Assembly: GCA_965279525.1 (NCBI GenBank)
Contig: CBDIIB010000005.1
Span: 1,056,001-1,120,000 of the forward strand
Direction of reading: 5' to 3'
DNA: 64,000 bases
DNA from: Tagaea sp.
Lineage (GTDB): Bacteria; Pseudomonadota; Alphaproteobacteria; CACIAM-22H2
The position numbers and the translations under genes were made by a program. Positions 1 through 64,000 of this stretch are shown here, piece after piece (positions within the stretch are counted from its first letter, which is position 1; each line of letters starts with the position of its first letter). The notes below the pieces were generated by a model. The model did not search any database. It was not told the origin of the DNA and saw only the letters and a program-made list of their open reading frames with translations.

Positions 1-1
1 G

Positions 2-400
2 ATGAACGCGATGTGCGCGGCCGAGGGCGTGGGGCTCATCCCCTATTCGCCGCTGGCGCGCGGTTTCCTTGCCGGCAACCGGGTGCGTGGCGGCGGCGGC
101 GAGACCGAGCGTTCGAAGAACGACGCGGGTGCGAAGCCCGACGCGTGGCGCGACTGCGACTGGAAGATCGTCGACGAGCTCAAGGCCATCGCCGCTTCGC
201 GCGGCGTCAAGCCCACGCAGGTCGCCTTCCTGTGGCTGTGGTCGAAATCCTATATGGCGGCCCCGATCATGGGGGCGACGAAGCTCGACCAGCTCGACGA
301 GGCGGCGGCGGCGGCCGACATGCCGGCCCTGACCGCGGAGGAAGTTTCGCGGCTCGAAGCGCCCTACCAGTGGCGCCCACATCCGGGCTGGAACAGCTGA
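2..400 (+). CDS. Aldo/keto reductase, C-terminal part (gene runs off the window start)
   Basis: Motifs PYSPLARGFL, VAFLWL, PIMGATK..QL are typical of the AKR C-terminal half; TGA stop at 398-400. Confidence 0.9.
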   Translation: MNAMCAAEGVGLIPYSPLARGFLAGNRVRGGGGETERSKNDAGAKPDAWRDCDWKIVDELKAIAASRGVKPTQVAFLWLWSKSYMAAPIMGATKLDQLDEAAAAADMPALTAEEVSRLEAPYQWRPHPGWNS

Positions 401-420
401 CGCGTCCTGCGGATTCGTCG
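359..420 (+). repeat. Direct repeat copy A (3' end of AKR gene plus 20 nt downstream)
   Basis: Aligns ungapped to 1144-1205 (offset 785) at 53/62 nt by hand count, with an exact 33-nt core TGGCGCCCACATCCGGGCTGGAACAGCTGACGC (371-403 = 1156-1188). Confidence 0.95.
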
Positions 421-422
421 AG

Positions 423-1142
423 ATGGCAGCAATCACGCTCTATTCCGGTCCCTTGAGCATGTTCGGCGCGAAGGTGCAGATCGCCGCGCTGGAGAAGGGC
501 CTCGCCGTCGATCTGGTGATGGTGCCCTTCGAGATGACGCGGCTGTACGAGCCCAAGCATCCGGATGTGCTGCGCATCAATCCGAAACGCCAGGTGCCGG
601 TGTTGATCCACGGCGCGCTGGAATTGTACGACTCGACGCAGATCTTCGAATATCTGGAAGACCTGACGCCCGACCCGCCGCTCTGGCCGCGCGAGATTGC
701 TGCCCGCGCCCGCGCCCGCCTGCTGGAGCATGAATCCGACGAAGTGTATTTCCCGCCGATCGTCCGCCTGATGGGCCTGCAGCAGACGCCCGACGATCCC
801 GCCGCCATCGCCGCCCGCGCGGCGGTGGCGACCTTCTACGCGAAACTGGAAGCGGCGCTGGCCGACGGCCGCGACTGGCTGGCCGGCGAGACCTACAGCT
901 TCGCCGACATCGCGTTTTTCATGGCGCAGATTTTCGGCGCCCGCATGGGCGCGCCGATGGCCGAAACAGGTGCCGAGCAGACGCCGCGCCTGCTGGCCTG
1001 GCGCGCACGCATGATGCGGCGCGAGGCCGTGCGGCAGGTGGCCGGTGCGATGGCGCGCTGGCTGCGCGGCATCGGCCGGACGCTGCCGCCGTTCATGGAC
1101 GAACTGGCGGCAACCGGGCGCGGGGTCGGGGACCGGCGCTGA
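423..1142 (+). CDS. Glutathione S-transferase family protein
   Basis: N-terminal LYSGPLSMFGAKV, INPKRQVPVL, LYDSTQIFEYLED; C-terminal WLAGETYSFADIA. Confidence 0.92.
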   Translation: MAAITLYSGPLSMFGAKVQIAALEKGLAVDLVMVPFEMTRLYEPKHPDVLRINPKRQVPVLIHGALELYDSTQIFEYLEDLTPDPPLWPREIAARARARLLEHESDEVYFPPIVRLMGLQQTPDDPAAIAARAAVATFYAKLEAALADGRDWLAGETYSFADIAFFMAQIFGARMGAPMAETGAEQTPRLLAWRARMMRREAVRQVAGAMARWLRGIGRTLPPFMDELAATGRGVGDRR

Positions 1143-1143
1143 C

Positions 1144-1205
1144 GCACCCGACCGTTGGCGCCCACATCCGGGCTGGAACAGCTGACGCTTCTCGCGGTAT
1201 CGTCG
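1144..1205 (+). repeat. Direct repeat copy B: orphan copy of the AKR 3' end (reads APDRWRPHPGWNS*)
   Basis: Matches 359-420; begins 1 nt after the GST stop codon. Confidence 0.95.
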
Positions 1206-1235
1206 CCGCCAAGATTCCGTTCTGGGGAGGAACGC

Positions 1236-2804
1236 ATGTTCGCACGCATCATCGCAACGGCGGCAATCGCCGCCGTGGCCTTCGTTTCCGTTTCGGCGGC
1301 ACAAGAACAGCCGCGCCGCGGGGGCGAATTCATCTTCGCGGTCGGCGGCGAGCCGGACACGACCGACTGCCATGCGGCGACGAACTTCGCGGTCGTCCAC
1401 CACCTGGCGCCGCACTATTCGACGCTGGTGAAATTCAACCCGCCGAAATATCCCGAGATCGTCGGCGACGTGGCCAAGGAATGGACCGTCTCGCCCGACG
1501 GCAAGACCTATACGTTCAAGCTCGTCCAGCCGATCAAGTTCCATGACGGCTCGGCGCTGACCTCGGCCGACGTCAAGGCGAGCTTCGATCGCATCAAGAC
1601 GCCGGTCACCGGTGCGCGCTCGGCGCGGCGCGACCATTTCGCCGACGTGGCTTCGGTCGAAGCCCCGGCACCCGACACGGTGGTGTTCAGGCTCAACAAT
1701 CCGAACCCGGCGTTCATGACCTACCTCGCCGCGCCCTTCAACTGCATCTACTCGGCAGCGAAGCTGGCGCAGGACCCGCGCTATCCCGAGAAGCAGGTGA
1801 TGGGCTCGGGCCCGTTCGTGTTCGGCGAGCGCGTTCCCGGCTCGCACTGGGCCGGCAAGCGCTTCGACGGCTATTTCCGTGCCGGATTGCCGCATCTCGA
1901 TGGCTTCCGCGCCACGACGATGAGCGGTGCGGCCATGCTCAACGCCGTGCAGGGCGGCCAGGTGATGGCCGAGTTCCGCGGCATCAGCCCGGCCGAGAAG
2001 GCGCGCGTCGCCGGCCCCAAGGTGACCTTCCAGGAAGCGCCGTGGCTGTCGGGCCTGATCCTGTCGTTCAACATCGAGCAGAAGCCGTTCGACGACGTGC
2101 GCGTGCGCCGGGCGCTGAGCCTCGCGCTCGACCGGTTCGGCTCGGCCCCGTCGCTGGCACGCGTGTCGCAGGTGATGTCGACCGGCTCGCTGCTGCGCCC
2201 GGGCTATGCCTATGCGCCGACCGAAGCCGAGCTGGCGACATATCCCGGCATGGGCCGCGACATGGCGCGCAACCGGGCCGAGGCGCGCAAGCTGCTTGCC
2301 GAGGCGGGCCAGTCGAACCTCAAATTCGAGATGATCTCGATGTCGCTGCCGCCCTTCCCGACCGTCGGCGTGTGGCTGATCGACCAATGGCGCCAGATCG
2401 GCGTGACTGTCGAGCAGCGCCAGGCCGAGCGTGCCACCTATTTCGGCGCGCGCACGTCGGGGGCGTTCCAGGTGATGCTCGATTTCACGACCGAGTTCGC
2501 CGACGAGCCGAACTTCCAGCTGCGCCGCTTCATCTCGTTCGACCGCGTGCCGGGATTCAACGTCAGCCGCCATCTCGACCGGCGCCTCGACGAGATCTTC
2601 GACCGGCAGGAGCGCGAGACCGACTTCAACAAGCGCAAGGCGCTGGTGCGCGACTTCCAGATCCAGCTGATGGACATGGCCTACACGGTGCCGCTGTTCT
2701 GGTTCACGCGCATCATCCCGCTCGCGTCCAACGTGCGCGGCTGGGACATCACGCCCTCGCACCTGCTCGGCCAGGACCTCGCGGGCGTGTGGCTGGCGCC
2801 CTGA
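1236..2804 (+). CDS. ABC transporter substrate-binding protein, family 5 (DppA/OppA-like)
   Basis: Signal peptide MFARIIATAAIAAVAF; WTVSPDGKTYTFKL, KFHDGS, GSGPF, PFDDVRVRRAL; GGAGG RBS upstream of ATG 1236. No permease or ATPase genes adjacent. Confidence 0.92.
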   Translation: MFARIIATAAIAAVAFVSVSAAQEQPRRGGEFIFAVGGEPDTTDCHAATNFAVVHHLAPHYSTLVKFNPPKYPEIVGDVAKEWTVSPDGKTYTFKLVQPIKFHDGSALTSADVKASFDRIKTPVTGARSARRDHFADVASVEAPAPDTVVFRLNNPNPAFMTYLAAPFNCIYSAAKLAQDPRYPEKQVMGSGPFVFGERVPGSHWAGKRFDGYFRAGLPHLDGFRATTMSGAAMLNAVQGGQVMAEFRGISPAEKARVAGPKVTFQEAPWLSGLILSFNIEQKPFDDVRVRRALSLALDRFGSAPSLARVSQVMSTGSLLRPGYAYAPTEAELATYPGMGRDMARNRAEARKLLAEAGQSNLKFEMISMSLPPFPTVGVWLIDQWRQIGVTVEQRQAERATYFGARTSGAFQVMLDFTTEFADEPNFQLRRFISFDRVPGFNVSRHLDRRLDEIFDRQERETDFNKRKALVRDFQIQLMDMAYTVPLFWFTRIIPLASNVRGWDITPSHLLGQDLAGVWLAP

Positions 2805-2806
2805 CG

Positions 2807-2851
2807 CCTCACCCTAGCCCTCTCCCCTTGCGGGAGAGGGCTAGGGTGAGG
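2807..2851. repeat. Perfect 20-bp inverted repeat (REP-like intergenic palindrome / possible bidirectional terminator)
   Basis: CCTCACCCTAGCCCTCTCCC-CTTGC-GGGAGAGGGCTAGGGTGAGG between convergent genes. Confidence 0.9.
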
Positions 2852-2882
2852 GGATCGCCATCTTCGATCCCGCCACGGTCGG
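2841..2882 (-). pseudogene. Displaced 3' fragment of the enolase-superfamily gene (PTVAGSKMAIPSP*)
   Basis: Minus-strand codons 2882-2853 give PTVAGSKMAI versus LTVAGSVAAI at 5453-5424: 7/10 aa and 20/30 nt identical, with five synonymous third-position differences. Confidence 0.65.
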
Positions 2883-2889
2883 CCCCTAT

Positions 2890-5298
2890 TCAGTCGAGGC
2901 GAATCATTTCCACTGCTTTCCCCAGACGTTCAGCCGTTTTGTCAAGGTTGGCTAGAATGCCACCGACGTCTTTTGAGGCTTCAAGATAAATTGTTTTGTT
3001 CACGTACTTGGTTCCAGGTCCAATTGCCCACCCATCATTTTCAAGTATCCCCACCGCGGATGCCAGTCGATCTGGCCACGTTTTCTCGACTTTTGACCAA
3101 TCTGCCTCGGGATTTAATTGATTGTGGAACGTCAGAAGTACCGAGTTACTTTTTATGCTCCCCTTCAGAGCACAGAGCCGCCCCGGTCTTCCAATACGAG
3201 TGAAAGTTGCACCATCGTCGCTTGATAGATAGCTATTGTCGAATGCACGAGCAAATAGCTCTTCGGCGCAAATATCCGGGGTTATTGAAGTGAGCTTTCC
3301 TCCCAATGCGCGGTCGATTTGCGAGAGGATTGCCCCAAAAGTCCGGACAGTTATTCTAAGCTGTGATTCTGGATTGGTAGAGCTTCGAATCAACCAACGA
3401 AGACGCGCAGCTGCAGATTTCCATTTGACCTTTGGATCTTGCCTGACACCGCTAGAAATCAAACCCAACCAATCTAAAGACTTGCTTCCGCCACTTGGCG
3501 GGGGCTTACCAGTCGCGCAAAAGTACGCCGTCATTCCAATTCCATATGAGTCAACAAGTGCTGATCTTGCTGCTTCTGCGTTTCCATCAGGAAGCTGCTC
3601 GGGTGCGTAATATGCCGCCTCGTCAGTACTACCGGAAATGCTCTCGCCTTGGGCATTCGAATGCCAAGACATGTCATAGTTCAATAACGTAACACTATGC
3701 CGGGAACCTCCTTCGAATGCTTCACATGCTTCTTCATCCCAATAAAATCTGGGAACCATAATGTTTGAAGGTCTCACATCTCTATGCAACACGCTTTCAG
3801 GCAGCGCGTGGGAGTTCTCAATATGATCGCATACGTTGCAGAGAACTTTTATGCCGTCGAGCCAAAAGTCAAATTTACTATCCAGCGCGATTTGCGCCAA
3901 ATTGGCTCCGTCGACAAACTTCATAATCATGCATGATGGAATCTCAACTGCATCCACTATTTCCGCCGTACCGGGGACTTTAGCTTTTGTTAGATAACGT
4001 AGAGATTGTACACCCCGCCGGAAGCTCTCAAGTTGAGGGCCTTTTTCCAAATTCTCGATCTTAATGATCTTTAGTGCGTAGTCATTGCTCTCCGAATCCG
4101 AGATTCGCCAGATTGAAGAGAAGGGGTTGCTGGATATCTTTTCCCTAACCACATATCCAAGAAATACGTTCGATGGAGCCTCTGTTGTGACATGCCAAGA
4201 CATATAAACCGCTCTAGAGTACTTCTTTAGAAATTCTTTATACTCGGCTGAATCAGTATTTCCAGAATTGCGGGCCAATATATCTCTGGCGTATCCCGCA
4301 AGTTCACCTCGAAGTTGGTCGTCATTGTCTAGTTCAATAAGTTCTTTCGGCGTGCGGATCTTTGTGCTTCTAGCGACGGACCCTACAACTGCTGGCGCGG
4401 CAGAATCGCGAGATACAAAGTTTTTGAGACTTTCGAGAATCTCAACTATTGCCGTAGTGTGATCAATTGTGTCGTCTGAAGCTCTGGTTGGCTGATAATT
4501 TATAACCTGAAGCTGTGTTTTTGCCGCCCATTTAGCGGTAGTCCCATCATTCCTGCTCGTAATCCAAAAATGTTGGTCGAGATCAACATGACTTCTTGTC
4601 ATTTCCTCAAGGAAGCCACCAACCGCTAAGTCGTCGGCTGAAATCCCGAGAAAAACAATGGTCAAATCTTTGAGAATGTAGTCGATAAATTGCCGGTACT
4701 GGCTATTTGAAAGGAGATGACTCAAATCACCTTTAGTAAACACCCATGAGTCAGCGTTTTCATGAACGCCATGGAGATTTGCGATGAACGGCTTTCTCTG
4801 AGAAACCCGATGAATATACGGACCCGCATCTTTACCGGAAAACTCCATCGAATCTTCGTGCGAACGAATAAGGCGATGGGAACGACGGGCCATTCCATCG
4901 ATATTCAAAGTCAGAACACTCTTAACGCCGTCAAGCTTCCAAAGCTCTTCATACACTCTAGGTGGATCAACACGTTCGGCCTTCTCAAACACCTCTCGAA
5001 TCGCCGATCGATATTTTGCAGCCCCGAGAACATCCCGCAATGTCTCGAAGGAATCCCAAAGAGACGCATCCGATCCAAGACGCTCTAATCTGTCTTCAAT
5101 CTCATCTACTTTTGACGCTTCAGCAGTCAACAATTCTTGCTTAGCTTCATCGGCTAAAATGTCACGAAGTTCTGACCATGAAGGCAAGCCTGCTGGCTGG
5201 CTAATCCCCGCGCCAATCCAAAACGCAATATCCTTTGTCCGCTCTGCGTACCTGCGGCCCAAACGAAGAAAGCTACCTTGATTTGGATTGAAAAGCAT
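2890..5298 (-). CDS. SIR2-like domain fused to a Ser/Thr protein kinase-like domain (802 aa); putative anti-phage defence protein
   Basis: SIR2-type motifs FWIGAGISQPAGLPSW, TLNID, NLHG, IVFLGISADD; kinase motifs YALK, HRDVRPSNI, YYAPEQ, DSYGIG; markedly AT-rich relative to flanks. Confidence 0.85.
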   Translation of the reverse strand: MLFNPNQGSFLRLGRRYAERTKDIAFWIGAGISQPAGLPSWSELRDILADEAKQELLTAEASKVDEIEDRLERLGSDASLWDSFETLRDVLGAAKYRSAIREVFEKAERVDPPRVYEELWKLDGVKSVLTLNIDGMARRSHRLIRSHEDSMEFSGKDAGPYIHRVSQRKPFIANLHGVHENADSWVFTKGDLSHLLSNSQYRQFIDYILKDLTIVFLGISADDLAVGGFLEEMTRSHVDLDQHFWITSRNDGTTAKWAAKTQLQVINYQPTRASDDTIDHTTAIVEILESLKNFVSRDSAAPAVVGSVARSTKIRTPKELIELDNDDQLRGELAGYARDILARNSGNTDSAEYKEFLKKYSRAVYMSWHVTTEAPSNVFLGYVVREKISSNPFSSIWRISDSESNDYALKIIKIENLEKGPQLESFRRGVQSLRYLTKAKVPGTAEIVDAVEIPSCMIMKFVDGANLAQIALDSKFDFWLDGIKVLCNVCDHIENSHALPESVLHRDVRPSNIMVPRFYWDEEACEAFEGGSRHSVTLLNYDMSWHSNAQGESISGSTDEAAYYAPEQLPDGNAEAARSALVDSYGIGMTAYFCATGKPPPSGGSKSLDWLGLISSGVRQDPKVKWKSAAARLRWLIRSSTNPESQLRITVRTFGAILSQIDRALGGKLTSITPDICAEELFARAFDNSYLSSDDGATFTRIGRPGRLCALKGSIKSNSVLLTFHNQLNPEADWSKVEKTWPDRLASAVGILENDGWAIGPGTKYVNKTIYLEASKDVGGILANLDKTAERLGKAVEMIRLD

Positions 5299-5344
5299 TC
5301 CAGCACCCTTGAGATTTAATATTTTCTGGTTGTGTATTTTTTCA

Positions 5345-5380
5345 ATTATAATTTAGTATGCATATCTCGCCGAATGTCAA
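5345..5380 (-). promoter_or_regulatory. Putative sigma70-type promoter region of the SIR2-kinase gene
   Basis: Minus strand has TTGACA (5380-5375), then TACTAA at a 16-nt spacer, TAAATT at 19 nt and TATAAT at 24 nt, in an AT-rich leader; the exact pairing is ambiguous. Confidence 0.45.
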
Positions 5381-5417
5381 ATATTGGTCGACGATTCAAT
5401 TTGGACTTGTGCGGGCA

Positions 5418-6527
5418 CTACTCAATTGCCGCCACCGAACCCGCGACCGTCAGCTTCTCGACCGACGGCCAGTCCCATTCGATGCCGAGGCCCGGCGTGG
5501 TCGCCGGTGCCACGTGGCCGTCGGCGACGTGCACGGGGCTGGGGGCGACGGCGTCGAGCTGCGGGATGTATTCGAGCCAGGCCGAGTTGGGCACGGCGCA
5601 CACGAGTGCGAGGTGCAGCTCCATCAGGAAGTGCGGGGCGACGGCCACGTTGCAGCACTCGGCCATGTGCGCGACCTTCAGCCACGGCGTGATGCCGCCG
5701 ATGCGCGCCACGTCCACCTGAACGATGCCGCAGGCGTTGCGCTTCAGGTAGTCCGCGAACTGGCCGGGCGAATAGAGCGACTCGCCCACCGCGATCGGGA
5801 TCTGCGTGCCGGCCTGCAGGCGCACGTGGCCGTCCACGTCGTCGGCGGGCAGCGGCTCCTCGAACCAGTCGAGATCGAGATCGGCCCACAGCAGGGCGCG
5901 GCGCAGCGCTTCGGCCGCCGTGAAGCGCTGGTTGGCATCGACCATCAGGCAGAAGCCGGGCCCCACGGCCGCGCGCACGGCCGCAAGGCGCCTGCGGTCT
6001 TCGGCACCCGAAGGCTTGCCGACCTTGAGCTTGGCGCCCGCGAAGCCCTGTTCGCGCGCCTTCAGCGTCTCGTCGACGAGCTGTTCGGGGGGATGGTGCA
6101 GCCAGCCACCCTCGGTCGTGTAGACCGGGATGCGCGTCTTGGCCCCGCCGGCGGCCAAGTGCAGCGGCAGCTTCGCGCGCCGGCAGCGCAGGTCCCACAA
6201 GGCCGTGTCGATCGCCGCCATCGCCAGCGACGTGATGGCGCCCACCGTGGTCGCGTGCGTGTGGAAGAGCATGCCGTTCCAGATGCCCTCGATGGCGTCC
6301 GCGTCCTTGCCCAGCAGATACGGCCCCAGACAGTCGCGCAGCATCGCCATCACGGCCGAGCCGCCCGTGCCGATCGTGTAGCTGTAGCCCGTGCCCACGG
6401 CGCCGTCGGCGTCCCAGATCCGCACCATCGGCGTTTCCTGGCGCACGAAGGATTGGATGGCGTCTGTCCTTACGACCGGAGGTACGAGGTCGACCTGGCG
6501 GATTTCGATCCGGACGATGCGCGACAT
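5418..6527 (-). CDS. Mandelate racemase/muconate lactonizing enzyme family (enolase superfamily), likely sugar-acid dehydratase
   Basis: AAIDTALWDL, KLKVG, MVDANQ, WFEEP, GESLY, DVARIGGIT, PGLGI. Confidence 0.92.
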   Translation of the reverse strand: MSRIVRIEIRQVDLVPPVVRTDAIQSFVRQETPMVRIWDADGAVGTGYSYTIGTGGSAVMAMLRDCLGPYLLGKDADAIEGIWNGMLFHTHATTVGAITSLAMAAIDTALWDLRCRRAKLPLHLAAGGAKTRIPVYTTEGGWLHHPPEQLVDETLKAREQGFAGAKLKVGKPSGAEDRRRLAAVRAAVGPGFCLMVDANQRFTAAEALRRALLWADLDLDWFEEPLPADDVDGHVRLQAGTQIPIAVGESLYSPGQFADYLKRNACGIVQVDVARIGGITPWLKVAHMAECCNVAVAPHFLMELHLALVCAVPNSAWLEYIPQLDAVAPSPVHVADGHVAPATTPGLGIEWDWPSVEKLTVAGSVAAIE

Positions 6528-6639
6528 TTAGGCAGTTCCCCCGCTTTTTGAGCCCATGACAAGGGCGGTTCCGGTCGCTAGGATACCCCGGTATTCGCGA
6601 CGGGAAAATCCGCGCGACACGCATGAGGGAGGAATTCGC

Positions 6640-7638
6640 ATGCACACCAAACACGCGCGCGTGGCCGCACTGGCCGTCGGACTGGCCGTCGCCTGGGGGA
6701 TCGGTGCAGCCGATGCCCAGCAGCGCCTCAAGTTCGCCCATGTCTACGAGACCAACGAGCCCTATCACACCGAAGCGGTGTGGGCCGCACAGGAAATCCA
6801 GAAGCGCACGAACAACAAGTTCGCCATCGACGTGCATCCGGCGTCGGCACTCGGCAACGAGCAGCAGATCAACCAGGCGCTGCCGCTGGGCACGATCGAC
6901 ATGATCTATACCGGGGCCGCCTTCGCGGGCGCTTCGCATCCGCCCATCGCGATCTCGAACGCGCCCTACATGTTCCGCGACTTCAACCACTGGAAGGCGT
7001 ACTCGACCTCGGACCTGTTCAAGGAACTGGCCGACGGCTACGACCAGAAGACCAAGAACAAGGTCGTGGCGCTGACCTACTACGGGGCCCGCCACACGAC
7101 GGCCAACAAGGCGATCAACACGCCGGCCGACATGCGCGGCATGAAGCTGCGCGTTCCCCAGGCGCCGCTCTACCTGATGTACGCCAAGGCGGTGGGTGCG
7201 AACGCCACGCCGATCGCGTTCGCGGAAGTGTATCTGGCCCTCCAGAACAAGACCGTCGACGCGCAGGAGAACCCGCTGCCGACGATCCAGGCCAAGAAGT
7301 TCTACGAGGTGCAGACGCACATCAACCTCACCTCGCACATCTTCGAAAGCCTCGTGACCGTCATCGGCCCGACGCTGTGGAACCGCCTCAGTGCCGCCGA
7401 GAAGGAAACGTTCACGGCCGTGTTCCGCGAGGCCGCCGGCCGCGCCACCGACGCGATCCGTACGTCCGAACAGCAGCTTCCCGAGTGGTTCAAGGCGCAG
7501 GGCAAGACGGTCGTCACGCCCAACACGGCCGCCTTCATCCAGGCGGCGCAGCCGCTGCACAACGACGCCGCGGCCGGTGCGGGCTGGACCAAGGCCCACT
7601 ACGACCGCCTGCAGGCTCTGGGCAAGAGCGGCAGCTGA
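6640..7638 (+). CDS. dctP: TRAP transporter substrate-binding protein
   Basis: Signal peptide; GMKLRVP, FAEVYLALQNKTVDAQENP; GGAGGA RBS before ATG 6640. Confidence 0.93.
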   Translation: MHTKHARVAALAVGLAVAWGIGAADAQQRLKFAHVYETNEPYHTEAVWAAQEIQKRTNNKFAIDVHPASALGNEQQINQALPLGTIDMIYTGAAFAGASHPPIAISNAPYMFRDFNHWKAYSTSDLFKELADGYDQKTKNKVVALTYYGARHTTANKAINTPADMRGMKLRVPQAPLYLMYAKAVGANATPIAFAEVYLALQNKTVDAQENPLPTIQAKKFYEVQTHINLTSHIFESLVTVIGPTLWNRLSAAEKETFTAVFREAAGRATDAIRTSEQQLPEWFKAQGKTVVTPNTAAFIQAAQPLHNDAAAGAGWTKAHYDRLQALGKSGS

Positions 7639-7644
7639 CGACCC

Positions 7645-7689
7645 GGCGGGCGGCACCCCCAAGGGGATGCCGCCCGCCCTTCTTTCCGC
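7645..7689 (+). terminator. Stem-loop between dctP and dctQ (attenuator or mRNA stabiliser)
   Basis: GGCGGGCGGCACCCC-CAA-GGGGATGCCGCCCGCC followed by CTTCTTT. Confidence 0.55.
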
Positions 7690-7704
7690 GACAAGGTGAA
7701 ATCC

Positions 7705-8268
7705 GTGACGAACGACAAGACCGGGCCCGATCTGGGCGACCCGATCCTGGGGCTGGCCGACGCGCCCGATCCTGAGCTGTCGAGCTACGGGCCCGAGGAC
7801 TGGGCGGCCTTCGTCTTCTTCTGGGTGCTCGCCTTCGTCGTGTTCCTGCAGTTCTTCTCGCGCTACGTGCTCAACGACTCGATCGCCTGGACCGAGGAGA
7901 TCGCGCGCTACCTGCTGATCTGCGTGTGCTTCGTGGGCGGCGGCATGGCGATGCGCAAGACCAGCCACATCCATGTCGAGTTCCTCTACGTCTATCTGCC
8001 GCGCGACGTCGGCAACTGGCTGTCGGTCGGGGTCGATGTCGTGCGCGTGCTGTTCCTGGGCTACGCCGCGTGGCTGTGCTGGAAGGTGACCGAGATCATG
8101 CATAACCAGCGCATGGTCGTGATCGACTGGCCGATGAGCATCGTGTTCGGCATCGCGACGTTCGGCTTCGCGCTGATGGCGGTGCGCGCCGTGCAGGTGG
8201 CACTCCGCCACTGGCGCGACGGCGACAGCCCGCTTACCCGCGTCAATGTCGAGGGGCGCCACCAGTGA
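7705..8268 (+). CDS. dctQ: TRAP transporter small permease
   Basis: FFSRYVLNDSIAWTEEIARY, HIHVE, four TM segments; GTG start at 7705 or 7696. Confidence 0.9.
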   Translation: MTNDKTGPDLGDPILGLADAPDPELSSYGPEDWAAFVFFWVLAFVVFLQFFSRYVLNDSIAWTEEIARYLLICVCFVGGGMAMRKTSHIHVEFLYVYLPRDVGNWLSVGVDVVRVLFLGYAAWLCWKVTEIMHNQRMVVIDWPMSIVFGIATFGFALMAVRAVQVALRHWRDGDSPLTRVNVEGRHQ

Positions 8269-9542
8269 CCGCTTTCCTGATGATCTCGTTCGTGGCGCTG
8301 CTGACGGTCGGCGTGCCGGTGGCCATCGCCCTTGGCGGCGCATCGCTGCTCTACGTCATGGCCGAGGACGTGTCTCCGCATCTTGTCGTCCTGCACCGGA
8401 TGGTGTCGGGCGTCGACTCGTTCCCGCTGCTGGCGATCCCGTTCTTCATCATGGCGGGCTCGCTGATGAACTCGGGCGGCATCACCGCGCGCATCTACGA
8501 TTTCGCGCTCGCCCTCGTGGGCTGGCTCAAGGGCGGGCTCGGGCACGTCAACGTCGTGGGCTCGGTCATCTTCGCGGGCATGTCGGGCACGGCGGTCGCC
8601 GACGCGGGCGGCCTTGGCAACATCGAGATCAAGGCGATGCGCGACCACGGCTACGACGTGGATTTCGCCGTCGGCATCACGGGCGCCTCCTCCACCATCG
8701 GGCCGATCATCCCGCCGTCGCTGCCGATGGTCATCTACGGCGTGATGGCCAACTGCTCGATCGGCCAGCTCTTCGCGGCGGGCCTGCTGCCGGGCCTGCT
8801 GATGGCCGGCACGATGATGTGCATGGTCGCCTGGTACGCGCATGTGCGCGGCTTCAAGCGCGACGCCACGTTCGAATGGGCCAGGCTCGCCTACACCTTC
8901 AAGCGCGCGTTCCTGCCGCTGATGACGCCGGTGCTGCTGATCGGCGGCATGACCTCGGGCCTGTTCACGCCGACCGAGGCGGCCATCGCCGCCACGGCCT
9001 ATGCGCTCGTGCTCGGCCTTTTCGTCTACCGCACGCTGTCGATCCGCGGCCTCATCCGCGTGTCGATGGAAACGGTCGAGACGACGGCGATCATCCTGTT
9101 CATCGTCGCGGGTGCTTCGATCTTCGGCTACATCATCACGACCACGAAGGTGACCGACGAGGTTGCCGGCCTCGTACTGTCGATCACGACCGAACCGTGG
9201 GCCATCCTGCTGCTCGTCAACCTGTTCCTGCTGGTCGTCGGCTGCTTCATGGAAACGATCGCCGCGATCACGATCCTGGTGCCGGTGCTGCTGCCGCTGA
9301 TGACGCAGATCGGCGTCGACCCGGTGCATTTCGGCCTGATCATGGTGCTGAACCTGATGATCGGGCTGCTCACGCCGCCGGTCGGCATGGTGCTCTACAT
9401 CCTCGCGCGCATCGCCAACATCAGCTTCGAGCGCACGACCAAGGCGTGCCTGCCGTTCCTGGTGCCGCTGCTCGCCACGCTCGGCCTCGTCACCTACTGG
9501 CCCGACTTCGTGATGCTGCTGCCGCGCTATTTCTACGGCTGA
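8265..9542 (+). CDS. dctM: TRAP transporter large permease
   Basis: LLAIPFFIMAG, FAGMSGTAVAD, IIPPS, FTPTEA, GVDPVHFG, LTPPVG. Confidence 0.95.
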   Translation: MTAFLMISFVALLTVGVPVAIALGGASLLYVMAEDVSPHLVVLHRMVSGVDSFPLLAIPFFIMAGSLMNSGGITARIYDFALALVGWLKGGLGHVNVVGSVIFAGMSGTAVADAGGLGNIEIKAMRDHGYDVDFAVGITGASSTIGPIIPPSLPMVIYGVMANCSIGQLFAAGLLPGLLMAGTMMCMVAWYAHVRGFKRDATFEWARLAYTFKRAFLPLMTPVLLIGGMTSGLFTPTEAAIAATAYALVLGLFVYRTLSIRGLIRVSMETVETTAIILFIVAGASIFGYIITTTKVTDEVAGLVLSITTEPWAILLLVNLFLLVVGCFMETIAAITILVPVLLPLMTQIGVDPVHFGLIMVLNLMIGLLTPPVGMVLYILARIANISFERTTKACLPFLVPLLATLGLVTYWPDFVMLLPRYFYG

Positions 9543-9546
9543 GCAC

Positions 9547-10422
9547 ATGGAACTCGTGCTGCTGGGCACCGGCTGCCCGCAATGCGACCCCGAGCGGCGC
9601 GGGCCGGCGAACCTTCTTCTCGCGCGCGGCCTCACGTTCCTCGTCGATTGCGGCTCGGGCGTCACCCAGCGCCTCGTCGAGGCGGGAACGAAGGGGGCAG
9701 CACTCGACGCCCTTTTCCTCACGCATCTGCACACCGACCATCTGGTCGATTTCTACCAGCTCGTGATCTCGGCCTGGCATCAGGGGCGCACGCGGCCGTG
9801 GCGCGTGTTCGGCCCGCCGGGCACGAAGGCGTTCGTCGACGGCACGATGGCGCTGTGGGCGACCGAGCGCGCACAACGCATCTCGCACGAGAAACGCGCG
9901 TCGACGTCCGGATTCGACATGGACGTGACCGAGATCGGCGCCGGCACGGTCTGGGATGAAGGCGGCGTGCGCGTGACCGCGGTCGCGGTCGCCCACCAGC
10001 CCGTCAAGCACGCCTTCGGCTATGTGTTCGAAGCGGACGGCCGCAAGGTCGCGTTCAGCGGCGACACGGCGTATTGCCCGGCCTTGATCGAAGCGGCGAA
10101 AGGCGCCGATGCGCTCGTCCACGAATGCTTCCTGCATGCCGAGATGCCGGTCGTCGCCGGTATACGCACAGCCGAGACGGTGGCGGCGGTCGCCTCGTAT
10201 CACACGCCGTCAGACCAGGTCGGCCGCGTGGCGCAGGAGGCGGGCGTGCGCGTGCTGATCCTCAACCATTTCGTGCCCACGCGCTTCGACCGCCACCGGC
10301 TGATGGACGAGGTCGCGGGCGGCTTCGCCGGTCCCGTGGCCATCGGCGAAGACCTGATGCGCTACGACTGCGTCCGGCGGCGCTTCACGCACCGCGACGG
10401 CGTGGTTACGCTGGGGGCATGA
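9547..10422 (+). CDS. MBL-fold metallo-hydrolase, RNase Z/arylsulfatase-like
   Basis: LLGTG, LVDCG, THLHTDH, FSGDT, LVHE, YHT, LNHF. Confidence 0.88.
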   Translation: MELVLLGTGCPQCDPERRGPANLLLARGLTFLVDCGSGVTQRLVEAGTKGAALDALFLTHLHTDHLVDFYQLVISAWHQGRTRPWRVFGPPGTKAFVDGTMALWATERAQRISHEKRASTSGFDMDVTEIGAGTVWDEGGVRVTAVAVAHQPVKHAFGYVFEADGRKVAFSGDTAYCPALIEAAKGADALVHECFLHAEMPVVAGIRTAETVAAVASYHTPSDQVGRVAQEAGVRVLILNHFVPTRFDRHRLMDEVAGGFAGPVAIGEDLMRYDCVRRRFTHRDGVVTLGA

Positions 10423-11255
10423 ACCAGCGACCTGCACCGGGCGATCTCGTCCTCGACCACGTCGCGCACTGGGTGCCCGCGGCACCCGCGGCGGCGACGG
10501 CCCTTGCCGCCCTCGGCTTCACGGTCACGCCCTTTTCGGCACAGAGCACCGGCGACCCGCCGGTGCCCGCCGGGACCGGCAATCACTGCGTGATGCTGGA
10601 AAAGGGCTATCTCGAGTTCCTCGCCCCCACCGCCGAGACGCCCAACGCCGCCACGCTGCGCGCCGGCATCGCGCGTTACGTGGGCGTGCACCTGATCGCG
10701 TTCGGCACGGCCACCCCCGCCGCCGACCACGCAAGGCTGGCCACACAAGGCTTCAATCCGCTCGAACCCGTGGCGCTCAGCCGCCTGATCGGCACGCCCG
10801 AAGGCGAGCAGCGCGCGCGCTTCACGGTCGTGCGCACCGCCGCCGGCACGATGGCGGAAGGCCGCGTGCAGTTCGTCGAGCAGATCACGCCCGAACATCT
10901 GTGGCAGAAGCGATGGCTCGCCCATGCGAACGGCGCCACGGCCTTGCGCCGCGTCGAGCTTTGCGTCGCCGATCCGGCCGAAGCGGTCGCGCGCTTTGCC
11001 CGCTACACCGGGCTTGTTGCCGGCAGCCATGAAGGGGTGCCGTCGCTCGCGACCGCGCGCGGCGAACTCGTGTTCCGCGATCCGGCCGCCATGCGCGCCT
11101 ATCTGGGCATCGAACCGCCGTGCCTGCCCTGGATCGCCGGCTACGTGCTGGGCTGCGCCGATCTCGCGAAGGCGCCCGAGGGCCGCGAAGTCGCGAAGGG
11201 CCGCGTCGTGGCGCTCAGCGAAGCACTGGGTGGCGCCATGGTGTTCGAGGCTTAG
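10419..11255 (+). CDS. VOC/glyoxalase-like family protein
   Basis: LDHVAH, GTGNHCVML..GYLEFL, HANGA; ATG overlaps the previous stop (ATGA). Confidence 0.85.
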   Translation: MNQRPAPGDLVLDHVAHWVPAAPAAATALAALGFTVTPFSAQSTGDPPVPAGTGNHCVMLEKGYLEFLAPTAETPNAATLRAGIARYVGVHLIAFGTATPAADHARLATQGFNPLEPVALSRLIGTPEGEQRARFTVVRTAAGTMAEGRVQFVEQITPEHLWQKRWLAHANGATALRRVELCVADPAEAVARFARYTGLVAGSHEGVPSLATARGELVFRDPAAMRAYLGIEPPCLPWIAGYVLGCADLAKAPEGREVAKGRVVALSEALGGAMVFEA

Positions 11256-11608
11256 ACGTACTCGATCGGGATCAGCGACTCGGTCGGCGGGCGCGAGAGT
11301 TCGACGACGAAGGCAACGCGGTCGTCGACCAGGCGCAGCTCCTTGTTCGCCTTCACCGGCAGCGGGATGCCGGTCTTCTTGCAGTGCCGGATCAGGGCCT
11401 GCGCCAATGCCGCCGAATGGAACTCGACCGACACGGCGTCGGCGCCCTTCTTGCGGAAGAACAGCTTCACCGTGAAGGTCTCGCGGTCGATCGACAGCCG
11501 GGTCGCCTGGCCCGGCGGCAGCTTGGTGCCTTGCGTGCGCGCATGCTCGATCAGCGCCACGACAAGTTCGCGGTCGTCGAAGAACACGATGCGGTATTCG
11601 CTGGTCAC
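11252..11608 (-). CDS. Hypothetical protein
   Basis: Host-like codon usage from GTG 11608 (EYRIVFF...ALIRHCKKTGIPLP..ANKEL); start uncertain. Confidence 0.7.
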   Translation of the reverse strand: MTSEYRIVFFDDRELVVALIEHARTQGTKLPPGQATRLSIDRETFTVKLFFRKKGADAVSVEFHSAALAQALIRHCKKTGIPLPVKANKELRLVDDRVAFVVELSRPPTESLIPIEYV

Positions 11609-11695
11609 GTCGGTCAAGGCCCCGGCGGCGGCTAATTCGAATAAGGGCGTCTTATAGACTTTCCGCGTCCGGGGCCACAACCCCGTCGGGAATGC

Positions 11696-12460
11696 TCAGA
11701 AGCGGTCCTTCGCACCCCGCACGGCGGCGAACACCGCGTCGGGCGAAGATCCGGCAAGCCCCATCGCCTGCGCCAGGCCCGCATCGTCGGCACGCAGGAA
11801 CGGATTGGTGCGCTTCTCGAGGCCCAGCAGCGACGGCACGGTCGCAAGGCCCTGCGCGCGCGCCGCGTCCACGTCCTTCGCGCGCGCGACGAGATCGGCG
11901 TTGCCGCCATCGACCGACAGCGCGAATCGCGCGTTGCTCTGGGTGTATTCGTGCGCGCAATAGACCTGGGTGTCGTCCGGCAGGGCGCGCAGCTTGCCCA
12001 GCGAGTTCCACATCTGCGCCGGCGTGCCCTCGAACAGCCGGCCGCAGCCAAGTGCAAACAGCGTGTCGCCGCAGAACAGCGCCTTTTCGGCGGAAAACCA
12101 GAACGCGATATGGCCGCGCGTGTGGCCCGGCACGTCGAAAACCCGGGCGGCAGCCTCGCCCAGCCGGTACGTGTCGCCGTCGGCGACGGCCACGTCGATT
12201 CCCGGGATTCGGGCGGCATCGGCCTGCGGCCCGACGATCGTGCAGCCCCAGCGCTGCTTAAGCGCAAGATTTCCGCCGACATGGTCGTCGTGGTGATGGG
12301 TATTCAAGATATGGGTGAGGATGAAGCCCCGGGCGACCAGCCTTGCCTCGACCGGCTCGGCATCGGCCGGGTCGACGACGGCGACGGCCCCGGTCTCCGG
12401 CTCATGGACCAGCCAGATATAGTTATCCGTCCGGCAGGGGATACGTTCGATCTCGAGCAT
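11696..12460 (-). CDS. gloB: Hydroxyacylglutathione hydrolase (glyoxalase II)
   Basis: DNYIWL, THHHDDHVGG, PGHTRGH, GDTLFALGCGRLFEG, CAHEYT, EKRTNPFLR. Confidence 0.95.
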   Translation of the reverse strand: MLEIERIPCRTDNYIWLVHEPETGAVAVVDPADAEPVEARLVARGFILTHILNTHHHDDHVGGNLALKQRWGCTIVGPQADAARIPGIDVAVADGDTYRLGEAAARVFDVPGHTRGHIAFWFSAEKALFCGDTLFALGCGRLFEGTPAQMWNSLGKLRALPDDTQVYCAHEYTQSNARFALSVDGGNADLVARAKDVDAARAQGLATVPSLLGLEKRTNPFLRADDAGLAQAMGLAGSSPDAVFAAVRGAKDRF

Positions 12461-12520
12461 CGCACCATTGTATCGGAGAAGAGCCAACAGTTAATATGCC
12501 CGTCTTCGCGGAGAGACGCC

Positions 12521-14266
12521 TTGGCCCTGTTCAGCAGAAAAGAAAGCTTCGAAGTCCATTGCCTGAAGGAGAACCGCTGGGTCATCGAGACCAGCATTCC
12601 CAATCAGACGGAGGCCGAGGCCTACGCGCGCAAGCTGCTCGAAAAGAAAGAGATCCTCGGCGTCAAGGTCGTGCGCGAGCGCGAAGGGCGTTCGTCGAAT
12701 ACCGAGGCGATCGTCTTCACCAAGGTGAAGGAAAAGAAGGAAGAGAAGATCACGATCGGCCAGATCGACAGCGCGCCGGTCTGCCAGACCGCCGGCGAAT
12801 GCTGCGAACTGCCCGCGCGCATGGCCCTCAACCGGCTCTTCCGCCAGTATCTCGACAAGCAGAACCTGACGCCCATCGAGATCCTGCACAATTACCGCGA
12901 GATCAAGCGCGTCCAGGATTCCGACTCGCTGATGACCAGTGCGGTCGGCCAGCTCGCCACGCTGCAGGCCGCCTCGGGGCCGGCGGCCGGCACCGTCATC
13001 CAGCGCCGCGACGCGCTCTACGGGTTCCTGGGCGAGCTCACCAAGCGCGCGAAGGATGTCGAGACCCTCCAGCTCCCGTCGATCAAGCAGATCGGCGTCG
13101 ACCAGATGATCGCGAAGATCGCACCGCGCGCCGGCGACGATCCGGAGAACGCGAACTACCTGTTCCGCGTGGCGGTCAGCCGCGAGCTGATCGACATCCG
13201 CAGCTATCTTGGCAAGCTCGACCGCTCGCTGATGTGGGTCGAGGACAGCCAGGACGACGAGGCCGCGCGCCTGCTCGACGATTTCGTGTGCGACGTGCTG
13301 GGGACCAGCAGCGTCATCCAGGACCTGCTCGGCGAGCAGCCCAGCCTGATGGCCGCGGTCAGCAAGCTGCTCGATCTGGCGCAAGGGCGCTGGGAAGCCC
13401 CGCCGCCGGGTGCCGGCGGAGCCGCCGCTGCCGGCGGCGAGGAAGACCGCATGGCCAAGATCGGCCGGCTGATCGCCAGCGGCCGCCTGCCCAATTGCGG
13501 GCGCGTGCTGGTCGAGCGCGTGCGCCTGCAGCTTGCCGGCGCCAATCCGCTGGTGCGTTCCGATCCCGAGCAGGAAGTGCCGAGCTTCCGCCTGCTGCTC
13601 GACCGGCTGGTGCCGGACAACGACGCGATCTTCGGCGGCACCGACATGATCGACGCGCTCGTCCAGCGCAAGATGCGCATCCTCAACCGCGGCGGAGCCG
13701 CCGGCTACCGGGCGGCGGCGACCTGGATCTGCATGGTGATGCTCAATCCCGTGCGCAAGACGCGCTTCCTGATCGCGCTGACGCAGTCGCCGACCGGCCA
13801 GCAATATCCCGAGGAGACGTTCGGGCTGATCGACGACGTGCTGGTCAAGGTCGAGTCGATCTCCGACATCGTCAAGGCGCGCGTCCCGCCCAACGAGAAG
13901 ATGGCCGGCATCACGCTGGTGTGGAACGAGATCCGCCGCGCCCCCCTGCCGCTCGAGCATGTCGAGCGCATCTGCACGCGCCTCGACGACCTGCTCGTCC
14001 ATTTCGTCAAGTCCGAGCGCATCCTCGAGAAGATCGACGATCCGGCACGACCCCTGCGCATGCGCACGATGATGCTGATGAAGATGTGCCTGCCCACCTC
14101 GCTGCCGCCGGGCAAGGCGTCGAACCTGGCGCGCGAGATCATTGTGGGCATGCTCAAGCGCCAGAATTTCGAGAACGAGGTCGTGGCCGACATCGTCGAC
14201 CCGGCCGAGAAGGCGCGCGCCCAGCGCGACCTGTTCGTGCTGATGCGCCAGGCCGGCTTCATGTGA
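12521..14266 (+). CDS. Large hypothetical protein (~580 aa)
   Basis: Long ORF with strong host codon bias from about TTG 12521 (GGAGA upstream); no motif recognised; divergent from gloB. Confidence 0.75.
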   Translation: MALFSRKESFEVHCLKENRWVIETSIPNQTEAEAYARKLLEKKEILGVKVVREREGRSSNTEAIVFTKVKEKKEEKITIGQIDSAPVCQTAGECCELPARMALNRLFRQYLDKQNLTPIEILHNYREIKRVQDSDSLMTSAVGQLATLQAASGPAAGTVIQRRDALYGFLGELTKRAKDVETLQLPSIKQIGVDQMIAKIAPRAGDDPENANYLFRVAVSRELIDIRSYLGKLDRSLMWVEDSQDDEAARLLDDFVCDVLGTSSVIQDLLGEQPSLMAAVSKLLDLAQGRWEAPPPGAGGAAAAGGEEDRMAKIGRLIASGRLPNCGRVLVERVRLQLAGANPLVRSDPEQEVPSFRLLLDRLVPDNDAIFGGTDMIDALVQRKMRILNRGGAAGYRAAATWICMVMLNPVRKTRFLIALTQSPTGQQYPEETFGLIDDVLVKVESISDIVKARVPPNEKMAGITLVWNEIRRAPLPLEHVERICTRLDDLLVHFVKSERILEKIDDPARPLRMRTMMLMKMCLPTSLPPGKASNLAREIIVGMLKRQNFENEVVADIVDPAEKARAQRDLFVLMRQAGFM

Positions 14267-14724
14267 ACGACCAGGCGGCCGACGGCCCGGTCGCGCGCGC
14301 CGTCGCGCGCGGGACCGGCCGGCTGCTGGCGCGGCTGGGCTGGACATCCCTGCCCGAGTTCCCGCTCGCCAGCGGACGGCGGGCCGACCTGCTTGCCCTT
14401 TCGGAAGATTCGCGCGTGCTGGTCGTCGAGATCAAGTCGTCGGCCGCCGATTTCCGGTCCGACCGCAAATGGGCCGAATATCTCGACTGGTGCGACCTGT
14501 TCGCCTTCGCGGTTCCCGCCGATTTCCCGGTGGCCCTGCTGCCGCCCGAAGCCGGCCTGATCGTCGCCGACGCCTACGATGCGGTCATCGCGCGCGAATT
14601 CCGGATCCTGCCGAAGCTCGTGCCCGCGCGGCGCAAGGCGCTGGTGCTGCGCTTCGCGAAGCTGGCCGGCCAGAGATTGCACCGGCTGGCGGACCCCGAC
14701 GGGATGCGGGAAATCCCGTCCTGA
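14263..14724 (+). CDS. mmcB: MmcB family DNA repair protein (PD-(D/E)XK endonuclease-like)
   Basis: EFPLASGRRADL, VEIKSS..DFRSDRKW.EYLDWCD, GLIVADAY; GTG overlaps the upstream stop. Confidence 0.9.
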   Translation: MNDQAADGPVARAVARGTGRLLARLGWTSLPEFPLASGRRADLLALSEDSRVLVVEIKSSAADFRSDRKWAEYLDWCDLFAFAVPADFPVALLPPEAGLIVADAYDAVIAREFRILPKLVPARRKALVLRFAKLAGQRLHRLADPDGMREIPS

Positions 14725-14789
14725 GCGGCGCTTGCCGCGCGCGAAGCGGCAGCGCTAGGGTGGCAGGCATCCTAGGAGACATACGGATC

Positions 14790-16532
14790 ATGCAAGACAC
14801 ACCGCGCCCGCATGTCGGGCTTGCGACGTTCCTCGTGCGCCTGTGGCGCCTGACCCGACCCTACTGGTTCGCCGAGGACCGCTGGGCCGCGCGCGGCCTG
14901 TTCGCGGTCGTGCTCGCGCTCACGATCGGCGGCGTCTATCTCGAGGTGCTGTTCAATTCGTGGAACAACGAATTCTACAACGCGCTGCAGGAGAAGGACG
15001 AGGCGACGTTCTGGACGCAGTTCGGCGTGTTCGGCTGGCTGGCCGTGCTGTTCATCGCGAACTTCGTCGCCACGCGCTATTTCAGCCTGTGGCTCCAGAT
15101 CCGCTGGCGCGCGTGGCTGACGAAACGCTATGTCGACAGCTGGCTCACGGCCCGCGCCTATTACCGCTTCCAGGTGACCGGCGCCGAGACCGACAACCCC
15201 GACCAGCGCATCGCCGACGACGTGCGGCTGTTCGTTTCGACGACGCTGGGGCTGGTCACGCAGCTCATCAACGCGGTGCTGACGCTCGCGGCGTTCCTCA
15301 CCATCCTGTGGGGCCTGTCGGGCGACTTCACGATGACGCTATTCGGCACCGAGATCGCGATTCCGGGCTACATGGTGTGGTTCGCCCTCGTCTATGCCGT
15401 GCTCGGCACGTGGCTCACGCATCTGGTGGGAAAGCCGCTCGTCCCGCTCAACTACGCCCAGCAGCGCTACGAGGCGGATTTCCGCTTCGCGCTCGTCCGT
15501 CTGCGCGAGAATGCCGAGCAGGTGGCGCTCTATGGCGGCGAGGGGCGCGAGCGCGAGAACTTCCTGCGCCGCTTCGCGGGCGTGGCATCCAACTGGTACG
15601 CGCTGATGTGGGCGGGGCTGAAGCTCAACCTGTTCACCAGCCTGTTCGGGCAGCTTGCCATCGTTTTCCCGTTCATCGTCGCGGCCCCACGCTATTTCTC
15701 GGGCGCCATGCAGCTGGGCGGGCTGATGCAGACCGCCTCCGCCTTCGGCCAGGTGCAGGGTGCCTTGTCGTTCTTCGTGCAGGCCTATTCGCAGCTCGCC
15801 GACTGGAAATCGGTCGTCGACCGGCTGCTCGATTTCGAGGCCGCGGTCGCGGCGGCCGAAGCCGCCGCGCGCGTGTCCCCGCTCGTCGAGGAAACGTCGA
15901 AGGACGGGACGCTCGCCATCGACGGCGTCGATGTCGGCCTGCCGGGCGGGGCCACGCTGATCGCGGGTGCGACCGCGCGCGTTGCACCGGGGGCGCGCAT
16001 CCTGCTGACCGGCGATTCAGGCTCGGGCAAGAGCACGCTGTTCCGCGTGTTCGCCGGCATCTGGCCGTTCGGCCGCGGCAAGATCGCGATGCCGGAACGC
16101 ACCGGCATCCTGTTCTTGCCGCAGAAACCCTACATGCCGATCGGCAGCTTGCGCGAAGCGCTGCTCTATCCGCATGCCGGCGGGGCCGACGACGCCACGC
16201 TCAGCGCCACGCTCGAAGACGTGCGCCTGCCAGATCTTGCCGGCCGGCTCGACGAGGTGGCGCACTGGGGCCAGCGCCTGTCGCCGGGCGAGCAGCAGCG
16301 CCTCGCGGTGGGGCGCGCACTTCTCGCCAAGCCCGCCTTCCTGTTTCTCGATGAGGCGACGGCGGCATTGGACGAAGCGACCGAAGCGCATGTCTATGCG
16401 TTGCTGGCCGAACGCCTGCCGCACACGGCCATCGTCAGCATCGGCCACCGGCCGGGGCTGAAGGCCTTCCACACGGCGTTCTGGCACGTGACGAAGTCGC
16501 CGGCGGGGCCGGCTAAGCTGGCGGTGGCCTAG
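14790..16532 (+). CDS. ABC transporter fused permease/ATPase (YddA / ABCD-like)
   Basis: DNPDQRIADD, YEADFR, Walker A GDSGSGKS, LSPGEQQR, LFLDEAT, SIGHR. Confidence 0.92.
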   Translation: MQDTPRPHVGLATFLVRLWRLTRPYWFAEDRWAARGLFAVVLALTIGGVYLEVLFNSWNNEFYNALQEKDEATFWTQFGVFGWLAVLFIANFVATRYFSLWLQIRWRAWLTKRYVDSWLTARAYYRFQVTGAETDNPDQRIADDVRLFVSTTLGLVTQLINAVLTLAAFLTILWGLSGDFTMTLFGTEIAIPGYMVWFALVYAVLGTWLTHLVGKPLVPLNYAQQRYEADFRFALVRLRENAEQVALYGGEGRERENFLRRFAGVASNWYALMWAGLKLNLFTSLFGQLAIVFPFIVAAPRYFSGAMQLGGLMQTASAFGQVQGALSFFVQAYSQLADWKSVVDRLLDFEAAVAAAEAAARVSPLVEETSKDGTLAIDGVDVGLPGGATLIAGATARVAPGARILLTGDSGSGKSTLFRVFAGIWPFGRGKIAMPERTGILFLPQKPYMPIGSLREALLYPHAGGADDATLSATLEDVRLPDLAGRLDEVAHWGQRLSPGEQQRLAVGRALLAKPAFLFLDEATAALDEATEAHVYALLAERLPHTAIVSIGHRPGLKAFHTAFWHVTKSPAGPAKLAVA

Positions 16533-17248
16533 GGCGCCTGCATTACGACGAAATTGAACGTCGTGCGCGGAACGAAACCGAGCCGCTCGTAGAGCGTGCG
16601 CGCCGAAGGGTTGTCGGCATAGAGATGCAGGAACGGCCGCTCGCCGCGCGCGGCAATGCTTGCCATCAGCGATTTGACCAGTGCGAGCGCATGGCCCTTG
16701 CCGCGAAAGTCGGGATGGACGCACACCGCGCTTATCTCGGTGAAGCCCGCGGGCCGCATGCGTTCGCCCGCCATCGCCGCAAGCCGTGCACCGGCGCGGA
16801 TGCCGATATAGCGGCCAAGCTCGTGCGTGCGCGAAAAGAACGGACCGGGCTTGGTCAGCGCGGTCAGCTCCAGCATTTCAGGCACGTCGGCGGGCCCGAG
16901 CGTTTGGGGCGCGAAGGCGGGATCGGCGGCGGGCAAGTCGGTCGCGATCATCTGCAGGATCCGCGCGGCGGCCCGGATCTCGAGCCCGTCGACCGGGGCG
17001 GGATCGGTCCCGTCGGGATAGAGCAGACCGACCGGGCCCGTACCCGCGACGTCGCGCAGTTCGCGACGTGCTGCCGGCGTTTCCTCGAGGAACGCCGCGA
17101 ACGGCGAGATCTCGGCGGGATAGCGCAGCACGGTTTTCCCGCGCAGTGCCAGATGGCGGTGGCCGGTCTTGAGCGCGGCCAGGATCGGCTGGTCGAGTGC
17201 GGCGGTCTGTTCGGGAGAAAGGCGGATCATGCGGTCGGAAAATACCAT
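16529..17248 (-). CDS. GNAT N-acetyltransferase (FR47-like)
   Basis: TKPGPF, AMAGER, EISAVCVHPDFRGKG, LYERLGF; start may be 17230. Confidence 0.88.
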   Translation of the reverse strand: MVFSDRMIRLSPEQTAALDQPILAALKTGHRHLALRGKTVLRYPAEISPFAAFLEETPAARRELRDVAGTGPVGLLYPDGTDPAPVDGLEIRAAARILQMIATDLPAADPAFAPQTLGPADVPEMLELTALTKPGPFFSRTHELGRYIGIRAGARLAAMAGERMRPAGFTEISAVCVHPDFRGKGHALALVKSLMASIAARGERPFLHLYADNPSARTLYERLGFVPRTTFNFVVMQAP

Positions 17249-17281
17249 GCACGACCGGGCAGGCCAGTTCGAAATGAAAGA

Positions 17282-18415
17282 CTACAATCGTGGCGCGTGG
17301 ACCGCCATCCGGTCTGCGAAGCCCTTCAATTCGAATTCGCCAAGGGCGCGCAGCGGTCCCTCGACGAGGGCAGCGAAGTCGCCCGACATCACGATGGGCT
17401 CTTCGAGGGCGCCGCACAGCTTCTCGATGCGCGCGAGCAGGTTGACGTCGCGCCCGATGATCGTGAAGTCGAGCCGGTCGCCCGCACCGATGTTTCCATA
17501 CGCGACCTCGCCGACATGCAGCGCCATGCCCACGCGTCCGCCGCCGGCATCGTCGGACGCCAGCGCGGCTTTCGCCGCCGCAAGTGCGGCGGCACAGGCG
17601 GCCTTCGCATCGCGCGCGTCGGTGATCGGAAAGATGGCGAGCACGCCGTCGCCCATGAATTTCAGCACTTCGCCGCCCTCGGCCACGATGGCCGGTACGA
17701 CGCGGTCGAGATAGGCGTTGATCGCGGCGACCGTCGCCTCGGGTGTGCCGGCGTTGGCGAGCACCGTGAAGCCGCGCAGGTCGCTGACGAACAGGGCCGC
17801 GCGGATGCGCTTCACGTCGCCGCGCCTTATGGCGCCCTTGAGGATGCGCTCGGCGGGCTCCGAGCCCACATAGGCCTTCAGGATTTCCGACCACATGCGG
17901 TGGACGGCCTGGATGTTCATCACCGCGGCGAGGGTCGGGCGGATCGCGCGCAGCAGGGCGAGGTGTGCGGGCGAGAAACCACCCGGCTCGCGCGTGGAAT
18001 AGGAAATGCCGTTCAGCGGCTCGTTGCGGAACTTGAGCGGCATCATCAGGTAGTGGGTGTGGCCATCGTCGCGAAGTCCCGGCAGCAGGTCGTATTTCTC
18101 GATTTCCGGATCGTCGAGGTAGCGCTCGAACTCGGCGCCGGTTTCCTGCAGCACGTCGACGGAGTAGATTTTCGTCGCGTGCGTGATGACGGGATCGTCG
18201 AACGTGGCGCGGCGCAGGCGCATGTCGCTGCCCTGCTCCCACACGCGCATGGCGCCCACGAAGCGCGGATGCAGCGTCTCGACGATCGAGGCGACCCGCG
18301 CGACCGGCACGCCTTCGGCCAGCAGCTTGCCGGCAAGCTGCTCGATCAGCACGCCCATGTCGGGAAGATGGGCCGCTTCTTCGAGCAGCCAGTCGATGAC
18401 GCGGTTGGCATCCAT
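17282..18415 (-). CDS. Class III adenylate/guanylate cyclase with N-terminal GAF-like region
   Basis: SDLRGFT, VLKFMGDGVLAIF, GNIG...RLDFTIIGRDVNLLARIE, LKG. Confidence 0.9.
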   Translation of the reverse strand: MDANRVIDWLLEEAAHLPDMGVLIEQLAGKLLAEGVPVARVASIVETLHPRFVGAMRVWEQGSDMRLRRATFDDPVITHATKIYSVDVLQETGAEFERYLDDPEIEKYDLLPGLRDDGHTHYLMMPLKFRNEPLNGISYSTREPGGFSPAHLALLRAIRPTLAAVMNIQAVHRMWSEILKAYVGSEPAERILKGAIRRGDVKRIRAALFVSDLRGFTVLANAGTPEATVAAINAYLDRVVPAIVAEGGEVLKFMGDGVLAIFPITDARDAKAACAAALAAAKAALASDDAGGGRVGMALHVGEVAYGNIGAGDRLDFTIIGRDVNLLARIEKLCGALEEPIVMSGDFAALVEGPLRALGEFELKGFADRMAVHAPRL

Positions 18416-18417
18416 GT

Positions 18418-19323
18418 TCAGCGCCCTTTGAGCCAGAGGACGAGACCCGGCAGGCCGGCAGCGATCTGCGTCAGCCCGAAGGCGACCGATAGCGCGAGGG
18501 CTTCGCCCGCCGGCACGCCGACCAGCGCAAATCCTGCCACGGCTGCCCCTTCGCGCACACCCCAGCCGGCGAGCGAGATCGGCAGCGTGGTCAAGAGCAC
18601 GATGGGCGGGACAAGGACCAGGCACGCCGCGAAGCCGGCCGCGATGCCCAATGCCTGCGCCAGCAGCCACATCGTCGCGATCACGCCCAGATGCACGGCC
18701 ACCGCCAGCGCCACGATGTCGGGCCGCAAAAGCGCCGCGCGCAGGTCGCCGGCCAGCGCGGTGGCGAAACTCACGATCCGGCCCGGCGCGAACCGGCTCA
18801 GCAGGTGGCGCTCGGCGAGCGCCAGCAGGCCGAGGCCGGACAGCGTTCCGGCCACGAGCGCGCCGAGGAGGATGAGCAGGGCGGGATCGGGTGCCACTGT
18901 CGCCGTCAGCGGCAGGCACAGGGCGATGATCGCGACCAGCACGACGAGTGCCGTACCCCGGTCGACCAGCACGCCGCTGGCGGCGCGCGTGGCCGGCAGG
19001 CCGCGGCGTGCCGCAAGGGCGGCGCGCACGGCATCCCCGCCGATGGCCGAGGGCAGCGTCTGGCTGAAGAACTGGCCGATCAGCGCAAGCTCGATGGCAT
19101 CGCGCACGCCAAGGGGTGCCTCGATGGCCTGCTGGATGCGTGCCCAGCGCACGGCCGCGACGAGAAGCTGGGCCGCAAAAGCGCCGAGTGCTGCCAGCGT
19201 CCAGCCCGCATCGGCGGCACCAAGGCGTGCGCCAAGCGGTGCAAGATCGACGCGCGCGGCAAGCCAGGCGATCAGGCCAAGCGAGACCGCGAGCTTCAGG
19301 GAAAAGACGAGGAGCTTTTTCAA
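18418..19323 (-). CDS. Lysylphosphatidylglycerol synthase-like transmembrane (flippase) protein
   Basis: Hydrophobic; VRW, QTLPSAIGGDAVR, LPISLAGWGVRE. Confidence 0.85.
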   Translation of the reverse strand: MKKLLVFSLKLAVSLGLIAWLAARVDLAPLGARLGAADAGWTLAALGAFAAQLLVAAVRWARIQQAIEAPLGVRDAIELALIGQFFSQTLPSAIGGDAVRAALAARRGLPATRAASGVLVDRGTALVVLVAIIALCLPLTATVAPDPALLILLGALVAGTLSGLGLLALAERHLLSRFAPGRIVSFATALAGDLRAALLRPDIVALAVAVHLGVIATMWLLAQALGIAAGFAACLVLVPPIVLLTTLPISLAGWGVREGAAVAGFALVGVPAGEALALSVAFGLTQIAAGLPGLVLWLKGR

Positions 19324-19427
19324 GGGGGCGACCGGTCCCGAACATGGCGGCTGGCGGGACCGGACGCAAGACTTGACGAAAGCGGCCGCCCGACGGACTC
19401 ATAGGCAAAGCGGAGTACCCACGAAGC

Positions 19428-20408
19428 ATGTTCCGAGCACTCCTACTCGAACGGCAGGACGGCAAGTTCAGCGCGAAGATCGCGTCACTCGAGGATTCGG
19501 CGCTGCCCGAAGGCGACGTGACGGTCGCGGTCGCGTATTCGTCGCTGAATTACAAGGACGGCCTTGCCATCGCCGACAAGGGCAAGATCGTGCGCAGCTT
19601 CCCGATGGTGCCGGGCGTCGATTGGGCCGGCACGGTCGAAAGCTCGACGTCGACGTCGTTCAAGCCCGGCGACCGCGTGATCCTGACCGGCTGGGGCGTG
19701 GGCGAAAACTACTGGGGCGGCATGGCCGAGAAGGCGCGCGCCAAGGCCGAATGGCTCGTCAAGCTGCCGGCCGGCACCGACGAGAAATGGGCCATGTCGA
19801 TGGGCACGGCCGGCCTGACCGCGATGATGTGCGTGCATGCGCTCGAAGCCAACGGCATGCGACGCGAGCGCGAGGTGCTGGTGACCGGGGCTGCCGGCGG
19901 CGTGGGGTCCATCGCCGTGGCACTGCTCGCCAAGCTTGGCCACAAGGTCGTGGCCTCCACCGGGCGGCGCGAACTCGACGCCTATCTCAAATCGCTGGGT
20001 GCCACGTCGGTCATCGACCGCGCCGAACTTTCCAGACCCGGCCGGCCGCTCGAAAGCGAGCGCTGGGGCGCCGCGATCGACACGGTCGGCTCGACGACGC
20101 TGGCCGGCGTGCTCGCCGGCATGGCGCGGCGCGGTGCCGTCGCCGCATGCGGACTTGCCGGCGGGGCGGACCTTCCGACCACGGTGATGCCGTTCATCCT
20201 GCGCGGCGTGCGCCTGATCGGCATCGATTCGTCGCAATGCCCGATGGCCGAGCGCGAGGCCGCCTGGCGCAAGCTCGCAGCCTTGCTGCCTGACGGCCTG
20301 CCCGGCGAAGCGCTCGCCGTGTGCGGCCTCAACGACCTGCGCCACCGCGCCGACGACATCGTCGCCGGCCGGATCAAGGGCCGCACGATCGTGGACGTGA
20401 AGAAGTAG
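19428..20408 (+). CDS. acuI: MDR oxidoreductase, YhdH/AcuI (acryloyl-CoA reductase) family
   Basis: YSSLNYKDGLA, GTAGLTAM, VTGAAGGVGS, VMPFILRGV.LIGIDS. Confidence 0.9.
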   Translation: MFRALLLERQDGKFSAKIASLEDSALPEGDVTVAVAYSSLNYKDGLAIADKGKIVRSFPMVPGVDWAGTVESSTSTSFKPGDRVILTGWGVGENYWGGMAEKARAKAEWLVKLPAGTDEKWAMSMGTAGLTAMMCVHALEANGMRREREVLVTGAAGGVGSIAVALLAKLGHKVVASTGRRELDAYLKSLGATSVIDRAELSRPGRPLESERWGAAIDTVGSTTLAGVLAGMARRGAVAACGLAGGADLPTTVMPFILRGVRLIGIDSSQCPMAEREAAWRKLAALLPDGLPGEALAVCGLNDLRHRADDIVAGRIKGRTIVDVKK

Positions 20409-20411
20409 ATC

Positions 20412-20843
20412 ATGGATCGCGATCGCGAAAATTCCGACGGCCCTTCCCAGCGCCAGCTGCGCGTGGGCGAGGCGCTGCGCCGGGCACTTACGGAAGTTTT
20501 GCTCGACGGGCATTTCCGCGATCCCGACCTGCAGGGCGTATCGATCACCGTCAGCGAAGTGCGCGCGACCCCCGACCTCAAGCACGCGACCGCGTTCGTC
20601 ACCACGCTGGGCGGCGGCAATGTCGAGACGGCGATCACGGCGCTGGGCCGGGCACGCGCCTATATCCGCCACGAGATCGCGCGGCGCGTGGATCTGCGCC
20701 AGGCGCCCGAATGGCATTTCCGGCGCGACACCGCGTTCGAGCATGCCGAGAAGATCGACCGCGCCTTCCGCGACCCTAAGGTCGCGATGGACGTGAGCGT
20801 TCCGCCGCCGCCAGCGCCCAAGCGCAAGCCGCGCAAGAAGTGA
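20412..20843 (+). CDS. rbfA: 30S ribosome-binding factor A
   Basis: SQRQLRVGE, TVSEVR.TPDLKHAT, LR.APE..FRRD..F. Confidence 0.93.
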   Translation: MDRDRENSDGPSQRQLRVGEALRRALTEVLLDGHFRDPDLQGVSITVSEVRATPDLKHATAFVTTLGGGNVETAITALGRARAYIRHEIARRVDLRQAPEWHFRRDTAFEHAEKIDRAFRDPKVAMDVSVPPPPAPKRKPRKK

Positions 20844-21751
20844 GCGGGAAGTCGACGCGCGAGAAGGTCGACGGCTGGGTCATCCTCGACAAGCCGGTCG
20901 GCCCGTCCTCCACGCAGGCGCTGGGCCGCGTGAAGCGGATCTTCAACGCGGCCAAGGGCGGGCATGCCGGCACGCTCGACCCGCTCGCCTCGGGCGTGCT
21001 GCCCATCGCGTTGGGCGAAGCCACCAAGACGCTGGCGCACTTCGCCGACGGCACGAAGGAATACGAGTTCACGGTCCGCTGGGGGATCGCCACGGCCAGC
21101 GACGATGCCGAGGGCGCGGTCACGGCCACCAGCGATGCCCGCCCGGCGCAGGGCTCCATTGCGGCGGCCCTGCCTGCCTTCACGGGCGAGATCGACCAGA
21201 CCCCGCCGGTCTATTCGGCGATCAAGATCGAGGGGATGCGCGCCTATGCTCTTGCCCGGGCCGGCGAGGAAGTCGCGATGAAATCGCGCAAGGTGCTGAT
21301 TCACAAGCTGGAACTGCTTGAAATGCCGTCGCCGGACGAGGCCCGCCTGCGGCTTTCCTGCGGCTCCGGCACCTATGTGCGCAGCCTGGCGCGGGACCTG
21401 GCGGTCGCCTTGGGCACCGTCGGGCATGTCACGGCGCTGCGCCGGACGGCGGTGGGCCGGTTCCGCATCGAATCGGCTATTTCACTGGAAAAGCTGGAGG
21501 GCTTTGGGCATAGTCCCGCCCGCTTTGGGGCCCTCGCCCCGGTCGAGACCGTGCTGGACGACATCCCGGCTCTGGCCCTGACCGCGGAAGAAGCCGCTGC
21601 CCTTCGACAGGGACGCGTCTTGCGAGACCCCCGCGCGGAACATTCCCCGCCCGAGCCCGGCACGCTGGCTGTCTTCACCGACGGCAAGCTCGTCGCACTC
21701 GCCGAGGGGGGCGACGGTTTTCTCCGTCCCGCGCGCGTCTTCAACCTCTAG
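20840..21751 (+). CDS. truB: tRNA pseudouridine(55) synthase
   Basis: LDKP.G.SS, GHAGTLDPLASGVL, PPVYSAIK, GTYVRSLARD. Confidence 0.96.
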   Translation: MSGKSTREKVDGWVILDKPVGPSSTQALGRVKRIFNAAKGGHAGTLDPLASGVLPIALGEATKTLAHFADGTKEYEFTVRWGIATASDDAEGAVTATSDARPAQGSIAAALPAFTGEIDQTPPVYSAIKIEGMRAYALARAGEEVAMKSRKVLIHKLELLEMPSPDEARLRLSCGSGTYVRSLARDLAVALGTVGHVTALRRTAVGRFRIESAISLEKLEGFGHSPARFGALAPVETVLDDIPALALTAEEAAALRQGRVLRDPRAEHSPPEPGTLAVFTDGKLVALAEGGDGFLRPARVFNL

Positions 21752-21768
21752 GGTCCAAGGAGTGACCG

Positions 21769-22038
21769 ATGTCGATGAACGCCGAGCGCAAGAGCGCGAT
21801 CGTATCCTCGTACGCCATCAAGAAGGGCGATACGGGTTCCCCGGAAGTGCAGGTCGCCCTGCTGTCCGAGCGTATCAAGGAGCTCTCCGAGCACCTGACG
21901 ACGCACAAGAAGGATTTCCATTCGCGCCGCGGCCTGCTGATGATGGTCGGCCAGCGTCGTGCCCTGCTCGACTATCTCAAGCGCAAGGACACCAAGCGCT
22001 ACGAGACGCTGATCGGGCGCCTCGAGCTGCGCCGCTGA
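21769..22038 (+). CDS. rpsO: 30S ribosomal protein S15
   Basis: [22 protein letters not shown]; AAGGAG RBS. Confidence 0.98.
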
Positions 22039-22083
22039 AGCCGGCCGCTTGAAGCCCATCGCTTGAAGACTGCAATCCCGAAC

Positions 22084-22128
22084 GACGCGCCGCGCATGCA
22101 CCCGAGGCGGGTGCCGGTGCGGCGCGTC
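22084..22128 (+). promoter_or_regulatory. Long stem-loop in the rpsO-pnp intergenic leader
   Basis: GACGCGCCGC (22084-93) pairs with GCGGCGCGTC (22119-28); inner GCACCCG-AGG-CGGGTGC. Confidence 0.6.
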
Positions 22129-22330
22129 TTCGTTTCCGACCCTTCAGAACCAAATCCCCGCGCGGCGGTCCATCGTACGACGCCGCGCATCGATAATCCG
22201 ACGTCCCGAAAAACTGGGGCGGTGTCGGTTGGGGCGAGTGCCATCCGGGCATTCGCGACCGGCACCACGTCGCGCGCATCAACGGGTGCGCGCCGGCGGG
22301 TCCGTACGCGGCAAGAAAGAGAGTAGAAAA

Positions 22331-24463
<2,133 letters not shown>

Positions 24464-24488
24464 GGGCGGCCACGGCCGAAACGACCCG

Positions 24489-24530
24489 AACCCCCCGCCG
24501 GACACGGATTCCGGCGGGGGGTTTTTCTTT
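24489..24530 (+). terminator. Rho-independent terminator after pnp
   Basis: AACCCCCCGCCGGA-loop-TCCGGCGGGGGGTT followed by TTTCTTT. Confidence 0.9.
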
Positions 24531-24542
24531 CAAGGACACGCA

Positions 24543-25286
24543 ATGCAAGCCAATCCTCCCCGCATCGTCGGCCACCGCGGCGCCAAGGCCGTCACGCCGG
24601 AGAACACGCTCGTCGCGTTCCGCCGCGCGCACGAAGACGGGGCAAGCTGGGTCGAGTTCGACGCCAAGCTGACGAAGGACGGCCACGTCATCATCCTGCA
24701 CGACGCCACGCTCGAGCGGACGACCGACGGCAAGGGCAACGTCGCGGACCGCACGCTGGCCGAGCTCAAGGCGCTCGACGCCGGCAAGTGGTTCGCCCCC
24801 GAGTTCGCCGGCGAGCGCATCCCCACGCTGGTCGAATCGATGGCGCTGTTCATGGAACTGGGCATGGGCTTCAACATCGAGGTCAAGCCGTGCCCCGGCC
24901 GCGAGGCCGAGACCGCGCGCGCTTGCTGCGAACTGATCGACCGCCACTGGCCGAAGACGGCACCCGTGCCCGTATTGTCGAGCTTCAAGCGCGCGTCGCT
25001 GGAAGCCGCACGCGACGCCGCCCCGCATATCCCGCGCGGCTATCTGGCCGAGGAACTCGGCAAGACGTGGCGGGCCGACGTCGAAGCGCTGGGCTGCGTT
25101 GCCGTGCATCCGGGCTGGAAGCTGCTGACCCGCCAACAGGTGCGCGACATCAAGGCCGCGGGCCTGAAGGCGCTGGTGTGGACGGTCAACGAACCCGAAC
25201 GCGCGCGCGAGCTGGTCGCGTGGGGCGTGGACAGCATCATCACCGACGATCCCCGGGCGGTCGGGGCCGCATTCGCCGTCGCCTGA
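24543..25286 (+). CDS. ugpQ: Glycerophosphodiester phosphodiesterase
   Basis: GHRGA, PENTL, VEFD, HDATLERTT, NIEVK, WTVN, IITD. Confidence 0.92.
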   Translation: MQANPPRIVGHRGAKAVTPENTLVAFRRAHEDGASWVEFDAKLTKDGHVIILHDATLERTTDGKGNVADRTLAELKALDAGKWFAPEFAGERIPTLVESMALFMELGMGFNIEVKPCPGREAETARACCELIDRHWPKTAPVPVLSSFKRASLEAARDAAPHIPRGYLAEELGKTWRADVEALGCVAVHPGWKLLTRQQVRDIKAAGLKALVWTVNEPERARELVAWGVDSIITDDPRAVGAAFAVA

Positions 25287-25328
25287 CGGGTGCATTCGCT
25301 TTGCGGTTTCTGCAAGGCGTGAGGATGA

Positions 25329-26276
25329 TCAGCGGAAGACGCCGGCCTCGATGCTCTTGAACGACCGCGCGAGATCCGCGAGCAGCCGCTTGGCGGCACT
25401 GCCGAGCGTGCGCGAGCGGCGGCGGCACAGGCACATCCGCGTATCGGTCTTTTCGGCACCCGCGAGATCGACCATCACGAGACGTTCTTCCGAGCGCGTG
25501 CCGTGCAGCGTCAGCTCCGGAACAATGGCCGCCCCCACGCCCGACAGCGCGTAAGCCTTCAGGGCCGCGATCGAATTGACGGTGAGCTGCGGCTGCATGC
25601 CGGCCATCGCGTCGGGCAGCAGCGAATTGAACGCGAGCCGGCTCGAATACGAGGCCGGCAGGGCCGCGAAGGGCACGGCGGCAAGCTCCGTGGCGTCGAT
25701 GCGCCGGCGCGTGGCGAGCGGGTGGTTCGGGCTCACCAGCACCGCGACGCGGTTGCCGCGCTCGGCGACGATCTCGATGTCGGCGTGTCGCGGCACCGTG
25801 AGGATCAGGGCGAAGTCGCCGCTGTCCTCGACGAGTGCGCGCTCGGCCTGCCGGCCGGCAGCGACCACGACGTCGAACTTCACGTTCGGATAGAGCCCCG
25901 CCGTCCGCACGACCTGGGGCATCAGGAAGTGCTCGACGAGCGACTGCGACACGAAGACCTTCACGGTGCCGCGTTCAGTCGAGTCCGCGTCGTCGATGTC
26001 GGTGGCGAGGCGCTCCATGCGCGCGATCATGTCGCGCGCGGCCGCCACCACGAGGTAGCCCGCATCGGTCGGCCGCATGCCGCGCGAGTGGCGCTCGAAC
26101 AGCCGGCAGCCGAGTTCGTGCTCGAGCTGGGCGATCTTCCGGCTGAGCGACGGCGAGGTGAGGTTCGCGAGCTGTGCCGCCGCGACGGTCGAGCCGTGGT
26201 CGGCGATCAGCACGACGTAGCGCAGCACTTCGAGCGGCAGCCGGGGCAGCACCCCGACGATCTTGGATCGACCCAT
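25329..26276 (-). CDS. LysR family transcriptional regulator
   Basis: HTH GSTVAAAQLANLTSPSLSRKIAQLE..LG..LFER; divergent from the tct operon. Confidence 0.92.
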   Translation of the reverse strand: MGRSKIVGVLPRLPLEVLRYVVLIADHGSTVAAAQLANLTSPSLSRKIAQLEHELGCRLFERHSRGMRPTDAGYLVVAAARDMIARMERLATDIDDADSTERGTVKVFVSQSLVEHFLMPQVVRTAGLYPNVKFDVVVAAGRQAERALVEDSGDFALILTVPRHADIEIVAERGNRVAVLVSPNHPLATRRRIDATELAAVPFAALPASYSSRLAFNSLLPDAMAGMQPQLTVNSIAALKAYALSGVGAAIVPELTLHGTRSEERLVMVDLAGAEKTDTRMCLCRRRSRTLGSAAKRLLADLARSFKSIEAGVFR

Positions 26277-26406
26277 TGCAGCTCCGTCGGCATTTCGATC
26301 CGGTTTGCAGGATCTGCAAACCTCTTGTGAACATACGCTAGTTGTCAACCGGGGTCACCGAACCGATTTTCGACGAAGCCGTCACAAGAATATTGGGAGG
26401 AAAACC

Positions 26407-27408
26407 ATGACCCGCTTTTCCGGCATCCTGTCCGCCCGCGCCGCGGCCGGGCTCGGCCTCGCCGCAGCTCTGGCGTTCGGCACCCCGACCACCCCCGCTC
26501 TCGCCCAGGGCAAGCAGCCTGCGGGACCGATCGACATCTCGGTCGGCGCCAGCCCCGGCGGCTCGCCGGACGTCGTGATGCGCTTCGTCGCCAAGGTCAT
26601 CGCCGACGAGAAGATCACGTCGGTCCCGATCGTCATCCAGAACCGGCCCGGCGGCTCGGGCGCGACCAGCTACAACCACGTGCTCGGGCGCAGCGGCGAC
26701 CAGAACCTCGTGCTGACGCTCAACCAGTCGAGCTTCACGACGCCGATGATGCAGGGCACGCCGTCGGTCCTCGACCGTCTCGTGCCGGTCGCCGACTTCA
26801 TCCAGTCCGACCTCGTGTTCCTTGTGCGCCCCAACGCGCCCTACCAGAACCTGCAGGGCTTCATGGCGGCGGCGAAGGCCGCCCCCCGCCAGATCCGCAT
26901 CGCCGGCGCGCAGGCCGGCGGCACCGACCATCTGGCGACGGCGCTGTTCATGAAGGCGGGCGGCGTGCAGCTCACCTACGTTCCCTTCGACAGCGGCTCG
27001 GTCGCGCTCTCGACCTTCATGGGCGGCAATGTCGAGGGCGTCTTCGCCACCCTCGAGGAAGGCGTGCCGCTGATCAGCACCGGCCGTGCCAAGCCGCTGG
27101 CCGTGCTCGCGGCCCAGCGCCGGACCGAGCCGGAGTACAAGGACGTCCCGACCGCCAAGGAACAGGGCTACGACATCGAGTTCGGCCAGTCCTGGGGCAT
27201 GGCGCTGCCGGGCGGCGTCGATCCGCAGGTCGCAGTGTGGTGGGACGGCGTGATGCGCAAAGTCGTCGCGTCCAAGCAGTGGCAGGACTCGGTCAAGTCG
27301 AAGTTCCAGCGCAGCGAGTACTACGGCCTCGACCGCATCAAGGCGCGTCACGCGGAGCTCGCCAAGCTCTACGGCGACCTGATGCGCGACGTCGGACTGG
27401 CGAAGTGA
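26407..27408 (+). CDS. tctC: Tripartite tricarboxylate transporter substrate-binding protein (Bug/TctC)
   Basis: Signal peptide; PGGSPD, NRPGGSG, VPTAKEQG; GGGAGG RBS. Confidence 0.9.
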   Translation: MTRFSGILSARAAAGLGLAAALAFGTPTTPALAQGKQPAGPIDISVGASPGGSPDVVMRFVAKVIADEKITSVPIVIQNRPGGSGATSYNHVLGRSGDQNLVLTLNQSSFTTPMMQGTPSVLDRLVPVADFIQSDLVFLVRPNAPYQNLQGFMAAAKAAPRQIRIAGAQAGGTDHLATALFMKAGGVQLTYVPFDSGSVALSTFMGGNVEGVFATLEEGVPLISTGRAKPLAVLAAQRRTEPEYKDVPTAKEQGYDIEFGQSWGMALPGGVDPQVAVWWDGVMRKVVASKQWQDSVKSKFQRSEYYGLDRIKARHAELAKLYGDLMRDVGLAK

Positions 27409-27442
27409 GGCAACGGGCGGCGGTACGACGCGAAGGTCCGCC

Positions 27443-27898
27443 ATGCGGCTGAGCGTCGCCGTCGCCGCCTTTGCGGTCCTGGGCGTGTCGGCGACGGTCG
27501 TCGCCGACACCGCCCATCTCGACGTCTGGGACGGCTTCACGGCCGGGCCTGCCTTTTTCCCGCTCCTCGTCGGCGTCGGTGCGGCCGGGCTCGCGGTGGC
27601 ATTGCTCGTCCAGATCTTTCAGGGGCGCGATGCGCCGCTGGCCGAGGGATGGCCCGAAGGTCCGGGCCTGCGCCGGGTCGCTTCCGTCTACGCCACACTG
27701 GTCGCGTTCGCGCTGCTGGTTCCGGTCGCCGGCATGCTCGCGGCGGCGGCGGCGATGGTCGCCTTCATCACCGTGGTCATCCTGCGCCGCCCCGTGATCA
27801 CGGGCCTCGGTGCGACGGCCGCCAGCGTCGCGTTCCTGTGGCTGGTGTTCGCACGCTGGCTGGCTTTGCCGCTGCCCAAGGGCCCGTGGGGATTCTAG
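27443..27898 (+). CDS. tctB: TTT small membrane subunit
   Basis: GPAFFP, C-terminal F..WLALPLPKG. Confidence 0.88.
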   Translation: MRLSVAVAAFAVLGVSATVVADTAHLDVWDGFTAGPAFFPLLVGVGAAGLAVALLVQIFQGRDAPLAEGWPEGPGLRRVASVYATLVAFALLVPVAGMLAAAAAMVAFITVVILRRPVITGLGATAASVAFLWLVFARWLALPLPKGPWGF

Positions 27899-27905
27899 AT
27901 CCGGC

Positions 27906-29405
27906 ATGGAAAATCTCGACCTCCTCTGGCAGGGCTTCGCCGTCGCGACGACGCCGGCCAACCTGTTCTTCCTCGTCCTCGGCGTGGTGCTCGGCCAGAT
28001 CATCGGCGCGCTGCCGGGAATCGGGCCGGCGGCCGGCATGGCGCTGCTGCTGCCCTTCACCTATTCGATGGCGCCGGTCTCCGGCGTCATCATGCTTGCC
28101 GGCATCATGTATGGCGGCATGTATGGCGGGACGCTGACCTCGGTCCTCGTCAACGTGCCCGGCGAATCGTCGAGCCTGATGACCGCCGTCGACGGCCACC
28201 AGCTCGCCCGCAAGGGCCGCGCGGGGGCCGCCCTCAGCGTCGCGGCCATCGGTTCGTTCGTCGCCGGCATCGCGTCGGTGACCGCACTGGTGTTCGTCGC
28301 ACCGCCGCTCAGCGAGTTCGCCCTCAATTTCAGCTCGCCCGAGTATTTCCTGCTCGCGGCACTGGGCATCTGCGCCACCGCCAGCCTCGGCAGCGCCTCG
28401 GCGGTCAAGGCACTGCTCGCCGCCGCGGTCGGCCTGACGATCGCGCTGGTCGGCGTCGATCCGATCGTCGGCATGCCGCGCCTGACCTTCGGCGTGTCGC
28501 AGCTGATCGAGGGGATCGACTTCCTGCCGGTGGCGATCGGCCTGTTCGGGATCGCCGAGATCCTCGCGTCGCTCGAACGCGTGCATGCCATCCAGCCGAT
28601 CCGCACGCGCCTGCGCGACATGTGGATCACCGCCGAGGAATGGACGGACAGCCGCTTCGCGATCGTGCGGGGGACCCTGGTGGGGTTCATCGTCGGCGTC
28701 ATGCCGGGGGCGGGGCCGACGATCGCGTCGATGATGGCCTACGTCACCGAACGGCGCTTCAGCCGCAAGCCCGAGCGCTTCGGCAACGGCGCCATCGACG
28801 GTCTCGCGGCGGCGGAATCGGCGAACAATTCGGCCGCACAGAGCGCGCTTGCACCCATGCTCGCCCTCGGCATCCCCGGCTCGACGAGCACCGCGGTCCT
28901 GCTGGCGGCCCTGATCCTGCTCGGCATCCGGCCCGGACCCGGGCTGATGACCGAGCAGCCCGACCTCGTCTGGGGGCTGATGGCCAGCATGTTCCTGGGC
29001 AATCTCGTGCTGCTGGTGATCAACCTGCCGCTCGCACCCCTCTTCGCCTCCTTGCTGCGGATCCCCTACGCCTATCTGGCGCCGGCGATCCTCGCGGTCT
29101 CGCTGTTCGGCGCGTATTCGAGCTCGCTCAGCCTGTTCCCCGTGATCGTGGCGCTGATCTTCGGCGCCGTGGGCTGGCTGATGATCAAGCTCGATTTTCC
29201 CCGTGCACCGCTTGTCCTCGCCCTCGTGCTTGCACCGCTGCTGGAAAGCTCGCTGCGCCAGTCGCTGCTGCTGTCGCTCGGCAGCCCCGCGATCTTCGTC
29301 GAGCGGCCGATCTCCGCGATCCTGTCGTGCGCGCTTGTCGCGACCCTCGTCTGGCCGGCCGTCGCGGCGTTCCGCCGCCGTCGCGCGCGCGCCGCCATCA
29401 CCTGA
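27906..29405 (+). CDS. tctA: TTT large membrane subunit
   Basis: GALPGIG, YGGMYGG, NVPGE, ESANNS, LGIPG, PGP. Confidence 0.93.
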   Translation: MENLDLLWQGFAVATTPANLFFLVLGVVLGQIIGALPGIGPAAGMALLLPFTYSMAPVSGVIMLAGIMYGGMYGGTLTSVLVNVPGESSSLMTAVDGHQLARKGRAGAALSVAAIGSFVAGIASVTALVFVAPPLSEFALNFSSPEYFLLAALGICATASLGSASAVKALLAAAVGLTIALVGVDPIVGMPRLTFGVSQLIEGIDFLPVAIGLFGIAEILASLERVHAIQPIRTRLRDMWITAEEWTDSRFAIVRGTLVGFIVGVMPGAGPTIASMMAYVTERRFSRKPERFGNGAIDGLAAAESANNSAAQSALAPMLALGIPGSTSTAVLLAALILLGIRPGPGLMTEQPDLVWGLMASMFLGNLVLLVINLPLAPLFASLLRIPYAYLAPAILAVSLFGAYSSSLSLFPVIVALIFGAVGWLMIKLDFPRAPLVLALVLAPLLESSLRQSLLLSLGSPAIFVERPISAILSCALVATLVWPAVAAFRRRRARAAIT

Positions 29406-29416
29406 AAGGCCGACCG

Positions 29417-30112
29417 ATGTCGTACATCTCGCTCCTCAGCGGCGGCGCCGCCCACGGCCTGGTGAGGTCGCTCGCCGACGCGTTCTCGGCCGAAACCGGC
29501 ACGCAAGTGCGCGGCGAGTTCGGTGCCGTCGGTGCCATGCGCGAGAAGCTGGGTGCCGGCCACGCCGCCGACATCGTGATCCTGACGCGCCCGATCGTCG
29601 ACGACCTCATGCGGCTGGGCACTGTCCTTGGCGACACGGTCGCCGATCTCGGCCGGGTACGCACGGCGGTCGCCGTGCGCACCGGCGATGCCGTTCCCGA
29701 CATCGGCACAGCCGAAGCGCTGCGCGCGGCACTGCTTGCCGCCGACGAGATCCATTTTCCCGATCCCGCACTCGCCACCGCCGGCATCCACTTCGCGAAG
29801 ATCCTCGAACGGCTCGGCATCGCGGCTTTGGTCGCGGGCGCCAGGCGCGTGCATCCCAACGGGTCGACCGCCATGCGGGCATTGGCCGCCTCGACGGCAC
29901 GCAACCCCCTCGGCTGCACGCAGGCGACCGAGATTCTCGACACGCCGGGTGCCGTCTTCGTCGGCCCCCTTCCCGATCCGCTGGCGCTCGAGACCGTCTA
30001 TACGGCAGCAGTGTGCAGCGACACCCGCAATGCGGCGGAAGCCCGGTCCTTCGTGGAACGGCTCACCGGCACGCTCAGCGTGTCGCAGCGCCGGCATTGT
30101 GGATTCGAATAG
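29417..30112 (+). CDS. ModA-like substrate-binding-fold protein without signal peptide
   Basis: LLSGGAA, FGAVGAM, ADIVIL, FPDP...TAGIHF, Q.TEI, VGPLP. Confidence 0.8.
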   Translation: MSYISLLSGGAAHGLVRSLADAFSAETGTQVRGEFGAVGAMREKLGAGHAADIVILTRPIVDDLMRLGTVLGDTVADLGRVRTAVAVRTGDAVPDIGTAEALRAALLAADEIHFPDPALATAGIHFAKILERLGIAALVAGARRVHPNGSTAMRALAASTARNPLGCTQATEILDTPGAVFVGPLPDPLALETVYTAAVCSDTRNAAEARSFVERLTGTLSVSQRRHCGFE

Positions 30113-30118
30113 GCCGGC

Positions 30119-31504
30119 TCACGCCACCGGCAGGTAGACCGTGAAGGTCGTGCCGCGGCCGATCTCGCTTTCGATATCGAGCGTGCCGCGATGGCGGTTG
30201 ACGATGTGCTTGACGATGGCAAGCCCGAGCCCCGTCCCGCCCATGTCGCGCGATCGGCCGGCATCCACGCGGTAGAAGCGCTCGGTCAGGCGCGGCAGGT
30301 GTTCGCGCGCGATGCCCTCGCCGTCGTCGGCCACGCGGATCTCGACATAGCTTTTCGCGCGCGCCACGAAGCCCGGCGGCAGGGAAGCCGCGGGTCGGGC
30401 GGCCACGCGCACGGTGCCACCGGCACGCCCGTACTTGATCGCGTTGTCGACCAGGTTCTGGAACACCTGCGCAAGCTGGTCGCCGTCGCCGGTGACCGGC
30501 GGCAGGTCGGCGGCGATGTCGACCGCGATGGCCGTACCCTTCTCCTTCGCCGCGATGGCAAGCGCGTCGAGCGTGCCGGCAAGGATGCGCCCGGCATCCA
30601 CGCGCGTCGCCGGCGGCGTGTGCTCGGCTTCCTCGATCTTGGACAGCGACAGCAGGTCCTTGACGATGCGCGTCATGCGCGCGGTCTGCGTGCCCATGAT
30701 GGCAAGGAAGCGTTCGCGCGCGTCGGCATCGTCGCGCGCCGGCCCCTGCAGGGTCTCGATGAAGCCGACCAGCGTGGCGAGCGGCGTGCGCAGCTCGTGG
30801 CTGACATTGGCGACGAAGTCGCGCCGCATGCGCTCGGCCTGCCGGACCGAGGTCACGTCGGCGATCGCGAGCAGGGCGGCGGGCCGCGATCCCACGCCGC
30901 GCGGCAGCGGGACGGCGCGCACGCGCAATGCCCGCTCGACGGACCCGGCCAGGTGCACGTCGACCGCATCGGGATAGCCGCCTTCGAGGGCAAGGACGAG
31001 CGCATCGAGGACACCGGGATCGCGCAGATAGGCAAGGAGCGGCTTTTCCTCCAGCCCGTCGCCGAACAGGGCACGCGCGGCGGTGTTCGCGCGCGCGATC
31101 TGCTCGTCGGCGTCGATCTGCAGGATCGCATAGGGAAGTGCGTCGACGATCGATTCGAGGGCCGCCTCGCTCGCCATCGGCTGCACGCGCTCGGGCAGGG
31201 CGCGTTCGAGGCGCGCGACCGCCTCGGCGAGCGGAGCGGTCGGCCCATCCTCGGCCGACAGCGCCATCGCGTCCGGGGGTTCGCCCTTGGCCAGTTCGTC
31301 GAGCCGGCGCGCGTGCCGGGACAGTGCGCGCAGGTGCCGCGCCAGCAGGAAGGCCGTCACGAGCACCGTCGCACCGATGCCGGCAACCGCCGAAGTCCAT
31401 GGAATCGCGTGGATATATGCGAACGTACCGAGGACGGCCGCCGTCGGTGCGGCGAGTGCCGCCAGCGAGACCCAGAAATCGCCCGAGAGGCCGTTTCGAT
31501 CCAT
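30119..31504 (-). CDS. phoR: PhoR-like sensor histidine kinase (TM-PAS-HisKA-HATPase)
   Basis: DFVANVSHELRTPL, GFIETL, NLVDNAIKY, HLPRLTERFYRVD..RSR..GGTGLGLAIVKH. Confidence 0.88.
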   Translation of the reverse strand: MDRNGLSGDFWVSLAALAAPTAAVLGTFAYIHAIPWTSAVAGIGATVLVTAFLLARHLRALSRHARRLDELAKGEPPDAMALSAEDGPTAPLAEAVARLERALPERVQPMASEAALESIVDALPYAILQIDADEQIARANTAARALFGDGLEEKPLLAYLRDPGVLDALVLALEGGYPDAVDVHLAGSVERALRVRAVPLPRGVGSRPAALLAIADVTSVRQAERMRRDFVANVSHELRTPLATLVGFIETLQGPARDDADARERFLAIMGTQTARMTRIVKDLLSLSKIEEAEHTPPATRVDAGRILAGTLDALAIAAKEKGTAIAVDIAADLPPVTGDGDQLAQVFQNLVDNAIKYGRAGGTVRVAARPAASLPPGFVARAKSYVEIRVADDGEGIAREHLPRLTERFYRVDAGRSRDMGGTGLGLAIVKHIVNRHRGTLDIESEIGRGTTFTVYLPVA

Positions 31505-31625
31505 GACCGCTCCGCTTGTGAAGGACGCCCCGCCTTGCGTCAAGCGCAGGGGCCTGCCGTTTGCCGGCCGGGCCATTGTGGCGTATAAACAGGGATAATC
31601 CCGCGTCCAGAAGAGGCGATTTGAA

Positions 31626-31835
31626 ATGGCTTCATCGATTTCCTCGAGTTCGACCTCCACCCTTCCGCCGGTCGCCGGCGGCGGCGCCCAGGTCGCGGCC
31701 GTCTCGAATTCCGATCCCGCCGACGAGACCCGCGCGTCGGCCAGCACGGGCAGCCGCACCGAGGAGACGTCGCAGACGAGCCCGGCGGCCCCCAGCGGTT
31801 CCGGCCGCGGGCAGAACGTCGACATCCTGGTCTAG
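31626..31835 (+). CDS. Small low-complexity protein ending GRGQNVDILV
   Basis: 69 aa, AGAGG RBS, S/T/A-rich, followed by a terminator. Confidence 0.7.
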   Translation: MASSISSSSTSTLPPVAGGGAQVAAVSNSDPADETRASASTGSRTEETSQTSPAAPSGSGRGQNVDILV

Positions 31836-31861
31836 CGGAAACCTCCCCGGACCGACCCTTT

Positions 31862-31894
31862 GGAAAACCCGCCGGGCGACCGGCGGGTTTTTCC
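31862..31894. terminator. Bidirectional Rho-independent terminator
   Basis: AAAACCCGCCGG-GCGA-CCGGCGGGTTTTT between convergent genes. Confidence 0.88.
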
Positions 31895-31918
31895 GTTTCG
31901 GGCCCGCTTCGTTTCAGG

Positions 31919-33013
31919 TCAGGCGAAACGCACGCTCGCGATCGGCGGGAGATTCCCGGCGACGAGCTTCCACGAGTTGCCGCCGTTCTCCGACACCCAC
32001 AGGTGGCCCGTCGACGAGCCCATCGCCAGGCACTTGCCTGTCGCGTCGACGTCGAGCCCGTGACGCAGCACGAGATCGTAGGCGTGCTTCTGCGGCAGGC
32101 CCTTCGTCAGGACCTTGAAGCTCTTTGCCGCATCGCGCGTGCGCGCGACGACCATCTTGCCGCCGACCGGAATGCGGCATTCGTCCTTCACGCCAGGAAC
32201 GAACCACGCCGTATCGGCGTCCTTGGGATGGGCCGCGACCGCGAAGCCGAACTTCGCGGGCCTGATCGCCGTCACCTCTTTCCAGGTCTCGCCGCCGTCG
32301 GTCGAGCGGAACACGCCGTTGTGATGCTGCAGCCACAGCACGTCGGGCGAGGACGTACAGCGCGCGATGCGGTGCACGTCCTGCATGAAAGGATCCTCGC
32401 GCCGGGCCGGCGGCATGTATTCGGCATAAAGACCCTTCGACGTGACGCGCCAGGTCTTGCCGCCGTCTTTCGTCTGCCACACGCCGCCGGTGGAGATCCC
32501 CACGACGATCTTCTTCGAATCGCGCGGATCGACGAGGATCGAGTCGATGCCCGGCTTGTCGACATTGAAACCGCCCCCGCCCCATTCCTTGCGCGACGGC
32601 TGGTTCCACAGGCCTTCGTTGAGCGTCCAGCTCTCGCCGCGATCGGCCGAACGGAAGAGCCCGCCCGAGACGGTGCCGCACCACAGCACGCCGGGCTCGT
32701 CCTTGCCGCCCGTCTCGATCGAGAAGAGATACTCGACGTTCGGCCCGTCCTTCGCGCCGTCTTTCGACTCCGTCTTCGCGAAAGCGGGAGCGGTGACTTC
32801 CTTCCAGCTCTTCCCTTCGTCGGTCGAGCGCTGGAGCTTCACGCCGAAATGGCCGAGCGACTGCGCCGCATAGAGCGCGCCGTCGCGCGGATCGCGCATC
32901 GCCTGCGAAAGGATGTCGCCCAGGAAGGCCGTGCGCGCGATGCGCCAGCCCGATGCCGCGCGCCTTACGTCGAACAGGCCCTTGCGCGTGGCCACGAGGA
33001 TTCGCTTGCCCAT
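31919..33013 (-). CDS. BNR/Asp-box beta-propeller protein
   Basis: Repeated Asp-boxes STDEGKSW, SADRGESW, TKDGGKTW, STDGGETW, SENGGNSW; no signal peptide. Confidence 0.9.
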   Translation of the reverse strand: MGKRILVATRKGLFDVRRAASGWRIARTAFLGDILSQAMRDPRDGALYAAQSLGHFGVKLQRSTDEGKSWKEVTAPAFAKTESKDGAKDGPNVEYLFSIETGGKDEPGVLWCGTVSGGLFRSADRGESWTLNEGLWNQPSRKEWGGGGFNVDKPGIDSILVDPRDSKKIVVGISTGGVWQTKDGGKTWRVTSKGLYAEYMPPARREDPFMQDVHRIARCTSSPDVLWLQHHNGVFRSTDGGETWKEVTAIRPAKFGFAVAAHPKDADTAWFVPGVKDECRIPVGGKMVVARTRDAAKSFKVLTKGLPQKHAYDLVLRHGLDVDATGKCLAMGSSTGHLWVSENGGNSWKLVAGNLPPIASVRFA

Positions 33014-33026
33014 TTTTCTACTCCTC

Positions 33027-33284
33027 TCAGCCGCCCGACAGGGCCTGGAACACGAAGATCTCGTCGTCCGGCCCGACCGGATCGGCAAGCTCTGCCCGTG
33101 CATCGTTGATATAGACGTTCACGTGCTTGCGGATGCGGCCCTGGTCATCGACGACGTAGGAGCGCAGGCGCGGATTCTCGGCAAACAGGTTTTCCAGCAC
33201 GGCACCGACCGTCGCCCCGGCGACGCGCGCCGTCGGGCACTCGACATGCCTCTTCAGGTTCCCGGTGAATGCGACGCGGGCCAT
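33027..33284 (-). CDS. MoaD/ThiS family ubiquitin-like protein
   Basis: 85 aa beta-grasp pattern GATVG.VL, HVNVYIN, C-terminal LSGG. Confidence 0.9.
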   Translation of the reverse strand: MARVAFTGNLKRHVECPTARVAGATVGAVLENLFAENPRLRSYVVDDQGRIRKHVNVYINDARAELADPVGPDDEIFVFQALSGG

Positions 33285-33305
33285 CGTGCCGGATGCGCGG
33301 GGAAG

Positions 33306-35606
33306 CTACCGCACGATCGACTGGTAGGCGGAAAGGGCCGCCATGTTGACGATCTCGCCGACCGGCGCGCCGATCTGGACGATCTGGGCGGGCTTGGTGA
33401 GCCCGATCAGGATCGGCCCCAGCATCGTGCAGTTGCCGAGCTTCTGGACGAGCTTGGAGGAGATGTTCGCCGAGTGCAGGCCCGGCATCACCAGCACGTT
33501 GGCCGGCCCCGTGAGGCGGCAGAACGGGTAGAGGTTGCGCATCAGGTCGTAGTCGAGCGCCACGTCGGGGCCCATCTCGCCGTCGAACTCGAAGTCGAGC
33601 TTGCGCCCGCTGTCGGACATGCGTTCGAGCTCCTGCACGGCCTCGCGGACCTGGCTTCCCTTCTCGCGGTGCGGGTTGCCGAAGTTCGTGAACGAGCACA
33701 GCGCCACGCGCGGCTCGTGCCCCAGGCGCCTTGCGGCGGCAGCGGCGGCGATGGCGATCTCGGCCATGTCGCGCGCGTTGGGCAGTTCCGTCACCGTCGC
33801 GTCGGCGACGAACACGGTGCGCTCCTTGGTCATCATGATCGAGATGCCGATGCAGCGCTTGCCCTTCTCGACGTCGATCACGCGACGAACGTCGTCGAGC
33901 GCCTGATAGTAGCTGCGCGTCGTGCCCGTCACCATCGCGTCGACGTCGCCGACCGCGACCATCGTGGCGGCGAACGCGTTGCGGTCCTGGTTGATCAGGC
34001 GCTGGCAGTCGCGCTGCAGGAAGCCCTGCCGGCGCAGGCGCGAATAGAGATGCTCGACATAGCGCTTGTTCTCGTTCGACAGGCGCGCGTTGTGGATCTC
34101 GAGGCCCAGCTCCTTGGCCGACTGCGTCAGCCCCATCCCCTTCATCACTTCTTCGATCGTCTTCTCGCGGCCGATCAGCACCGGCGTGCCGTAACCGGCG
34201 TTGCGGTACGAGATCGCGGCACGGATCATCTTCTCGTCCTCGCCTTCGGCGAAAGCCACACGGCGCGGGTTGGCGCGCACCGTCTCGAAGATGCGGTCGA
34301 GCATGGCGGCCGTGGGATCGCGGCGCAGGCTCAGCGCGTGGCGGTAGGCGTTCATGTCGGCGATGGGCTTGCGCGCCACGCCCGATTCCATCGCCGCCTT
34401 GGCGACGGCGGCAGGCACCACCGAGATCAGGCGCGGATCGAACGGGACCGGGATGATGTATTCCGGGCCGTAGCGCAGGCGCTGGTTGGCGTAGGCGGCA
34501 TCGAGATCGTCGGGCACGTCCTCGCGCGCGAGGATGGCGATGGCGCGCGCGGCGGCGACCTTCATCTCCTCGTTGATCGTGCGCGCGCGCACGTCCAGCG
34601 CACCCCGGAAGATGAACGGGAAGCCGAGCACGTTGTTGACCTGGTTCGGGTAGTCCGAGCGGCCGGTTGCGATGATGCAGTCGGGTCGCGCTTCCTTGGC
34701 TTCTTCCGGCGTGATCTCGGGATCGGGATTGGCCATCGCGAAGATGATGGGCTTGGGCGCCATCGCGCGGACCATGTCCTGCGTGATCGCCCCCTTGGCC
34801 GACAGGCCGAACACGACGTCGACGCCTTCCATGGCCTGGGCGAGCGTGCGCGCCTTCGTCGGCACGGCATGCGCCGACTTCCACTGGTTCATCGATTCCG
34901 TGCGGCCCTGGTAGATGACGCCCTTGGTGTCGCACAGGATGACGTTCTCGTGCGGCATGCCCATCGCCTTGACGAGCTCGGCGCACGCGATGCCGGCGGA
35001 CCCGGCACCGTTGATGACCATCTTCGTCGTGCGGATGTCGCGGTTCGTGAGATCCAGCGAATTGATGAGGCCGGCGGCCGCGACGATCGCGGTGCCGTGC
35101 TGGTCGTCGTGGAAGACCGGGATGTCGAGAAGCTCGCGCAGGCGCTGCTCGATGACGAAGCACTCGGGTGCCTTGATGTCCTCGAGATTGATGCCGCCGA
35201 ACGTGACGCCGATATAGCGCACGCAGTTGACGAACTGGTCGACGTCCTTGGTGTCGACCTCGATGTCGATCGCGTCGACGTCGGCGAAGCGCTTGAAGAG
35301 CACGGCCTTGCCCTCCATCACCGGCTTGCCGCCGAGTGCGCCCAGATCGCCAAGGCCGAGCACGGCCGTGCCGTTCGAGATGACGGCGACGAGATTGCCC
35401 TTGGACGTGTAGTCGTAGGCCGCGTCCGGGTTCTTCGCGATGTGCAGGCAGGGCCATGCCACGCCGGGCGAGTAGGCGAGAGAAAGATCGCGCTGGGTCG
35501 TCAGCGGTTTCGTCGCGTTGATTTCGATCTTGCCGGCCTTGCCGCCCTGGTGATGGAACAGCAGCGATTCCTGCTCGGTCACCGGGCCTGTGGCGTCGTT
35601 CGACAT
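33306..35606 (-). CDS. maeB: NADP-dependent malic enzyme with phosphotransacetylase-like domain
   Basis: [54 protein letters not shown]-like C-terminus. Confidence 0.96.
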
Positions 35607-35739
35607 GTGGCGTTTTCTTTCCCTGAAATCGTCGCGGCTTGCGCGGGGGCGTGCCCGCTGCTTTTTTGAGGTGGCTATGGTACGGGGAACATCCGCTCGC
35701 CGTCAAAACTCTCGACCGCAAAAAGATTGCTGCACTGCA

Positions 35740-38403
35740 ATGTCAGAACTCGACGCCCAGACCACCCCGATGATGACGCAGTACCTGGAGCTGAAGCGCC
35801 AGTATCCCGGTTGCCTACTTTTTTATCGCATGGGCGATTTCTACGAGCTTTTCTTCGAAGACGCAGTTGCAGCATCCAAGGCGCTCGACATCACGCTGAC
35901 CAAGCGTGGTCAACATGCGGGCAACCAGATCCCGATGTGCGGCGTTCCGTGGCATGCGCACGAGGCATATCTGGCCCGCCTGATCCGGCAAGGGTTCCGC
36001 GTCGCCATCTGCGAGCAGATCGAGGATGCCGCCGAAGCCAAGAAGCGCGGCGGCGGCAAGACGCTCGTGCGCCGCGACGTGGTGCGCGTCGTCACGCCCG
36101 GCACGCTGACTGAAGATTCGCTGCTCGACGCGCGTGCCAACAACTTCCTTGCCTGCCTCGCCGAAGCCGGCGGGGCCTTGGGACTTGCGTGGCTCGACAT
36201 GTCGACCGGCGATTTCCGCATCGAGAGCGTGGCAGTGCCTTCGCTGGCGGCCGCCCTCGCGCGCGTGGCGCCGGGCGAACTGCTTCTTGCCGACCGGCTG
36301 ACCGCGCGCGACGACATGCTTGCGGCCCTCGAACCGCTGAAGCAGCGCCTCACGCCGCTGCCCTCCGCGCGTTTCGACAGCGAAAACGCGCGAAGGCGGC
36401 TGGAAGCGCTCTATGCCGTGAAGTCGCTCGACGGGTTCGGCACTTTCGCGCGCGCCGAGATCGCCGCGGCCGGCGCGCTCGTCGACTATGTCGAGCTCAC
36501 GCAGAAGGGCAAGCTGCCGCGCTTCCTGCCGCCGCAGCGCCTGTCGGCATCCGACGCGATGGAGATCGATCCCGCGACGCGCCGCTCGCTCGAGCTTGGC
36601 GAGACGCAGACCGGCGAGCGCAAGGGCTCGCTGCTCGCCACCATCGACCGCACGCTGACGGCGGCCGGGGCACGCATGCTTGCCGCCCGCCTCGCCGCCC
36701 CGCTTGCCGATCCCCTCGCCATCGGCGAACGCCTCGACATGGTCGGCTATTTCGTCGAAGCCTCACGCGCGCGCGATGCCTTGCGCGACGCACTGAAGGG
36801 CTTTCCCGATCTGGAGCGCGCGTTGCAGCGCCTGGCACTCGGTCGCGGCGGCCCGCGCGACCTGGCTGCCATCGCGCAGGGACTGGCGAAGCTGCCGCAG
36901 GTACGCGCCCACGTCGCACCCCAGCCGCTCGATGCGGTTCCCGCAGGCATCGGTGCCGCACTTGGCGAGCTGGGAAATCACGGCGCACTCGTCGAGAAGC
37001 TCGAATCCGCGCTTGCCGCCGACCTGCCGCTCGATCCGCGCGACGGCGGCTTCATCCGGCCGGGCTACGCGGCCGATCTCGACCGGCATCTGGAACTGCG
37101 CGACGAAAGCCGCCGGTTGGTCGCCGCCCTCCAGCAGCGCTATGCCGACGAGACCGGCATTTCGCAGCTGCGCATCAAGCACAACAACGTCATCGGCTAT
37201 TTCATCGAGGTCAACTCCACCCAGGCCGACAAGCTGCTGAAGCCGGGCGGCATGTTCATCCACCGCCAGACGATGGCGGGCGCGGTGCGCTTCACGACCG
37301 TCGAGCTGGGCGAGCTTGAAAGTGCCGTCACCGGGGCGCGCGACAAGGCGCTGGCGCTGGAACTTTCGATCTTCGCGGATCTCACGCGCACCACGCTCGA
37401 CCATGCCGGTCCGGTCGGGCTGGCGGCACAGGCACTCGCAAGGCTCGACGTGTCCGCTTCCCTTGCCGATCTTGCCGTCGACCGCGACTGGTGCCGCCCC
37501 GTCGTGGATGCAAGCCGCGTCTTCGCGATCGAAGGCGGGCGCCATCCGGTCGTCGAGGCGGCACTGGCCCAGCAGAGTGCGGGCTTCGTCGCCAACGACT
37601 GCACGCTCGATGCCGAAGACGGCCAGTTCCTGTGGCTGGTCACCGGGCCCAACATGGCCGGCAAATCGACCTTCCTGCGCCAGAACGCGCTGATCGCGGT
37701 GCTCGCCCAGACGGGCGCGTTCGTGCCGGCGAAGAAGGCACGCATTGGCGTGGTCGACCGGCTGTTCAGCCGCGTGGGTGCCGCCGACGATCTCGCGCGC
37801 GGCCGCTCGACCTTCATGGTCGAGATGGTCGAGACCGCGGCGATCCTCAATCTCGCCACGCGGCACTCGCTGGTGATCCTTGACGAGATCGGGCGCGGGA
37901 CCGCGACCTACGACGGCCTTTCGATCGCGTGGGCGTGTGTGGAACATCTGCACGGCGTCAACGCGTGCCGGGCCCTGTTCGCCACGCACTATCACGAGCT
38001 GACGGCGTTGGCCGCGAAGCTCCCCGGGCTTTCGTGCCGCACGATGCGCGTGAAGGAATGGAAGGGCGAGGTCGTGTTCCTGCACGAGGTCGCGGCGGGA
38101 ACGGCCGACCGCTCCTACGGCATCCATGTCGCGAAGCTCGCAGGCCTGCCGGCGGCGGCCGTGGCGCGCGCCGAAGCCGTGCTCGCCTCGCTCGAACAGG
38201 GCGGCGAGCAGCGCAATCTTGCCAAGATGGCCGACGACCTGCCGCTGTTCTCCGCGCGGCCTGCGTCGGGGCCGGTGCGCGCGGAAAAATCGGCACTTGC
38301 CGAAGCGCTCGCCGCGATCAATCCCGACGAGCTTGCGCCCAAACAGGCGCTCGATGCGCTCTACGCGCTCCGATCCATCCTCACGAAGGAGTCCCAGACA
38401 TGA
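35740..38403 (+). CDS. mutS: DNA mismatch repair protein MutS
   Basis: [53 protein letters not shown]. Confidence 0.98.
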
Positions 38404-39095
38404 AGGTCGCGCTGCTTACCGGTGCCGGCAAGGGAATGGGGGCCGCGTGCGCGCGCGAGCTCGTCGCGCGCGGCTGGCAGGTGGCGCTGCTGTCGCCGTC
38501 GGGCGGTGCGGAAAAGCTCGCCAAAGAACTTGGCGGCGTGGGTGTCACCGGTTCGGTCGTCGAGACCGCCGACCTGCAACGCCTCGTCGACGCGGCGATG
38601 GAAAAGTGGGGCCGCATCGACGGCGTGGTCACGTCCACGGGCCATCCGCCCAAGGGCGACCTGCTTGCGCTCGACGATGCGGCGTGGCGCACGGGTCTCG
38701 ACCTCATCATCCTCAACGTCGTGAAACTCGCGCGCATGGTCACGCCGATCATGGAGAAGCAGGGCAGCGGGGCGTGGGTCAACATCTCGACCTTCGCCGC
38801 GTTCGAGCCCGACCTCATCTTCCCGATTTCCTGCACGCTGCGCGCAGGATTGGGCGCCTTCGCCAAGCTCTATGCCGACCGCTACGCGAAGGCCGGCATC
38901 CGGATGAACAACCTGCTGCCCGGCTTCATCGATTCGCTGCCCGTCAAGGAAGCGCTGCTGCCGAAGATCCCGATGGGCCGCTACGGCAAGACTGCCGAGA
39001 TCGCCAAGACCGCGGCGTTCCTGCTGTCGGAAGACGCCGGCTACATCACCGGGCAGAACCTGCGCGTCGACGGCGGCATCACGCGCTCGGTATAA
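38400..39095 (+). CDS. SDR family oxidoreductase
   Basis: [26 protein letters not shown]; ATGA overlap with mutS. Confidence 0.92.
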
Positions 39096-39105
39096 TGCGG
39101 GCGGC

Positions 39106-40374
39106 ATGAAGCAGGCACTGCCCCTCGCGTTGGTTCTGGCACTCGCGGCCTGCGCGCCGGCCGAGCCGCCCCCGGCACCGACGCCGGCCGGGCATGTCGG
39201 GCCCGTCTTCGATGCGGGCGGATGGGATGGCGAAGCGCTGGGCAGGGGAGCGGACTATCCGCGCGCCCAGCGCGGGCGCCGGGTCGAGCGGCGGGAACTG
39301 GTCGGCACGTTCTCGGCCTACGACCAAGTCTATGCCGCACGCGCCATCGCGGCCCCCGCGCAGCCTTCGGCGCTGCGTCGCGCTCCGGAACCGGGGATCC
39401 TTTACGAGACGCCGTCCGGCCGGCGCGACATCGACCACTATCTCGCGAACAATCCGACGACCGCGCTGCTGATCGCCAAGGGCGACACGATCCTCGTCGA
39501 GCGCTACCGCTACGCGCGGCGCGAGGACACGCGTTTCACGTCGTTCTCGATGGCCAAGACGATCACCGCGATGCTGTTCGGCATCGCCGTGTCGGAAGGG
39601 CGCATCCGTTCGCTCGACGACACGGCCGAAACCTACGTGCCCGAGCTCAAGGGCAGCGAATACGGCCGCACGCCGATCCGCGCATTGCTGTCGATGTCGT
39701 CGGGCGTGCAGTATCGCGAGGATTACGACGGCAACGACGATGCCGCGCGCCTCGCGCGCGACACGTTCCTGGGTGTGGGGCCCGGCGGGCCGGGCATCCT
39801 GCGCCAGTTCAACGTGCGCATCGCGCCGCCCGACACGCGCTTTTACTACGCGGGGGCCGAGACCCAGACGCTGGGCGCCATTCTCGCGGCCGTTACCGGG
39901 CGAACGCTCGGCGACTATGCGGGCGAAAAGCTGTGGCGACCGCTCGGCGCGGAAGCGGGTGCCAGCTGGGTCATCGACCGTGCAGGTGCCGAGTCCGCCT
40001 ATTGCTGCTTCCAGGCCACCTTGCGCGACTGGGCGCGACTGGGCCTGATGCTCGCGCATGACGGTGCGTGGAACGGACGGCAGATCGTGCCGCGCGACTG
40101 GGTGGTCGCGGCGACGTCGGTCGATCCGCGCCGGCGACACCTGGCACCGGGAACGGCGACGCGCTATTTCGGCTACGGCTACCAGACCTGGATCTTCCCG
40201 GGTCCGGGTCGCACGTTCGCGCTGCAGGGCGTTTACGGCCAGACCGTCTATGTCGATCCGGCCGCACGACTCGTGATGGTGCACCTCGCCGCGCGCGGCG
40301 GTGCGCGCGATCCGGGTGGCGCCCAGACGACCGCGCTGTGGCGCGGCGTGCGCGCCGCCCTCGCCGGCAACTAG
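39106..40374 (+). CDS. Serine hydrolase (beta-lactamase/esterase class C-like), lipoprotein
   Basis: Lipobox LAAC; SMAK (SxxK), LLSMSSG, FYY, YGYQTW, G.YGQ. Confidence 0.9.
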   Translation: MKQALPLALVLALAACAPAEPPPAPTPAGHVGPVFDAGGWDGEALGRGADYPRAQRGRRVERRELVGTFSAYDQVYAARAIAAPAQPSALRRAPEPGILYETPSGRRDIDHYLANNPTTALLIAKGDTILVERYRYARREDTRFTSFSMAKTITAMLFGIAVSEGRIRSLDDTAETYVPELKGSEYGRTPIRALLSMSSGVQYREDYDGNDDAARLARDTFLGVGPGGPGILRQFNVRIAPPDTRFYYAGAETQTLGAILAAVTGRTLGDYAGEKLWRPLGAEAGASWVIDRAGAESAYCCFQATLRDWARLGLMLAHDGAWNGRQIVPRDWVVAATSVDPRRRHLAPGTATRYFGYGYQTWIFPGPGRTFALQGVYGQTVYVDPAARLVMVHLAARGGARDPGGAQTTALWRGVRAALAGN

Positions 40375-40375
40375 C

Positions 40376-41251
40376 TCAGGTCCCGCGGCCCCACACGCCG
40401 CAATAGCGGCGCGCGACGAAGGGCAGGCCGGCTTCGTAGCCGGGCCAGTCCTTGTATTTCGGCAGCGCGAATTCCTTTTCCGCCGTGTCCCAGCATTTGC
40501 CGGCCTGGGCGAGCACCTTCATCGTGGCCGACGCGTCGCGCAACAGCTCGAGCATGTCGCGCGCGTCCTGCTTGGTGCCGAGCCGGTCGCCGGGACCGGG
40601 ATGGCCGGGGATCATGCGCTCCCAGTCCATCTTGAGGACGTCTTCGATGAACGTCTCGGTCTTCAGCGGATCGATGTCGATGAAGCCGCGCGCGGGCATC
40701 TGCCCGACCGGGATCGTGTCGACGAGGAAGATGATCTTTTCCTTCGGCAGGCGCATCACGAGCGTGGAGTCCGAATGGTTGACGCCCAGATAGCGCAGCT
40801 CGAGCTTGGTGCCGCCAAGCTCGACCGTGCGGAATTTCGAGAACGACTGGTCGGGCAGAACCGTATGCGGATCCTTGAGCGCCTTCAGCCGCACCGCCGC
40901 GTTGCGGTGCGCGATGAAGACCGCACCGGCGTCCTTGAACGCCTTGCCGCCGGCGATGTGGTCGAAATGATGGTGGCTGTAGATCACGTACTTGACCGGC
41001 TTGTCGGTCACCTTGCGGATCTCTTCGAGATACTGCCGGCCGCCGTCGGGCTTGCCGTAGGCGACCGGGTCGGTCGCGATCACGCCTTCGGGCGTGACGA
41101 CGAACATCGCCTGATGGCCGCCGTTGCGGAAGATGTAGACGTTGTCGGTGCCCGCGACCTTGGTCGTCTGGATCGGCGGGCGCTGGGCGGTGGCGGGTGC
41201 GGCAAGCAGCAGGGCTGCGAATGCGAGTACGGCGATCCGGATCGGCGACAT
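40376..41251 (-). CDS. Secreted MBL-fold metallo-hydrolase
   Basis: Signal peptide; YSHHHFDH, NHS, IPGH. Confidence 0.88.
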   Translation of the reverse strand: MSPIRIAVLAFAALLLAAPATAQRPPIQTTKVAGTDNVYIFRNGGHQAMFVVTPEGVIATDPVAYGKPDGGRQYLEEIRKVTDKPVKYVIYSHHHFDHIAGGKAFKDAGAVFIAHRNAAVRLKALKDPHTVLPDQSFSKFRTVELGGTKLELRYLGVNHSDSTLVMRLPKEKIIFLVDTIPVGQMPARGFIDIDPLKTETFIEDVLKMDWERMIPGHPGPGDRLGTKQDARDMLELLRDASATMKVLAQAGKCWDTAEKEFALPKYKDWPGYEAGLPFVARRYCGVWGRGT

Positions 41252-41286
41252 CGTTTCCTCCCGAGGGTTTTCCCTTGGGCGCGATC

Positions 41287-41730
41287 CTAGCGCAGGCCGA
41301 GCAGCTCGACGTCGAAAACCAACACCGAATTGGGTGGGATCGCGTTCCCCGCCCCGCGCGCGCCGTAGCCGAGGTCGGCCGGTATCACCAGCGTGCGCTG
41401 GCCGCCGACCTTCATGGACGCGACACCCTCGTCCCAGCCCTTGATGACCCGCCCGGCGCCGAGCGGGAATTCGAAGGGCTGGCCACGGTCGCGCGAGGAG
41501 TCGAACTTCTTGCCGCGCGCCCCGTTCTCCAGCAGCCAACCGGTGTAGTGGACGCGCGCGGTGCGGCCGGCGGAGGCCGCCTCGCCGGTTCCTTCGCGAA
41601 TGTCGAGGATGCCGAGGCCCGAGCGTGTGCGCGTAGCGGCGGAAAGCTCGGGACCCTGCGCTGCGGCCGGTGCTGCGGCGAGGGCAAGAAGCGAACCGAG
41701 GAGCGTGCGGCGGGCGAATCGGGTTTCCAT
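41287..41730 (-). CDS. FKBP-type peptidyl-prolyl isomerase, possible Tat signal
   Basis: VHYTGWL, KFDSSRDR, VIKGWDEG, IPPNSVLVFDVEL; N-terminal ARRTLL. Confidence 0.93.
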   Translation of the reverse strand: METRFARRTLLGSLLALAAAPAAAQGPELSAATRTRSGLGILDIREGTGEAASAGRTARVHYTGWLLENGARGKKFDSSRDRGQPFEFPLGAGRVIKGWDEGVASMKVGGQRTLVIPADLGYGARGAGNAIPPNSVLVFDVELLGLR

Positions 41731-41740
41731 GGCCCCGAAC

Positions 41741-42187
41741 CTAGCGCCCCGGCGCCGGCATTTCCACCCGCCGCGTTTCGCCTGGTGCACGGCCGAAATC
41801 GAGCTCCAGCACCGCGCGCGGGGCAAGCTGCGGCCAGGCATCGGGATCGGGCACCCAGATGCGCGCACCGGATTGCGCCAATGAAGGTGCGCGTGCGCTG
41901 CCGAGCGGGACCGAGAGGCCGATGCCGGCATCGATGCCCGAGGACGAACCGCCCGAAATGCCGATGCCGAATGCCGGCCGGTCCGGCCCGCCGTCGCCGG
42001 TGATCCGCTCGGCCTCGACCCGCGTTCCGTCGGGCAGGACGAGGCGGGCCGCCGACAGCGGCAACGGGTCGCGCGCGCGGATCTCGATCCGCCGTCCGCC
42101 GCCGGCAAGTTCGGCAGTCACCGAAGGGCCGGATTCAGGCGTGCAGGCGGCGGCGAGCAGGACGATCAGGGCAAAAAAGTGGCGCAA
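41741..42187 (-). CDS. Hypothetical lipoprotein
   Basis: Lipobox-like FALIVLLAAAC after TTG 42187; Gly-rich FGIGISGGSSSGIDAGIGLS. Confidence 0.6.
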   Translation of the reverse strand: MRHFFALIVLLAAACTPESGPSVTAELAGGGRRIEIRARDPLPLSAARLVLPDGTRVEAERITGDGGPDRPAFGIGISGGSSSGIDAGIGLSVPLGSARAPSLAQSGARIWVPDPDAWPQLAPRAVLELDFGRAPGETRRVEMPAPGR

Positions 42188-42232
42188 TTCGAAAGCCTCC
42201 CGGCGGGTCGGGAATCCGACTATATACGTGCC

Positions 42233-45076
42233 ATGGAACTCGACGTCCTGCCCCGCGAGATCGCCAACCAGCGCGCGATCCTCGACCGCCGTACGGTCGA
42301 CGCGCGCCTTGCCGAGATCGCCGAAGCGACCGAGGGCAAGCCGGAGCTGCGCCGTTCGCGCGCCCTCGAGGCGCTGAAGGCGGCCTTGGCCGACGGCCGC
42401 GCGGAGATCCGCGAGCGTTTCGAATCGCGTACGGCCACCGGCGGCCAGACGATGCGCGCCAACGCCTTCCTGATCGACCAGCTCGTGCGCCTCGTCTACG
42501 ACTTCGCCGAGCGCCACGTCTATCCGGTCGCCAACCCGACGATGGCCGAGCGCGTGACGATCGCCGCGGTCGGCGGCTATGGCCGCGCCGAGATGTCGCC
42601 GCAGTCGGACATCGACCTGCTGTTCGTGCGCCCCTACAAGTCGAACCCGCGCATCGAGCAGATGGTCGAGTTCGAGCTCTACATGCTGTGGGACATGGGC
42701 CTGAAGGTGGGCCACGCGACCCGCTCGATCGAGGAGTGCCTGCGCCTGGCGCGCGAGGACTACACGATCCGCACGGCCCTGCTCGAAAGCCGCTATTTGT
42801 GGGGCGACGACAAGCTGTTCGCGGAACTCAAGAAGCGCTTCTTCACAGAGGTCGCCAAGGGCACGGCGGCGGAGTTCGTCGAGGCCAAGCTCGAGGAGCG
42901 CAACCAGCGCCACCAGCGCACCGGCGATTCGCGCTACGTGCTCGAACCCAACGTCAAGGACGGCAAGGGCGGGCTTCGCGACCTGCACACGCTGTTCTGG
43001 ATCGGCAAGTACCTGCACAGGGTCGAGCAGGTATCGGACCTGGTGCTGAAGGGCGTTTTCACGGCCGAGGAGGCCGCGAAATTCGACAAGTGCCAGGAAT
43101 TCCTGTGGAGCGTGCGCTGCCACCTGCATTACGTGACGGGACGCCCCGAGGACCGGCTGACCTTCGACGTGCAGGGCGAGATCGGCCGGCGCATGGGCTA
43201 CACCGACCATCGCGGGACGCGCGGCGTCGAGCGCTTCATGAAGCACTATTTCCTCGTCGCCAAGGACGTGGGCGATCTCACGCGCATCTTCTGCTCGGCC
43301 CTCGAGATCGAGGAAGGCAAGAAGGCGCGCTTCGACGTGGGCACGGTCGGCAAGCTGTTCAAGCGCGGCGGGATCAAGCTCGACGACGGGCGCTTCGCGA
43401 TCGAGAGCGGGCGCATCACCGTGGCGCGCGGCGACGCGTTCGAGAAGGATCCGGTCAATTTCCTGCGCCTGTTCCGCGTGGCGCAGGAGAACGATCTCGA
43501 CGTGCATCCCTATGCGCTGCGCCTGATCCGCCAGTCGCTGCGGCTGGTCGACGGGACCTTGCGTGCCAATCCGGAAGCCAACCGGCTGTTCATGGAAATC
43601 CTGACCGACAGCCGCGCCGAGATCGCGTTGCGCCGGCTCAACGAGGCGGGCGTGTTCGGGCGATTCATCCCGGATTTCGGGCGCGTCGTGGCCCAGATGC
43701 AGCACGACATGTATCACGTGTATACGGTCGACGAGCACACGATCTTCGCGATCGGCATCCTGCACCGCATCGAGGCGGGCCAGCTCAAGGCCGACCATCC
43801 GCTGGCGAGCGAAGTGATCCACCAGATCGAATCGCGCCGCGCGCTCTACCTCGCGATTTTCCTGCATGACATCGCCAAGGGCCGCGGCGGTGACCATGCG
43901 GTGCTGGGTGCGGAAATCGCGATGAAGCTCGGGCCGCGCCTGGGCCTCAGCGAGGAAGAGACCGAGACGGCCGCATGGCTGGTGCGCGCGCACCTGTGGA
44001 TGTCGGCCACCGCCTTCAAGCGCGACATCCAGGACCCGCAGGCGATCCGCGCCTTCATCGAACACGTGCAGAGCCCCGAGCGCCTGCGCCTGCTCTTGTG
44101 CCTGACGGTCGCCGACATCCGCGCGGTGGGCCCCGGCGTGTGGAACAACTGGAAGGCCGCGTTGCTGCGCGAGCTCTACTACCGCGCCACGGAAGCGCTC
44201 GCCGGCAATTTCGGCGAGAGCGGCACGCTGCAGCGCGTCGCGGCGGCGCAGGCCCGCCTCAAGGAAGAGCTCAAGGACTGGAGCGAGAAGGACTTCGCCT
44301 GGTACGCGGGCCTCGGCTATCCGGCCTACTGGCTGTCGCTGGATGCGGGCACCCAGGCGCGCCACGCGCGCTTCGTGCGCGAGGCCGAGCGGGCACAGCT
44401 GCCGCTCGCCATCGACACGCGCATCGACCGGGCGCGCGCCATCACCGAGATCACGATCTATACCGACGACCATCCCGGCCTGTTCGCGCGCATCGCCGGC
44501 GCCATCGCCGTGGCGGGCGCCAACATCGTGGCAGCCAACGTCTTCACGCTGTCGAACGGCCGCGCACTCGACACGTTCTCGATCCAGGCGGTCTCGGGCG
44601 ATCTCGACGGACAGCCTTCGGCCTACGACCGGCCGGAGAAGCTCGCGCGCCTTTCCACGCATATCGAGCACGCGCTGGGCGGGCGCCTGCGCCTGCGCGA
44701 GCATCTCGACAGACGCCCGGCAATCCCCAGCCGCATGCGCGTGTTCACCGTGCCGCCGCGCGTGCTGATCGACAATTCGGCGTCGAAGTACCACACGCTG
44801 ATCGAGGTCAACGGCCGCGACCGCGTGGGCTTCCTCTACGACGTGACGGCCGCGATCACGGCACTCGGCCTGTCGATCCGCACGGCCAAGATCACGACCT
44901 ACGGCGAACGCGCGGTCGACGTCTTCTACGTGGTCGACATCTTCGGCCAGAAGATCCTCGAGGAATCGAAGCTCGCGCGCATCCGCACGACGATGCTCTC
45001 GGCCATCGCGGATCCCGACGCGCCCGTCGAGCCGCCGCGGATCCGCAAGACCGTCGCCACCAAAGCAGCGGAGTAG
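42233..45076 (+). CDS. glnD: [Protein-PII] uridylyltransferase
   Basis: AVGGYGR..MSPQSDIDL, EPNVKDGKGGLRD, YHVYTVDEH, HDIAKG, two ACT domains. Confidence 0.97.
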   Translation: MELDVLPREIANQRAILDRRTVDARLAEIAEATEGKPELRRSRALEALKAALADGRAEIRERFESRTATGGQTMRANAFLIDQLVRLVYDFAERHVYPVANPTMAERVTIAAVGGYGRAEMSPQSDIDLLFVRPYKSNPRIEQMVEFELYMLWDMGLKVGHATRSIEECLRLAREDYTIRTALLESRYLWGDDKLFAELKKRFFTEVAKGTAAEFVEAKLEERNQRHQRTGDSRYVLEPNVKDGKGGLRDLHTLFWIGKYLHRVEQVSDLVLKGVFTAEEAAKFDKCQEFLWSVRCHLHYVTGRPEDRLTFDVQGEIGRRMGYTDHRGTRGVERFMKHYFLVAKDVGDLTRIFCSALEIEEGKKARFDVGTVGKLFKRGGIKLDDGRFAIESGRITVARGDAFEKDPVNFLRLFRVAQENDLDVHPYALRLIRQSLRLVDGTLRANPEANRLFMEILTDSRAEIALRRLNEAGVFGRFIPDFGRVVAQMQHDMYHVYTVDEHTIFAIGILHRIEAGQLKADHPLASEVIHQIESRRALYLAIFLHDIAKGRGGDHAVLGAEIAMKLGPRLGLSEEETETAAWLVRAHLWMSATAFKRDIQDPQAIRAFIEHVQSPERLRLLLCLTVADIRAVGPGVWNNWKAALLRELYYRATEALAGNFGESGTLQRVAAAQARLKEELKDWSEKDFAWYAGLGYPAYWLSLDAGTQARHARFVREAERAQLPLAIDTRIDRARAITEITIYTDDHPGLFARIAGAIAVAGANIVAANVFTLSNGRALDTFSIQAVSGDLDGQPSAYDRPEKLARLSTHIEHALGGRLRLREHLDRRPAIPSRMRVFTVPPRVLIDNSASKYHTLIEVNGRDRVGFLYDVTAAITALGLSIRTAKITTYGERAVDVFYVVDIFGQKILEESKLARIRTTMLSAIADPDAPVEPPRIRKTVATKAAE

Positions 45077-45080
45077 CAAG

Positions 45081-45365
45081 ATGGCCCCCTCCCCACCCGA
45101 CGAGATCCGCGCACGCGCCACGCTGCCGGGCATGACGCTGGAGATCGTCCACCGGCCGGCTGATGCAAGCGGGCCCGAGACGATCGGCCTGCTCATCAAG
45201 GGTGCCCCGAACCTGCCGGGCATGAACGAGATGCTGTCGCTGCCCGGCCCCGGCGGGGCCGGTCTCGATCCGATGACGCTGTGGCTCGACATCACGCGCC
45301 AGGCCTGGGCGCCGTGGCTGGCGCTGTGGGGTCTTTCGGCGGGCCCGAGCGGACCCAAGCGCTGA
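45081..45365 (+). CDS. Small hypothetical protein
   Basis: Fills the glnD-murJ gap with 4- and 8-nt spacers; GGAG RBS; C-terminal W-rich AWAPW. Confidence 0.65.
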
Positions 45366-45373
45366 AAGCTTCG

Positions 45374-46921
45374 ATGTCGCTCGCACGGCCCATCGCCACC
45401 GTCGGCTTCTACACGATGGCCAGCCGCGTGCTGGGCTTCGTGCGCGACATGCTGGTGGCGGCATATCTGGGTGCCGGGCCAGTCGCCGACGCGTTCTTCG
45501 TCGCGTTCAAGTTCCCCAACTTCTTCCGCCGGCTGTTCGCCGAGGGCGCGTTCGCTTCCGCCTTCGTGCCGATGTTCGCCGGCATGCTGGCGGTGCGAGG
45601 GCCCGTCGCCGCGCGCGACTTCGCGCAGTCCACGCTTGCCGTCCTGCTGGTCGTGCTGTTCGCGCTGACCGCCGTCGCGGAGTTCGCGATGCCGTGGATC
45701 ATCGCGGTCATCGCGCCGGGCTTCGCGGGCGATCCGGCGCGCGCCACGCTCGCGGTCGAGTTCGCGCGCATCACGTTTCCCTATCTGCTGTTCATCAGCC
45801 TCGTCTCGCTGCAGGGCGGCGTGCTGAACTCGCTCGACCGCTTCGCCGCCGTCGCGGCGACTCCGATCCTCTTGAACCTGTGCATGATCGGCGGGCTGCT
45901 GGCACTCGTCGGAACCCTTCCCACGCCGGGCCACGCGCTGTCGTGGGGCGTGCTGGCGGCGGGGCTCGCGCAGTTCCTGTTCCTCGCCTGGGCCTGCCGG
46001 CGGGCCGGCATGGCACTGCGCCTGCCCGTCCCGCGCGTGTCGATCGAGGTGAAGACGCTGCTGAAGCGCATGCTCCCGGTGGCGCTGGGTTCCGGGGCGG
46101 CCCAGATCAATCTCGTGATCGACATCGTCATGGCCTCGCTGCTGTCGGCGGGATCGATCAGCTGGCTCTATTACGCCGACCGCGTCTACGAACTGCCGCT
46201 GGCCGTGATCGGCATCGCCATCGGTACCGCCCTGCTGCCGCGCCTGTCGCGCCAGGTCCGCACCGGCGAACTTGCCGATGCACAGGTCACGCAGAACCGG
46301 GCTCTGGAAGCGGCCATGCTGCTGACGCTGCCGGCGGCTGCGGCCCTGATCGTGCTGGCAGGGCCCATCGTGGGCGCGCTGTTCGAGCGCGGCGCCTTCA
46401 CGCCGGCCGACGTGCGGGCAAGTTCGGCGGCCCTCATCGCCTATACGCTCGGCCTGCCGGCCTATGTCGCGGTCAAGGTGCTGGCCCCGGCCTTCTACGC
46501 GCGCGAAGACACGAAAACGCCGGTCAAGATCGCCGTGCTGTGCGTGGTCGTGAACACGATCGTGGGCTTCACGGCCATGCAGTATGTCGGGCATGTCGGG
46601 CTGGCGGCGGCGACGGCATTTTCGGCCACGCTCAACGCCGTGCTGCTGTGGCGCGCCCTTGCCCGCAGCGGACACTTTTTGGCAGACGCACGATTGCGCG
46701 CGCGTCTGCCGCGCCAGTTGGCCGCGACCGCCGCGATGGCGGTCCTGCTGTGGCTGGCCCTCGGGGTGGCGGCCCCGTTCCTCGAGCCGCAGGGCGCCTC
46801 GCGCTACATGGCGCTTGGCGGACTGATCGGACTGGGGCTTGCCGGCTACGGCCTGGCGGCACTGGCGACGCGCGCGGCCCTGCCGGGCGATATAAGGGCG
46901 ATTTTCGCACGCCGGTCTTGA
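45374..46921 (+). CDS. murJ: Lipid II flippase MurJ
   Basis: [47 protein letters not shown]. Confidence 0.96.
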
Positions 46922-46956
46922 TAAGTGGCGGCCGAGCGGCGATAAACCCGCCCGTC

Positions 46957-47955
46957 ATGAACCGCATCTTTTCGGGCATCCAGCCCACCGGCAACCTGCA
47001 TCTGGGCAACTACCTGGGCGCCATCCGCAACTGGGTGAAGCTGCAGCGCGACTTCGAGTGCATCTTCTGCATCGTCGACCTGCACGCGATCACGGTGCCG
47101 CAGGAGCCGGCGGCCCTGATAAAGGCGACCCGCGAGGTCACGGCGGCCTATATCGCCTGCGGCATCGACCCCGAGGCCTGCACGATCTTCAACCAGTCGA
47201 CCGTCTCGACCCATGCCGAGCTTGCCTGGACGCTGGGCTGCATGACGCCGCTGGGCTGGCTCAACCGCATGACCCAGTTCAAGGAGAAGGCGGGCAAGCA
47301 GCGCGACGACGCGGGCCTCGGCCTCTACGCCTATCCCGTGCTGATGGCGGCCGACATCCTCGCCTACAAGGCGACGCATGTGCCCGTCGGAGAGGACCAG
47401 AAACAGCATCTGGAGCTGGCGCGCGACATCGCGGGCGCCTTCAACCGGCGCTACAACGTCGAATATTTCCCGCTGCCCGAGCCGCAGATCTTCGGCACCG
47501 CCACGCGCGTGATGAGCCTGCGCGACGGCACGCGCAAGATGAGCAAGTCCGAGCCTTCCGAGCAGAGCCGCATCAACCTCACCGACGATGCCGACGCCAT
47601 CGCCCAGAAGGTCCGCCGCGCCAAGACCGACCCGCTCGAGCTGCCGGATTCGCTCAAGGGGCTGGAAGGCCGGCCCGAGGCCGAGAACCTGCTCGGCATC
47701 TATGCGGCCCTCACCGACAAGTCGCTCGAAGCGGTCGTCCTCGAATTCGCCGGCGCGCAGTTCTCGACCTTCAAGGGGGCGCTTGCCGACGTGGCCGTGG
47801 CGGTGCTGTCGCCGATCACGGCCGAGATGAACCGCCTGATGGCCGATCCGGCCAGCATCGACGCGATCCTGCGCCGCGGTGCCGACCGGGCGGGCGCCAT
47901 CGCCCAGCGCCATATCCGCGAAATCTACGATCTGGTCGGCTTCCTGCGGCCCTAA
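46957..47955 (+). CDS. trpS: Tryptophan--tRNA ligase
   Basis: [44 protein letters not shown]. Confidence 0.98.
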
Positions 47956-48019
47956 CCGCTTGCCCGGCGGTTAAGGCAGGCGCATTCTTCGGACTCGTTC
48001 CGGAGGCGCCTGCAGTCTC

Positions 48020-48961
48020 GTGCTGATCTACCTGCCGATTGCCGAAATATCGGTCGACATTTTCGTGCTGCTGCTTCTGGGAGGCGGCGTTGGCTTCCTC
48101 TCGGGCCTGTTCGGCGTGGGCGGCGGATTCCTGATGACGCCGCTCCTCATCTTCATCGGCATCCCGGCGACCGTCGCGGTCGGATCGGAAGCCGCCCAGA
48201 TCGTCGCGGCGTCGGTCTCGGGCGTCATCGCCCACATGCGGCGCGGCAACGTCGATTTCCGCATGGGCGGCGTGCTGCTGGCCGGCGGCCTCGTCGGATC
48301 GACGATCGGCGTGCAGATCTTCAAGATCCTGCAGGGCCTCGGCCAGATCGACCTGGTGATCTCGCTCGCCTTCGTGATCGTGCTGGGCGTGATCGGCTCG
48401 CTGATGCTGGTGGAATCGCTGCGCACGGCGCACAGCCGCGCGCGCCTGCGGCGCAGCGGGGCCGGCCCCGTGCACGCGCGCCTGCATGCGCACACCTGGT
48501 TCCATGGCCTGCCCTTCAAGATGCGTTTTCCGCGCTCCAAGCTCTATATCAGCGCGCTCGCCCCGTTCTCGATCGGCGCTTTCGTGGGCGTGCTCTCGGC
48601 CCTGATGGGCGTGGGCGGCGGCTTCATCATGGTGCCGGCGATGATCTACCTGCTCGGCATGCCCACGTCGGTCGTCATCGGCACGTCGCTGTTCCAGATC
48701 GTGTTCGTCACGGCCAACGTCACGTTCCTGCAGGCCTGGCAGAACTTCACGGTCGACATCTTCCTTGCCCTGCTGCTGCTCGTCGGCGGCGTGGTCGGCG
48801 CCCAGTTCGGCGCGCGCGCGGGCGCCAAGCTGCGCGGCGAGCAGCTGCGCGGACTGCTCGCGCTCCTCGTGCTGGCAGTGGCGGTGAAGCTGCTGTTCGA
48901 TCTCGTCTCGACGCCCGGGGATCTCTACTCGATCGGCAACCCGGTCGGAGGGAGACACTGA
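48020..48961 (+). CDS. TauE/SafE family (sulfite exporter-like) membrane protein, copy 1
   Basis: YLPIAE, GLFGVGGGFLMTP, MGVGGGFIMVP, GTSLFQ. Confidence 0.9.
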   Translation: MLIYLPIAEISVDIFVLLLLGGGVGFLSGLFGVGGGFLMTPLLIFIGIPATVAVGSEAAQIVAASVSGVIAHMRRGNVDFRMGGVLLAGGLVGSTIGVQIFKILQGLGQIDLVISLAFVIVLGVIGSLMLVESLRTAHSRARLRRSGAGPVHARLHAHTWFHGLPFKMRFPRSKLYISALAPFSIGAFVGVLSALMGVGGGFIMVPAMIYLLGMPTSVVIGTSLFQIVFVTANVTFLQAWQNFTVDIFLALLLLVGGVVGAQFGARAGAKLRGEQLRGLLALLVLAVAVKLLFDLVSTPGDLYSIGNPVGGRH

Positions 48962-48962
48962 C

Positions 48963-49901
48963 ATGGCGCTGGTCCCCGTCTATCTGCCGATGGCCGAGAC
49001 CGCGATCGACGGCGTGCTGCTCGTGGGCATCGGCGGCGGCGTGGGCCTGCTGTCGGGCCTGTTCGGCGTGGGCGGCGGGTTCCTCATAACGCCGCTGCTC
49101 ATCTTTCTCGGCGTGCCGCCGGCGATCGCGGCGGCGACGGGGGCCAACACCGTCATCGCCTCGTCGGCGTCGGGCGCGCTCGCGCACTGGAAGCGCGGCA
49201 CGCTCGACGTGAAGATGGGGCTCCTGCTGCTGGCCGGCGGGCTGGTCGGCTCGGGTGCAAGCGTCGGGCTCTTCGGTATCCTCAGCGCCATGGGCCAGAT
49301 CGACCTGGTCGTCGCCCTTTCCTATGTCGTGCTGCTGGGCTCGGTCGGCGCGATGATGTTCGCCGAGAGCGTGCGCGCGATGCTGCCGGGCGTGCGCAAG
49401 GCGGACGCGGCGCGCGTGGCGGTGGGGGCGAACCTGCCGTGGCGCATGTCGTTCCCGCGTTCGGGCATCGAGACGAGCGCGCTGACGCCGGTCCTGCTGG
49501 GCTTCTTCGTCGGCGTGCTGACCGGCCTGATGGGTGTCGGCGGCGGCTTCCTTCTCGTGCCCGCGATGATCTACTTGCTGGCGATGCCCACGACGACCGT
49601 CGTGGGCACGTCGCTGTTCCAGATCCTGTTCGTTTCGGCCAACGTCACGTTCCTGCAGGCGTGGTCGCACCACACGGTCGACATCGTGCTCGCAGCACTG
49701 CTGATCGCCGGCGGCGTGGTCGCGGCCCCTTATGGCGCGCGCCTCGGCGCGAAGCTGGGTGCTGCACGCCTGCGCATCCTGCTCGCCCTCCTCGTGCTCG
49801 CCGTCGCCATCGGCCTCGGTGTGGGCCTCGTGCGCCAGCCGGACGACATCTACTCGATCCGGTTCGACGTGACCGGACCCTTGAAGGACGAAACGCCGTG
49901 A
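48963..49901 (+). CDS. TauE/SafE family membrane protein, copy 2
   Basis: Same motifs as copy 1 (YLPMAE, GLFGVGGGFLITP, GTSLFQ). Confidence 0.9.
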   Translation: MALVPVYLPMAETAIDGVLLVGIGGGVGLLSGLFGVGGGFLITPLLIFLGVPPAIAAATGANTVIASSASGALAHWKRGTLDVKMGLLLLAGGLVGSGASVGLFGILSAMGQIDLVVALSYVVLLGSVGAMMFAESVRAMLPGVRKADAARVAVGANLPWRMSFPRSGIETSALTPVLLGFFVGVLTGLMGVGGGFLLVPAMIYLLAMPTTTVVGTSLFQILFVSANVTFLQAWSHHTVDIVLAALLIAGGVVAAPYGARLGAKLGAARLRILLALLVLAVAIGLGVGLVRQPDDIYSIRFDVTGPLKDETP

Positions 49902-50629
49902 TCCGCGCCCTCCTCCTTGCCGCTTTCGTCCTGCTTGCGTCCGGCCCTGCGCGCGCGCAGGCGCTGATCGCCGACCTGTCGAGCCACCTGATCGCGATCA
50001 CGACCGGCTTTGCCGGCACCGAGCTGCTGCTGTTCGGCGCCACCGAGGGCGAAGGCGACGTCGTGGTCATCGTGCGTGGGCCGGAGGGCGAGACCTCGGT
50101 GCGCCGCAAGGCGCGCGTCGCGGGCATCTGGATCAACCGCGACGAGCTGCGCTTTTCCGGCGTGCCGACCTTCTACCGGATCGCGTCGTCCAAGCCGCTC
50201 GCCGATTTCGTTCCGCTGGCGCTGCGCCAGCGCCACCAGATCGGCGTCGACTTCCTGCGCCTTGCCCCCCAGCGCGAGGTCGGCTCGGAAGAGCTCGCCG
50301 CCTTCCGCGCCGGCATGGTGCGCAACAAGGAGGCGCAGAAACTCTACGAGCCGGAGGTCGGCCGCGTGAATTTCCTCGGGCCCCGGCTGTTCCGCACGCG
50401 CATCCTGTTCCCGGCCAACGTGCCGACCGGCAACTACTCGGTCGAAGTGCTTCTGATCCGCGGCGGCCAGGTCATCGCCGCACAGACCACGCCGATGTTC
50501 GTCAGCAAGGTCGGCTTCGGTGCCGACGTCTACGATTTCGCGCACGAATGGGCCGCACTCTACGGCCTGATCGCGATCCTTCTCGCCGTATCGGCCGGCT
50601 GGGCCGCCGGCCTCATCTTCAGGAAATAG
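49898..50629 (+). CDS. Conserved exported membrane-anchored protein (TIGR02186-like)
   Basis: Signal peptide; IAITTGFAG.ELLLFG, VRRKARVAGIWIN, LFRT...PANVPTG.Y, C-terminal TM. Confidence 0.85.
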   Translation: MIRALLLAAFVLLASGPARAQALIADLSSHLIAITTGFAGTELLLFGATEGEGDVVVIVRGPEGETSVRRKARVAGIWINRDELRFSGVPTFYRIASSKPLADFVPLALRQRHQIGVDFLRLAPQREVGSEELAAFRAGMVRNKEAQKLYEPEVGRVNFLGPRLFRTRILFPANVPTGNYSVEVLLIRGGQVIAAQTTPMFVSKVGFGADVYDFAHEWAALYGLIAILLAVSAGWAAGLIFRK

Positions 50630-50649
50630 CTGAAAGCGGGAGACAAGCC

Positions 50650-51132
50650 ATGCCGACCCGACAGCAACAGACCCAGCGCGTGTTCCTCGTCGTCGCCGAC
50701 CAGACGCCCGAGCTCAAGGTGGCGCTGCGTTTCGCCTGCCGGCGTGCGCGCCATTCCGGCGGCCGCGTGGCGATGCTCTACGTGACCGAGCCGGCCGAGG
50801 CGTCGGAATGGGTCGGCGTGGGCGAACTGATGCGCGAGGAGCGTCGCCAGGAAGCCGAGGCGAAACTGCAGGAGCTTTCGAGCCTCGTGCGCGAGCAGTC
50901 GGGCCAGATGCCGATGCTGCACGTGCGCGAGGGCGACCCGCGCGACGAGTTGCTGAAGCTGCTGGACGAGGAGCCGTCGATCTCGGTCCTCGTCCTGGGT
51001 GCGAGCACCACCGCGAAGGGACCGGGGCCGCTGATCGCGGCGCTGACCGGCAAGTACGCGAGCAAGCTGCGCGTCCCGCTCACGATCGTGCCCGGCAGTC
51101 TTGCCGACGAGGAAGTCGACGCGATTACCTGA
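50650..51132 (+). CDS. Universal stress protein
   Basis: FLVVAD.TPE...ALRFA, VREG, LVLGA...GPGPL, PLTIVPG. Confidence 0.92.
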   Translation: MPTRQQQTQRVFLVVADQTPELKVALRFACRRARHSGGRVAMLYVTEPAEASEWVGVGELMREERRQEAEAKLQELSSLVREQSGQMPMLHVREGDPRDELLKLLDEEPSISVLVLGASTTAKGPGPLIAALTGKYASKLRVPLTIVPGSLADEEVDAIT

Positions 51133-51135
51133 CCG

Positions 51136-52431
51136 TCAGGCCGGCTTCACGGTCGGGCAGGTGAACGCCTCGACCGGTTCGGCCACGCCCTTCAGCGCAT
51201 GGCGGCCGAGCGAGACGAGCGGCTCGGGGCATATCTCGGCGAAGGCGGCCGACACGATCAGTTCCTTGCCCAGCGTCTTGGCGAGGCTTTCCAGCCGCGT
51301 GACCACGTTGACCGACGGGCCGATCGCCGTGAAGTCGAGCCGGTCAGGTGCGCCGATATTGCCGTGGAAGATCTCGCCCGTGTGCAGGGCCGCGACGGCC
51401 GCCAGCGGGCGGGCATGGGCGAAAGCGGGATCGGCGTCCATCGCATGCGCCGCCGCCAGCGCGTCGCGCGCCGCACCCAGTGCGCCGCGCGCCGACATGC
51501 GCGCGAACTCGACGTCGGCGATCGGGAAGATCGCCAGCATGCCGTCGCCGACGAACTTCAGCACCTCGCCGCCATGGGCATGCACGGCGGCGACCTGGCG
51601 CTCGAACCACGCGTTCAGGAGTTCGATGACCTTGTCTGCCGGCAGCCGGTCGTTGAGGGCGGTGAAGCCGCGCATGTCGGTGGCGAGGATCGCGGCACGG
51701 ATCGCCTCGCCGGAGCCGCGGCGGATCTCGCCCGACAGCACGCGCGGGCCGGTCGACCGGCCCAGATAGAGCGACAGCAGGTCGCGCGAGATGCGCCGTT
51801 CTGTGACGAGGGCCAGCGGGCCGGCGAATTCCTCGGCGACCGTCTCGAGGGCGGCGATGTCGGCGTCGGTGAAGCCGCCTTGCTGCTTGGTCGCCCAGTT
51901 GCAGGCCTGGAAACGCCGCCGGTCGTCGGTCGGGGCGAAGCCCTGCAGGCGGATCGGATGGACGATGTAGTCCGTGTAACCCTGGGCCGCGAGATCGCCA
52001 AGGATCGGGAACCGGTATTCGTTGGCGCGCGGGTCGATGCGCTCGCGCACGGTCTCGCCGCGCTCGACGACCGGGGGGAAGGGGCTCGTCCGGTAGACCT
52101 CGGTCCGGCTGACCTCGTGCTCGACCAGCGCTTCCTCCGACTCCCCGATGTCGCGCCACCAGCGGATGCCGTAGCCGGAAAACTGCGGGTGGAGCAGCGC
52201 GACCGTGATCCCGGCCCGGTCGATCGGCAGGCCGGCGGCGACCATCCGCCAGCACAGCCCGTCGACCAGCTTGATGGGACTCCCGACCGCGTGGGCCGGC
52301 CCGCGCAGCCACGCCTTGATCGTGGCGAGCGATGCGGTCTTCGGGCGGGCCGGTTCCGGGCGCTTGAAGCGGCGCCGGCCATGGATGCCTGCGGGCCGGT
52401 TTTGCTGCAGTTGCGAAGGAGAGTCGCTCAA
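51136..52431 (-). CDS. Class III adenylate/guanylate cyclase with GAF-like region (second paralog)
   Basis: TDMRGFT, VLKFVGDGMLAIF, GNIGAPDRLDFTAIGPSVN; start uncertain. Confidence 0.9.
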   Translation of the reverse strand: MSDSPSQLQQNRPAGIHGRRRFKRPEPARPKTASLATIKAWLRGPAHAVGSPIKLVDGLCWRMVAAGLPIDRAGITVALLHPQFSGYGIRWWRDIGESEEALVEHEVSRTEVYRTSPFPPVVERGETVRERIDPRANEYRFPILGDLAAQGYTDYIVHPIRLQGFAPTDDRRRFQACNWATKQQGGFTDADIAALETVAEEFAGPLALVTERRISRDLLSLYLGRSTGPRVLSGEIRRGSGEAIRAAILATDMRGFTALNDRLPADKVIELLNAWFERQVAAVHAHGGEVLKFVGDGMLAIFPIADVEFARMSARGALGAARDALAAAHAMDADPAFAHARPLAAVAALHTGEIFHGNIGAPDRLDFTAIGPSVNVVTRLESLAKTLGKELIVSAAFAEICPEPLVSLGRHALKGVAEPVEAFTCPTVKPA

Positions 52432-52468
52432 GAAAAGTTCCTATATTTCAATATGTTGTAGCCGCGGC

Positions 52469-52497
52469 CTTGACAGACCCCACCTTTCGGCCCATTT
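52469..52497 (+). promoter_or_regulatory. Putative RpoH-type promoter for the NifU-family gene
   Basis: CTTGAC-16 nt-CCCATTT, resembling the alphaproteobacterial sigma32 pattern. Confidence 0.45.
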
Positions 52498-52559
52498 CCA
52501 ACCCTACCGCACAGACCCCCTGCAGCGCCACCGCTGCCCGTCCCGGGAGTTTTACGCAA

Positions 52560-53117
52560 ATGTTCATCCAGACCGAAACCACGCCCAATCCGGCGACCCT
52601 CAAATTCCTACCGGGCCGCGAGGTCTTGACGGCCGGTTCGGCGGATTTCAAGTCGGCCGACGAAGCGGCTGCCCGCTCGCCGCTGGCCGCCAAGCTGTTC
52701 GGCGTCGAGGGCGTTTCGGGCGTGTTCCTGGGCACCGATTTCGTCACCGTGACCAAGCTCGACGACAAGGACTGGCACCTGATGAAGCCGGCCCTGCTGG
52801 GCGCCATCATGGAGCACTTCACGTCCGGCGCCCCGGCCCTGGCCGACGGCGGCGAGACGGCGCACGGCGAAGCGGCCGAAGGCGACGGCGAGCTCGTGCA
52901 GCAGATCATCGAGCTTCTCGACACCCGCGTGCGCCCGGCCGTGGCGCAGGACGGCGGCGACATCCTGTTCCAGAAATACGAGGACGGGATCGTCTATCTC
53001 CACATGCAGGGTTCCTGCTCGGGCTGCCCGTCCTCGACGGCCACGCTCAAGATGGGCATCGAGAACATGCTGCGCCACTACATCCCCGAAATCGTCGAGG
53101 TCCGCGCGGTCGCCTGA
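52560..53117 (+). CDS. NifU/NfuA family Fe-S cluster carrier
   Basis: MFIQTETTPNPATLKFLPG, VRPAVAQDGGDI, GSCSGCPSS..TLK.GIE. Confidence 0.95.
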   Translation: MFIQTETTPNPATLKFLPGREVLTAGSADFKSADEAAARSPLAAKLFGVEGVSGVFLGTDFVTVTKLDDKDWHLMKPALLGAIMEHFTSGAPALADGGETAHGEAAEGDGELVQQIIELLDTRVRPAVAQDGGDILFQKYEDGIVYLHMQGSCSGCPSSTATLKMGIENMLRHYIPEIVEVRAVA

Positions 53118-53152
53118 GGGCGCCCCCGCCACCCCGGTTCCGCATTCCAGAG

Positions 53153-54148
53153 ATGATCCAACCCGCCCGCCACGCGGCGTCAGACGGCTTTGCCGTCGAT
53201 TCGCCCGAAATCGTGCCGCAGCCGCGGACCCTGCAGGTCCTGCTTGCCGGTCTCGTGCTGGCCGCGATCCTGCCGCTGGCCCTTGCCGTGGGCACCGGCG
53301 ACCGGGTGCGCCCGCCCGTCGAGACCTGGCGCGGTCCCCTCGAGCTGTTCGAGCCCGAGACGGCCCTTGTTCCGGTCGCCGTCGAACGCGTCACGCGCGT
53401 CAGCCTGATGGCGGCGGACGATCTCTACGCGCTGTTCGTCGGGCGCGGCTACCTGCTCGAGGACACCAAGACCGCCAACGACCCGGTTCCGCGCATGGTC
53501 GTCGAACGGCTGCCGCGCGATCTGGCGGCACTCGAATCGTCGGACCTGCGCAAGGCGGTGTTCATCAAGTCGCTGCTGCCGCTGCTGCTGCTGGAGAACG
53601 AGCGCATCCTCGCCGACCGCGCGCGGCTCGAGACGATCTATGCGGACATCGCGGCGGGCGAAATGCCCGGCCTGATCGACCAGGCGTTCCTGGCCGAGAC
53701 CGCCGAACGCTACGAGGTTCCCGCCGACCGGCCGCGCGAACTTCTTCGCAAGGTCGACGCGGTCCCGGTCTCGCTGGCGATCGCCCAGGCGGCGCTGGAA
53801 ACCGGCTGGGGCACCAGCCGCCCCGCCCAGGCCGGCCACGCGCTGTTCGGCCAGATGATCTACCGCGACGAGGACGACGACGGGCGCGTGCGCCGGTTCG
53901 CCGCCCTGCCCGATGCGGTCGCCGCCTATGCGCTCAATCTCAACACGCACCGCGCCTATGGCGAGTTCCGCCGCGCGCGCGCCGCGGCCCGCGGCGAAGG
54001 CAAGCCGCACGACGGCCACGCGCTGGCCCAGCACCTGCAGCGTTATTCCGAGCGCCGGATGGATTACGTGCGCGACGTGCGCGCGGTGATGCGCGCCAAC
54101 GGCCTGCGCGCGCTCGACAAAGCCCGCCTCGACGGCGAGCCGGGCTAG
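53153..54148 (+). CDS. Glucosaminidase-domain (Bax-like) protein
   Basis: N-terminal TM; K..FI, SLAIAQAALETGWGTSR, LFGQ, NLNTH.AY, YSER...YV. Confidence 0.85.
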   Translation: MIQPARHAASDGFAVDSPEIVPQPRTLQVLLAGLVLAAILPLALAVGTGDRVRPPVETWRGPLELFEPETALVPVAVERVTRVSLMAADDLYALFVGRGYLLEDTKTANDPVPRMVVERLPRDLAALESSDLRKAVFIKSLLPLLLLENERILADRARLETIYADIAAGEMPGLIDQAFLAETAERYEVPADRPRELLRKVDAVPVSLAIAQAALETGWGTSRPAQAGHALFGQMIYRDEDDDGRVRRFAALPDAVAAYALNLNTHRAYGEFRRARAAARGEGKPHDGHALAQHLQRYSERRMDYVRDVRAVMRANGLRALDKARLDGEPG

Positions 54149-54149
54149 T

Positions 54150-55547
54150 TCACGCACCCGTCGCGATGCGCTCGACGAGTTCCTTGACCGTCGGGATATA
54201 GCCGTTGCGGTAGAACGGATCGGACGCGAAGCGGTACGCGTTGTGCCCGGCGAACATCAGCTGGGCCTCGACATCGGCGCCGTGGCTGATGTCCTGCAGC
54301 GTCTTCTGGATGCAGAAGCTGCGCGGATCGGCCTTCTTGCCCGTCGTGCCTTCGTCGTTCTGCTGCCAGTTCGAGAAGGCGCAGGCCGAGAGACACCCCA
54401 TGCAGTTGACCTGGTCGCGGTGGATCTCTTCCGAGCGCGCCGGATCGACGAAAATGAGCGTCGAATCGGGCGTGCGCAGCGCTTCGGTGTAGCCGGCCGC
54501 GACCCACGCCTCGGCATGCACCTTGTCCTGCGCCGACAGATAGACGAGCCGGCCGCGTGCGCCCACCGGGAAGGGCTGGTCGTGTTCGCCCACGGGATGC
54601 ATCTGGTAGGCGACCTGGCGGGCCGAACGCTCTTCGAGTTCGTTGAGGAAGGGGTTGCGCACGGCCGACGAATAGAAACCGGTCGGCGAGAAACGGTGCA
54701 GCAGCACGTCGCCCGGCTTCAGCGTCAGCAGGCGGTGCTTCCATTCGTCGGAGATCGGGCTTTCCTTGGTCAGCAGCGGGCGCGTGCCGAACTGGAAGGC
54801 GCACGGACCCACGTCGGGATTGCCGATGAAGTCTTTCCACTCGTCGAGCCGCCACACGCCGCCGGCCATGATGATCGGCGTGCGGGTGAGGCCGAATTCG
54901 TTCATCTGCTTGCGCAGCTCGATCACGCGCGGCAGCGGCGCTTCGGGCTTGCGCGGATCTTCGGCGTTGGAAAGGCCGTTGTGGCCGCCGGCCAGCCACG
55001 GATCCTCGTAGACCACGCCGCCCAGCAGTTCGCTGAAGCGGTGATAGGCGCGCTTCCACAGCGCGCGGAAGGCGCGCGCGGACGAGATGATCGGATAGTA
55101 GTAGGCGCCGTACTTGGCGCAGATCTCGGCGATCTTGTAGGGCATGCCGGCGCCGCACGTGACGCCGTGGATCAGGCCCTGCGACTTCTCGAGCACCGCC
55201 TCGAGGATCGGCTCCGCCCCACCCATCTCCCACAGGATGTTCATGTGGACGCGGCCGTTGGGACCCGCCATGTCGCGCGCCACGCGCGCCTGGTGCAACG
55301 CCCCCTTGACCGCATAGGCGATCAGCTCGTCGTGCCGCTCGCGGCGCGTCTTGCCGCGATAGATCTGGCGCACGACTTCGCCGTTGGCGTCCAGATGGTC
55401 GGCGTTGACGCCCGAAAAGGTGCCGACGCCGCCGGCCGCGGCCCACGCACCCGAGCTTTCGCCGTTCGAGACCGACACGCCCTTGCCGCCTTCGACGATG
55501 GGCAGGACCTCGCGGCCCGAGATGAGGAGGGGTTCAAGAGAGAACAA
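54150..55547 (-). CDS. Nitronate monooxygenase-family flavin oxidoreductase
   Basis: PIVEGGKGV, GAGMPY, EDPWLAGGHNG, MAGGVW, FQFGTR, CMGCLSAC; start placed at TTG 55547 (uncertain). Confidence 0.88.
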   Translation of the reverse strand: MFSLEPLLISGREVLPIVEGGKGVSVSNGESSGAWAAAGGVGTFSGVNADHLDANGEVVRQIYRGKTRRERHDELIAYAVKGALHQARVARDMAGPNGRVHMNILWEMGGAEPILEAVLEKSQGLIHGVTCGAGMPYKIAEICAKYGAYYYPIISSARAFRALWKRAYHRFSELLGGVVYEDPWLAGGHNGLSNAEDPRKPEAPLPRVIELRKQMNEFGLTRTPIIMAGGVWRLDEWKDFIGNPDVGPCAFQFGTRPLLTKESPISDEWKHRLLTLKPGDVLLHRFSPTGFYSSAVRNPFLNELEERSARQVAYQMHPVGEHDQPFPVGARGRLVYLSAQDKVHAEAWVAAGYTEALRTPDSTLIFVDPARSEEIHRDQVNCMGCLSACAFSNWQQNDEGTTGKKADPRSFCIQKTLQDISHGADVEAQLMFAGHNAYRFASDPFYRNGYIPTVKELVERIATGA

Positions 55548-55658
55548 TTCGCGTTTCCGTCCGTACGGGCCTCGGGGGACGACCTGCTGCGGCCGCTCGC
55601 TTCTAGGATAGATATAGGCTGGGTGCCCGGGCGCGCAAGCAGCTTGCGCGGCCAATGG

Positions 55659-58388
55659 TTAACCCGGTTTCGCCGGCTTCGCCGCGGTATTTGCCGTCCC
55701 CGGCCAGTCGGCGGTCGTCCGGTGCGCGTGGACCAGTTCCGGGGCATCCGGCGAGGCCGAAATCGTGAATCCGAGCGCCCGACACAATTCGATCATCTTG
55801 TGATTCTCCCGCATGACCTCGCCGAAGATCTCGCCCACCCCGCGCGCCCGGCAATAATCGAGGATGCGCACCATCAGCCGCCAGCCGAGGCCGATACCCT
55901 TCAGATCGGACCGGACGGCGATCGCATACTCGGCGCGCACGCGGTCGGGGTCCGCGACGATGCGCACCACGCCGAGCAGCCCGACCCCGAGGATCAGCGA
56001 TTCGCACACGAAGGCCATCTCGCGGTCGTAGTCGATCTGCGTGAGGCGGGCGAGCTGGGCGCGGGAGAGCTGCTTGACCGGGGCGAAGAAGCGCATGCGC
56101 CGGTCCTCGGCATCCATCCGGTCGACCAGCGCTTCGATCAGCGGGCCGTCTTCCGGGCGGATGGGGCGCAGCAGGGCCGGCCCCACCCCGTCGACCAGGA
56201 TCGTCTCGACCAGGTCGGACGGATAGGGCTCGATCGCCAGGCGTGCCGCGTGCACGAAGCTGGCGGGTGCCCGCACGCGGATGCGCGCGTCGAGCACGAT
56301 CGCGTCCCGGGCATCCACGAGCAGCGGATTGATGTCGATCTCGGCGACCGCGTCGAGATCGCAGACGAGCTGCGACAGGCGCACCAGCGCCAGCTCGACC
56401 GCCGCGAGATTGGCCGCCGGCCGGTCGCGATAGCCTTTCAGCAGGCGTGAGACGCGCGTCGCGGCGATGAGTTCGCGCGCGAGCTTGACGTTGAGCGGCG
56501 GCAGCGCCATCGCGGTATCCGCCATCACCTCGACGGCCGTGCCGCCCTGGCCGAACAGGATGGCGGGCCCGAACTGGCGGTCCTCGCTTGCCCCCAGGAT
56601 CAGCTCGTGCGCGTCGGGCCGGCGCACCATCTCCTGCACGAGGAAGCCGCGTATCTCGGCCGCCGGGATCTTCGCGCACACCCGGGCCGCCATCGCATGT
56701 GCGGCCAGCTCGACTGCCTGCGGCCCGTCGAGATCGAGCGCCACGCCGCCGAAGTCGGACTTGTGCAGCACCTGCGGCGACACGATCTTGAGCGCCACGC
56801 GCCCGCCGATGCGCGCGGCCGCGGCCGCCGCACCCGCCGCATCGCGGGCAAGCTCGCCCTTGGGCAGCGTGAAGCCGTAGCCCGCCAGCACCGTGCGCAC
56901 GTCGGGGTCCGGCAGCCATTCGAGGCCGGCGGCAAGCGCCGCGGCGACCGCGGCACGCGCACCGGCCGCGTCGGGTGCCAGGTTTTCCGGTGCCGCGTCG
57001 GGCACCTCCATCAGGTTTTCCTGAGCGCGCCGGTAGCGCACGAGATGCATGAATCCGCGCACCGCCTTGTCCGGCGTGTCGAAGCTGGGAATTTGCGCAT
57101 CGGCGAAGCGCGCGCGTGCGGCAAGCGCGTTCTCGGTTCCGCCGAGCCACGAGGCGAGGATCGGCACGCGCGCGCCCGCCGCTATCTCGACGACCGCTTC
57201 GGCTGCCTCGACCGACGAGGCGATCGCCGTCGGACAGTTGAGCGCCAGGATCGCATCCACGTCGGGAGCCGCAAGCAGGGCCGCAAGGGCCGCCTGGTAG
57301 CGCGCCCCGTCGGCATCGCCGATGATGTCGACCGGATTGCCCTTCGACCAGGTCTTGGGCAGCACGCTGTCCAGACGCTTGATCGTCGCCGCGTCGAGCG
57401 TGGCGAGATGGCCCGCCTCGTCCATCAGCGCGTCGGTCGCCAGCACGCCGAGCCCGCCGCCGTTGGTGAGGATCGCCAGCCTGTCGCCGCCGCCGACGGG
57501 CGGGGCCGCAAGCGTGGCGACCGCGTCGAACAGCTCGTCCACGTCGTAGACCCGCAGCATGCCCGCGCGCCGGAACGCCGCGTCGTAGACGGCGTCGGCG
57601 CCCGCGAGTGCGCCGGTATGCGAGGCGGCCGCCTTGGCCGCTTCGGCATGGCGGCCCGCCTTGATGACGATGACGGGCTTGAGGCGTGCGGCCGCGCGCG
57701 CCGCACTCATGAACTTGCGCGCGTGCGTGACGGCCTCGATATAGAGCAGGACCGCGCGCGTGTGGCCGTCGTTGGCCAGCCAGTCGAGCATGTCGCCGAA
57801 ATCCACGTCGGTCATGTCGCCCAGCGAGACGACCTGCGAGAAGCCGATCTTGCGCGGCATCGCCCAGTCCACCACCGTCGTCGCCATGGCGCCGGACTGC
57901 GTGACGAAGGCAAGGTCGCCCTTGGGCGGCACCACGTGCGCGAAGGTCGCGTTGAGGCCGATGCCGGGCACCATCACGCCAAGGCAGTTCGGCCCGACGA
58001 TGCGCATCAGGTGGGGCCGTGCGGCTTCGAGCATCGCGCGTTCGAGCTCCTTGCCGCGCCCCTCGCCCAGTTCGCCGAAGCCCGCGGTGATGACGATCGC
58101 GGCCTTGCAGCCGCGCGCACCCAGCTCGCCGATCAGGCCGGGAACGGTTTCCGGCGGCGTGCAGATGACGGCAAGATCGGGCACCGTGGGCAGGCTTGCC
58201 ACGTCGCGGTAGGCGAAGACGCCCTCGATGGCGTCGTATTTGGGATTGACCGGCAGGATCGGGCCGGCGAAGCCGGCATGGAAGAGATTGCGCGCGAGCA
58301 CGGCACCGACCGATCCGGGCTTCGGCGTCGCACCGATCAGTGCGACCGATTTGGGCGCCAGCAGCTTGTCCAGATTGCGGATCGACAT
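55659..58388 (-). CDS. Acyl-CoA synthetase (NDP-forming)-like/GNAT fusion, Pat-type protein lysine acetyltransferase
   Basis: GPNCLG, QSGA, SHTGALAG, NPVDIIGDA, HKSD.GGV, DINPL; GNAT LRPIRPED, TQIDYDRE, VRSDLKG.GLG. Confidence 0.92.
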   Translation of the reverse strand: MSIRNLDKLLAPKSVALIGATPKPGSVGAVLARNLFHAGFAGPILPVNPKYDAIEGVFAYRDVASLPTVPDLAVICTPPETVPGLIGELGARGCKAAIVITAGFGELGEGRGKELERAMLEAARPHLMRIVGPNCLGVMVPGIGLNATFAHVVPPKGDLAFVTQSGAMATTVVDWAMPRKIGFSQVVSLGDMTDVDFGDMLDWLANDGHTRAVLLYIEAVTHARKFMSAARAAARLKPVIVIKAGRHAEAAKAAASHTGALAGADAVYDAAFRRAGMLRVYDVDELFDAVATLAAPPVGGGDRLAILTNGGGLGVLATDALMDEAGHLATLDAATIKRLDSVLPKTWSKGNPVDIIGDADGARYQAALAALLAAPDVDAILALNCPTAIASSVEAAEAVVEIAAGARVPILASWLGGTENALAARARFADAQIPSFDTPDKAVRGFMHLVRYRRAQENLMEVPDAAPENLAPDAAGARAAVAAALAAGLEWLPDPDVRTVLAGYGFTLPKGELARDAAGAAAAAARIGGRVALKIVSPQVLHKSDFGGVALDLDGPQAVELAAHAMAARVCAKIPAAEIRGFLVQEMVRRPDAHELILGASEDRQFGPAILFGQGGTAVEVMADTAMALPPLNVKLARELIAATRVSRLLKGYRDRPAANLAAVELALVRLSQLVCDLDAVAEIDINPLLVDARDAIVLDARIRVRAPASFVHAARLAIEPYPSDLVETILVDGVGPALLRPIRPEDGPLIEALVDRMDAEDRRMRFFAPVKQLSRAQLARLTQIDYDREMAFVCESLILGVGLLGVVRIVADPDRVRAEYAIAVRSDLKGIGLGWRLMVRILDYCRARGVGEIFGEVMRENHKMIELCRALGFTISASPDAPELVHAHRTTADWPGTANTAAKPAKPG

Positions 58389-58506
58389 GGGAACCGGCGC
58401 TTTGCTGATGTTGCATCACAGTATACACGGAGACGGCGGAACCGACCCGGGCACCGCCAATCGCGGCGTGGCACTTTTGCCGTGCGCCATGGTAAACGGG
58501 ACGCCC

Positions 58507-59499
58507 ATGCGTTCCTACGACACGATTTTGGTCTATGTCGGTCTCGATCTCGTCGGCGATGCGCTGATGAAGCTGCCGTTCGTGCGCGCGCTGCGGGCGA
58601 CATACCCCGAGGCGCGGATCACCTGGCTCGCCGGCAAGGGAAAGACCGCCTTCGCCGGCCCGCTGGCGCCCCTGGTCGACGGCCAGATCGACGAGGTCAT
58701 CCAGGAGGCGGGCATCGGCACGCACTGGGGCGAGCTGCTCCGCCGGCCGCTGCCCGGACGGCACTTCGATCTCGTCATCGACACGCAGCGCCGCGTCCTG
58801 ACGACGCTCATCCTGCGCCGGATCGGTTGCGGAACGTTCGTTTCGGCGGCAGCCGGCTTCGCGTTCTCGTCGCTGCGTCCGCCGCGCGGGTACCGCAAGC
58901 CCACGACCATGATCCGCCAGATTCTCGACCTGATCGAGATCGCGAGCGGGCGCAAGGTCGATGAGCAATGGGCGCAGGATCTTCCCGCCCGGTTCGAAGA
59001 ACGCGCAGCGAGCCTGCTGCCCGCAGGACCGGCCTATGTCGGCCTGTCGCCGGGTGCCGGCGGGCGCCACAAATGCTGGCCGCTCGACCGTTTCGTCGAG
59101 ATCGCGCGCCGCCAGATGGCCCGGGGCCGGGTGCCGGTCTTCATCCTCGGCCCGGACGAGGCGTCCTGGCACGAGGGGCTGCGGGCAACGCTCCCCGAAG
59201 CGCGCTTCGCGTTGCAGGAGACGACGCCCGATGCCGTCGGGAAAAGTCCGCTTCTGACGATCGCGCTGGCTGCGCGCCTGCGCGCGGCCGTCGCCAACGA
59301 CAGCGGCGGCGGGCACCTGCTGGCGGCCGGCGGCGTGCCGCTCCTGTCCCTCTGGGGTCCGACGAAGATGGAGAAGGCTCCGCCGCAGACGCCGATCCTG
59401 CGCACGATCCTCGCGCGCGACTTCGGCGGCGATTCGATGGATCTCATCCCCGTCGACGCCGTGGATGCGGCACTGGAAGCGCTCGCGGCGAAGCCGTGA
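58507..59499 (+). CDS. Glycosyltransferase family 9 (heptosyltransferase-like)
   Basis: VGDALMKLP, FDLVID, K.WP, VANDSG..H, WGPT. Confidence 0.9.
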   Translation: MRSYDTILVYVGLDLVGDALMKLPFVRALRATYPEARITWLAGKGKTAFAGPLAPLVDGQIDEVIQEAGIGTHWGELLRRPLPGRHFDLVIDTQRRVLTTLILRRIGCGTFVSAAAGFAFSSLRPPRGYRKPTTMIRQILDLIEIASGRKVDEQWAQDLPARFEERAASLLPAGPAYVGLSPGAGGRHKCWPLDRFVEIARRQMARGRVPVFILGPDEASWHEGLRATLPEARFALQETTPDAVGKSPLLTIALAARLRAAVANDSGGGHLLAAGGVPLLSLWGPTKMEKAPPQTPILRTILARDFGGDSMDLIPVDAVDAALEALAAKP

Positions 59500-59509
59500 C
59501 CGGTCGGAA

Positions 59510-60841
<1,332 letters not shown>

Positions 60842-60986
60842 AGCACAATTTTTCGCGAATCGGAAAAGGGACGAAGGCAGTTTACGCGGTGCGCGAATCG
60901 CGTCGAGAAATATTGCGTGCGCCGTTGATTCAAACGCGCGGCGAAACGTGATAGTCTCCGTTCCCGTGGCATTTCAGGTGCTACAA

Positions 60987-61469
60987 ATGAAATTGCCGAC
61001 AAGCACGCTTCCCGACATCGAGTTCGATCCCGACACGCTGCGCGGCAACCGCCTGCGCCGTTTCTACAGCTACTGGGACGGACGGCGCGGCACGCGCGAG
61101 ATGCCGGCCCGGCGCGACATCGATCCGGTGGACATTCCCTGGATGCTGGGATTCGTCACGCTGCACGAGGTGATGCCGTGCGGAAACTTCCGCTTCCGCG
61201 TGGATGCCACGCACACCGCGAACGTGTTCGGCGTCGACATGACCGGGCGCACGCTCGATGAATATCCCTCGGCGGAAGTGCGCGAGATGATCCGCTTGTC
61301 GCTGACGACGGTGCTCGAGACGCGCGTGCCCTTGCGCCGCGATCTCGATTTCGGCGCCAGGTTCCAGAACTGGCGCTACGAGCGCCTGATCCTGCCGCTG
61401 TCGGACGACGGCGAGCGGATCAACATGCTGTTTTCGGCGATCGACGCCGCCCCGACGGCCGAAGGCTGA
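60987..61469 (+). CDS. PAS-like domain protein (DUF1457-type)
   Basis: YW..RRG...MPARRDIDP..IP, FRFRV, D.TGR, LILPLSDDG. Confidence 0.85.
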   Translation: MKLPTSTLPDIEFDPDTLRGNRLRRFYSYWDGRRGTREMPARRDIDPVDIPWMLGFVTLHEVMPCGNFRFRVDATHTANVFGVDMTGRTLDEYPSAEVREMIRLSLTTVLETRVPLRRDLDFGARFQNWRYERLILPLSDDGERINMLFSAIDAAPTAEG

Positions 61470-63296
<1,827 letters not shown>

Positions 63297-63301
63297 TTTT
63301 T

Positions 63302-64000
63302 TCAGGCCGCCAGGTTACGCGCGGCGAGGTCGCGCAGCGAGACCTCCGGCCGGGCGCCATAATGTGAAATGATTTCGCCAGCACAGATCGAGCCGAGCTT
63401 GGCGCAGGTCGCGAGGTCTTTGGCCGTCGTGAGGCCGTGCAGGAAACCCGACGCGTAGAGATCGCCCGCCCCGGTCGTGTCGACGACCTTGACGCCGGCC
63501 AGTGCCGGCACGGCGTGCACTTCACCGTTGCCGATGGCGACCGAACCCTTTTCCGAGCGCGTCACGGCAGCGATGCGCGACTTCTTGGCGCGCAGGTGGG
63601 GAAGGACATCCTCGAACTTCGTGGTCTCGTAGAGCGACAGGATCTCGGCTTCGTTGGCGAACAGCACGTCGACATGGTTGTCGACCAGATCGCGGAACTC
63701 GGCGCGGTGGCGGCCCACGCAGAACGAGTCCGACAGCGTGAGCGAGACCTTGCGGCCGGCCTTGTGCGCGACTTCGGCGGCCTTGCGGAACGCGTCCTTG
63801 GCGGCCGGCTTGTCCCACAGATAGCCTTCGAGATACGTGATCTGGGCGGCGGCGACCTGCTTCTCGTCGACCTGCTCGGGGCCGAGCTCGACGCACGCGC
63901 CCAGATAGGTCTGCATCGTGCGCTGCGCGTCCGGCGTGACGAAGATCAGGCAGCGCGCGGTCGACGGGCCGGCCTTGGCGGCGGGCGTGTCGAATGCCAC
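63302..64000 (-). CDS. PfkB-family carbohydrate/adenosine kinase, C-terminal part (gene starts beyond the window)
   Basis: [33 protein letters not shown]. Confidence 0.92.

Follow-up and report, generated by a model that had tools for sequence, protein, structure and literature searches.

How does a single accessory gene come to stand in a bacterial chromosome when no mobile-element machinery accompanies it? The entry of such genes is poorly documented, and the question is raised sharply by a locus in the alphaproteobacterium Tagaea sp., where a glutathione S-transferase (GST) gene lies between an aldo/keto reductase (AKR) gene and the gene for a family-5 solute-binding protein (SBP), bracketed by two copies of a 62-bp direct repeat. 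The locus belongs to a 64,000-nt stretch of contig CBDIIB010000005.1 (the window, whose numbering is used below and in Table 1 wherever no other contig is given), within a genome of 4.35 Mb. An earlier note, made from the sequence alone, had proposed that the GST gene entered at the AKR 3' end and left AKR intact. Comparison with relatives bears this out, and it places the rearrangement in a type already described as "insertion with long target duplication", here with a cargo that is not a restriction-modification (RM) system.

The complete AKR ORF, taken from the genome sequence, encodes 329 aa; it starts 589 nt ahead of the window and ends in ...APYQWRPHPGWNS*, with a TGA stop at 398-400. 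The GST ORF follows on the same strand, 22 nt past this stop. Its product joins a thioredoxin-like N-terminal domain (PF13417, residues 6-86, E 3.7e-13) to a helical C-terminal domain (PF00043, residues 113-201, E 8.3e-10), as expected of a GST family member; none of the NCBIfam equivalogs matched it up to its cut-off. The composition of the gene (GC 0.686, GC3 0.867) resembles that of its neighbours. GST is the sole cargo: the 720-nt ORF takes up the 723 nt that separate the repeats, starting 2 nt past copy A and ending 1 nt ahead of copy B. The bases ahead of the GST ATG hold no Shine-Dalgarno-like motif, and the SBP ATG is preceded by a Shine-Dalgarno-like stretch, GGGGAGGAA. GST is plausibly transcribed from the AKR promoter, as the earlier note had suggested, since it lies on the same strand just past the AKR stop with no Shine-Dalgarno-like motif and no intact promoter-like element ahead of it. 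Consensus scans of 1-3000 for promoters and terminators returned no site of either type anywhere, and hence carry no weight. A search of 1-6000 against Rfam gave nothing at the repeats or GST, the sole matches being sub-threshold microRNA hits on a palindrome at 2800-2862.

Table 1. Features of the GST locus and of other insertions in the same genome
Feature	Position	Strand	Description
AKR gene, 3' part	1..400	+	Pfam PF00248 Aldo_ket_red on 2-400, E 6.5e-20
Copy A of the duplicated target	359..420	+	left arm 359-370, core 371-403, right arm 404-420
GST ORF	423..1142	+	239 aa; Pfam GST_N_3, GST_N_2, GST_N, GST_C
Copy B of the duplicated target	1144..1205	+	left arm 1144-1155, core 1156-1188, right arm 1189-1205
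Promoter-like motif upstream of SBP (putative function)	1175..1203	+	GGAACA 1175-1180, 17 nt, TATCGT 1198-1203
SBP gene	1236..2804	+	Pfam PF00496 SBP_bac_5, E 3.4e-64
SIR2-plus-kinase gene	2890-5298	-	47% GC
Duplication with one outer-membrane beta-barrel (OMP) gene	C2:29180-29366 and +1319		~187 bp, 3 differences, derived states in both copies
Duplication with one secreted-protein gene	C5:1833204-1833322 and downstream		119 bp
Duplication with a 6.45-kb cluster	C5:805637 and +6578		~46 bp

Recomputation of the two repeat copies gave the same figures as the earlier note, for the repeat itself, its translations and the fit of GST between the copies. Copies A and B match without gaps at 53/62 positions, the longest exact run being the 33-nt core, and their reading frames end in APYQWRPHPGWNS and APDRWRPHPGWNS, respectively. 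BLAST extends the repeat leftward by three bases (356-420 versus 1141-1205, 85%), and the likeness ends abruptly past 420 and 1205. Throughout the 4.35-Mb genome the repeat occurs only at these two places (self match E 8.5e-42, second copy 3.2e-14, next best 0.18), so the resemblance between the copies exceeds chance. Inverted repeats are absent from 330-440; those in 1120-1260 are weak and overlapping.

The site without GST is preserved in other species of the genus. Positions 1-2800 were searched against 60 relatives, 20 of which are other species of the genus, and in 15 of these 20 congeners AKR directly adjoins SBP on one contig, the segment being present once (14 of the junctions were read). 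In the closest congener (G012), matches to positions 1-420 and 1141-2798 overlap by 65 nt, leaving a single segment copy and no GST, and the flanks are 91%-94% identical to ours (91% nucleotide identity for AKR, 94% for SBP). A 1346-nt contig from a metagenome run (X1), ~95% identical to the window, joins position 404 straight to 1190. These are the empty alleles for which the earlier note had proposed a search. In the remaining five congeners, another gene, transcribed divergently, lies upstream of SBP. A protein search with GST (E<=1e-20) found no homologue in any of the 20 congeners, one 46% paralogue aside; the nearest GST DNA (75%-78% nucleotide identity) is in four other genera of the family, with neither AKR nor SBP nearby.

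This distribution bears on the possibility that the order AKR-GST-SBP is old in the clade and that GST disappeared from the relatives when the repeats recombined precisely. The product of such a loss across the core would be the very sequence that G012 carries, and the divergence of the repeat arms next to GST, described below, suggests an age at or beyond the split between the two species; small tandem duplications of the AKR end in two congeners (G007 and G014) could be scars of such events. Against this, loss would be required in many lineages, given that three quarters of the congeners, the closest (94%) among them, are empty and none has the gene, and the closest GST sequences belong to other genera and other contexts. 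We therefore regard an ancestral arrangement as quite improbable.

A second concern is that the assembly created the locus, either out of an empty chromosome accompanied by a 785-bp free circle or out of a mis-joined mixture of strains. Logan k-mer contigs and unitigs break inside both 33-nt cores, so the linkage of AKR, GST and SBP rests on the assembly, and the graph alone would allow AKR-core-SBP together with GST-core-GST at equal depth. Set against this, the organism is present in three runs (X21 and X24 share a sample, X23 comes from another), and the Logan contigs of all three reproduce 374-1185 with 0 differences, those of X24 in pieces, and both arms at the GST junctions are thus real sequence; long-range phase lies beyond the reach of these contigs. 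In all three runs the locus falls into one and the same set of three pieces, whose depths agree within a run (6.5/6.3/6.3, 11.2/10.2/9.95 and 2/2/2), any ordinary read would span a 33-nt repeat, and no high-identity empty joint is seen in the contigs of X21 or X24, which drop rare variants. Nor do the contigs show a joint leading from the end of GST back to its start, such as the excised circle suggested in the earlier note would have, but contigs of this sort, which fail to bridge the core together with both its flanks, carry no weight on that point. An artefact of this kind seems to us scarcely credible.

The rearrangement corresponds closely to insertions with long target duplication as defined by Furuta, Abe and Kobayashi (2010, NAR 38:2428, PMC2853133), with an earlier description by Nobusato et al. 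(2000; ref. 37 in PMC2853133). In the part of the 2010 paper drawn on here, such an event is recognised as an indel relative to a related genome: both repeats have a single counterpart in the empty genome, their length exceeds 30 bp, their sequence occurs nowhere else in the genome, and mobility genes are absent. The insert at our locus is missing from relatives with both flanks aligning (15/20 congeners), both repeats fall on a single copy in G012 (the 65-nt overlap), the duplication measures 62-65 bp, and the insert is well below 20 kb (723 nt), free of mobility genes and flanked by a repeat with only two copies in 4.35 Mb. What is lacking is a cargo of restriction and modification genes, which is a screening criterion and not a feature of the rearrangement. 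The resemblance to the RM insertions reported there (PMC2853133) thus extends to unique direct repeats of more than 30 bp, a one-copy empty site, no transposase or integrase, and overlap with a gene's 3' end, which some of the published examples (repeats of 46-423 bp) also show. Two differences stand out from the same source: the cargo here is GST (at the other sites of this genome it is an OMP gene, a secreted-protein gene or a 6.45-kb cluster), and our repeats are a mosaic at 53/62, whereas theirs are near-identical. The screen in PMC2853133 was designed to find RM cargo, and double-strand breakage by RM enzymes was suggested as the driver; this driver cannot apply here, since the cargo is not an RM system. 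The type is known almost only for RM genes. An insertion sequence or transposon was rejected as the source, as the insert has no inverted termini and no transposase ORF, and the duplication is 62 bp compared to 2-14 bp for transposon targets, a disparity to which the earlier note had rightly drawn attention.

The two repeat copies form a mosaic. The G012 empty site equals the left arm and core of copy A followed by the right arm of copy B, with one difference. Copy A is identical to it through the left arm and core, and the single difference lies in the right arm of copy B, which is otherwise native. The arms that touch GST are different: 5/17 positions of the copy A right arm differ from copy B, and 4/12 positions of the copy B left arm differ from the native sequence, so that the inner arms together are unlike the G012 empty site at 9/29 positions. 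The step in divergence from the core (0/33) to these arms (9/29) is significant (Fisher P 0.0005), also for copy B taken alone (arm 4/12 versus core 0/33, P 0.003). Three of the nine inner-arm differences are adjacent doublets, which reduces the count to six events, and the inner-arm variants are shared by none of the 14 relatives read. One of the changes in copy B replaces a Tyr that is present in 14/14 relatives with Asp. The repeats are therefore chimeric, native on the outside and non-native beside GST. The earlier note had called them a diverged duplication of the AKR gene end; duplication stands, but simple divergence does not describe mosaic arms, and the content of the duplicated segment is not confined to the AKR end.

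Besides the final 13 codons of AKR and their stop, that segment contains the promoter-like motif upstream of SBP, whose first box sits in the AKR Trp-Asn codons. A pattern defined post hoc, after the data had been seen, [AG]GAAC-N16/17-TAnnnT, occurs at the same distance ahead of the SBP start in 14/14 relatives and in copy B, and is absent from copy A, where ATTCGT (413-418) stands in place of the -10-like hexamer TATCGT. The spacer between the two boxes varies freely among the relatives. In G007 and G014, the AKR end has undergone small tandem duplication (17 nt at 82% and 20 nt at 80%), which puts a non-coding copy of the first box at the spacing from the second that the pattern demands. 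The GGAAC-type first box is, we presume, reminiscent of ECF-sigma promoters. In our reading of these sequences, the AKR end and a putative SBP promoter overlap. A plain insertion at such an overlap would break one of the two, so duplication of 62 bp would keep both neighbours functional, the AKR end being retained in copy A and the SBP upstream element in copy B.

The GST event is not unique, and the genome under study has several more of the same type. We scanned it for isolated direct repeats and obtained 80 isolated matches, of which 18 were inspected; most proved to be adjacent-paralogue motifs, REP-like palindromes or tRNA ends and were dropped. At least three further lineage-specific insertions have target duplications of 46-187 bp and a one-copy empty site in relatives (Table 1). 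In the OMP and secreted-protein cases, the duplicated segment takes in the 3' end of a neighbouring gene. The non-functional copy of the latter has suffered a 54-nt deletion between GCCGAC repeats plus two substitutions, and the arm that corresponds to an inner arm is clearly derived from the native gene, unlike what one would expect had the inner arms come from a foreign fragment by chance microhomology. At the third site, the target gene gains a new C-terminal tail from the insert; the 6.45-kb cluster found there occupies another locus in a relative (G013) whose target site is empty. A further case probably lies just downstream of SBP. The SIR2-plus-kinase gene is absent from G012, from a second congener (G019) and from 49/49 family genomes, and its ~30-nt flanks (2853-2882 and 5424-5453) match at 19/30 positions, a value reached by 11 of 2,000 shuffles. 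Each flank copy codes for a variant of the C-terminus belonging to the right-hand neighbour of the SIR2-plus-kinase gene, a mosaic of a neighbour's gene end arranged as at the GST site.

Our preferred account of the GST locus, to which we would give slightly less than an even chance, has the duplication arising on the spot in this lineage and its functionless arms decaying afterwards. A 723-nt piece, almost exactly one ORF, would have landed in the AKR 3' end, after which the 62-65 bp around the entry point stood on both sides of GST, produced either when a staggered break was filled in or when replication switched template and resumed ~62 nt behind the point it had left. The arms left without function, in copy A past the stop and in copy B ahead of the -35-like box, would then have been free to change. 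This route is favoured by the three other insertions, which look like plain duplications, and by the lack of mobility machinery, the insert being an ORF without inverted repeats beside a repeat that is unique. The change of Tyr to Asp in copy B, at a residue invariant among the relatives read, fits the decay of a dead fragment, and the retention of the promoter-like motif in 14/14 relatives and copy B, together with its loss from copy A, fits constraint on the living parts.

The amount of divergence is less easily accommodated. At four-fold sites, our genome and G012 differ by 0.16 in SBP (48/296) and 0.23 in AKR (38/168), or ~0.09-0.135 per branch after correction. If the inner-arm changes are counted as six events, the data do not reject drift since our genome and G012 parted (P 0.05-0.26); if they are counted singly, nine differences in 29 nt (Jukes-Cantor distance 0.40) exceed one branch since the split (P 0.002-0.03). 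Duplication on the spot is weakened by the single count, under which the inner arms are too diverged, and also by the abruptness of the step between core and arms, which looks like a recombination breakpoint. Error-prone fill-in as a source of 30% mismatches was set aside, the rate being in our judgement implausibly high for any polymerase.

These same two features are what one would expect if GST had arrived together with a diverged segment of AKR end and SBP promoter, which recombined with the resident site inside the 33-bp core. The source would be an unsampled relative with the cassette already at this site, or a circle excised there, and the exchange a Campbell-type or "ends-in" event. 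Copy A would then consist of resident left arm, core and incoming right arm, and copy B of incoming left arm, core and resident right arm. This predicts exactly the mosaic observed, with outer arms and core equal to the G012 empty site and both GST-side arms non-native, as well as a step in divergence that is sharp at both edges of the core and inner arms too diverged for drift after the split when differences are counted singly. RecA-dependent exchange is usually said to need a minimal length of identity, which the 33-bp block slightly exceeds. Congeners are also found together, X23 containing the form found in our genome together with a G019-like empty allele, and X1 has pieces of GST at 97%-98% identity while the only AKR/SBP contig shown for it is the ~95% empty form, which, the contigs being incomplete, is a lead only. 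The layout of the neighbouring SIR2-kinase island is a further point in favour.

The difficulty is the donor. We collected 160 GST loci, 80 from genome contigs and 80 from metagenome contigs, in which the best homologous stretches reach 71%-73% amino acid identity over the aligned part. An AKR or SBP homologue lies beside GST in none of 164 loci (these 160 plus four from the same family, L193-L196; tblastn E<=1e-3), the 62-bp repeat is found in the available flanks of none of the 160, and the flanks of 45 GST homologues show no likeness to the inner arms. With the closest GST only 71%-73% identical, the donor and any microhomology at the junctions are out of reach. The cassette is in none of the 20 congeners, and the inner-arm variants are likewise missing from the relatives read. 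Moreover, arrival with its own homology still requires a primary insertion with target duplication elsewhere, selection on copy A for coding and on copy B for the promoter-like element could yield the same mosaic, and the three other insertions in this genome look like plain duplications. We consider such an arrival a serious possibility that nonetheless falls well below an even chance.

A bolder form of the same idea, which is speculative and in our view doubtful, makes the duplication the vehicle of the cassette instead of its scar. GST would then be a recombinase-free single-gene cassette that carries its insertion site as portable homology and relies on homologous recombination by the host, leaving as a circle by exchange between the copies and entering the orthologous site of related genomes through the most conserved block. 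Constraint could preserve the identity of the 33-nt core, from AKR coding at one copy and from the promoter-like element of SBP at the other, and the mosaic arms around GST and the SIR2-kinase gene might be footprints of hops between species.

Elements with dedicated recombinases leave similar structures, and the layout here is indeed that of att-type direct repeats, in which hybrid arms surround an identical 33-nt core and a gene's 3' end is the site. The likeness to Campbell-type elements integrated at gene ends includes the order resident-core-incoming followed by incoming-core-resident, an intact target gene, and the possibility in principle of excision as a circle. Unlike these elements, the 785-bp unit has one ORF, no integrase or excisionase lies in or beside it, and the other insertions in this genome are at unrelated sites. 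A self-contained site-specific integrative element was therefore rejected: the insert has no room for a recombinase, and the neighbours are AKR, SBP and the SIR2-kinase gene. Integron gene cassettes offer a parallel in their single promoterless, cassette-sized ORF with scant flanks followed by a repeat unit of ~60 bp. Here, by contrast, the unit lacks attC-like inverted repeats, is the host's own AKR end and belongs to no array; an integron cassette was excluded on the grounds that no inverted repeats could act as attC and no array is visible in 1-6000.

A miniature element, in which the 62-bp unit would serve as an att-like or attC-like site for a recombinase encoded elsewhere, in the manner of integron cassettes or cis-mobilisable elements, would account for the att-like layout, with its identical core, unlike arms and restored target gene, and for a cassette-sized, nearly ORF-exact insert. 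It is opposed by the want of space for an integrase in the insert, by the absence from the unit of inverted repeats and, at its edges, of any GTTRRRY-type core, and by the lack of a third copy of the site in the genome. The other insertions, moreover, use unrelated targets of 46-187 bp, which argues for a sequence-independent process. We think a miniature element very improbable.

Capture of foreign DNA through non-homologous end joining (NHEJ) has been described in Sinorhizobium (Dupuy et al. 2019, PMC6379672). As in our case, a heterologous fragment is integrated there without a mobile element; unlike our case, in which the target is duplicated, the word "duplication" has no occurrence in the part of that paper drawn on here. 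The Ku family (PF02735) was not found in our genome, which is 97% complete, and at that completeness capture by Ku/LigD end joining has no support. Homology-facilitated and double illegitimate recombination during transformation are other routes of illegitimate capture.

The GST locus offers a clean, dated example of gene entry without mobile-element machinery, with empty sites in 15 sister species. Its target duplication can be read functionally, in that it resolves the overlap between the end of one gene and the promoter-like element of the next. Since the cargo is of another kind here and in at least three further cases, insertion with long target duplication has no need of restriction enzymes, and these Alphaproteobacteria may gain genes by it quite generally. 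Should the mosaic arms prove to be footprints of recombination, the duplication would also be a means by which cassettes move between species. A life cycle for RM units has reportedly been proposed by Kobayashi's group; the duplication as vehicle, if true, would extend it to ordinary metabolic and defence genes.

Duplicated gene ends bracket inserts at other loci of the genome carrying the window (see table). At L197, the duplication covers the end of a TauE/SafE-family gene together with the beginning of the gene that follows it, and the two copies enclose a single gene for an outer membrane protein (OMP) beta-barrel. The site is empty in 17 of the 20 congeners, namely those in which both flanks overlap on one copy; of the remainder, G001 and G002 have a gap here, and G010, a genome 74% complete, gives no match. 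The insert at L198 encodes a secreted protein of 217 aa that belongs to no known family. Its downstream duplicate copy has suffered a 54-nt deletion and two substitutions, and the empty site is found in the closest congener, G012, and in the related genomes G019, G011, and G013. At the third locus, L212, the insert supplies the target gene with a new C-terminal tail. G013 has no insert at this target site but carries the cluster, at 82% identity, ~30 kb from it on the same contig.

Features of the window and of contigs C2, C4, and C5 of the same genome
Feature	Location	Strand	Description
L197	C2:29180-30685		~187-bp duplication, 3 differences, around 1.13-kb insert
L198	C5:1833204-1834150		119-bp duplication of gene 3' end around 771-nt insert
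L212	C5:805637-812260		~46-bp duplication of gene 3' end flanking 6.45-kb gene cluster
tRNA-end repeat	C5:136254-136312 and +4241		direct repeat of tRNA-like 3' ends around 4.2-kb segment, 48% GC
tRNA-end repeat	C4:56476-56634 and +6331		direct repeat of tRNA-like 3' ends around 6.3-kb segment
SIR2-kinase gene	window 2890-5298	minus	SIR2-like and protein kinase domains, 802 aa

An AT-rich motif (containing TTATTTTAGGTCTAAAGTA) was noted at L197 (C2:29265-29300), in the intergenic spacer that separates the TauE-family gene from a flavoprotein gene. The motif is nearly invariant across five congeners while the rest of the spacer varies, and may be an operator or an RNA element. Segments on C5 and C4 bounded by tRNA-end repeats have the layout expected of classical integrase-type islands.

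Duplications of the AKR end are also seen without cargo. G007 has a small tandem duplication (17 nt at 82%; locus L015, 1484-1517), and in G014 the AKR end is tandemly duplicated over 20 nt at 80%, accompanied by a 10-nt repeat (locus L018, 3123-3186). Inserts since lost may have left these duplications as scars; alternatively, the junction itself may be prone to duplication. The public groundwater metagenome X1 contains GST pieces of 276 and 151 nt that are 97%–98% identical to the gene (window 450-894). Since the sole AKR/SBP contig shown for this run is a ~95% identical empty form, its GST may reside in another context or organism.

Neither permease nor ATPase genes adjoining the SBP gene (1236-2804) occur in the window. 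The top NCBIfam match of SBP, glutathione-binding GsiB, is sub-threshold; its occurrence beside an inserted GST is curious and may be coincidence. Immediately 3' of the SBP stop lies a perfect REP-like palindrome (2806-2852), of which G019 has several copies close by as 36-nt exact matches; Rfam returned only microRNA matches, all sub-threshold.

The neighboring SIR2-kinase gene has a GC content of 47% versus 66% genome-wide, is missing at the orthologous site of G012 and G019, and was found in none of the 49 family genomes searched. A diverged ~30-nt duplicate (2853-2882 and 5424-5453; 19/30 identical) lies on both sides of it, its source being the C-terminal coding end of the right-hand neighbor. 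It looks like a defence-type gene of recent acquisition.

Follow-up and report, generated by a model that had tools for sequence, protein, structure and literature searches.

An integrase-free insertion carrying a SIR2-kinase gene strands the old 3' end of a host gene in Tagaea sp.

Introduction

Solo low-GC genes unaccompanied by a mobility gene are common, and the route by which they arrived usually goes unexplained. The stretch of Tagaea sp. DNA analysed here (the window; 64,000 nt of contig CBDIIB010000005.1) contains such a gene, encoding a SIR2-kinase protein, set between the 3' end of an enolase-superfamily gene and a second, re-spelled version of that end. This arrangement raises the question of how the gene entered this position, and of why the end of its neighbour is present twice.

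Architecture of the insertion

The genome of the window is designated G000, and congener genomes bear other G numbers. The target gene (MR), the inserted gene (cargo) and their neighbours are laid out as follows.

1236..2804, plus strand: family-5 solute-binding protein (SBP) gene, convergent; empty alleles have it tail-to-tail with the target gene
2808..2850, no strand: 19-bp palindromic hairpin, member of a genome-wide repeat family; G019 and G011 carry it at the equivalent position after the gene
2841..2882, minus strand: orphan 3' end, PTVAGSKMAIPSP and stop, the displaced native end (2818-2859 identical to the G019 empty allele over 42 nt)
2890..5298, minus strand: cargo, 802-aa protein with SIR2_2, protein-kinase-fold and C-terminal alpha/beta domains
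5299..5417, minus strand: AT-rich cargo leader, with one weak sigma70-like site (9/12; chance expectation 0.3)
5418..5453, minus strand: in-use 3' end of the target gene, LTVAGSVAAIE and stop
5418..6527, minus strand: target gene, MR/MLE (enolase-superfamily) dehydratase-like protein of 369 aa, conserved genus-wide

The target protein matches Pfam PF13378 and PF02746, with L-talarate/galactarate dehydratase as its top, below cut-off, NCBIfam match; the "enolase" of a preliminary description of this DNA hence belongs to the enolase superfamily, but is an MR/MLE protein and not an enolase. The insert between the two copies of the gene end spans 2,571 nt, including a leader of 119 nt and a trailer of 7 nt, past which the orphan begins. 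The cargo has a GC content of 0.47, versus approximately 0.68 in the flanks. In agreement with the preliminary description, the unit lacks an integrase: the insert contains a single open reading frame, and its Pfam matches are limited to SIR2_2 and kinase domains. A genome-wide search, which covered tyrosine recombinases (PF00589) as distinct from serine recombinases and transposases, returned nine matches above cut-off, the nearest located some 117 kb from the insert.

The final residues of the orphan (PSP and stop) constitute the first arm of the repeated palindrome, for which the genome holds 28 motif matches. Its GGA..ATC stretch forms a 7-bp inverted repeat, so that one of the "synonymous" changes between the two copies may reflect perfection of a hairpin. 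Both junctions lie inside contigs of two public sequencing runs (X1 and X2) with 0 differences, which rules out a binning or scaffolding join, although these runs are possibly the source samples of the window and hence lend no independent support to the junctions.

Empty alleles in congeners

Comparison with congeners, which is a species-level and not an intraspecific comparison, identified empty alleles in seven of the eight syntenic genomes, with gaps of -9 to 112 nt. In G019 the target gene ends in GSVTAIPSP and runs straight into the same hairpin, while the gene ends of G012 and G013 are of the GSK type. An empty allele set directly against the hairpin had been predicted in the preliminary description, together with an insertion at the 3' end of the gene and a native end displaced downstream, and the alleles of these relatives bear out all three expectations. 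In particular, the orphan and G019 have 42 exact nucleotides in common at the orthologous position, 38 of which occur only once in the Tagaea genome, and this match identifies the orphan as the displaced native end. Furthermore, a groundwater contig joins position 2798 to position 5428.

The eighth syntenic congener (G010) carries a different insert of 1,122 nt (GC 0.52) with one 296-codon frame, in which 12 nt may duplicate the end of the SBP gene (p 0.05). The SIR2-kinase cargo was found in none of 20 congeners, and a scan of metagenomes for the junction pattern returned a single short contig with a G007-type allele and no new cargos. No conspecific empty allele was detected in four sequencing runs of one study, possibly the source, these being the four of 21 run rows that cover half of the stretch; the rows with a small share were set aside as evidence of habitat. 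The search for a donor allele of the MR/SIR2 unit likewise returned none.

Divergence of the two gene ends

The in-use and orphan ends are identical at 7 of 10 amino acids and 20 of 30 nucleotides, with five synonymous codon changes, reproducing the coordinates, letters and counts first described. Their longest common exact run is 5 nt (GCGGG), and the pair does not rise above noise in a nucleotide scan of the whole genome. As had been anticipated, a nucleotide repeat finder would thus probably miss the match, and since such tools overlook diverged cases like this one, the route of insertion may be undercounted. In the shuffling test that the preliminary description had proposed, the BLOSUM score was reached in 10 of 20,000 trials within the 85-nt gap (p 0.0005), but wider nulls gave weaker values: 10 of 500 trials over the whole insert (p 0.02) and p ~0.07 when tails from other loci were used in a codon-aware test. 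Two of 40 random tails did as well as the MR match, and 17 of 8.69 million genome windows reached 7/10 identity. The match is hence modest on its own, and it is the alleles of relatives that make the observation solid.

The first six codons of the in-use end differ from the closest congener, G012, at only one of 18 nucleotides. The tail that follows GS was found in none of the eight congeners, each of which has a different tail there, and over its 30 nt the in-use end most resembles G011 (26/30, four differences). The K codon of the orphan, in turn, is common to G012 and G013. The two copies differ at 10 of 30 nucleotides, versus approximately 6% between the Tagaea genome and G012 over the whole gene, an excess with p 6e-6 at that divergence and 0.002 at 12%. 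This comparison of sequences suggests that the in-use end is likely a replacement carried by the incoming DNA, as the preliminary description had proposed; the excess divergence speaks for that proposal, but the tail varies strongly throughout the genus, and the alleles of congeners do not show where the crossover lies. A chimeric structure of the MR copies, first seen from G012 and G007, was not favoured over an unrecombined one against eight congeners (12 versus 11 differences to the best relatives, by hand count).

A neighbouring insert with reciprocal chimeric ends

A second insert in the window carries a glutathione S-transferase (GST) gene behind an aldo-keto reductase (AKR) gene, with these features.

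356..421, plus strand: in-use AKR 3' end, exact core 371-403, diverged homologous flanks
423..1142, plus strand: second cargo, GST gene
1141..1206, plus strand: second, orphan AKR end with exact core 1156-1188, right flank matching the empty allele

None of nine congener regions contains a GST gene at this position. The empty AKR allele of G012 combines the left flank of the in-use copy (0/15 differences), the 33-nt exact core and the right flank of the orphan (1/18 differences). The opposite flanks, orphan-left and in-use-right, differ from G012 at 5/15 and 6/18 positions and are diverged but still homologous (p 0.002 and 0.0005, respectively), and the orphan core shows 0/33 changes beside the 5/15 of its left flank. 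The AKR copies are hence the reciprocal chimera expected of one crossover with the DNA of a relative, and chimeric copies of this kind discriminate such an event from target duplication. Copies that are reciprocally chimeric about an exact core are observed at AKR/GST; the copies at MR/SIR2 and at a further target, serA, do not resolve this structure. Against a crossover at AKR/GST, the orphan may have retained the exact core as promoter DNA of the next gene.

Duplicated gene ends at other loci

Among 3,350 genes of the Tagaea genome, three further inserts with duplicated gene ends, the AKR/GST unit among them, were identified at a score of at least 16, against 0 in the null, and each has empty congeners. 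The serA case presents a 389-nt repeat at 90% identity, with five orphan-side changes, all transitions, and three synonymous in-use changes, a pattern that plain duplication followed by drift fits as well as recombination. In the third case a 43-nt repeat surrounds a 6.5-kb block, which G013 has elsewhere. A survey of 10 small low-GC islets (nine testable) revealed a credible tail copy only at serA and the SIR2 unit; a 13-nt tail match at C2:63 kb was discarded because it overlaps a repeat element. Pooled over cases, 27 of 59 copy differences are synonymous, versus approximately 25% expected (p 4e-4), with 13 of 20 in the Tagaea genome; the AKR core, with 0 differences, was left out of this count, and the test is biased by case finding, the MR case having been found by amino-acid identity.

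The cargo family comprises at least 142 proteins at E<=1e-20 and was located in 212 genome stretches. Homologue loci in other lineages showed duplicated gene ends in 4 of 64 instances, two of them tight, after 15 of 79 loci were dropped for short flanks; two other homologues ride tRNA-Gly integrase elements with exact att repeats of 47-49 nt. Loci L068 and L112 present near-identical repeats. The latter is the weaker case because of IS-like repeats near its cargo, while the genes flanking the L068 insert are non-adjacent in top relatives, which leaves no clean empty allele there. A search of 15 congeners of the L112 genome and five of the L068 genome gave no additional credible tail duplication.

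The inserted gene

The SIR2 part of the cargo matches PF13289 above cut-off. Its predicted N-terminal domain aligns with ThsA (PDB 7uxt) and KomC (9v0g, 8zsf), with Z 22.9 and rmsd 2.7 over 255 residues, and Z 21.5 and rmsd 3.4 over 258. Together with the conservation of the GAGxS, LNxD and LHG motifs, the model identifies a SIR2 fold with conserved NAD-binding motifs. In the register of a HMMER alignment to PknB-like kinases, the kinase domain retains Lys410 and HRDxxPxN, while all 36 rows of the family have Gly or Ser in place of the alphaC Glu, and 27 of 36, this cargo included, have Asn in place of the DFG Asp. The clade thus appears to lack two canonical kinase residues, and the kinase-like domain may be a pseudokinase. 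Pfam, PADLOC and NCBIfam detect only SIR2 and kinase domains and no restriction-modification (R-M) system, none of the PADLOC or NCBIfam models spans the whole protein, and the C-terminal alpha/beta domain has no ESM Atlas match.

Judging from these sequence features, the gene likely serves anti-phage defence, and its product is predicted to be an NAD+-depleting effector under the control of the kinase-like domain. The cargo has the SIR2 fold and motifs in common with ThsA and KomC, but differs from them in that a single gene joins these to a Hanks-type kinase fold and to a C-terminal alpha/beta domain. No description of a SIR2-kinase fusion system was found in a search of largely open-access literature. 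The family is a ready candidate defence system.

Proposed mechanism and alternatives

The insertion, the empty alleles, the displaced native tail, the recombinase-free insert and the recurrence at other genes are direct observations. With slightly better than even confidence, we read the SIR2-kinase unit as a 2.57-kb integrase-free insertion that stranded the old tail of its host gene through the cell's own recombination with DNA of a related bacterium in which the cargo lay beside that bacterium's own version of the same gene end. One Campbell-type crossover inside a short shared stretch, with a circular or end-joined donor piece, would yield an in-use end that is host on the left and donor on the right, and an orphan that is donor on the left and host on the right; the host gene would stay whole and no dedicated enzyme would be required. 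The chimera expected from such an event is seen directly at AKR/GST and would be extrapolated to the SIR2 site. Against this reading, an exact run of 5 nt is too short for RecA, and the event at the SIR2 site would therefore be either old or microhomology-driven. A far-reaching extension, which we offer as tentative and on balance doubtful, is that integrase-free cassettes of a cargo and a short homeologous gene end circulate among relatives as excisable circles and re-enter by one host-mediated crossover, providing solo defence genes with a general route that needs no enzyme of its own and leaves chimeric tails, and that the cargo is an undescribed single-protein SIR2-pseudokinase anti-phage system found across phyla.

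Neither a circle nor a long exact core would be needed for diverged copies if a linear donor had entered by homology-facilitated illegitimate recombination, anchored inside the MR gene and joined illegitimately just upstream of the old stop, so that the in-use tail would derive entirely from the donor and the orphan entirely from the host. The process has been described, and invoked for displaced 3' regions, in PMC5361080 and PMC2884548, and the likeness of the in-use end to G011 agrees with it; a ComEC-family match exists in the Tagaea genome, but also in 10 of 14 control genomes. We consider it unlikely, given that it does not predict the diverged but homologous left flank of the AKR orphan and that the MR gene shows no anchor identity step against G012, G019, G011 or G007. 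Somewhat less probable still is a genuine duplication of the target, arising during repair or by template switching, in which both copies would be host-derived and at first identical, the in-use tail then drifting under weak constraint and the orphan decaying. PMC2853133 reads its own insertions in this manner, and the serA repeat, the near-identical repeats at L068 and L112, the different tail after GS in every congener and the orphan change that perfects a hairpin are all in keeping with it. Against drift of this kind stand the divergence of the MR copies beyond the gene-wide figure, the synonymous excess among copy differences and an unchanged AKR orphan core beside a diverged left flank.

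A remnant or satellite of an integrase-driven element with an icd-type replacement end, its integrase lost or acting in trans, would be compatible with the tyrosine-recombinase matches in the genome, with the two homologues in tRNA-Gly elements and with phage 21 and e14, which integrate within icd (PMC12803456). It appears improbable: leader and trailer leave no room for a recombinase remnant, the MR copies lack a 7-nt identical core (which later drift could have erased), and the presence of four unrelated targets in one genome, with repeats of 30 to 389 nt, argues against a single site-specific enzyme. Chance resemblance of the cargo trailer to a gene end draws on the p values of 0.02-0.07 under wide nulls and on the generic repeat that makes up part of the orphan, but the exact match to an empty allele at the orthologous position and the K codon of G012 and G013 largely refute it, leaving it very improbable. 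The duplicated and re-spelled gene tail is a readable scar, from which one can tell where the insertion occurred and that the host gene was kept whole.

Comparison with known systems

Phage 21 and e14 supply a replacement 3' end to E. coli icd, and were put forward as precedent in the preliminary description. They resemble the SIR2 unit in having a protein-coding target whose 3' end is present twice, but they are large, encode an integrase and use a fixed att core, features that the SIR2 unit lacks. A closer precedent is provided by the integrase-free insertion with long target duplication, described for R-M genes in several phyla (Furuta, Abe and Kobayashi 2010, PMC2853133).

Displacement without an integrase is also known from the C-terminal displacement arrays of V. 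cholerae T6SS effector-immunity and Rhs loci, associated with homology-facilitated illegitimate recombination in PMC5361080. As in the SIR2 unit, incoming DNA replaces the 3' part of a gene and the old part moves downstream; in those arrays, however, what is displaced is part of a toxin locus that has immunity genes, whereas the SIR2 unit has a housekeeping or metabolic target and an unrelated cargo. No description of a duplicated-gene-end architecture for defence genes was found in a search of largely open-access literature, and the supplementary figures of PMC2853133 may hold closer cases.

PMC2853133 reports small cargos, free of further mobile-element genes, that lie between direct repeats of unique host sequence. 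A start or stop codon frequently falls within these repeats, the target stays intact, and a relative has the empty allele. Its Table 2 includes repeats of 44/46 to 47/47, under a criterion of >30 bp and with intraspecific empty alleles. The SIR2 unit agrees with these cases in its small cargo (<20 kb), the lack of another mobile-element gene and the empty allele in congeners. It differs in that the MR repeat, 30 nt at 67%, lies below the >30-bp length that AKR (33 exact), serA (389) and the 43-nt case all exceed. The AKR chimeric flanks, moreover, point to two alleles and not to a duplicated target, and the Tagaea cargos are a SIR2-kinase, a GST, unknown genes and a polysaccharide block instead of R-M systems. 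The R-M-specific cause proposed there, DNA breakage, cannot be general for them. Chimeric copies such as those at AKR/GST make it testable how insertions with long target duplication arise, and show that this mechanism is not tied to restriction enzymes. The architecture is already in print for R-M genes, and we infer the mechanism at the SIR2 site; insertion with long target duplication is the closest known system, of which the SIR2 unit is a variant with non-R-M cargo.

Duplicated gene ends around the SIR2-kinase gene

Sequence checks of the two gene ends bracketing the SIR2-kinase gene reproduced the coordinates and letters of the preliminary description.

Features of the MR/SIR2 site (window positions)
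5418-6527, minus strand: target gene, ending LTVAGSVAAIE before its stop
2890-5298, minus strand: cargo gene, 802 codons, next after the target
2882-2841, minus strand: orphan copy of the target end, PTVAGSKMAIPSP before its stop, beginning 7 nt past the cargo stop

Profile matches identified the target, initially termed an enolase, as an MR/MLE enolase-superfamily protein, and detected SIR2_2 and Pkinase domains in the cargo. GC content is about 0.68 in the flanks but only 0.43-0.49 within the insert. A recount over the first ten codons of the in-use end and the orphan again gave 7/10 identical amino acids, 20/30 identical nucleotides and five synonymous changes, and the copy was lost in a genome-wide nucleotide scan, as had been anticipated for such searches. 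In the proposed shuffling check, the match score was reached 10 times when the 85-nt gap was shuffled 20,000 times, and likewise 10 times when the insert was shuffled 500 times, but the tails of other loci, used as a wider null, gave only p about 0.07. By itself, the tail match is modest evidence. The orphan also contains a perfect 7-bp inverted repeat (2851-2871) adjoining a larger hairpin with a 19-bp stem, itself one of a family of repeats with 28 motif matches in the genome.

Empty alleles in related genomes

The target lies tail-to-tail with a solute-binding-protein (SBP) gene in eight congeners, seven of which present empty alleles with gaps of -9 to 112 nt. The remaining congener, G010, harbors a different 1,122-nt insert at this junction (L144:5343-6464), a low-GC, single-gene segment in which 12 nt may duplicate the end of the SBP gene (p 0.05). 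A search of 20 congener genomes, several being incomplete, found the SIR2-kinase cargo in none. An empty allele ending in TVAGSKMAIP against the hairpin had been predicted; in congener G019 the target does run directly into the same hairpin as the orphan, but ends in PGSVTAIPSP. Other congeners end in AGSVTAVPSP (G011), AGSKATLG (G012) and PGSKTTLG (G013). An exact 42-nt match links the orphan to G019, and 38 nt of it are present only once in the genome holding the window (G000), upholding the earlier proposal of a native end displaced downstream. Contigs of public sequencing runs (X1, X2), possibly from the window's own source, cross both junctions without differences, and a run contig from another study joins 2798 to 5428, omitting the insert. 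The empty congeners, the 42-nt identity and the run contigs together show that the SIR2-kinase unit was genuinely inserted and that the orphan represents the native end, pushed downstream.

The cargo protein

Sequence searches (7,998 proteins scored) place at least 142 proteins in the cargo family at E<=1e-20, indicating a widespread family, with a best identity of 49%. In a structure model (pLDDT 87), alignment of the predicted SIR2 domain to two anti-phage NADases gave Z 22.9 for ThsA and Z 21.5 for KomC, the predicted kinase domain adopts a PknB-like fold (Z 24.3), and a C-terminal alpha/beta domain follows. The SIR2 motifs are conserved. The kinase domain retains the beta3 Lys and HRD..N, with Gly at the alphaC Glu position (residues 426-429, FRRG) and NYD at DFG (540-542); Asn replaces the DFG Asp in 27 of 36 aligned proteins, and distant homologues have DFD. 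These Gly and Asn substitutions suggest that the kinase may be a sensor pseudokinase, in a candidate pseudokinase clade. PADLOC and NCBIfam returned only partial-domain matches; fold, low GC and mobility point to a predicted defence gene.

Other tail-duplicating inserts

A scan of 3,350 G000 genes for downstream tail copies returned three at a score of 16 or more, and none in the null. The tail-duplicating insertion at the MR site is thus not a single case.

Further inserts in G000
Window 356-421: in-use 3' end of an aldo-keto reductase (AKR) gene, from the tail-copy scan
Window 423-1142: glutathione S-transferase (GST) gene, between two AKR 3' ends
Window 1141-1206: second copy of the AKR 3' end
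G000:C2:324130-326870: serA unit, a 389-nt repeat (90%) bracketing two low-GC genes
G000:C5:805636-812258 (L190): 6.5-kb block bracketed by a 43-nt gene-end repeat, within an apparent polysaccharide cluster

The GST gene was absent from this position in 9/9 congener regions, and a run contig joins 404 to 1190, skipping the GST gene. The serA repeat comprises the serA 3' end, a palindrome and a small antidote-like ORF, and encloses two unknown genes of 368 and 199 codons; no long tail repeat was found at serA in 20 congener regions (one truncated). The antidote-like ORF copies differ in their N-termini. The 6.5-kb site is empty in congeners G016 and G013, the latter carrying the block about 30 kb away at 82%. 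No credible duplicated end was found at the solo low-GC genes at G000:C2:63116-63796, C5:574019-574789 and C5:1453121-1454485. Across their respective genera, the serA-hisZ (L121-L140; 183-4,912 nt) and thrC-dcp (L170-L184; 4-7,302 nt) intervals are variable-content hotspots, mostly without detectable tail duplications.

SIR2-kinase homologues were located at 79 genome loci, 64 with usable flanks. Two of the 64 show a solo arrangement like the MR site: L054 (118-nt repeat, 90%, behind an Xre-type antitoxin gene) and L068 (84-nt repeat, 96%, behind an ABC ATPase gene). Tail duplications also occur inside larger nested units at L112 (M3 peptidase gene) and L076 (glnS); relatives of L112 and L068 yielded no further cases. 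At L076:4784-11948 the duplications are nested: the glnS-end repeat follows an MNT-HEPN pair and precedes the SIR2-kinase gene and a transposase-like gene, behind which the nucleotidyltransferase gene is repeated. Two further homologues, L042 (the closest named one, 49%) and L050, reside on integrase elements that have a 47-49 nt tRNA-Gly att repeat in common and might serve as a source of the solo inserts. The remaining loci showed no MR-type tail repeat, several having other repeats.

Origin of the inserts

Insight into mechanism comes from the AKR/GST unit. Its copies share a 33-nt exact core (371-403 and 1156-1188), and the empty allele of congener G012 differs from the in-use left flank at 0/15 positions and from the orphan right flank at 1/18. 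The other two flanks are diverged yet homologous (10/15 matches, p 0.002; 12/18, p 0.0005). Such reciprocal flanks would be the expected product of one crossover with donor DNA homeologous to the host gene end. Synonymous changes make up a large share of the differences between copies (27/59 over seven repeats; 13/20 in G000), suggesting that both copies were formerly coding, in a test biased by case selection.

We slightly favor a single crossover between the host gene end and DNA of a related bacterium carrying the cargo. Against it, the longest exact core at the SIR2 site is 5 nt, congener alleles fit recombined and unrecombined histories alike (12 vs 11 differences, hand count), one orphan change perfects the 7-bp hairpin, and serA is equally consistent with duplication and drift. 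Target duplication followed by drift, with which the serA copies are compatible, is rather unlikely overall. It differs from the single crossover, and from a linear donor entering through homology-facilitated illegitimate recombination, in that the latter two share the earlier proposal that the in-use end arrived with the cargo; the linear donor is a minority reading. The insert, first reported as encoding no integrase, has no room for a recombinase, and the nearest tyrosine-recombinase match lies about 117 kb away; an integrase lost or acting in trans appears improbable, and chance resemblance of the tails very much so. The boldest reading, a doubtful one put forward tentatively, is that solo defence genes travel by a general cassette cycle needing no enzyme of its own, the cargo being an undescribed SIR2-pseudokinase system.

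Comparison with known systems

Phage 21 and e14 supply a replacement end for icd. This gene is the site that both use, according to the available text of PMC12803456; they carry integrases, whereas the SIR2 insert lacks a recombinase. Displacement through homology-facilitated illegitimate recombination is described in the available portions of PMC5361080 and PMC2884548. Literature searches found no description of a tail-duplicating architecture for non-R-M defence genes, or of a SIR2-kinase fusion. The available text of PMC2853133 reports R-M genes inserted with long target duplications in several phyla, with no other mobile element; the duplications frequently span a start or stop codon, and release and reinfection of the units are stated there as unproven. 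The MR/SIR2 insert shares with that class, as so described, an empty allele and the lack of mobile genes, but its cargo is not R-M and its duplication falls short of the >30-bp threshold, so it works like this class without strict membership. The duplicated-end insert is a real feature, and a variant of a kind already in print for R-M genes.

Follow-up and report, generated by a model that had tools for sequence, protein, structure and literature searches.

SIR2 NADases, which have relatives in human innate immunity, belong to the most common killing modules of bacterial immune systems, and how each of them is switched on is the central question for every such system. In Thoeris, the effector protein ThsA bears a ligand-sensing domain, SLOG or Macro, and requires the TIR protein ThsB; Lamassu requires the SMC-like protein LmuB, with or without LmuC. 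A further kind of defense, represented by Stk2 and PD-T4-6, is of the kinase type. In the case of DSR2, a phage tail tube protein is sensed and NAD+ is depleted (PMC11087589). A preprint (10.1101/2024.09.18.613514) reports that the SIRim clade is 12-fold enriched near defense systems, and human FAM118B is presented, in PMC12700824 and under the SIRim concept of the same preprint, as a sirtuin similar to the bacterial antiphage sirtuins. The gene analyzed here joins a SIR2 domain, a protein kinase domain and a small C-terminal domain (CTD), and it is probably a horizontally acquired, single-gene system that defends against phages or mobile elements by abortive infection, with the SIR2 NADase as its effector.

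The gene (P0001) occupies positions 2890–5298 on the minus strand of the window, that is, the whole 64-kb stretch of Tagaea sp. DNA. The ORF list and the translation confirmed a frame of 802 amino acids, which starts with ATG and is intact over 802 codons. A preliminary description of this DNA had estimated its GC content by eye as mid-40s against 68–70% in the flanks, and the computation came out the same way (47.0% versus 68.3 ± 1.3%): GC is 0.470 in the gene, with a GC3 of 0.436, and 0.683 in the rest of the window. In 284 other 2409-bp segments of the stretch the mean was 0.683 (sd 0.013, minimum 0.650), so that the gap is far beyond chance, and no second low-GC segment was found in the whole 64 kb. 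The gene also has its own AT-rich leader, as had been proposed: 119 nt (5299–5417, minus strand; GC 0.361) between the stop codon of the MR_MLE gene and the ATG, within the insert described below. A weak sigma-70-like match (9/12, at 5345–5318) is present in the leader and shuffled sequences give as many; scanning for promoters and terminators likewise yielded counts not above those in shuffles. The gene exists as a single copy in its genome, and a search of sequencing runs recovered it from four runs of one study, none of which is listed as RNA.

The neighbors of the gene in the window are housekeeping genes instead of a defense island: GST, SBP_bac_5, MR_MLE (enolase superfamily), TRAP DctPQM and an MBL-fold protein, with the gene co-oriented with MR_MLE and directly downstream of it. 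As the preliminary description held, no known SIR2 partner gene adjoins the gene in the window, and no TIR domain was detected among seven window genes scanned, of which two lie left of the insert and five right of it. That the gene stands alone was confirmed by empty sites in relatives: six genomes of the same genus have an empty site of 19–128 bp, in a seventh the spot is taken by a DUF3800 gene, and the SIR2-kinase gene is carried by only one of 21 genus genomes. The gene is thus a recent 2.54-kb insertion into a variable intergenic spot. Both edges of the insert are marked by an imperfect 30-bp direct repeat, whose left copy (2854–2883) is a decayed duplicate of the MR_MLE 3' end and whose right copy (5425–5454) is that functional end itself. 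The two copies are identical at 21 of 30 positions in a local alignment, a score reached by 4 of 1000 shuffles; the degenerate repeat was seen only through alignment to empty sites and was missed by a general repeat search. Against the empty site of one same-genus genome (G011), 34 of 42 positions of the left repeat plus the end of the adjoining hairpin align, and 32 of 34 positions of the right repeat. The hairpin itself, a REP-like 20-nt perfect inverted repeat (2807–2851; arms 2807–2826 and 2832–2851, 100% complementary), lies directly after the SBP_bac_5 gene, and the same element exists at the G011 empty site; it belongs to the host backbone, outside the insert. There is no integrase or transposase gene within the islet and no tRNA gene within the 64-kb window. 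On the best reading, the gene is horizontally acquired, foreign, lone and dispensable, sitting between two housekeeping genes, and the intergenic spot at the 3' end of the enolase-family gene takes up differing single-gene cargo in related strains.

The SIR2 domain (residues 22–299; 4402–5235, minus strand) was delimited by Pfam, by PADLOC and by a family profile searched against PDB, and is of the immune (SIRim/SIR2_2) type. The Pfam match to SIR2_2 (PF13289) covers residues 127–266 and model positions 2–141 of 141 (E = 3e-11; 44 bits versus a cut-off of 24.5), in agreement with the earlier placement of the domain at 5235–4490 (residues 22–270), and PADLOC PDLC03856, the SIR2-type LmuA, matches residues 22–299 over profile positions 15–277 of 433 (E = 8.9e-14). 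All of the motifs quoted earlier are present in the translation: GAGIS (residues 29–33), AGLPSW (36–41), TLNID (130–134), LHG (175–177) and FLGISADD (216–223) in the SIR2 domain, and YALK (407–410) and HRD (505–507) in the kinase. Against PDB, the family SIR2 profile matched FAM118B (8.2e-15, residues 18–285), ThsA (9.9e-14 to 2.8e-9), KomC (4.6e-13) and DSR2 (3.8e-8, residues 20–266), whereas canonical sirtuin-2 reached only about 0.01, and only over the Rossmann motif (residues 16–51). Among the molecule names of these matched structures are "NAD(+) hydrolase" for ThsA, "NADase" for KomC and, for DSR2, H171A. All of the 123 family members aligned share G29, G31, N132 and H176, and at least 90% of them keep S33 and D134; N132, D134 and H176, together with the Rossmann motif, are presumably the catalytic and NAD-binding residues of enzymes of the ThsA/DSR2 type. 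No cysteine occurs in residues 1–455, the first being residue 456, so that the domain has no Cys4 zinc module. Judged by these sequence features, the domain is closer to the antiphage NADase sirtuins than to the canonical deacylase sirtuins; it belongs to the immune NADase type and keeps every catalytic residue, and NADase activity is predicted. Its mean pairwise identity within the family is 0.381.

A mostly helical linker (residues 300–375; 4174–4401, minus strand; from the secondary structure of the model and alignment A6), with an invariant R330 and a mean pairwise identity of 0.312, leads to a Hanks-type protein kinase domain (residues 376–660; 3319–4173, minus strand). This assignment is based on Pfam Pkinase (PF00069; residues 390–651, E = 1.1e-10, 41.8 bits versus a cut-off of 31.7), on a family profile matched to PknB/Stk1 structures (2.4e-31), and on Foldseek (PknB 1o6y, TM 0.75 on the target), where kinases took up the whole list for the full-length model. 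The residues K410, H505-R506-D507, N512, D542, P566-E567, D583 and R648 are found in this copy, and across the 123 sequences there is no variation at K410, D507, D542 and the APE glutamate E567, while at least 90% keep the catalytic-loop N512. In the HMMER alignment, K410, D507 and N512 pair with the AVK, HRD and N of PknB; D542 was assigned as the DFG aspartate by eye from alignment A1, in a segment with an insert of about 20 aa that HMMER mis-paired, and DFG is replaced by D-M-S in this copy and by D-M/L-S in the family. The family motif FRRG aligns to the FRRE of PknB, so that G429, at least 90% conserved, stands at the position of a glutamate that we take to be the alphaC Glu pairing with the beta3 Lys. 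Most of the family has GAFGxV as its glycine-rich loop; in its place, this gene and those closest to it carry the glycine-free S/N-x-P-F-S-x-I/V-W. The kinase fold that the preliminary description placed at 4160–3310 (residues 380–663) therefore stands, with the qualification that the alphaC Glu is replaced by G429 and that the glycine-rich loop is degenerate in this subclade. The phosphotransfer residues are kept, although the kinase might be weak or unconventional, since the alphaC Glu and the P-loop glycines are missing.

These features bear on which of the two enzymes does the killing. The kinase is the best-conserved domain (mean pairwise identity 0.416, with K410, D507 and D542 invariant), its best matches in the PADLOC library are the defense kinases MkoA (4.6e-17), mad6 (2.4e-15) and PD-T4-6 (4.5e-15), and a PD-T4-6-like kinase is among the neighbors of one homolog. 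All of this would suit a protein in which the kinase is the main effector, of the Stk2 or PD-T4-6 type, and, on infection, phosphorylates many host or phage proteins, with the SIR2 domain as an auxiliary effector or NAD+-sensing regulator. However, a pure NAD+ sensor would have no need of the SIR2 Asn and His, which are invariant, nor of the Asp kept in at least 90% of members; the solved SIR2 relatives ThsA and KomC are named NADases; and a kinase without the alphaC Glu and with a degenerate P-loop looks more like a switch than like an effector of high turnover. We therefore regard a kinase effector as unlikely and prefer the SIR2 domain in that role.

The C-terminal domain (residues 667–802; 2893–3300, minus strand; delimited by a domain model, Foldseek and VIA-align) comprises about 136 aa, and its model has a pLDDT of 93.7 and the secondary-structure order alpha-beta3-alpha-beta2-alpha. 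In the preliminary description this part, given as about 140 aa, was left without assignment, and indeed no match was found in Pfam, in PDB sequences (phmmer, E ≤ 10) or in the ESM Atlas; structure comparison now suggests a fold. Foldseek gave ExsC as the best match (E = 3.8e-4, TM 0.47–0.50), followed by SicP, SchA, YbjN, CesT and AmyR, and VIA-align gave AmyR (122 of 136 residues, rmsd 4.5 A) with a Z of 7.2, below the Z of 8 taken as clear and within the range that the tool calls common, AvrPphF-ORF1 (6.9), DR_1245 (6.9) and SycN-YscB (6.8). The domain can thus be assigned tentatively, from its predicted structure, to the T3SS class-I chaperone/YbjN ("TY-chaperone") fold. TY-chaperones bind peptides, and their fold had been predicted before in other NAD/ADP-ribose conflict systems (PMC9503650). 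Of all parts of the protein, the CTD evolves fastest and is conserved least (mean pairwise identity 0.244). A prediction of a two-copy CTD complex gave a score of 0.00 and a mark of 0.42, was made without controls and carries no weight either way. The AlphaFold2 model of the full-length protein has a mean pLDDT of 92.7 and a pTM of 0.92, with no segment below pLDDT 50.

Homologs form 401 clusters at 50% identity (E ≤ 1e-30), and 303 loci in species-representative genomes from at least 13 phyla were confirmed by tblastn. The architecture of SIR2, kinase and CTD, of about 790 aa, is constant across the family, and the tree contains well-supported sister pairs across phyla. In 60 of 62 analyzed loci the GC content of the gene is lower than that of its flanks (median −0.10). 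An intact ORF of 740–900 aa exists in 46 of the 62; the other 16 fall outside that length, and frameshifted, deleted, insertion-split and IS-truncated copies are found. About a quarter of the loci being broken or of odd length, and the left repeat copy here being decayed, the AT-rich ORF might itself be what remains of an old insertion, decaying or non-functional and without a present role in this genome. We consider this very unlikely: the reading frame runs unbroken through 802 codons at 47% GC, the family-invariant residues are all present, and the AlphaFold2 model is confident throughout.

The gene was also supposed to be self-contained, and the homologs agree: no conserved partner gene was found in the 62 loci (neighbor ORFs being called heuristically), the largest real neighbor cluster occurring in 6 of 62. 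A "+1" neighbor cluster in seven loci was rejected as a partner, its members being fragments of broken focal genes. Among three kinase-only loci examined, no joining of kinase plus CTD to another effector was seen. These loci were rejected as effector swaps and are truncations: one adjoins ISL3 (L070) and another rve/IS3-type transposase genes (L062), and the third (L064) has lost its 5' part and lies next to a BglII-type R-M pair. No homolog was found on 72,556 plasmids at E ≤ 1e-10, and a phage collection gave only five weak matches, to the kinase domain, at 20–25% identity.

The neighborhoods of the homologs were compared with PADLOC, since enrichment of defense genes had been named as a check on the proposed role. 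At E ≤ 1e-15, the ±2 neighbors matched 102 families (129 proteins) and 67 families (96 proteins), including Type I, IIG, III and IV R-M, LmuA, JetB/JetC, DndF, HEC-01, RmrA, PbeA, MADS and PD-T4-6, with the Lamassu, Wadjet and Dnd systems represented. As a control, 129 genes of the same loci, each over 6 kb from the homolog, matched seven PADLOC families, mostly generic; the contrast of 102 with 7 overstates the fold-enrichment, because models in PADLOC are redundant, one protein matching many, and families rather than proteins are counted. Pfam tallies of the neighbors agree with this contrast. Known defense genes are thus abundant among the immediate neighbors and not beyond 6 kb, a context that derives from homologs at about 24–35% identity. 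In short, the family is patchy across phyla, usually AT-richer than its host, often decaying, and typically adjoins known defense genes.

Not all neighbors are of this kind, however. Many are housekeeping genes (tRNA synthetases, ABC transporters), transposases and relaxases lie near some homologs, and in the window the gene stands among metabolic and transport genes, co-oriented directly downstream of MR_MLE. Such surroundings would be expected if the protein had a non-immune role, either in signaling or stress, coupling NAD+ status or de-acylation/ADP-ribosylation to Ser/Thr phosphorylation, or as selfish, toxin-like addiction cargo. Several observations make a non-immune role improbable: of 21 genus genomes one alone has the gene, and relatives show clean empty sites, the SIR2 domain has no zinc module and resembles canonical sirtuins at the Rossmann motif only, defense genes cluster right beside the homologs and not 6–10 kb off, and no antitoxin-like conserved small neighbor was found among the family loci. 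Abortive-infection defense by NAD+ depletion is the reading that we retain.

We infer the roles of the domains (sensor versus killer) and the gating of NAD+ depletion by the kinase and CTD as follows. The N-terminal SIR2 domain would be the effector which, once on, hydrolyzes NAD+ and stops the infected cell. The CTD would be the sensor, binding an extended stretch of a phage protein or of an infection-altered host protein, and the kinase would link sensing to firing through auto- or trans-phosphorylation; for want of the alphaC glutamate it would stay inactive as long as the sensor is not engaged. The compact, very confident model would then represent the resting, autoinhibited state. A more specific version is doubtful: the kinase and CTD would be a new phage sensor, in which the CTD captures an unfolded stretch of phage protein much as T3SS chaperones do with their effectors and presents it to, or activates, the otherwise crippled kinase without its alphaC Glu, after which phosphorylation would release the SIR2 NADase. 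If true, this would give bacterial immunity its first "substrate-capture" mode of sensing and would be the first case of a sirtuin immune effector gated by phosphorylation, within a family spanning at least 13 phyla. Because a SIR2 domain, a catalytic-looking kinase and a peptide-binding-like domain are combined in one rigid predicted polypeptide, the protein offers a compact and tractable test case for phosphorylation-gated NAD+ depletion. Since the family is widespread yet unnamed, phage protection, if true, would add a one-gene system to the catalog and to the annotation tools.

That the architecture is not a named system, as the preliminary description supposed, is borne out by PADLOC-DB v2.0.0 (2023) and NCBIfam 20.0, neither of which has a model for the whole architecture. 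No description of a SIR2-kinase fusion was found in the openly accessible literature text searched, and candidate lists that supplement large defense screens or the SIRim phylogeny may include the family unnamed. The fusion is not described in the available portions of PMC12700824, PMC9503650, 10.1101/2024.09.18.613514 and PMC8195603. Searches of Pfam, PADLOC and PDB profiles, with the PknB alignment, did confirm both the immune-type SIR2 domain and the kinase.

Domain by domain, the protein resembles several known systems. Like Thoeris ThsA, it has a SIR2 NADase-type effector domain; Pfam, however, finds only SIR2_2 and the kinase here, the PADLOC ThsA match is limited to residues 21–51 and no TIR gene adjoins, which places it outside Thoeris. 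LmuA of the SIR2 type is the best PADLOC match of the SIR2 domain, but an SMC gene neither adjoins this gene nor recurs in the family loci, so that the protein is not a Lamassu member. The kinase domain matches the models of the defense Ser/Thr kinases (PD-T4-6, Stk2, MAD6 of MADS, MkoA of Mokosh and PglW of BREX, the last at 8.5e-7 in PADLOC), but only over residues of about 357–667, the NCBIfam scores are far below the cut-offs (MAD6 36.2 bits versus 460; PglW 28.2 versus 990), and none of these proteins has an N-terminal SIR2 domain. The CTD shares its secondary-structure order with T3SS class-I chaperones and YbjN, which rank top in two aligners over nearly its full length, but no sequence similarity was detected, and it is fused, whereas those are free small proteins. 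FAM118B has the closest solved SIR2 domain, but this vertebrate protein stands alone, forms filaments and has neither a kinase nor a chaperone-like domain. The overall plan is the same as that of DSR1 and DSR2, in which one large protein has an N-terminal immune-type SIR2 NADase and then a C-terminal sensing region. The PADLOC Dsr1 match (2.5e-7) is nevertheless limited to residues 21–245, the NCBIfam Dsr1 score of 11.7 bits lies far below the cut-off of 1400, and the DSR proteins, of about 1000–1200 aa, have a long helical-repeat sensor of about 700–900 aa and no kinase, whereas here the SIR2 domain is followed by a kinase and a small chaperone-like domain.

The SIR2-kinase locus is a recent, clean insertion. 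The genes around it are ordinary: a GST gene followed by that of a family-5 solute-binding protein (SBP_bac_5) to one side, and to the other MR_MLE (enolase superfamily), a TRAP transporter (DctPQM) and an MBL-fold protein. Based on a DNA search of same-genus genomes (n = 18), these flanks adjoin each other in seven genomes; six of them have gaps of only 19 bp (G013), 23 bp (G016), 32 bp (G014), 58 bp (G011), 69 bp (G007) and 128 bp (G012), and the gap between the matched flanks in the window is about 2.6 kb. In the rest of the same-genus genomes searched, the flanks lie apart from each other or on different contigs. The seventh genome, G010, has 1,149 bp at the site, holding an unrelated gene for a 280-aa DUF3800 protein, and the site thus takes alternative cargo; this intergenic stretch, from the SBP_bac_5 gene to the 3' end of MR_MLE, acts like a small hotspot for cargo of one gene each. 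The DUF3800 gene (L086:5261-6103, Pfam E 7.2e-9) lies in the opposite orientation, at the place that corresponds to 2884-5424 of the window.

Two 30-bp copies of a repeat, one at 2854-2883, directly after the hairpin that follows the SBP_bac_5 gene, and one at 5425-5454, where MR_MLE now has its 3' end, correspond to a single segment of the empty site. From these junction alignments the insert is therefore about 2,541 bp long (2884-5424). The copies are identical at 21 of 30 positions, a score attained by four of 1000 shuffles. The insert thus lies between the two copies of a degenerate direct repeat of the end of the target gene and, read by eye, contributes the final two or three codons of MR_MLE. 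No integrase, transposase or tRNA was found at the locus. The hairpin is a perfect 20-nt inverted repeat (2807-2851) of REP-like type; the lack of a T-run sets it apart from classic intrinsic terminators, and related copies, apparently two, were seen at the empty site of G011 as extra short BLAST matches. In a protein search of 21 genomes of the genus (16 of them at least 90% complete), the SIR2-kinase gene was found only in the window's own genome, where it exists in a single copy.

The SIR2-kinase ORF (2890-5298, minus strand, 802 codons) has a GC content of 0.470 and a GC3 of 0.436, and its 119-nt leader a GC content of 0.361, versus 0.683 for the remaining window; the AT-rich ORF between GC-rich flanks that the preliminary description had noticed by eye is thus confirmed by measurement. 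The 284 other stretches of the same length within the 64 kb have a mean of 0.683 (sd 0.013, minimum 0.650), with no second dip of such size along the window, and the genes flanking the insert have GC3 values of 0.89 and 0.92. Elsewhere in the window, a long ORF at 12400-14263 (plus strand; about 620-770 aa according to which start is taken) showed no Pfam match at E ≤ 0.001, and the first kb of the stretch holding it has a slightly lower GC content, 0.636. The MBL-fold protein (9547-10422, plus strand) gave a weak, sub-cut-off match to the anti-Pycsar Apyc1 family (E 6.8e-4; 19.6 bits versus 50), which most likely reflects the shared metallo-beta-lactamase fold only.

All the SIR2 and kinase motifs quoted in the preliminary description were found in the translation where it had placed them, and its assignment of the two domains agrees with Pfam matches above cut-off to SIR2_2 (residues 127-266; 44 bits, cut-off 24.5) and Pkinase (residues 390-651; 41.8 bits, cut-off 31.7). 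An AlphaFold2 model built on a 123-sequence alignment has a mean pLDDT of 92.7 and a pTM of 0.92, with no segment below 50, so in the prediction the three domains pack together in a single fixed arrangement. In the SIR2 domain (residues ~22-299), G29, G31, N132, H176 and D223 are invariant among the 123 sequences, and S33 and D134 are conserved in at least 90%. Canonical sirtuins possess a zinc module; it is absent here, because the first cysteine of the protein is residue 456. A profile search with this domain matched FAM118B (8.2e-15, nearly full length), ThsA (9.9e-14 to 2.8e-9), the Kongming NADase KomC (4.6e-13) and DSR2 (3.8e-8), versus only about 0.01 for canonical sirtuin-2, limited to the Rossmann motif; the top PADLOC match was the SIR2-type LmuA (8.9e-14). 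By sequence similarity the domain is assigned to the "SIRim" immune branch, for which a preprint (10.1101/2024.09.18.613514) reports a 12-fold enrichment near defence systems.

In the kinase domain (residues ~376-660), K410, H505, D507, D542, E567, D583 and R648 are invariant and R506 and N512 conserved in at least 90% of the 123 sequences. K410, the HRD motif and N512 pair with the corresponding residues of PknB in the HMMER alignment, and Foldseek also led to PknB (TM 0.75 on target). The alphaC motif, FRRE in PknB, is FRRG here, so that the Lys-pairing Glu is replaced by a near-invariant Gly; the DFG motif is replaced by D-M/L-S-W-H, and the glycine-rich loop, GAFGxV in most of the family, has no glycine in the gene's own subclade. 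As the alphaC Glu is missing, the kinase is probably inactive at rest.

The C-terminal domain (CTD, residues 667-802), left unassigned in the preliminary description, had no sequence match in any search made. Modelled alone (pLDDT 93.7), it shows the order alpha-beta3-alpha-beta2-alpha. Foldseek listed ExsC first (E 3.8e-4, TM 0.47-0.50), together with SicP, SchA, STM2138, YbjN, CesT, VecA and AmyR, and VIA-align, which is independent of Foldseek, placed at the top AmyR (Z 7.2 over 122 residues), AvrPphF-ORF1 (6.9), DR_1245 (6.9), SycN-YscB (6.8) and Spa15 (6.5), with unrelated folds interleaved at similar Z and the scores within the range that the tool calls common. The two methods agree on a T3SS-chaperone/YbjN fold, an assignment that is likely but only suggestive. 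Iyer et al. 2022 (PMC9503650) brought such proteins together as "TY-chaperones", which bind peptides, and predicted their occurrence in other conflict systems around NAD/ADP-ribose. Mean pairwise identity is lowest in the CTD (0.244), followed by the linker (0.312), the SIR2 domain (0.381) and the kinase (0.416). In short, the CTD is fast-evolving, and the catalytic residues of SIR2 and kinase are both under strong constraint. That the kinase is itself the main effector seems unlikely.

A word-indexed search gave 142 relatives, of which the nearest is 49% identical; nearly all have 770-820 aa and both Pfam domains, and the labels of named family members are only generic, e.g. "SIR2 family protein" or "protein kinase domain-containing protein". 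An exhaustive search of representatives gave 401 clusters (50% identity) at E ≤ 1e-30 and 673 at E ≤ 1e-10, and at least 303 loci in species-representative genomes were confirmed by tblastn; 80 of these loci fall in Chloroflexota, Actinomycetota, Planctomycetota, Acidobacteriota, Bacteroidota, Ignavibacteriota, Verrucomicrobiota, Myxococcota, Thermodesulfobacteriota, Armatimonadota, Bacillota, Pseudomonadota and others. On a tree built from 47 intact members, phylum labels need 18 changes (minimum 12), versus a shuffled mean of 30.6, and part of the inheritance is thus vertical; 16 of 62 loci were kept out of the tree because their ORFs had odd lengths. All 11 rows of Actinomycetota fall into a single group (SH-aLRT 90%, under the tool's 95% star threshold). 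Well-supported cross-phylum pairs join Chloroflexota with Nitrosomonadales and Anaerolineales with Alphaproteobacteria, and a well-supported mixed clade contains Motiliproteus, Desulfospira and Roseburia.

Genomic context was studied at 62 loci with a tblastn match over most of the protein, using heuristic ORF calls. In 60 loci the homologue has a GC content below that of its 5-kb flanks, the difference being 0.05 or more in 48 (median -0.10), and an intact ORF of 740-900 aa exists in 46. Decay of copies is common: we found a frameshift (L047), an insertion of ~830 bp (L054), an internal deletion (L069), a truncated copy abutted by an ISL3 transposase gene (L070), an rve-type transposase gene at a decayed copy (L062) and a 5'-truncated copy beside a BglII-type R-M pair (L064). 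The window's copy, with its 802-codon ORF, is unlikely to be a functionless relic. At L064 (11170-12692, minus strand), the BglII-type restriction endonuclease and an N6/N4 DNA methylase adjoin the truncated kinase region. The frameshifted L047 copy is the closest relative among the loci (42% identity), and it is followed directly by a co-oriented 780-aa ORF with no Pfam match (L047:12503-14842, plus strand) and by another co-oriented ORF of ~1,100 aa (L047:14879-18175, plus strand); both could be further uncharacterised cargo of a defence island.

All-against-all BLAST of 1,018 neighbour proteins from the 62 loci revealed no conserved partner gene, the largest genuine cluster comprising six loci with scattered positions. 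A seven-locus cluster at +1 was rejected as a partner, as it consists of fragments of broken focal copies. Among the near neighbours (±2 genes, at least 100 aa each; 225 proteins in batches of 129 and 96), the recurrent Pfam families were ResIII (five proteins), SWI2_SNF2, Helicase_C, SMC_N, AAA_21, EcoEI_R_C, HSDR_N, TrwC, HTH and transposases. PADLOC matches included Type IV (four proteins) and Type I, IIG, II and III R-M components, as well as mad3, PbeA, DndF, HEC-01A/B, RmrA, LmuA, JetB/JetC and the PD-T4-6 kinase. At E ≤ 1e-15 the two batches matched 102 and 67 PADLOC families, respectively, versus seven (mad3, mad2, GlgB, NsnA, RecD-like and PDC-S68 among them) for 129 of the 169 genes that lie at distances above 6 kb from the focal gene at these loci; these are family tallies from distant homologues with heuristic ORF calls, inflated by redundant models, but the contrast is large all the same. 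The defence enrichment for which the preliminary description had looked to the homologues is therefore seen, in these tallies, next to the homologues and not beyond 6 kb from them. Plain housekeeping genes, e.g. those of tRNA synthetases, also occur among the near neighbours, and beside the PADLOC contrast a non-immune signalling role, or a selfish one, is improbable. The SIR2-kinase gene moves horizontally as an accessory unit of one gene and keeps to the company of defence genes.

By analogy with DSR2, ThsA and KomC, we consider it fairly probable that the gene is a defence system with a SIR2 NADase effector, in which NAD+ depletion would abort infection. The variable chaperone-like CTD may recognise the invader, probably as an extended peptide, and the kinase would turn recognition into SIR2 activation through phosphorylation; this particular gating scheme, from CTD to kinase to SIR2, is tentative and rather doubtful.

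In line with the preliminary description, no named system with this architecture was found: PADLOC-DB v2.0.0 and NCBIfam 20.0 carry no model covering SIR2, kinase and CTD together, and the literature texts searched gave no description of the fusion, which may nevertheless be listed somewhere under no name. The gene makes a genuine and well-defined candidate that lends itself to experiment. It does not belong to DSR, Thoeris or Lamassu, because their full-length models fail widely and it lacks the partners or domains that define them, and its likeness to the defence kinases PD-T4-6, MAD6, MkoA and PglW is confined to the kinase domain. The closest in proposed working are the DSR-type single-protein sirtuin systems, beside which it stands as a candidate defence based on a sirtuin, with a new control module made up of a kinase and a chaperone-like domain.
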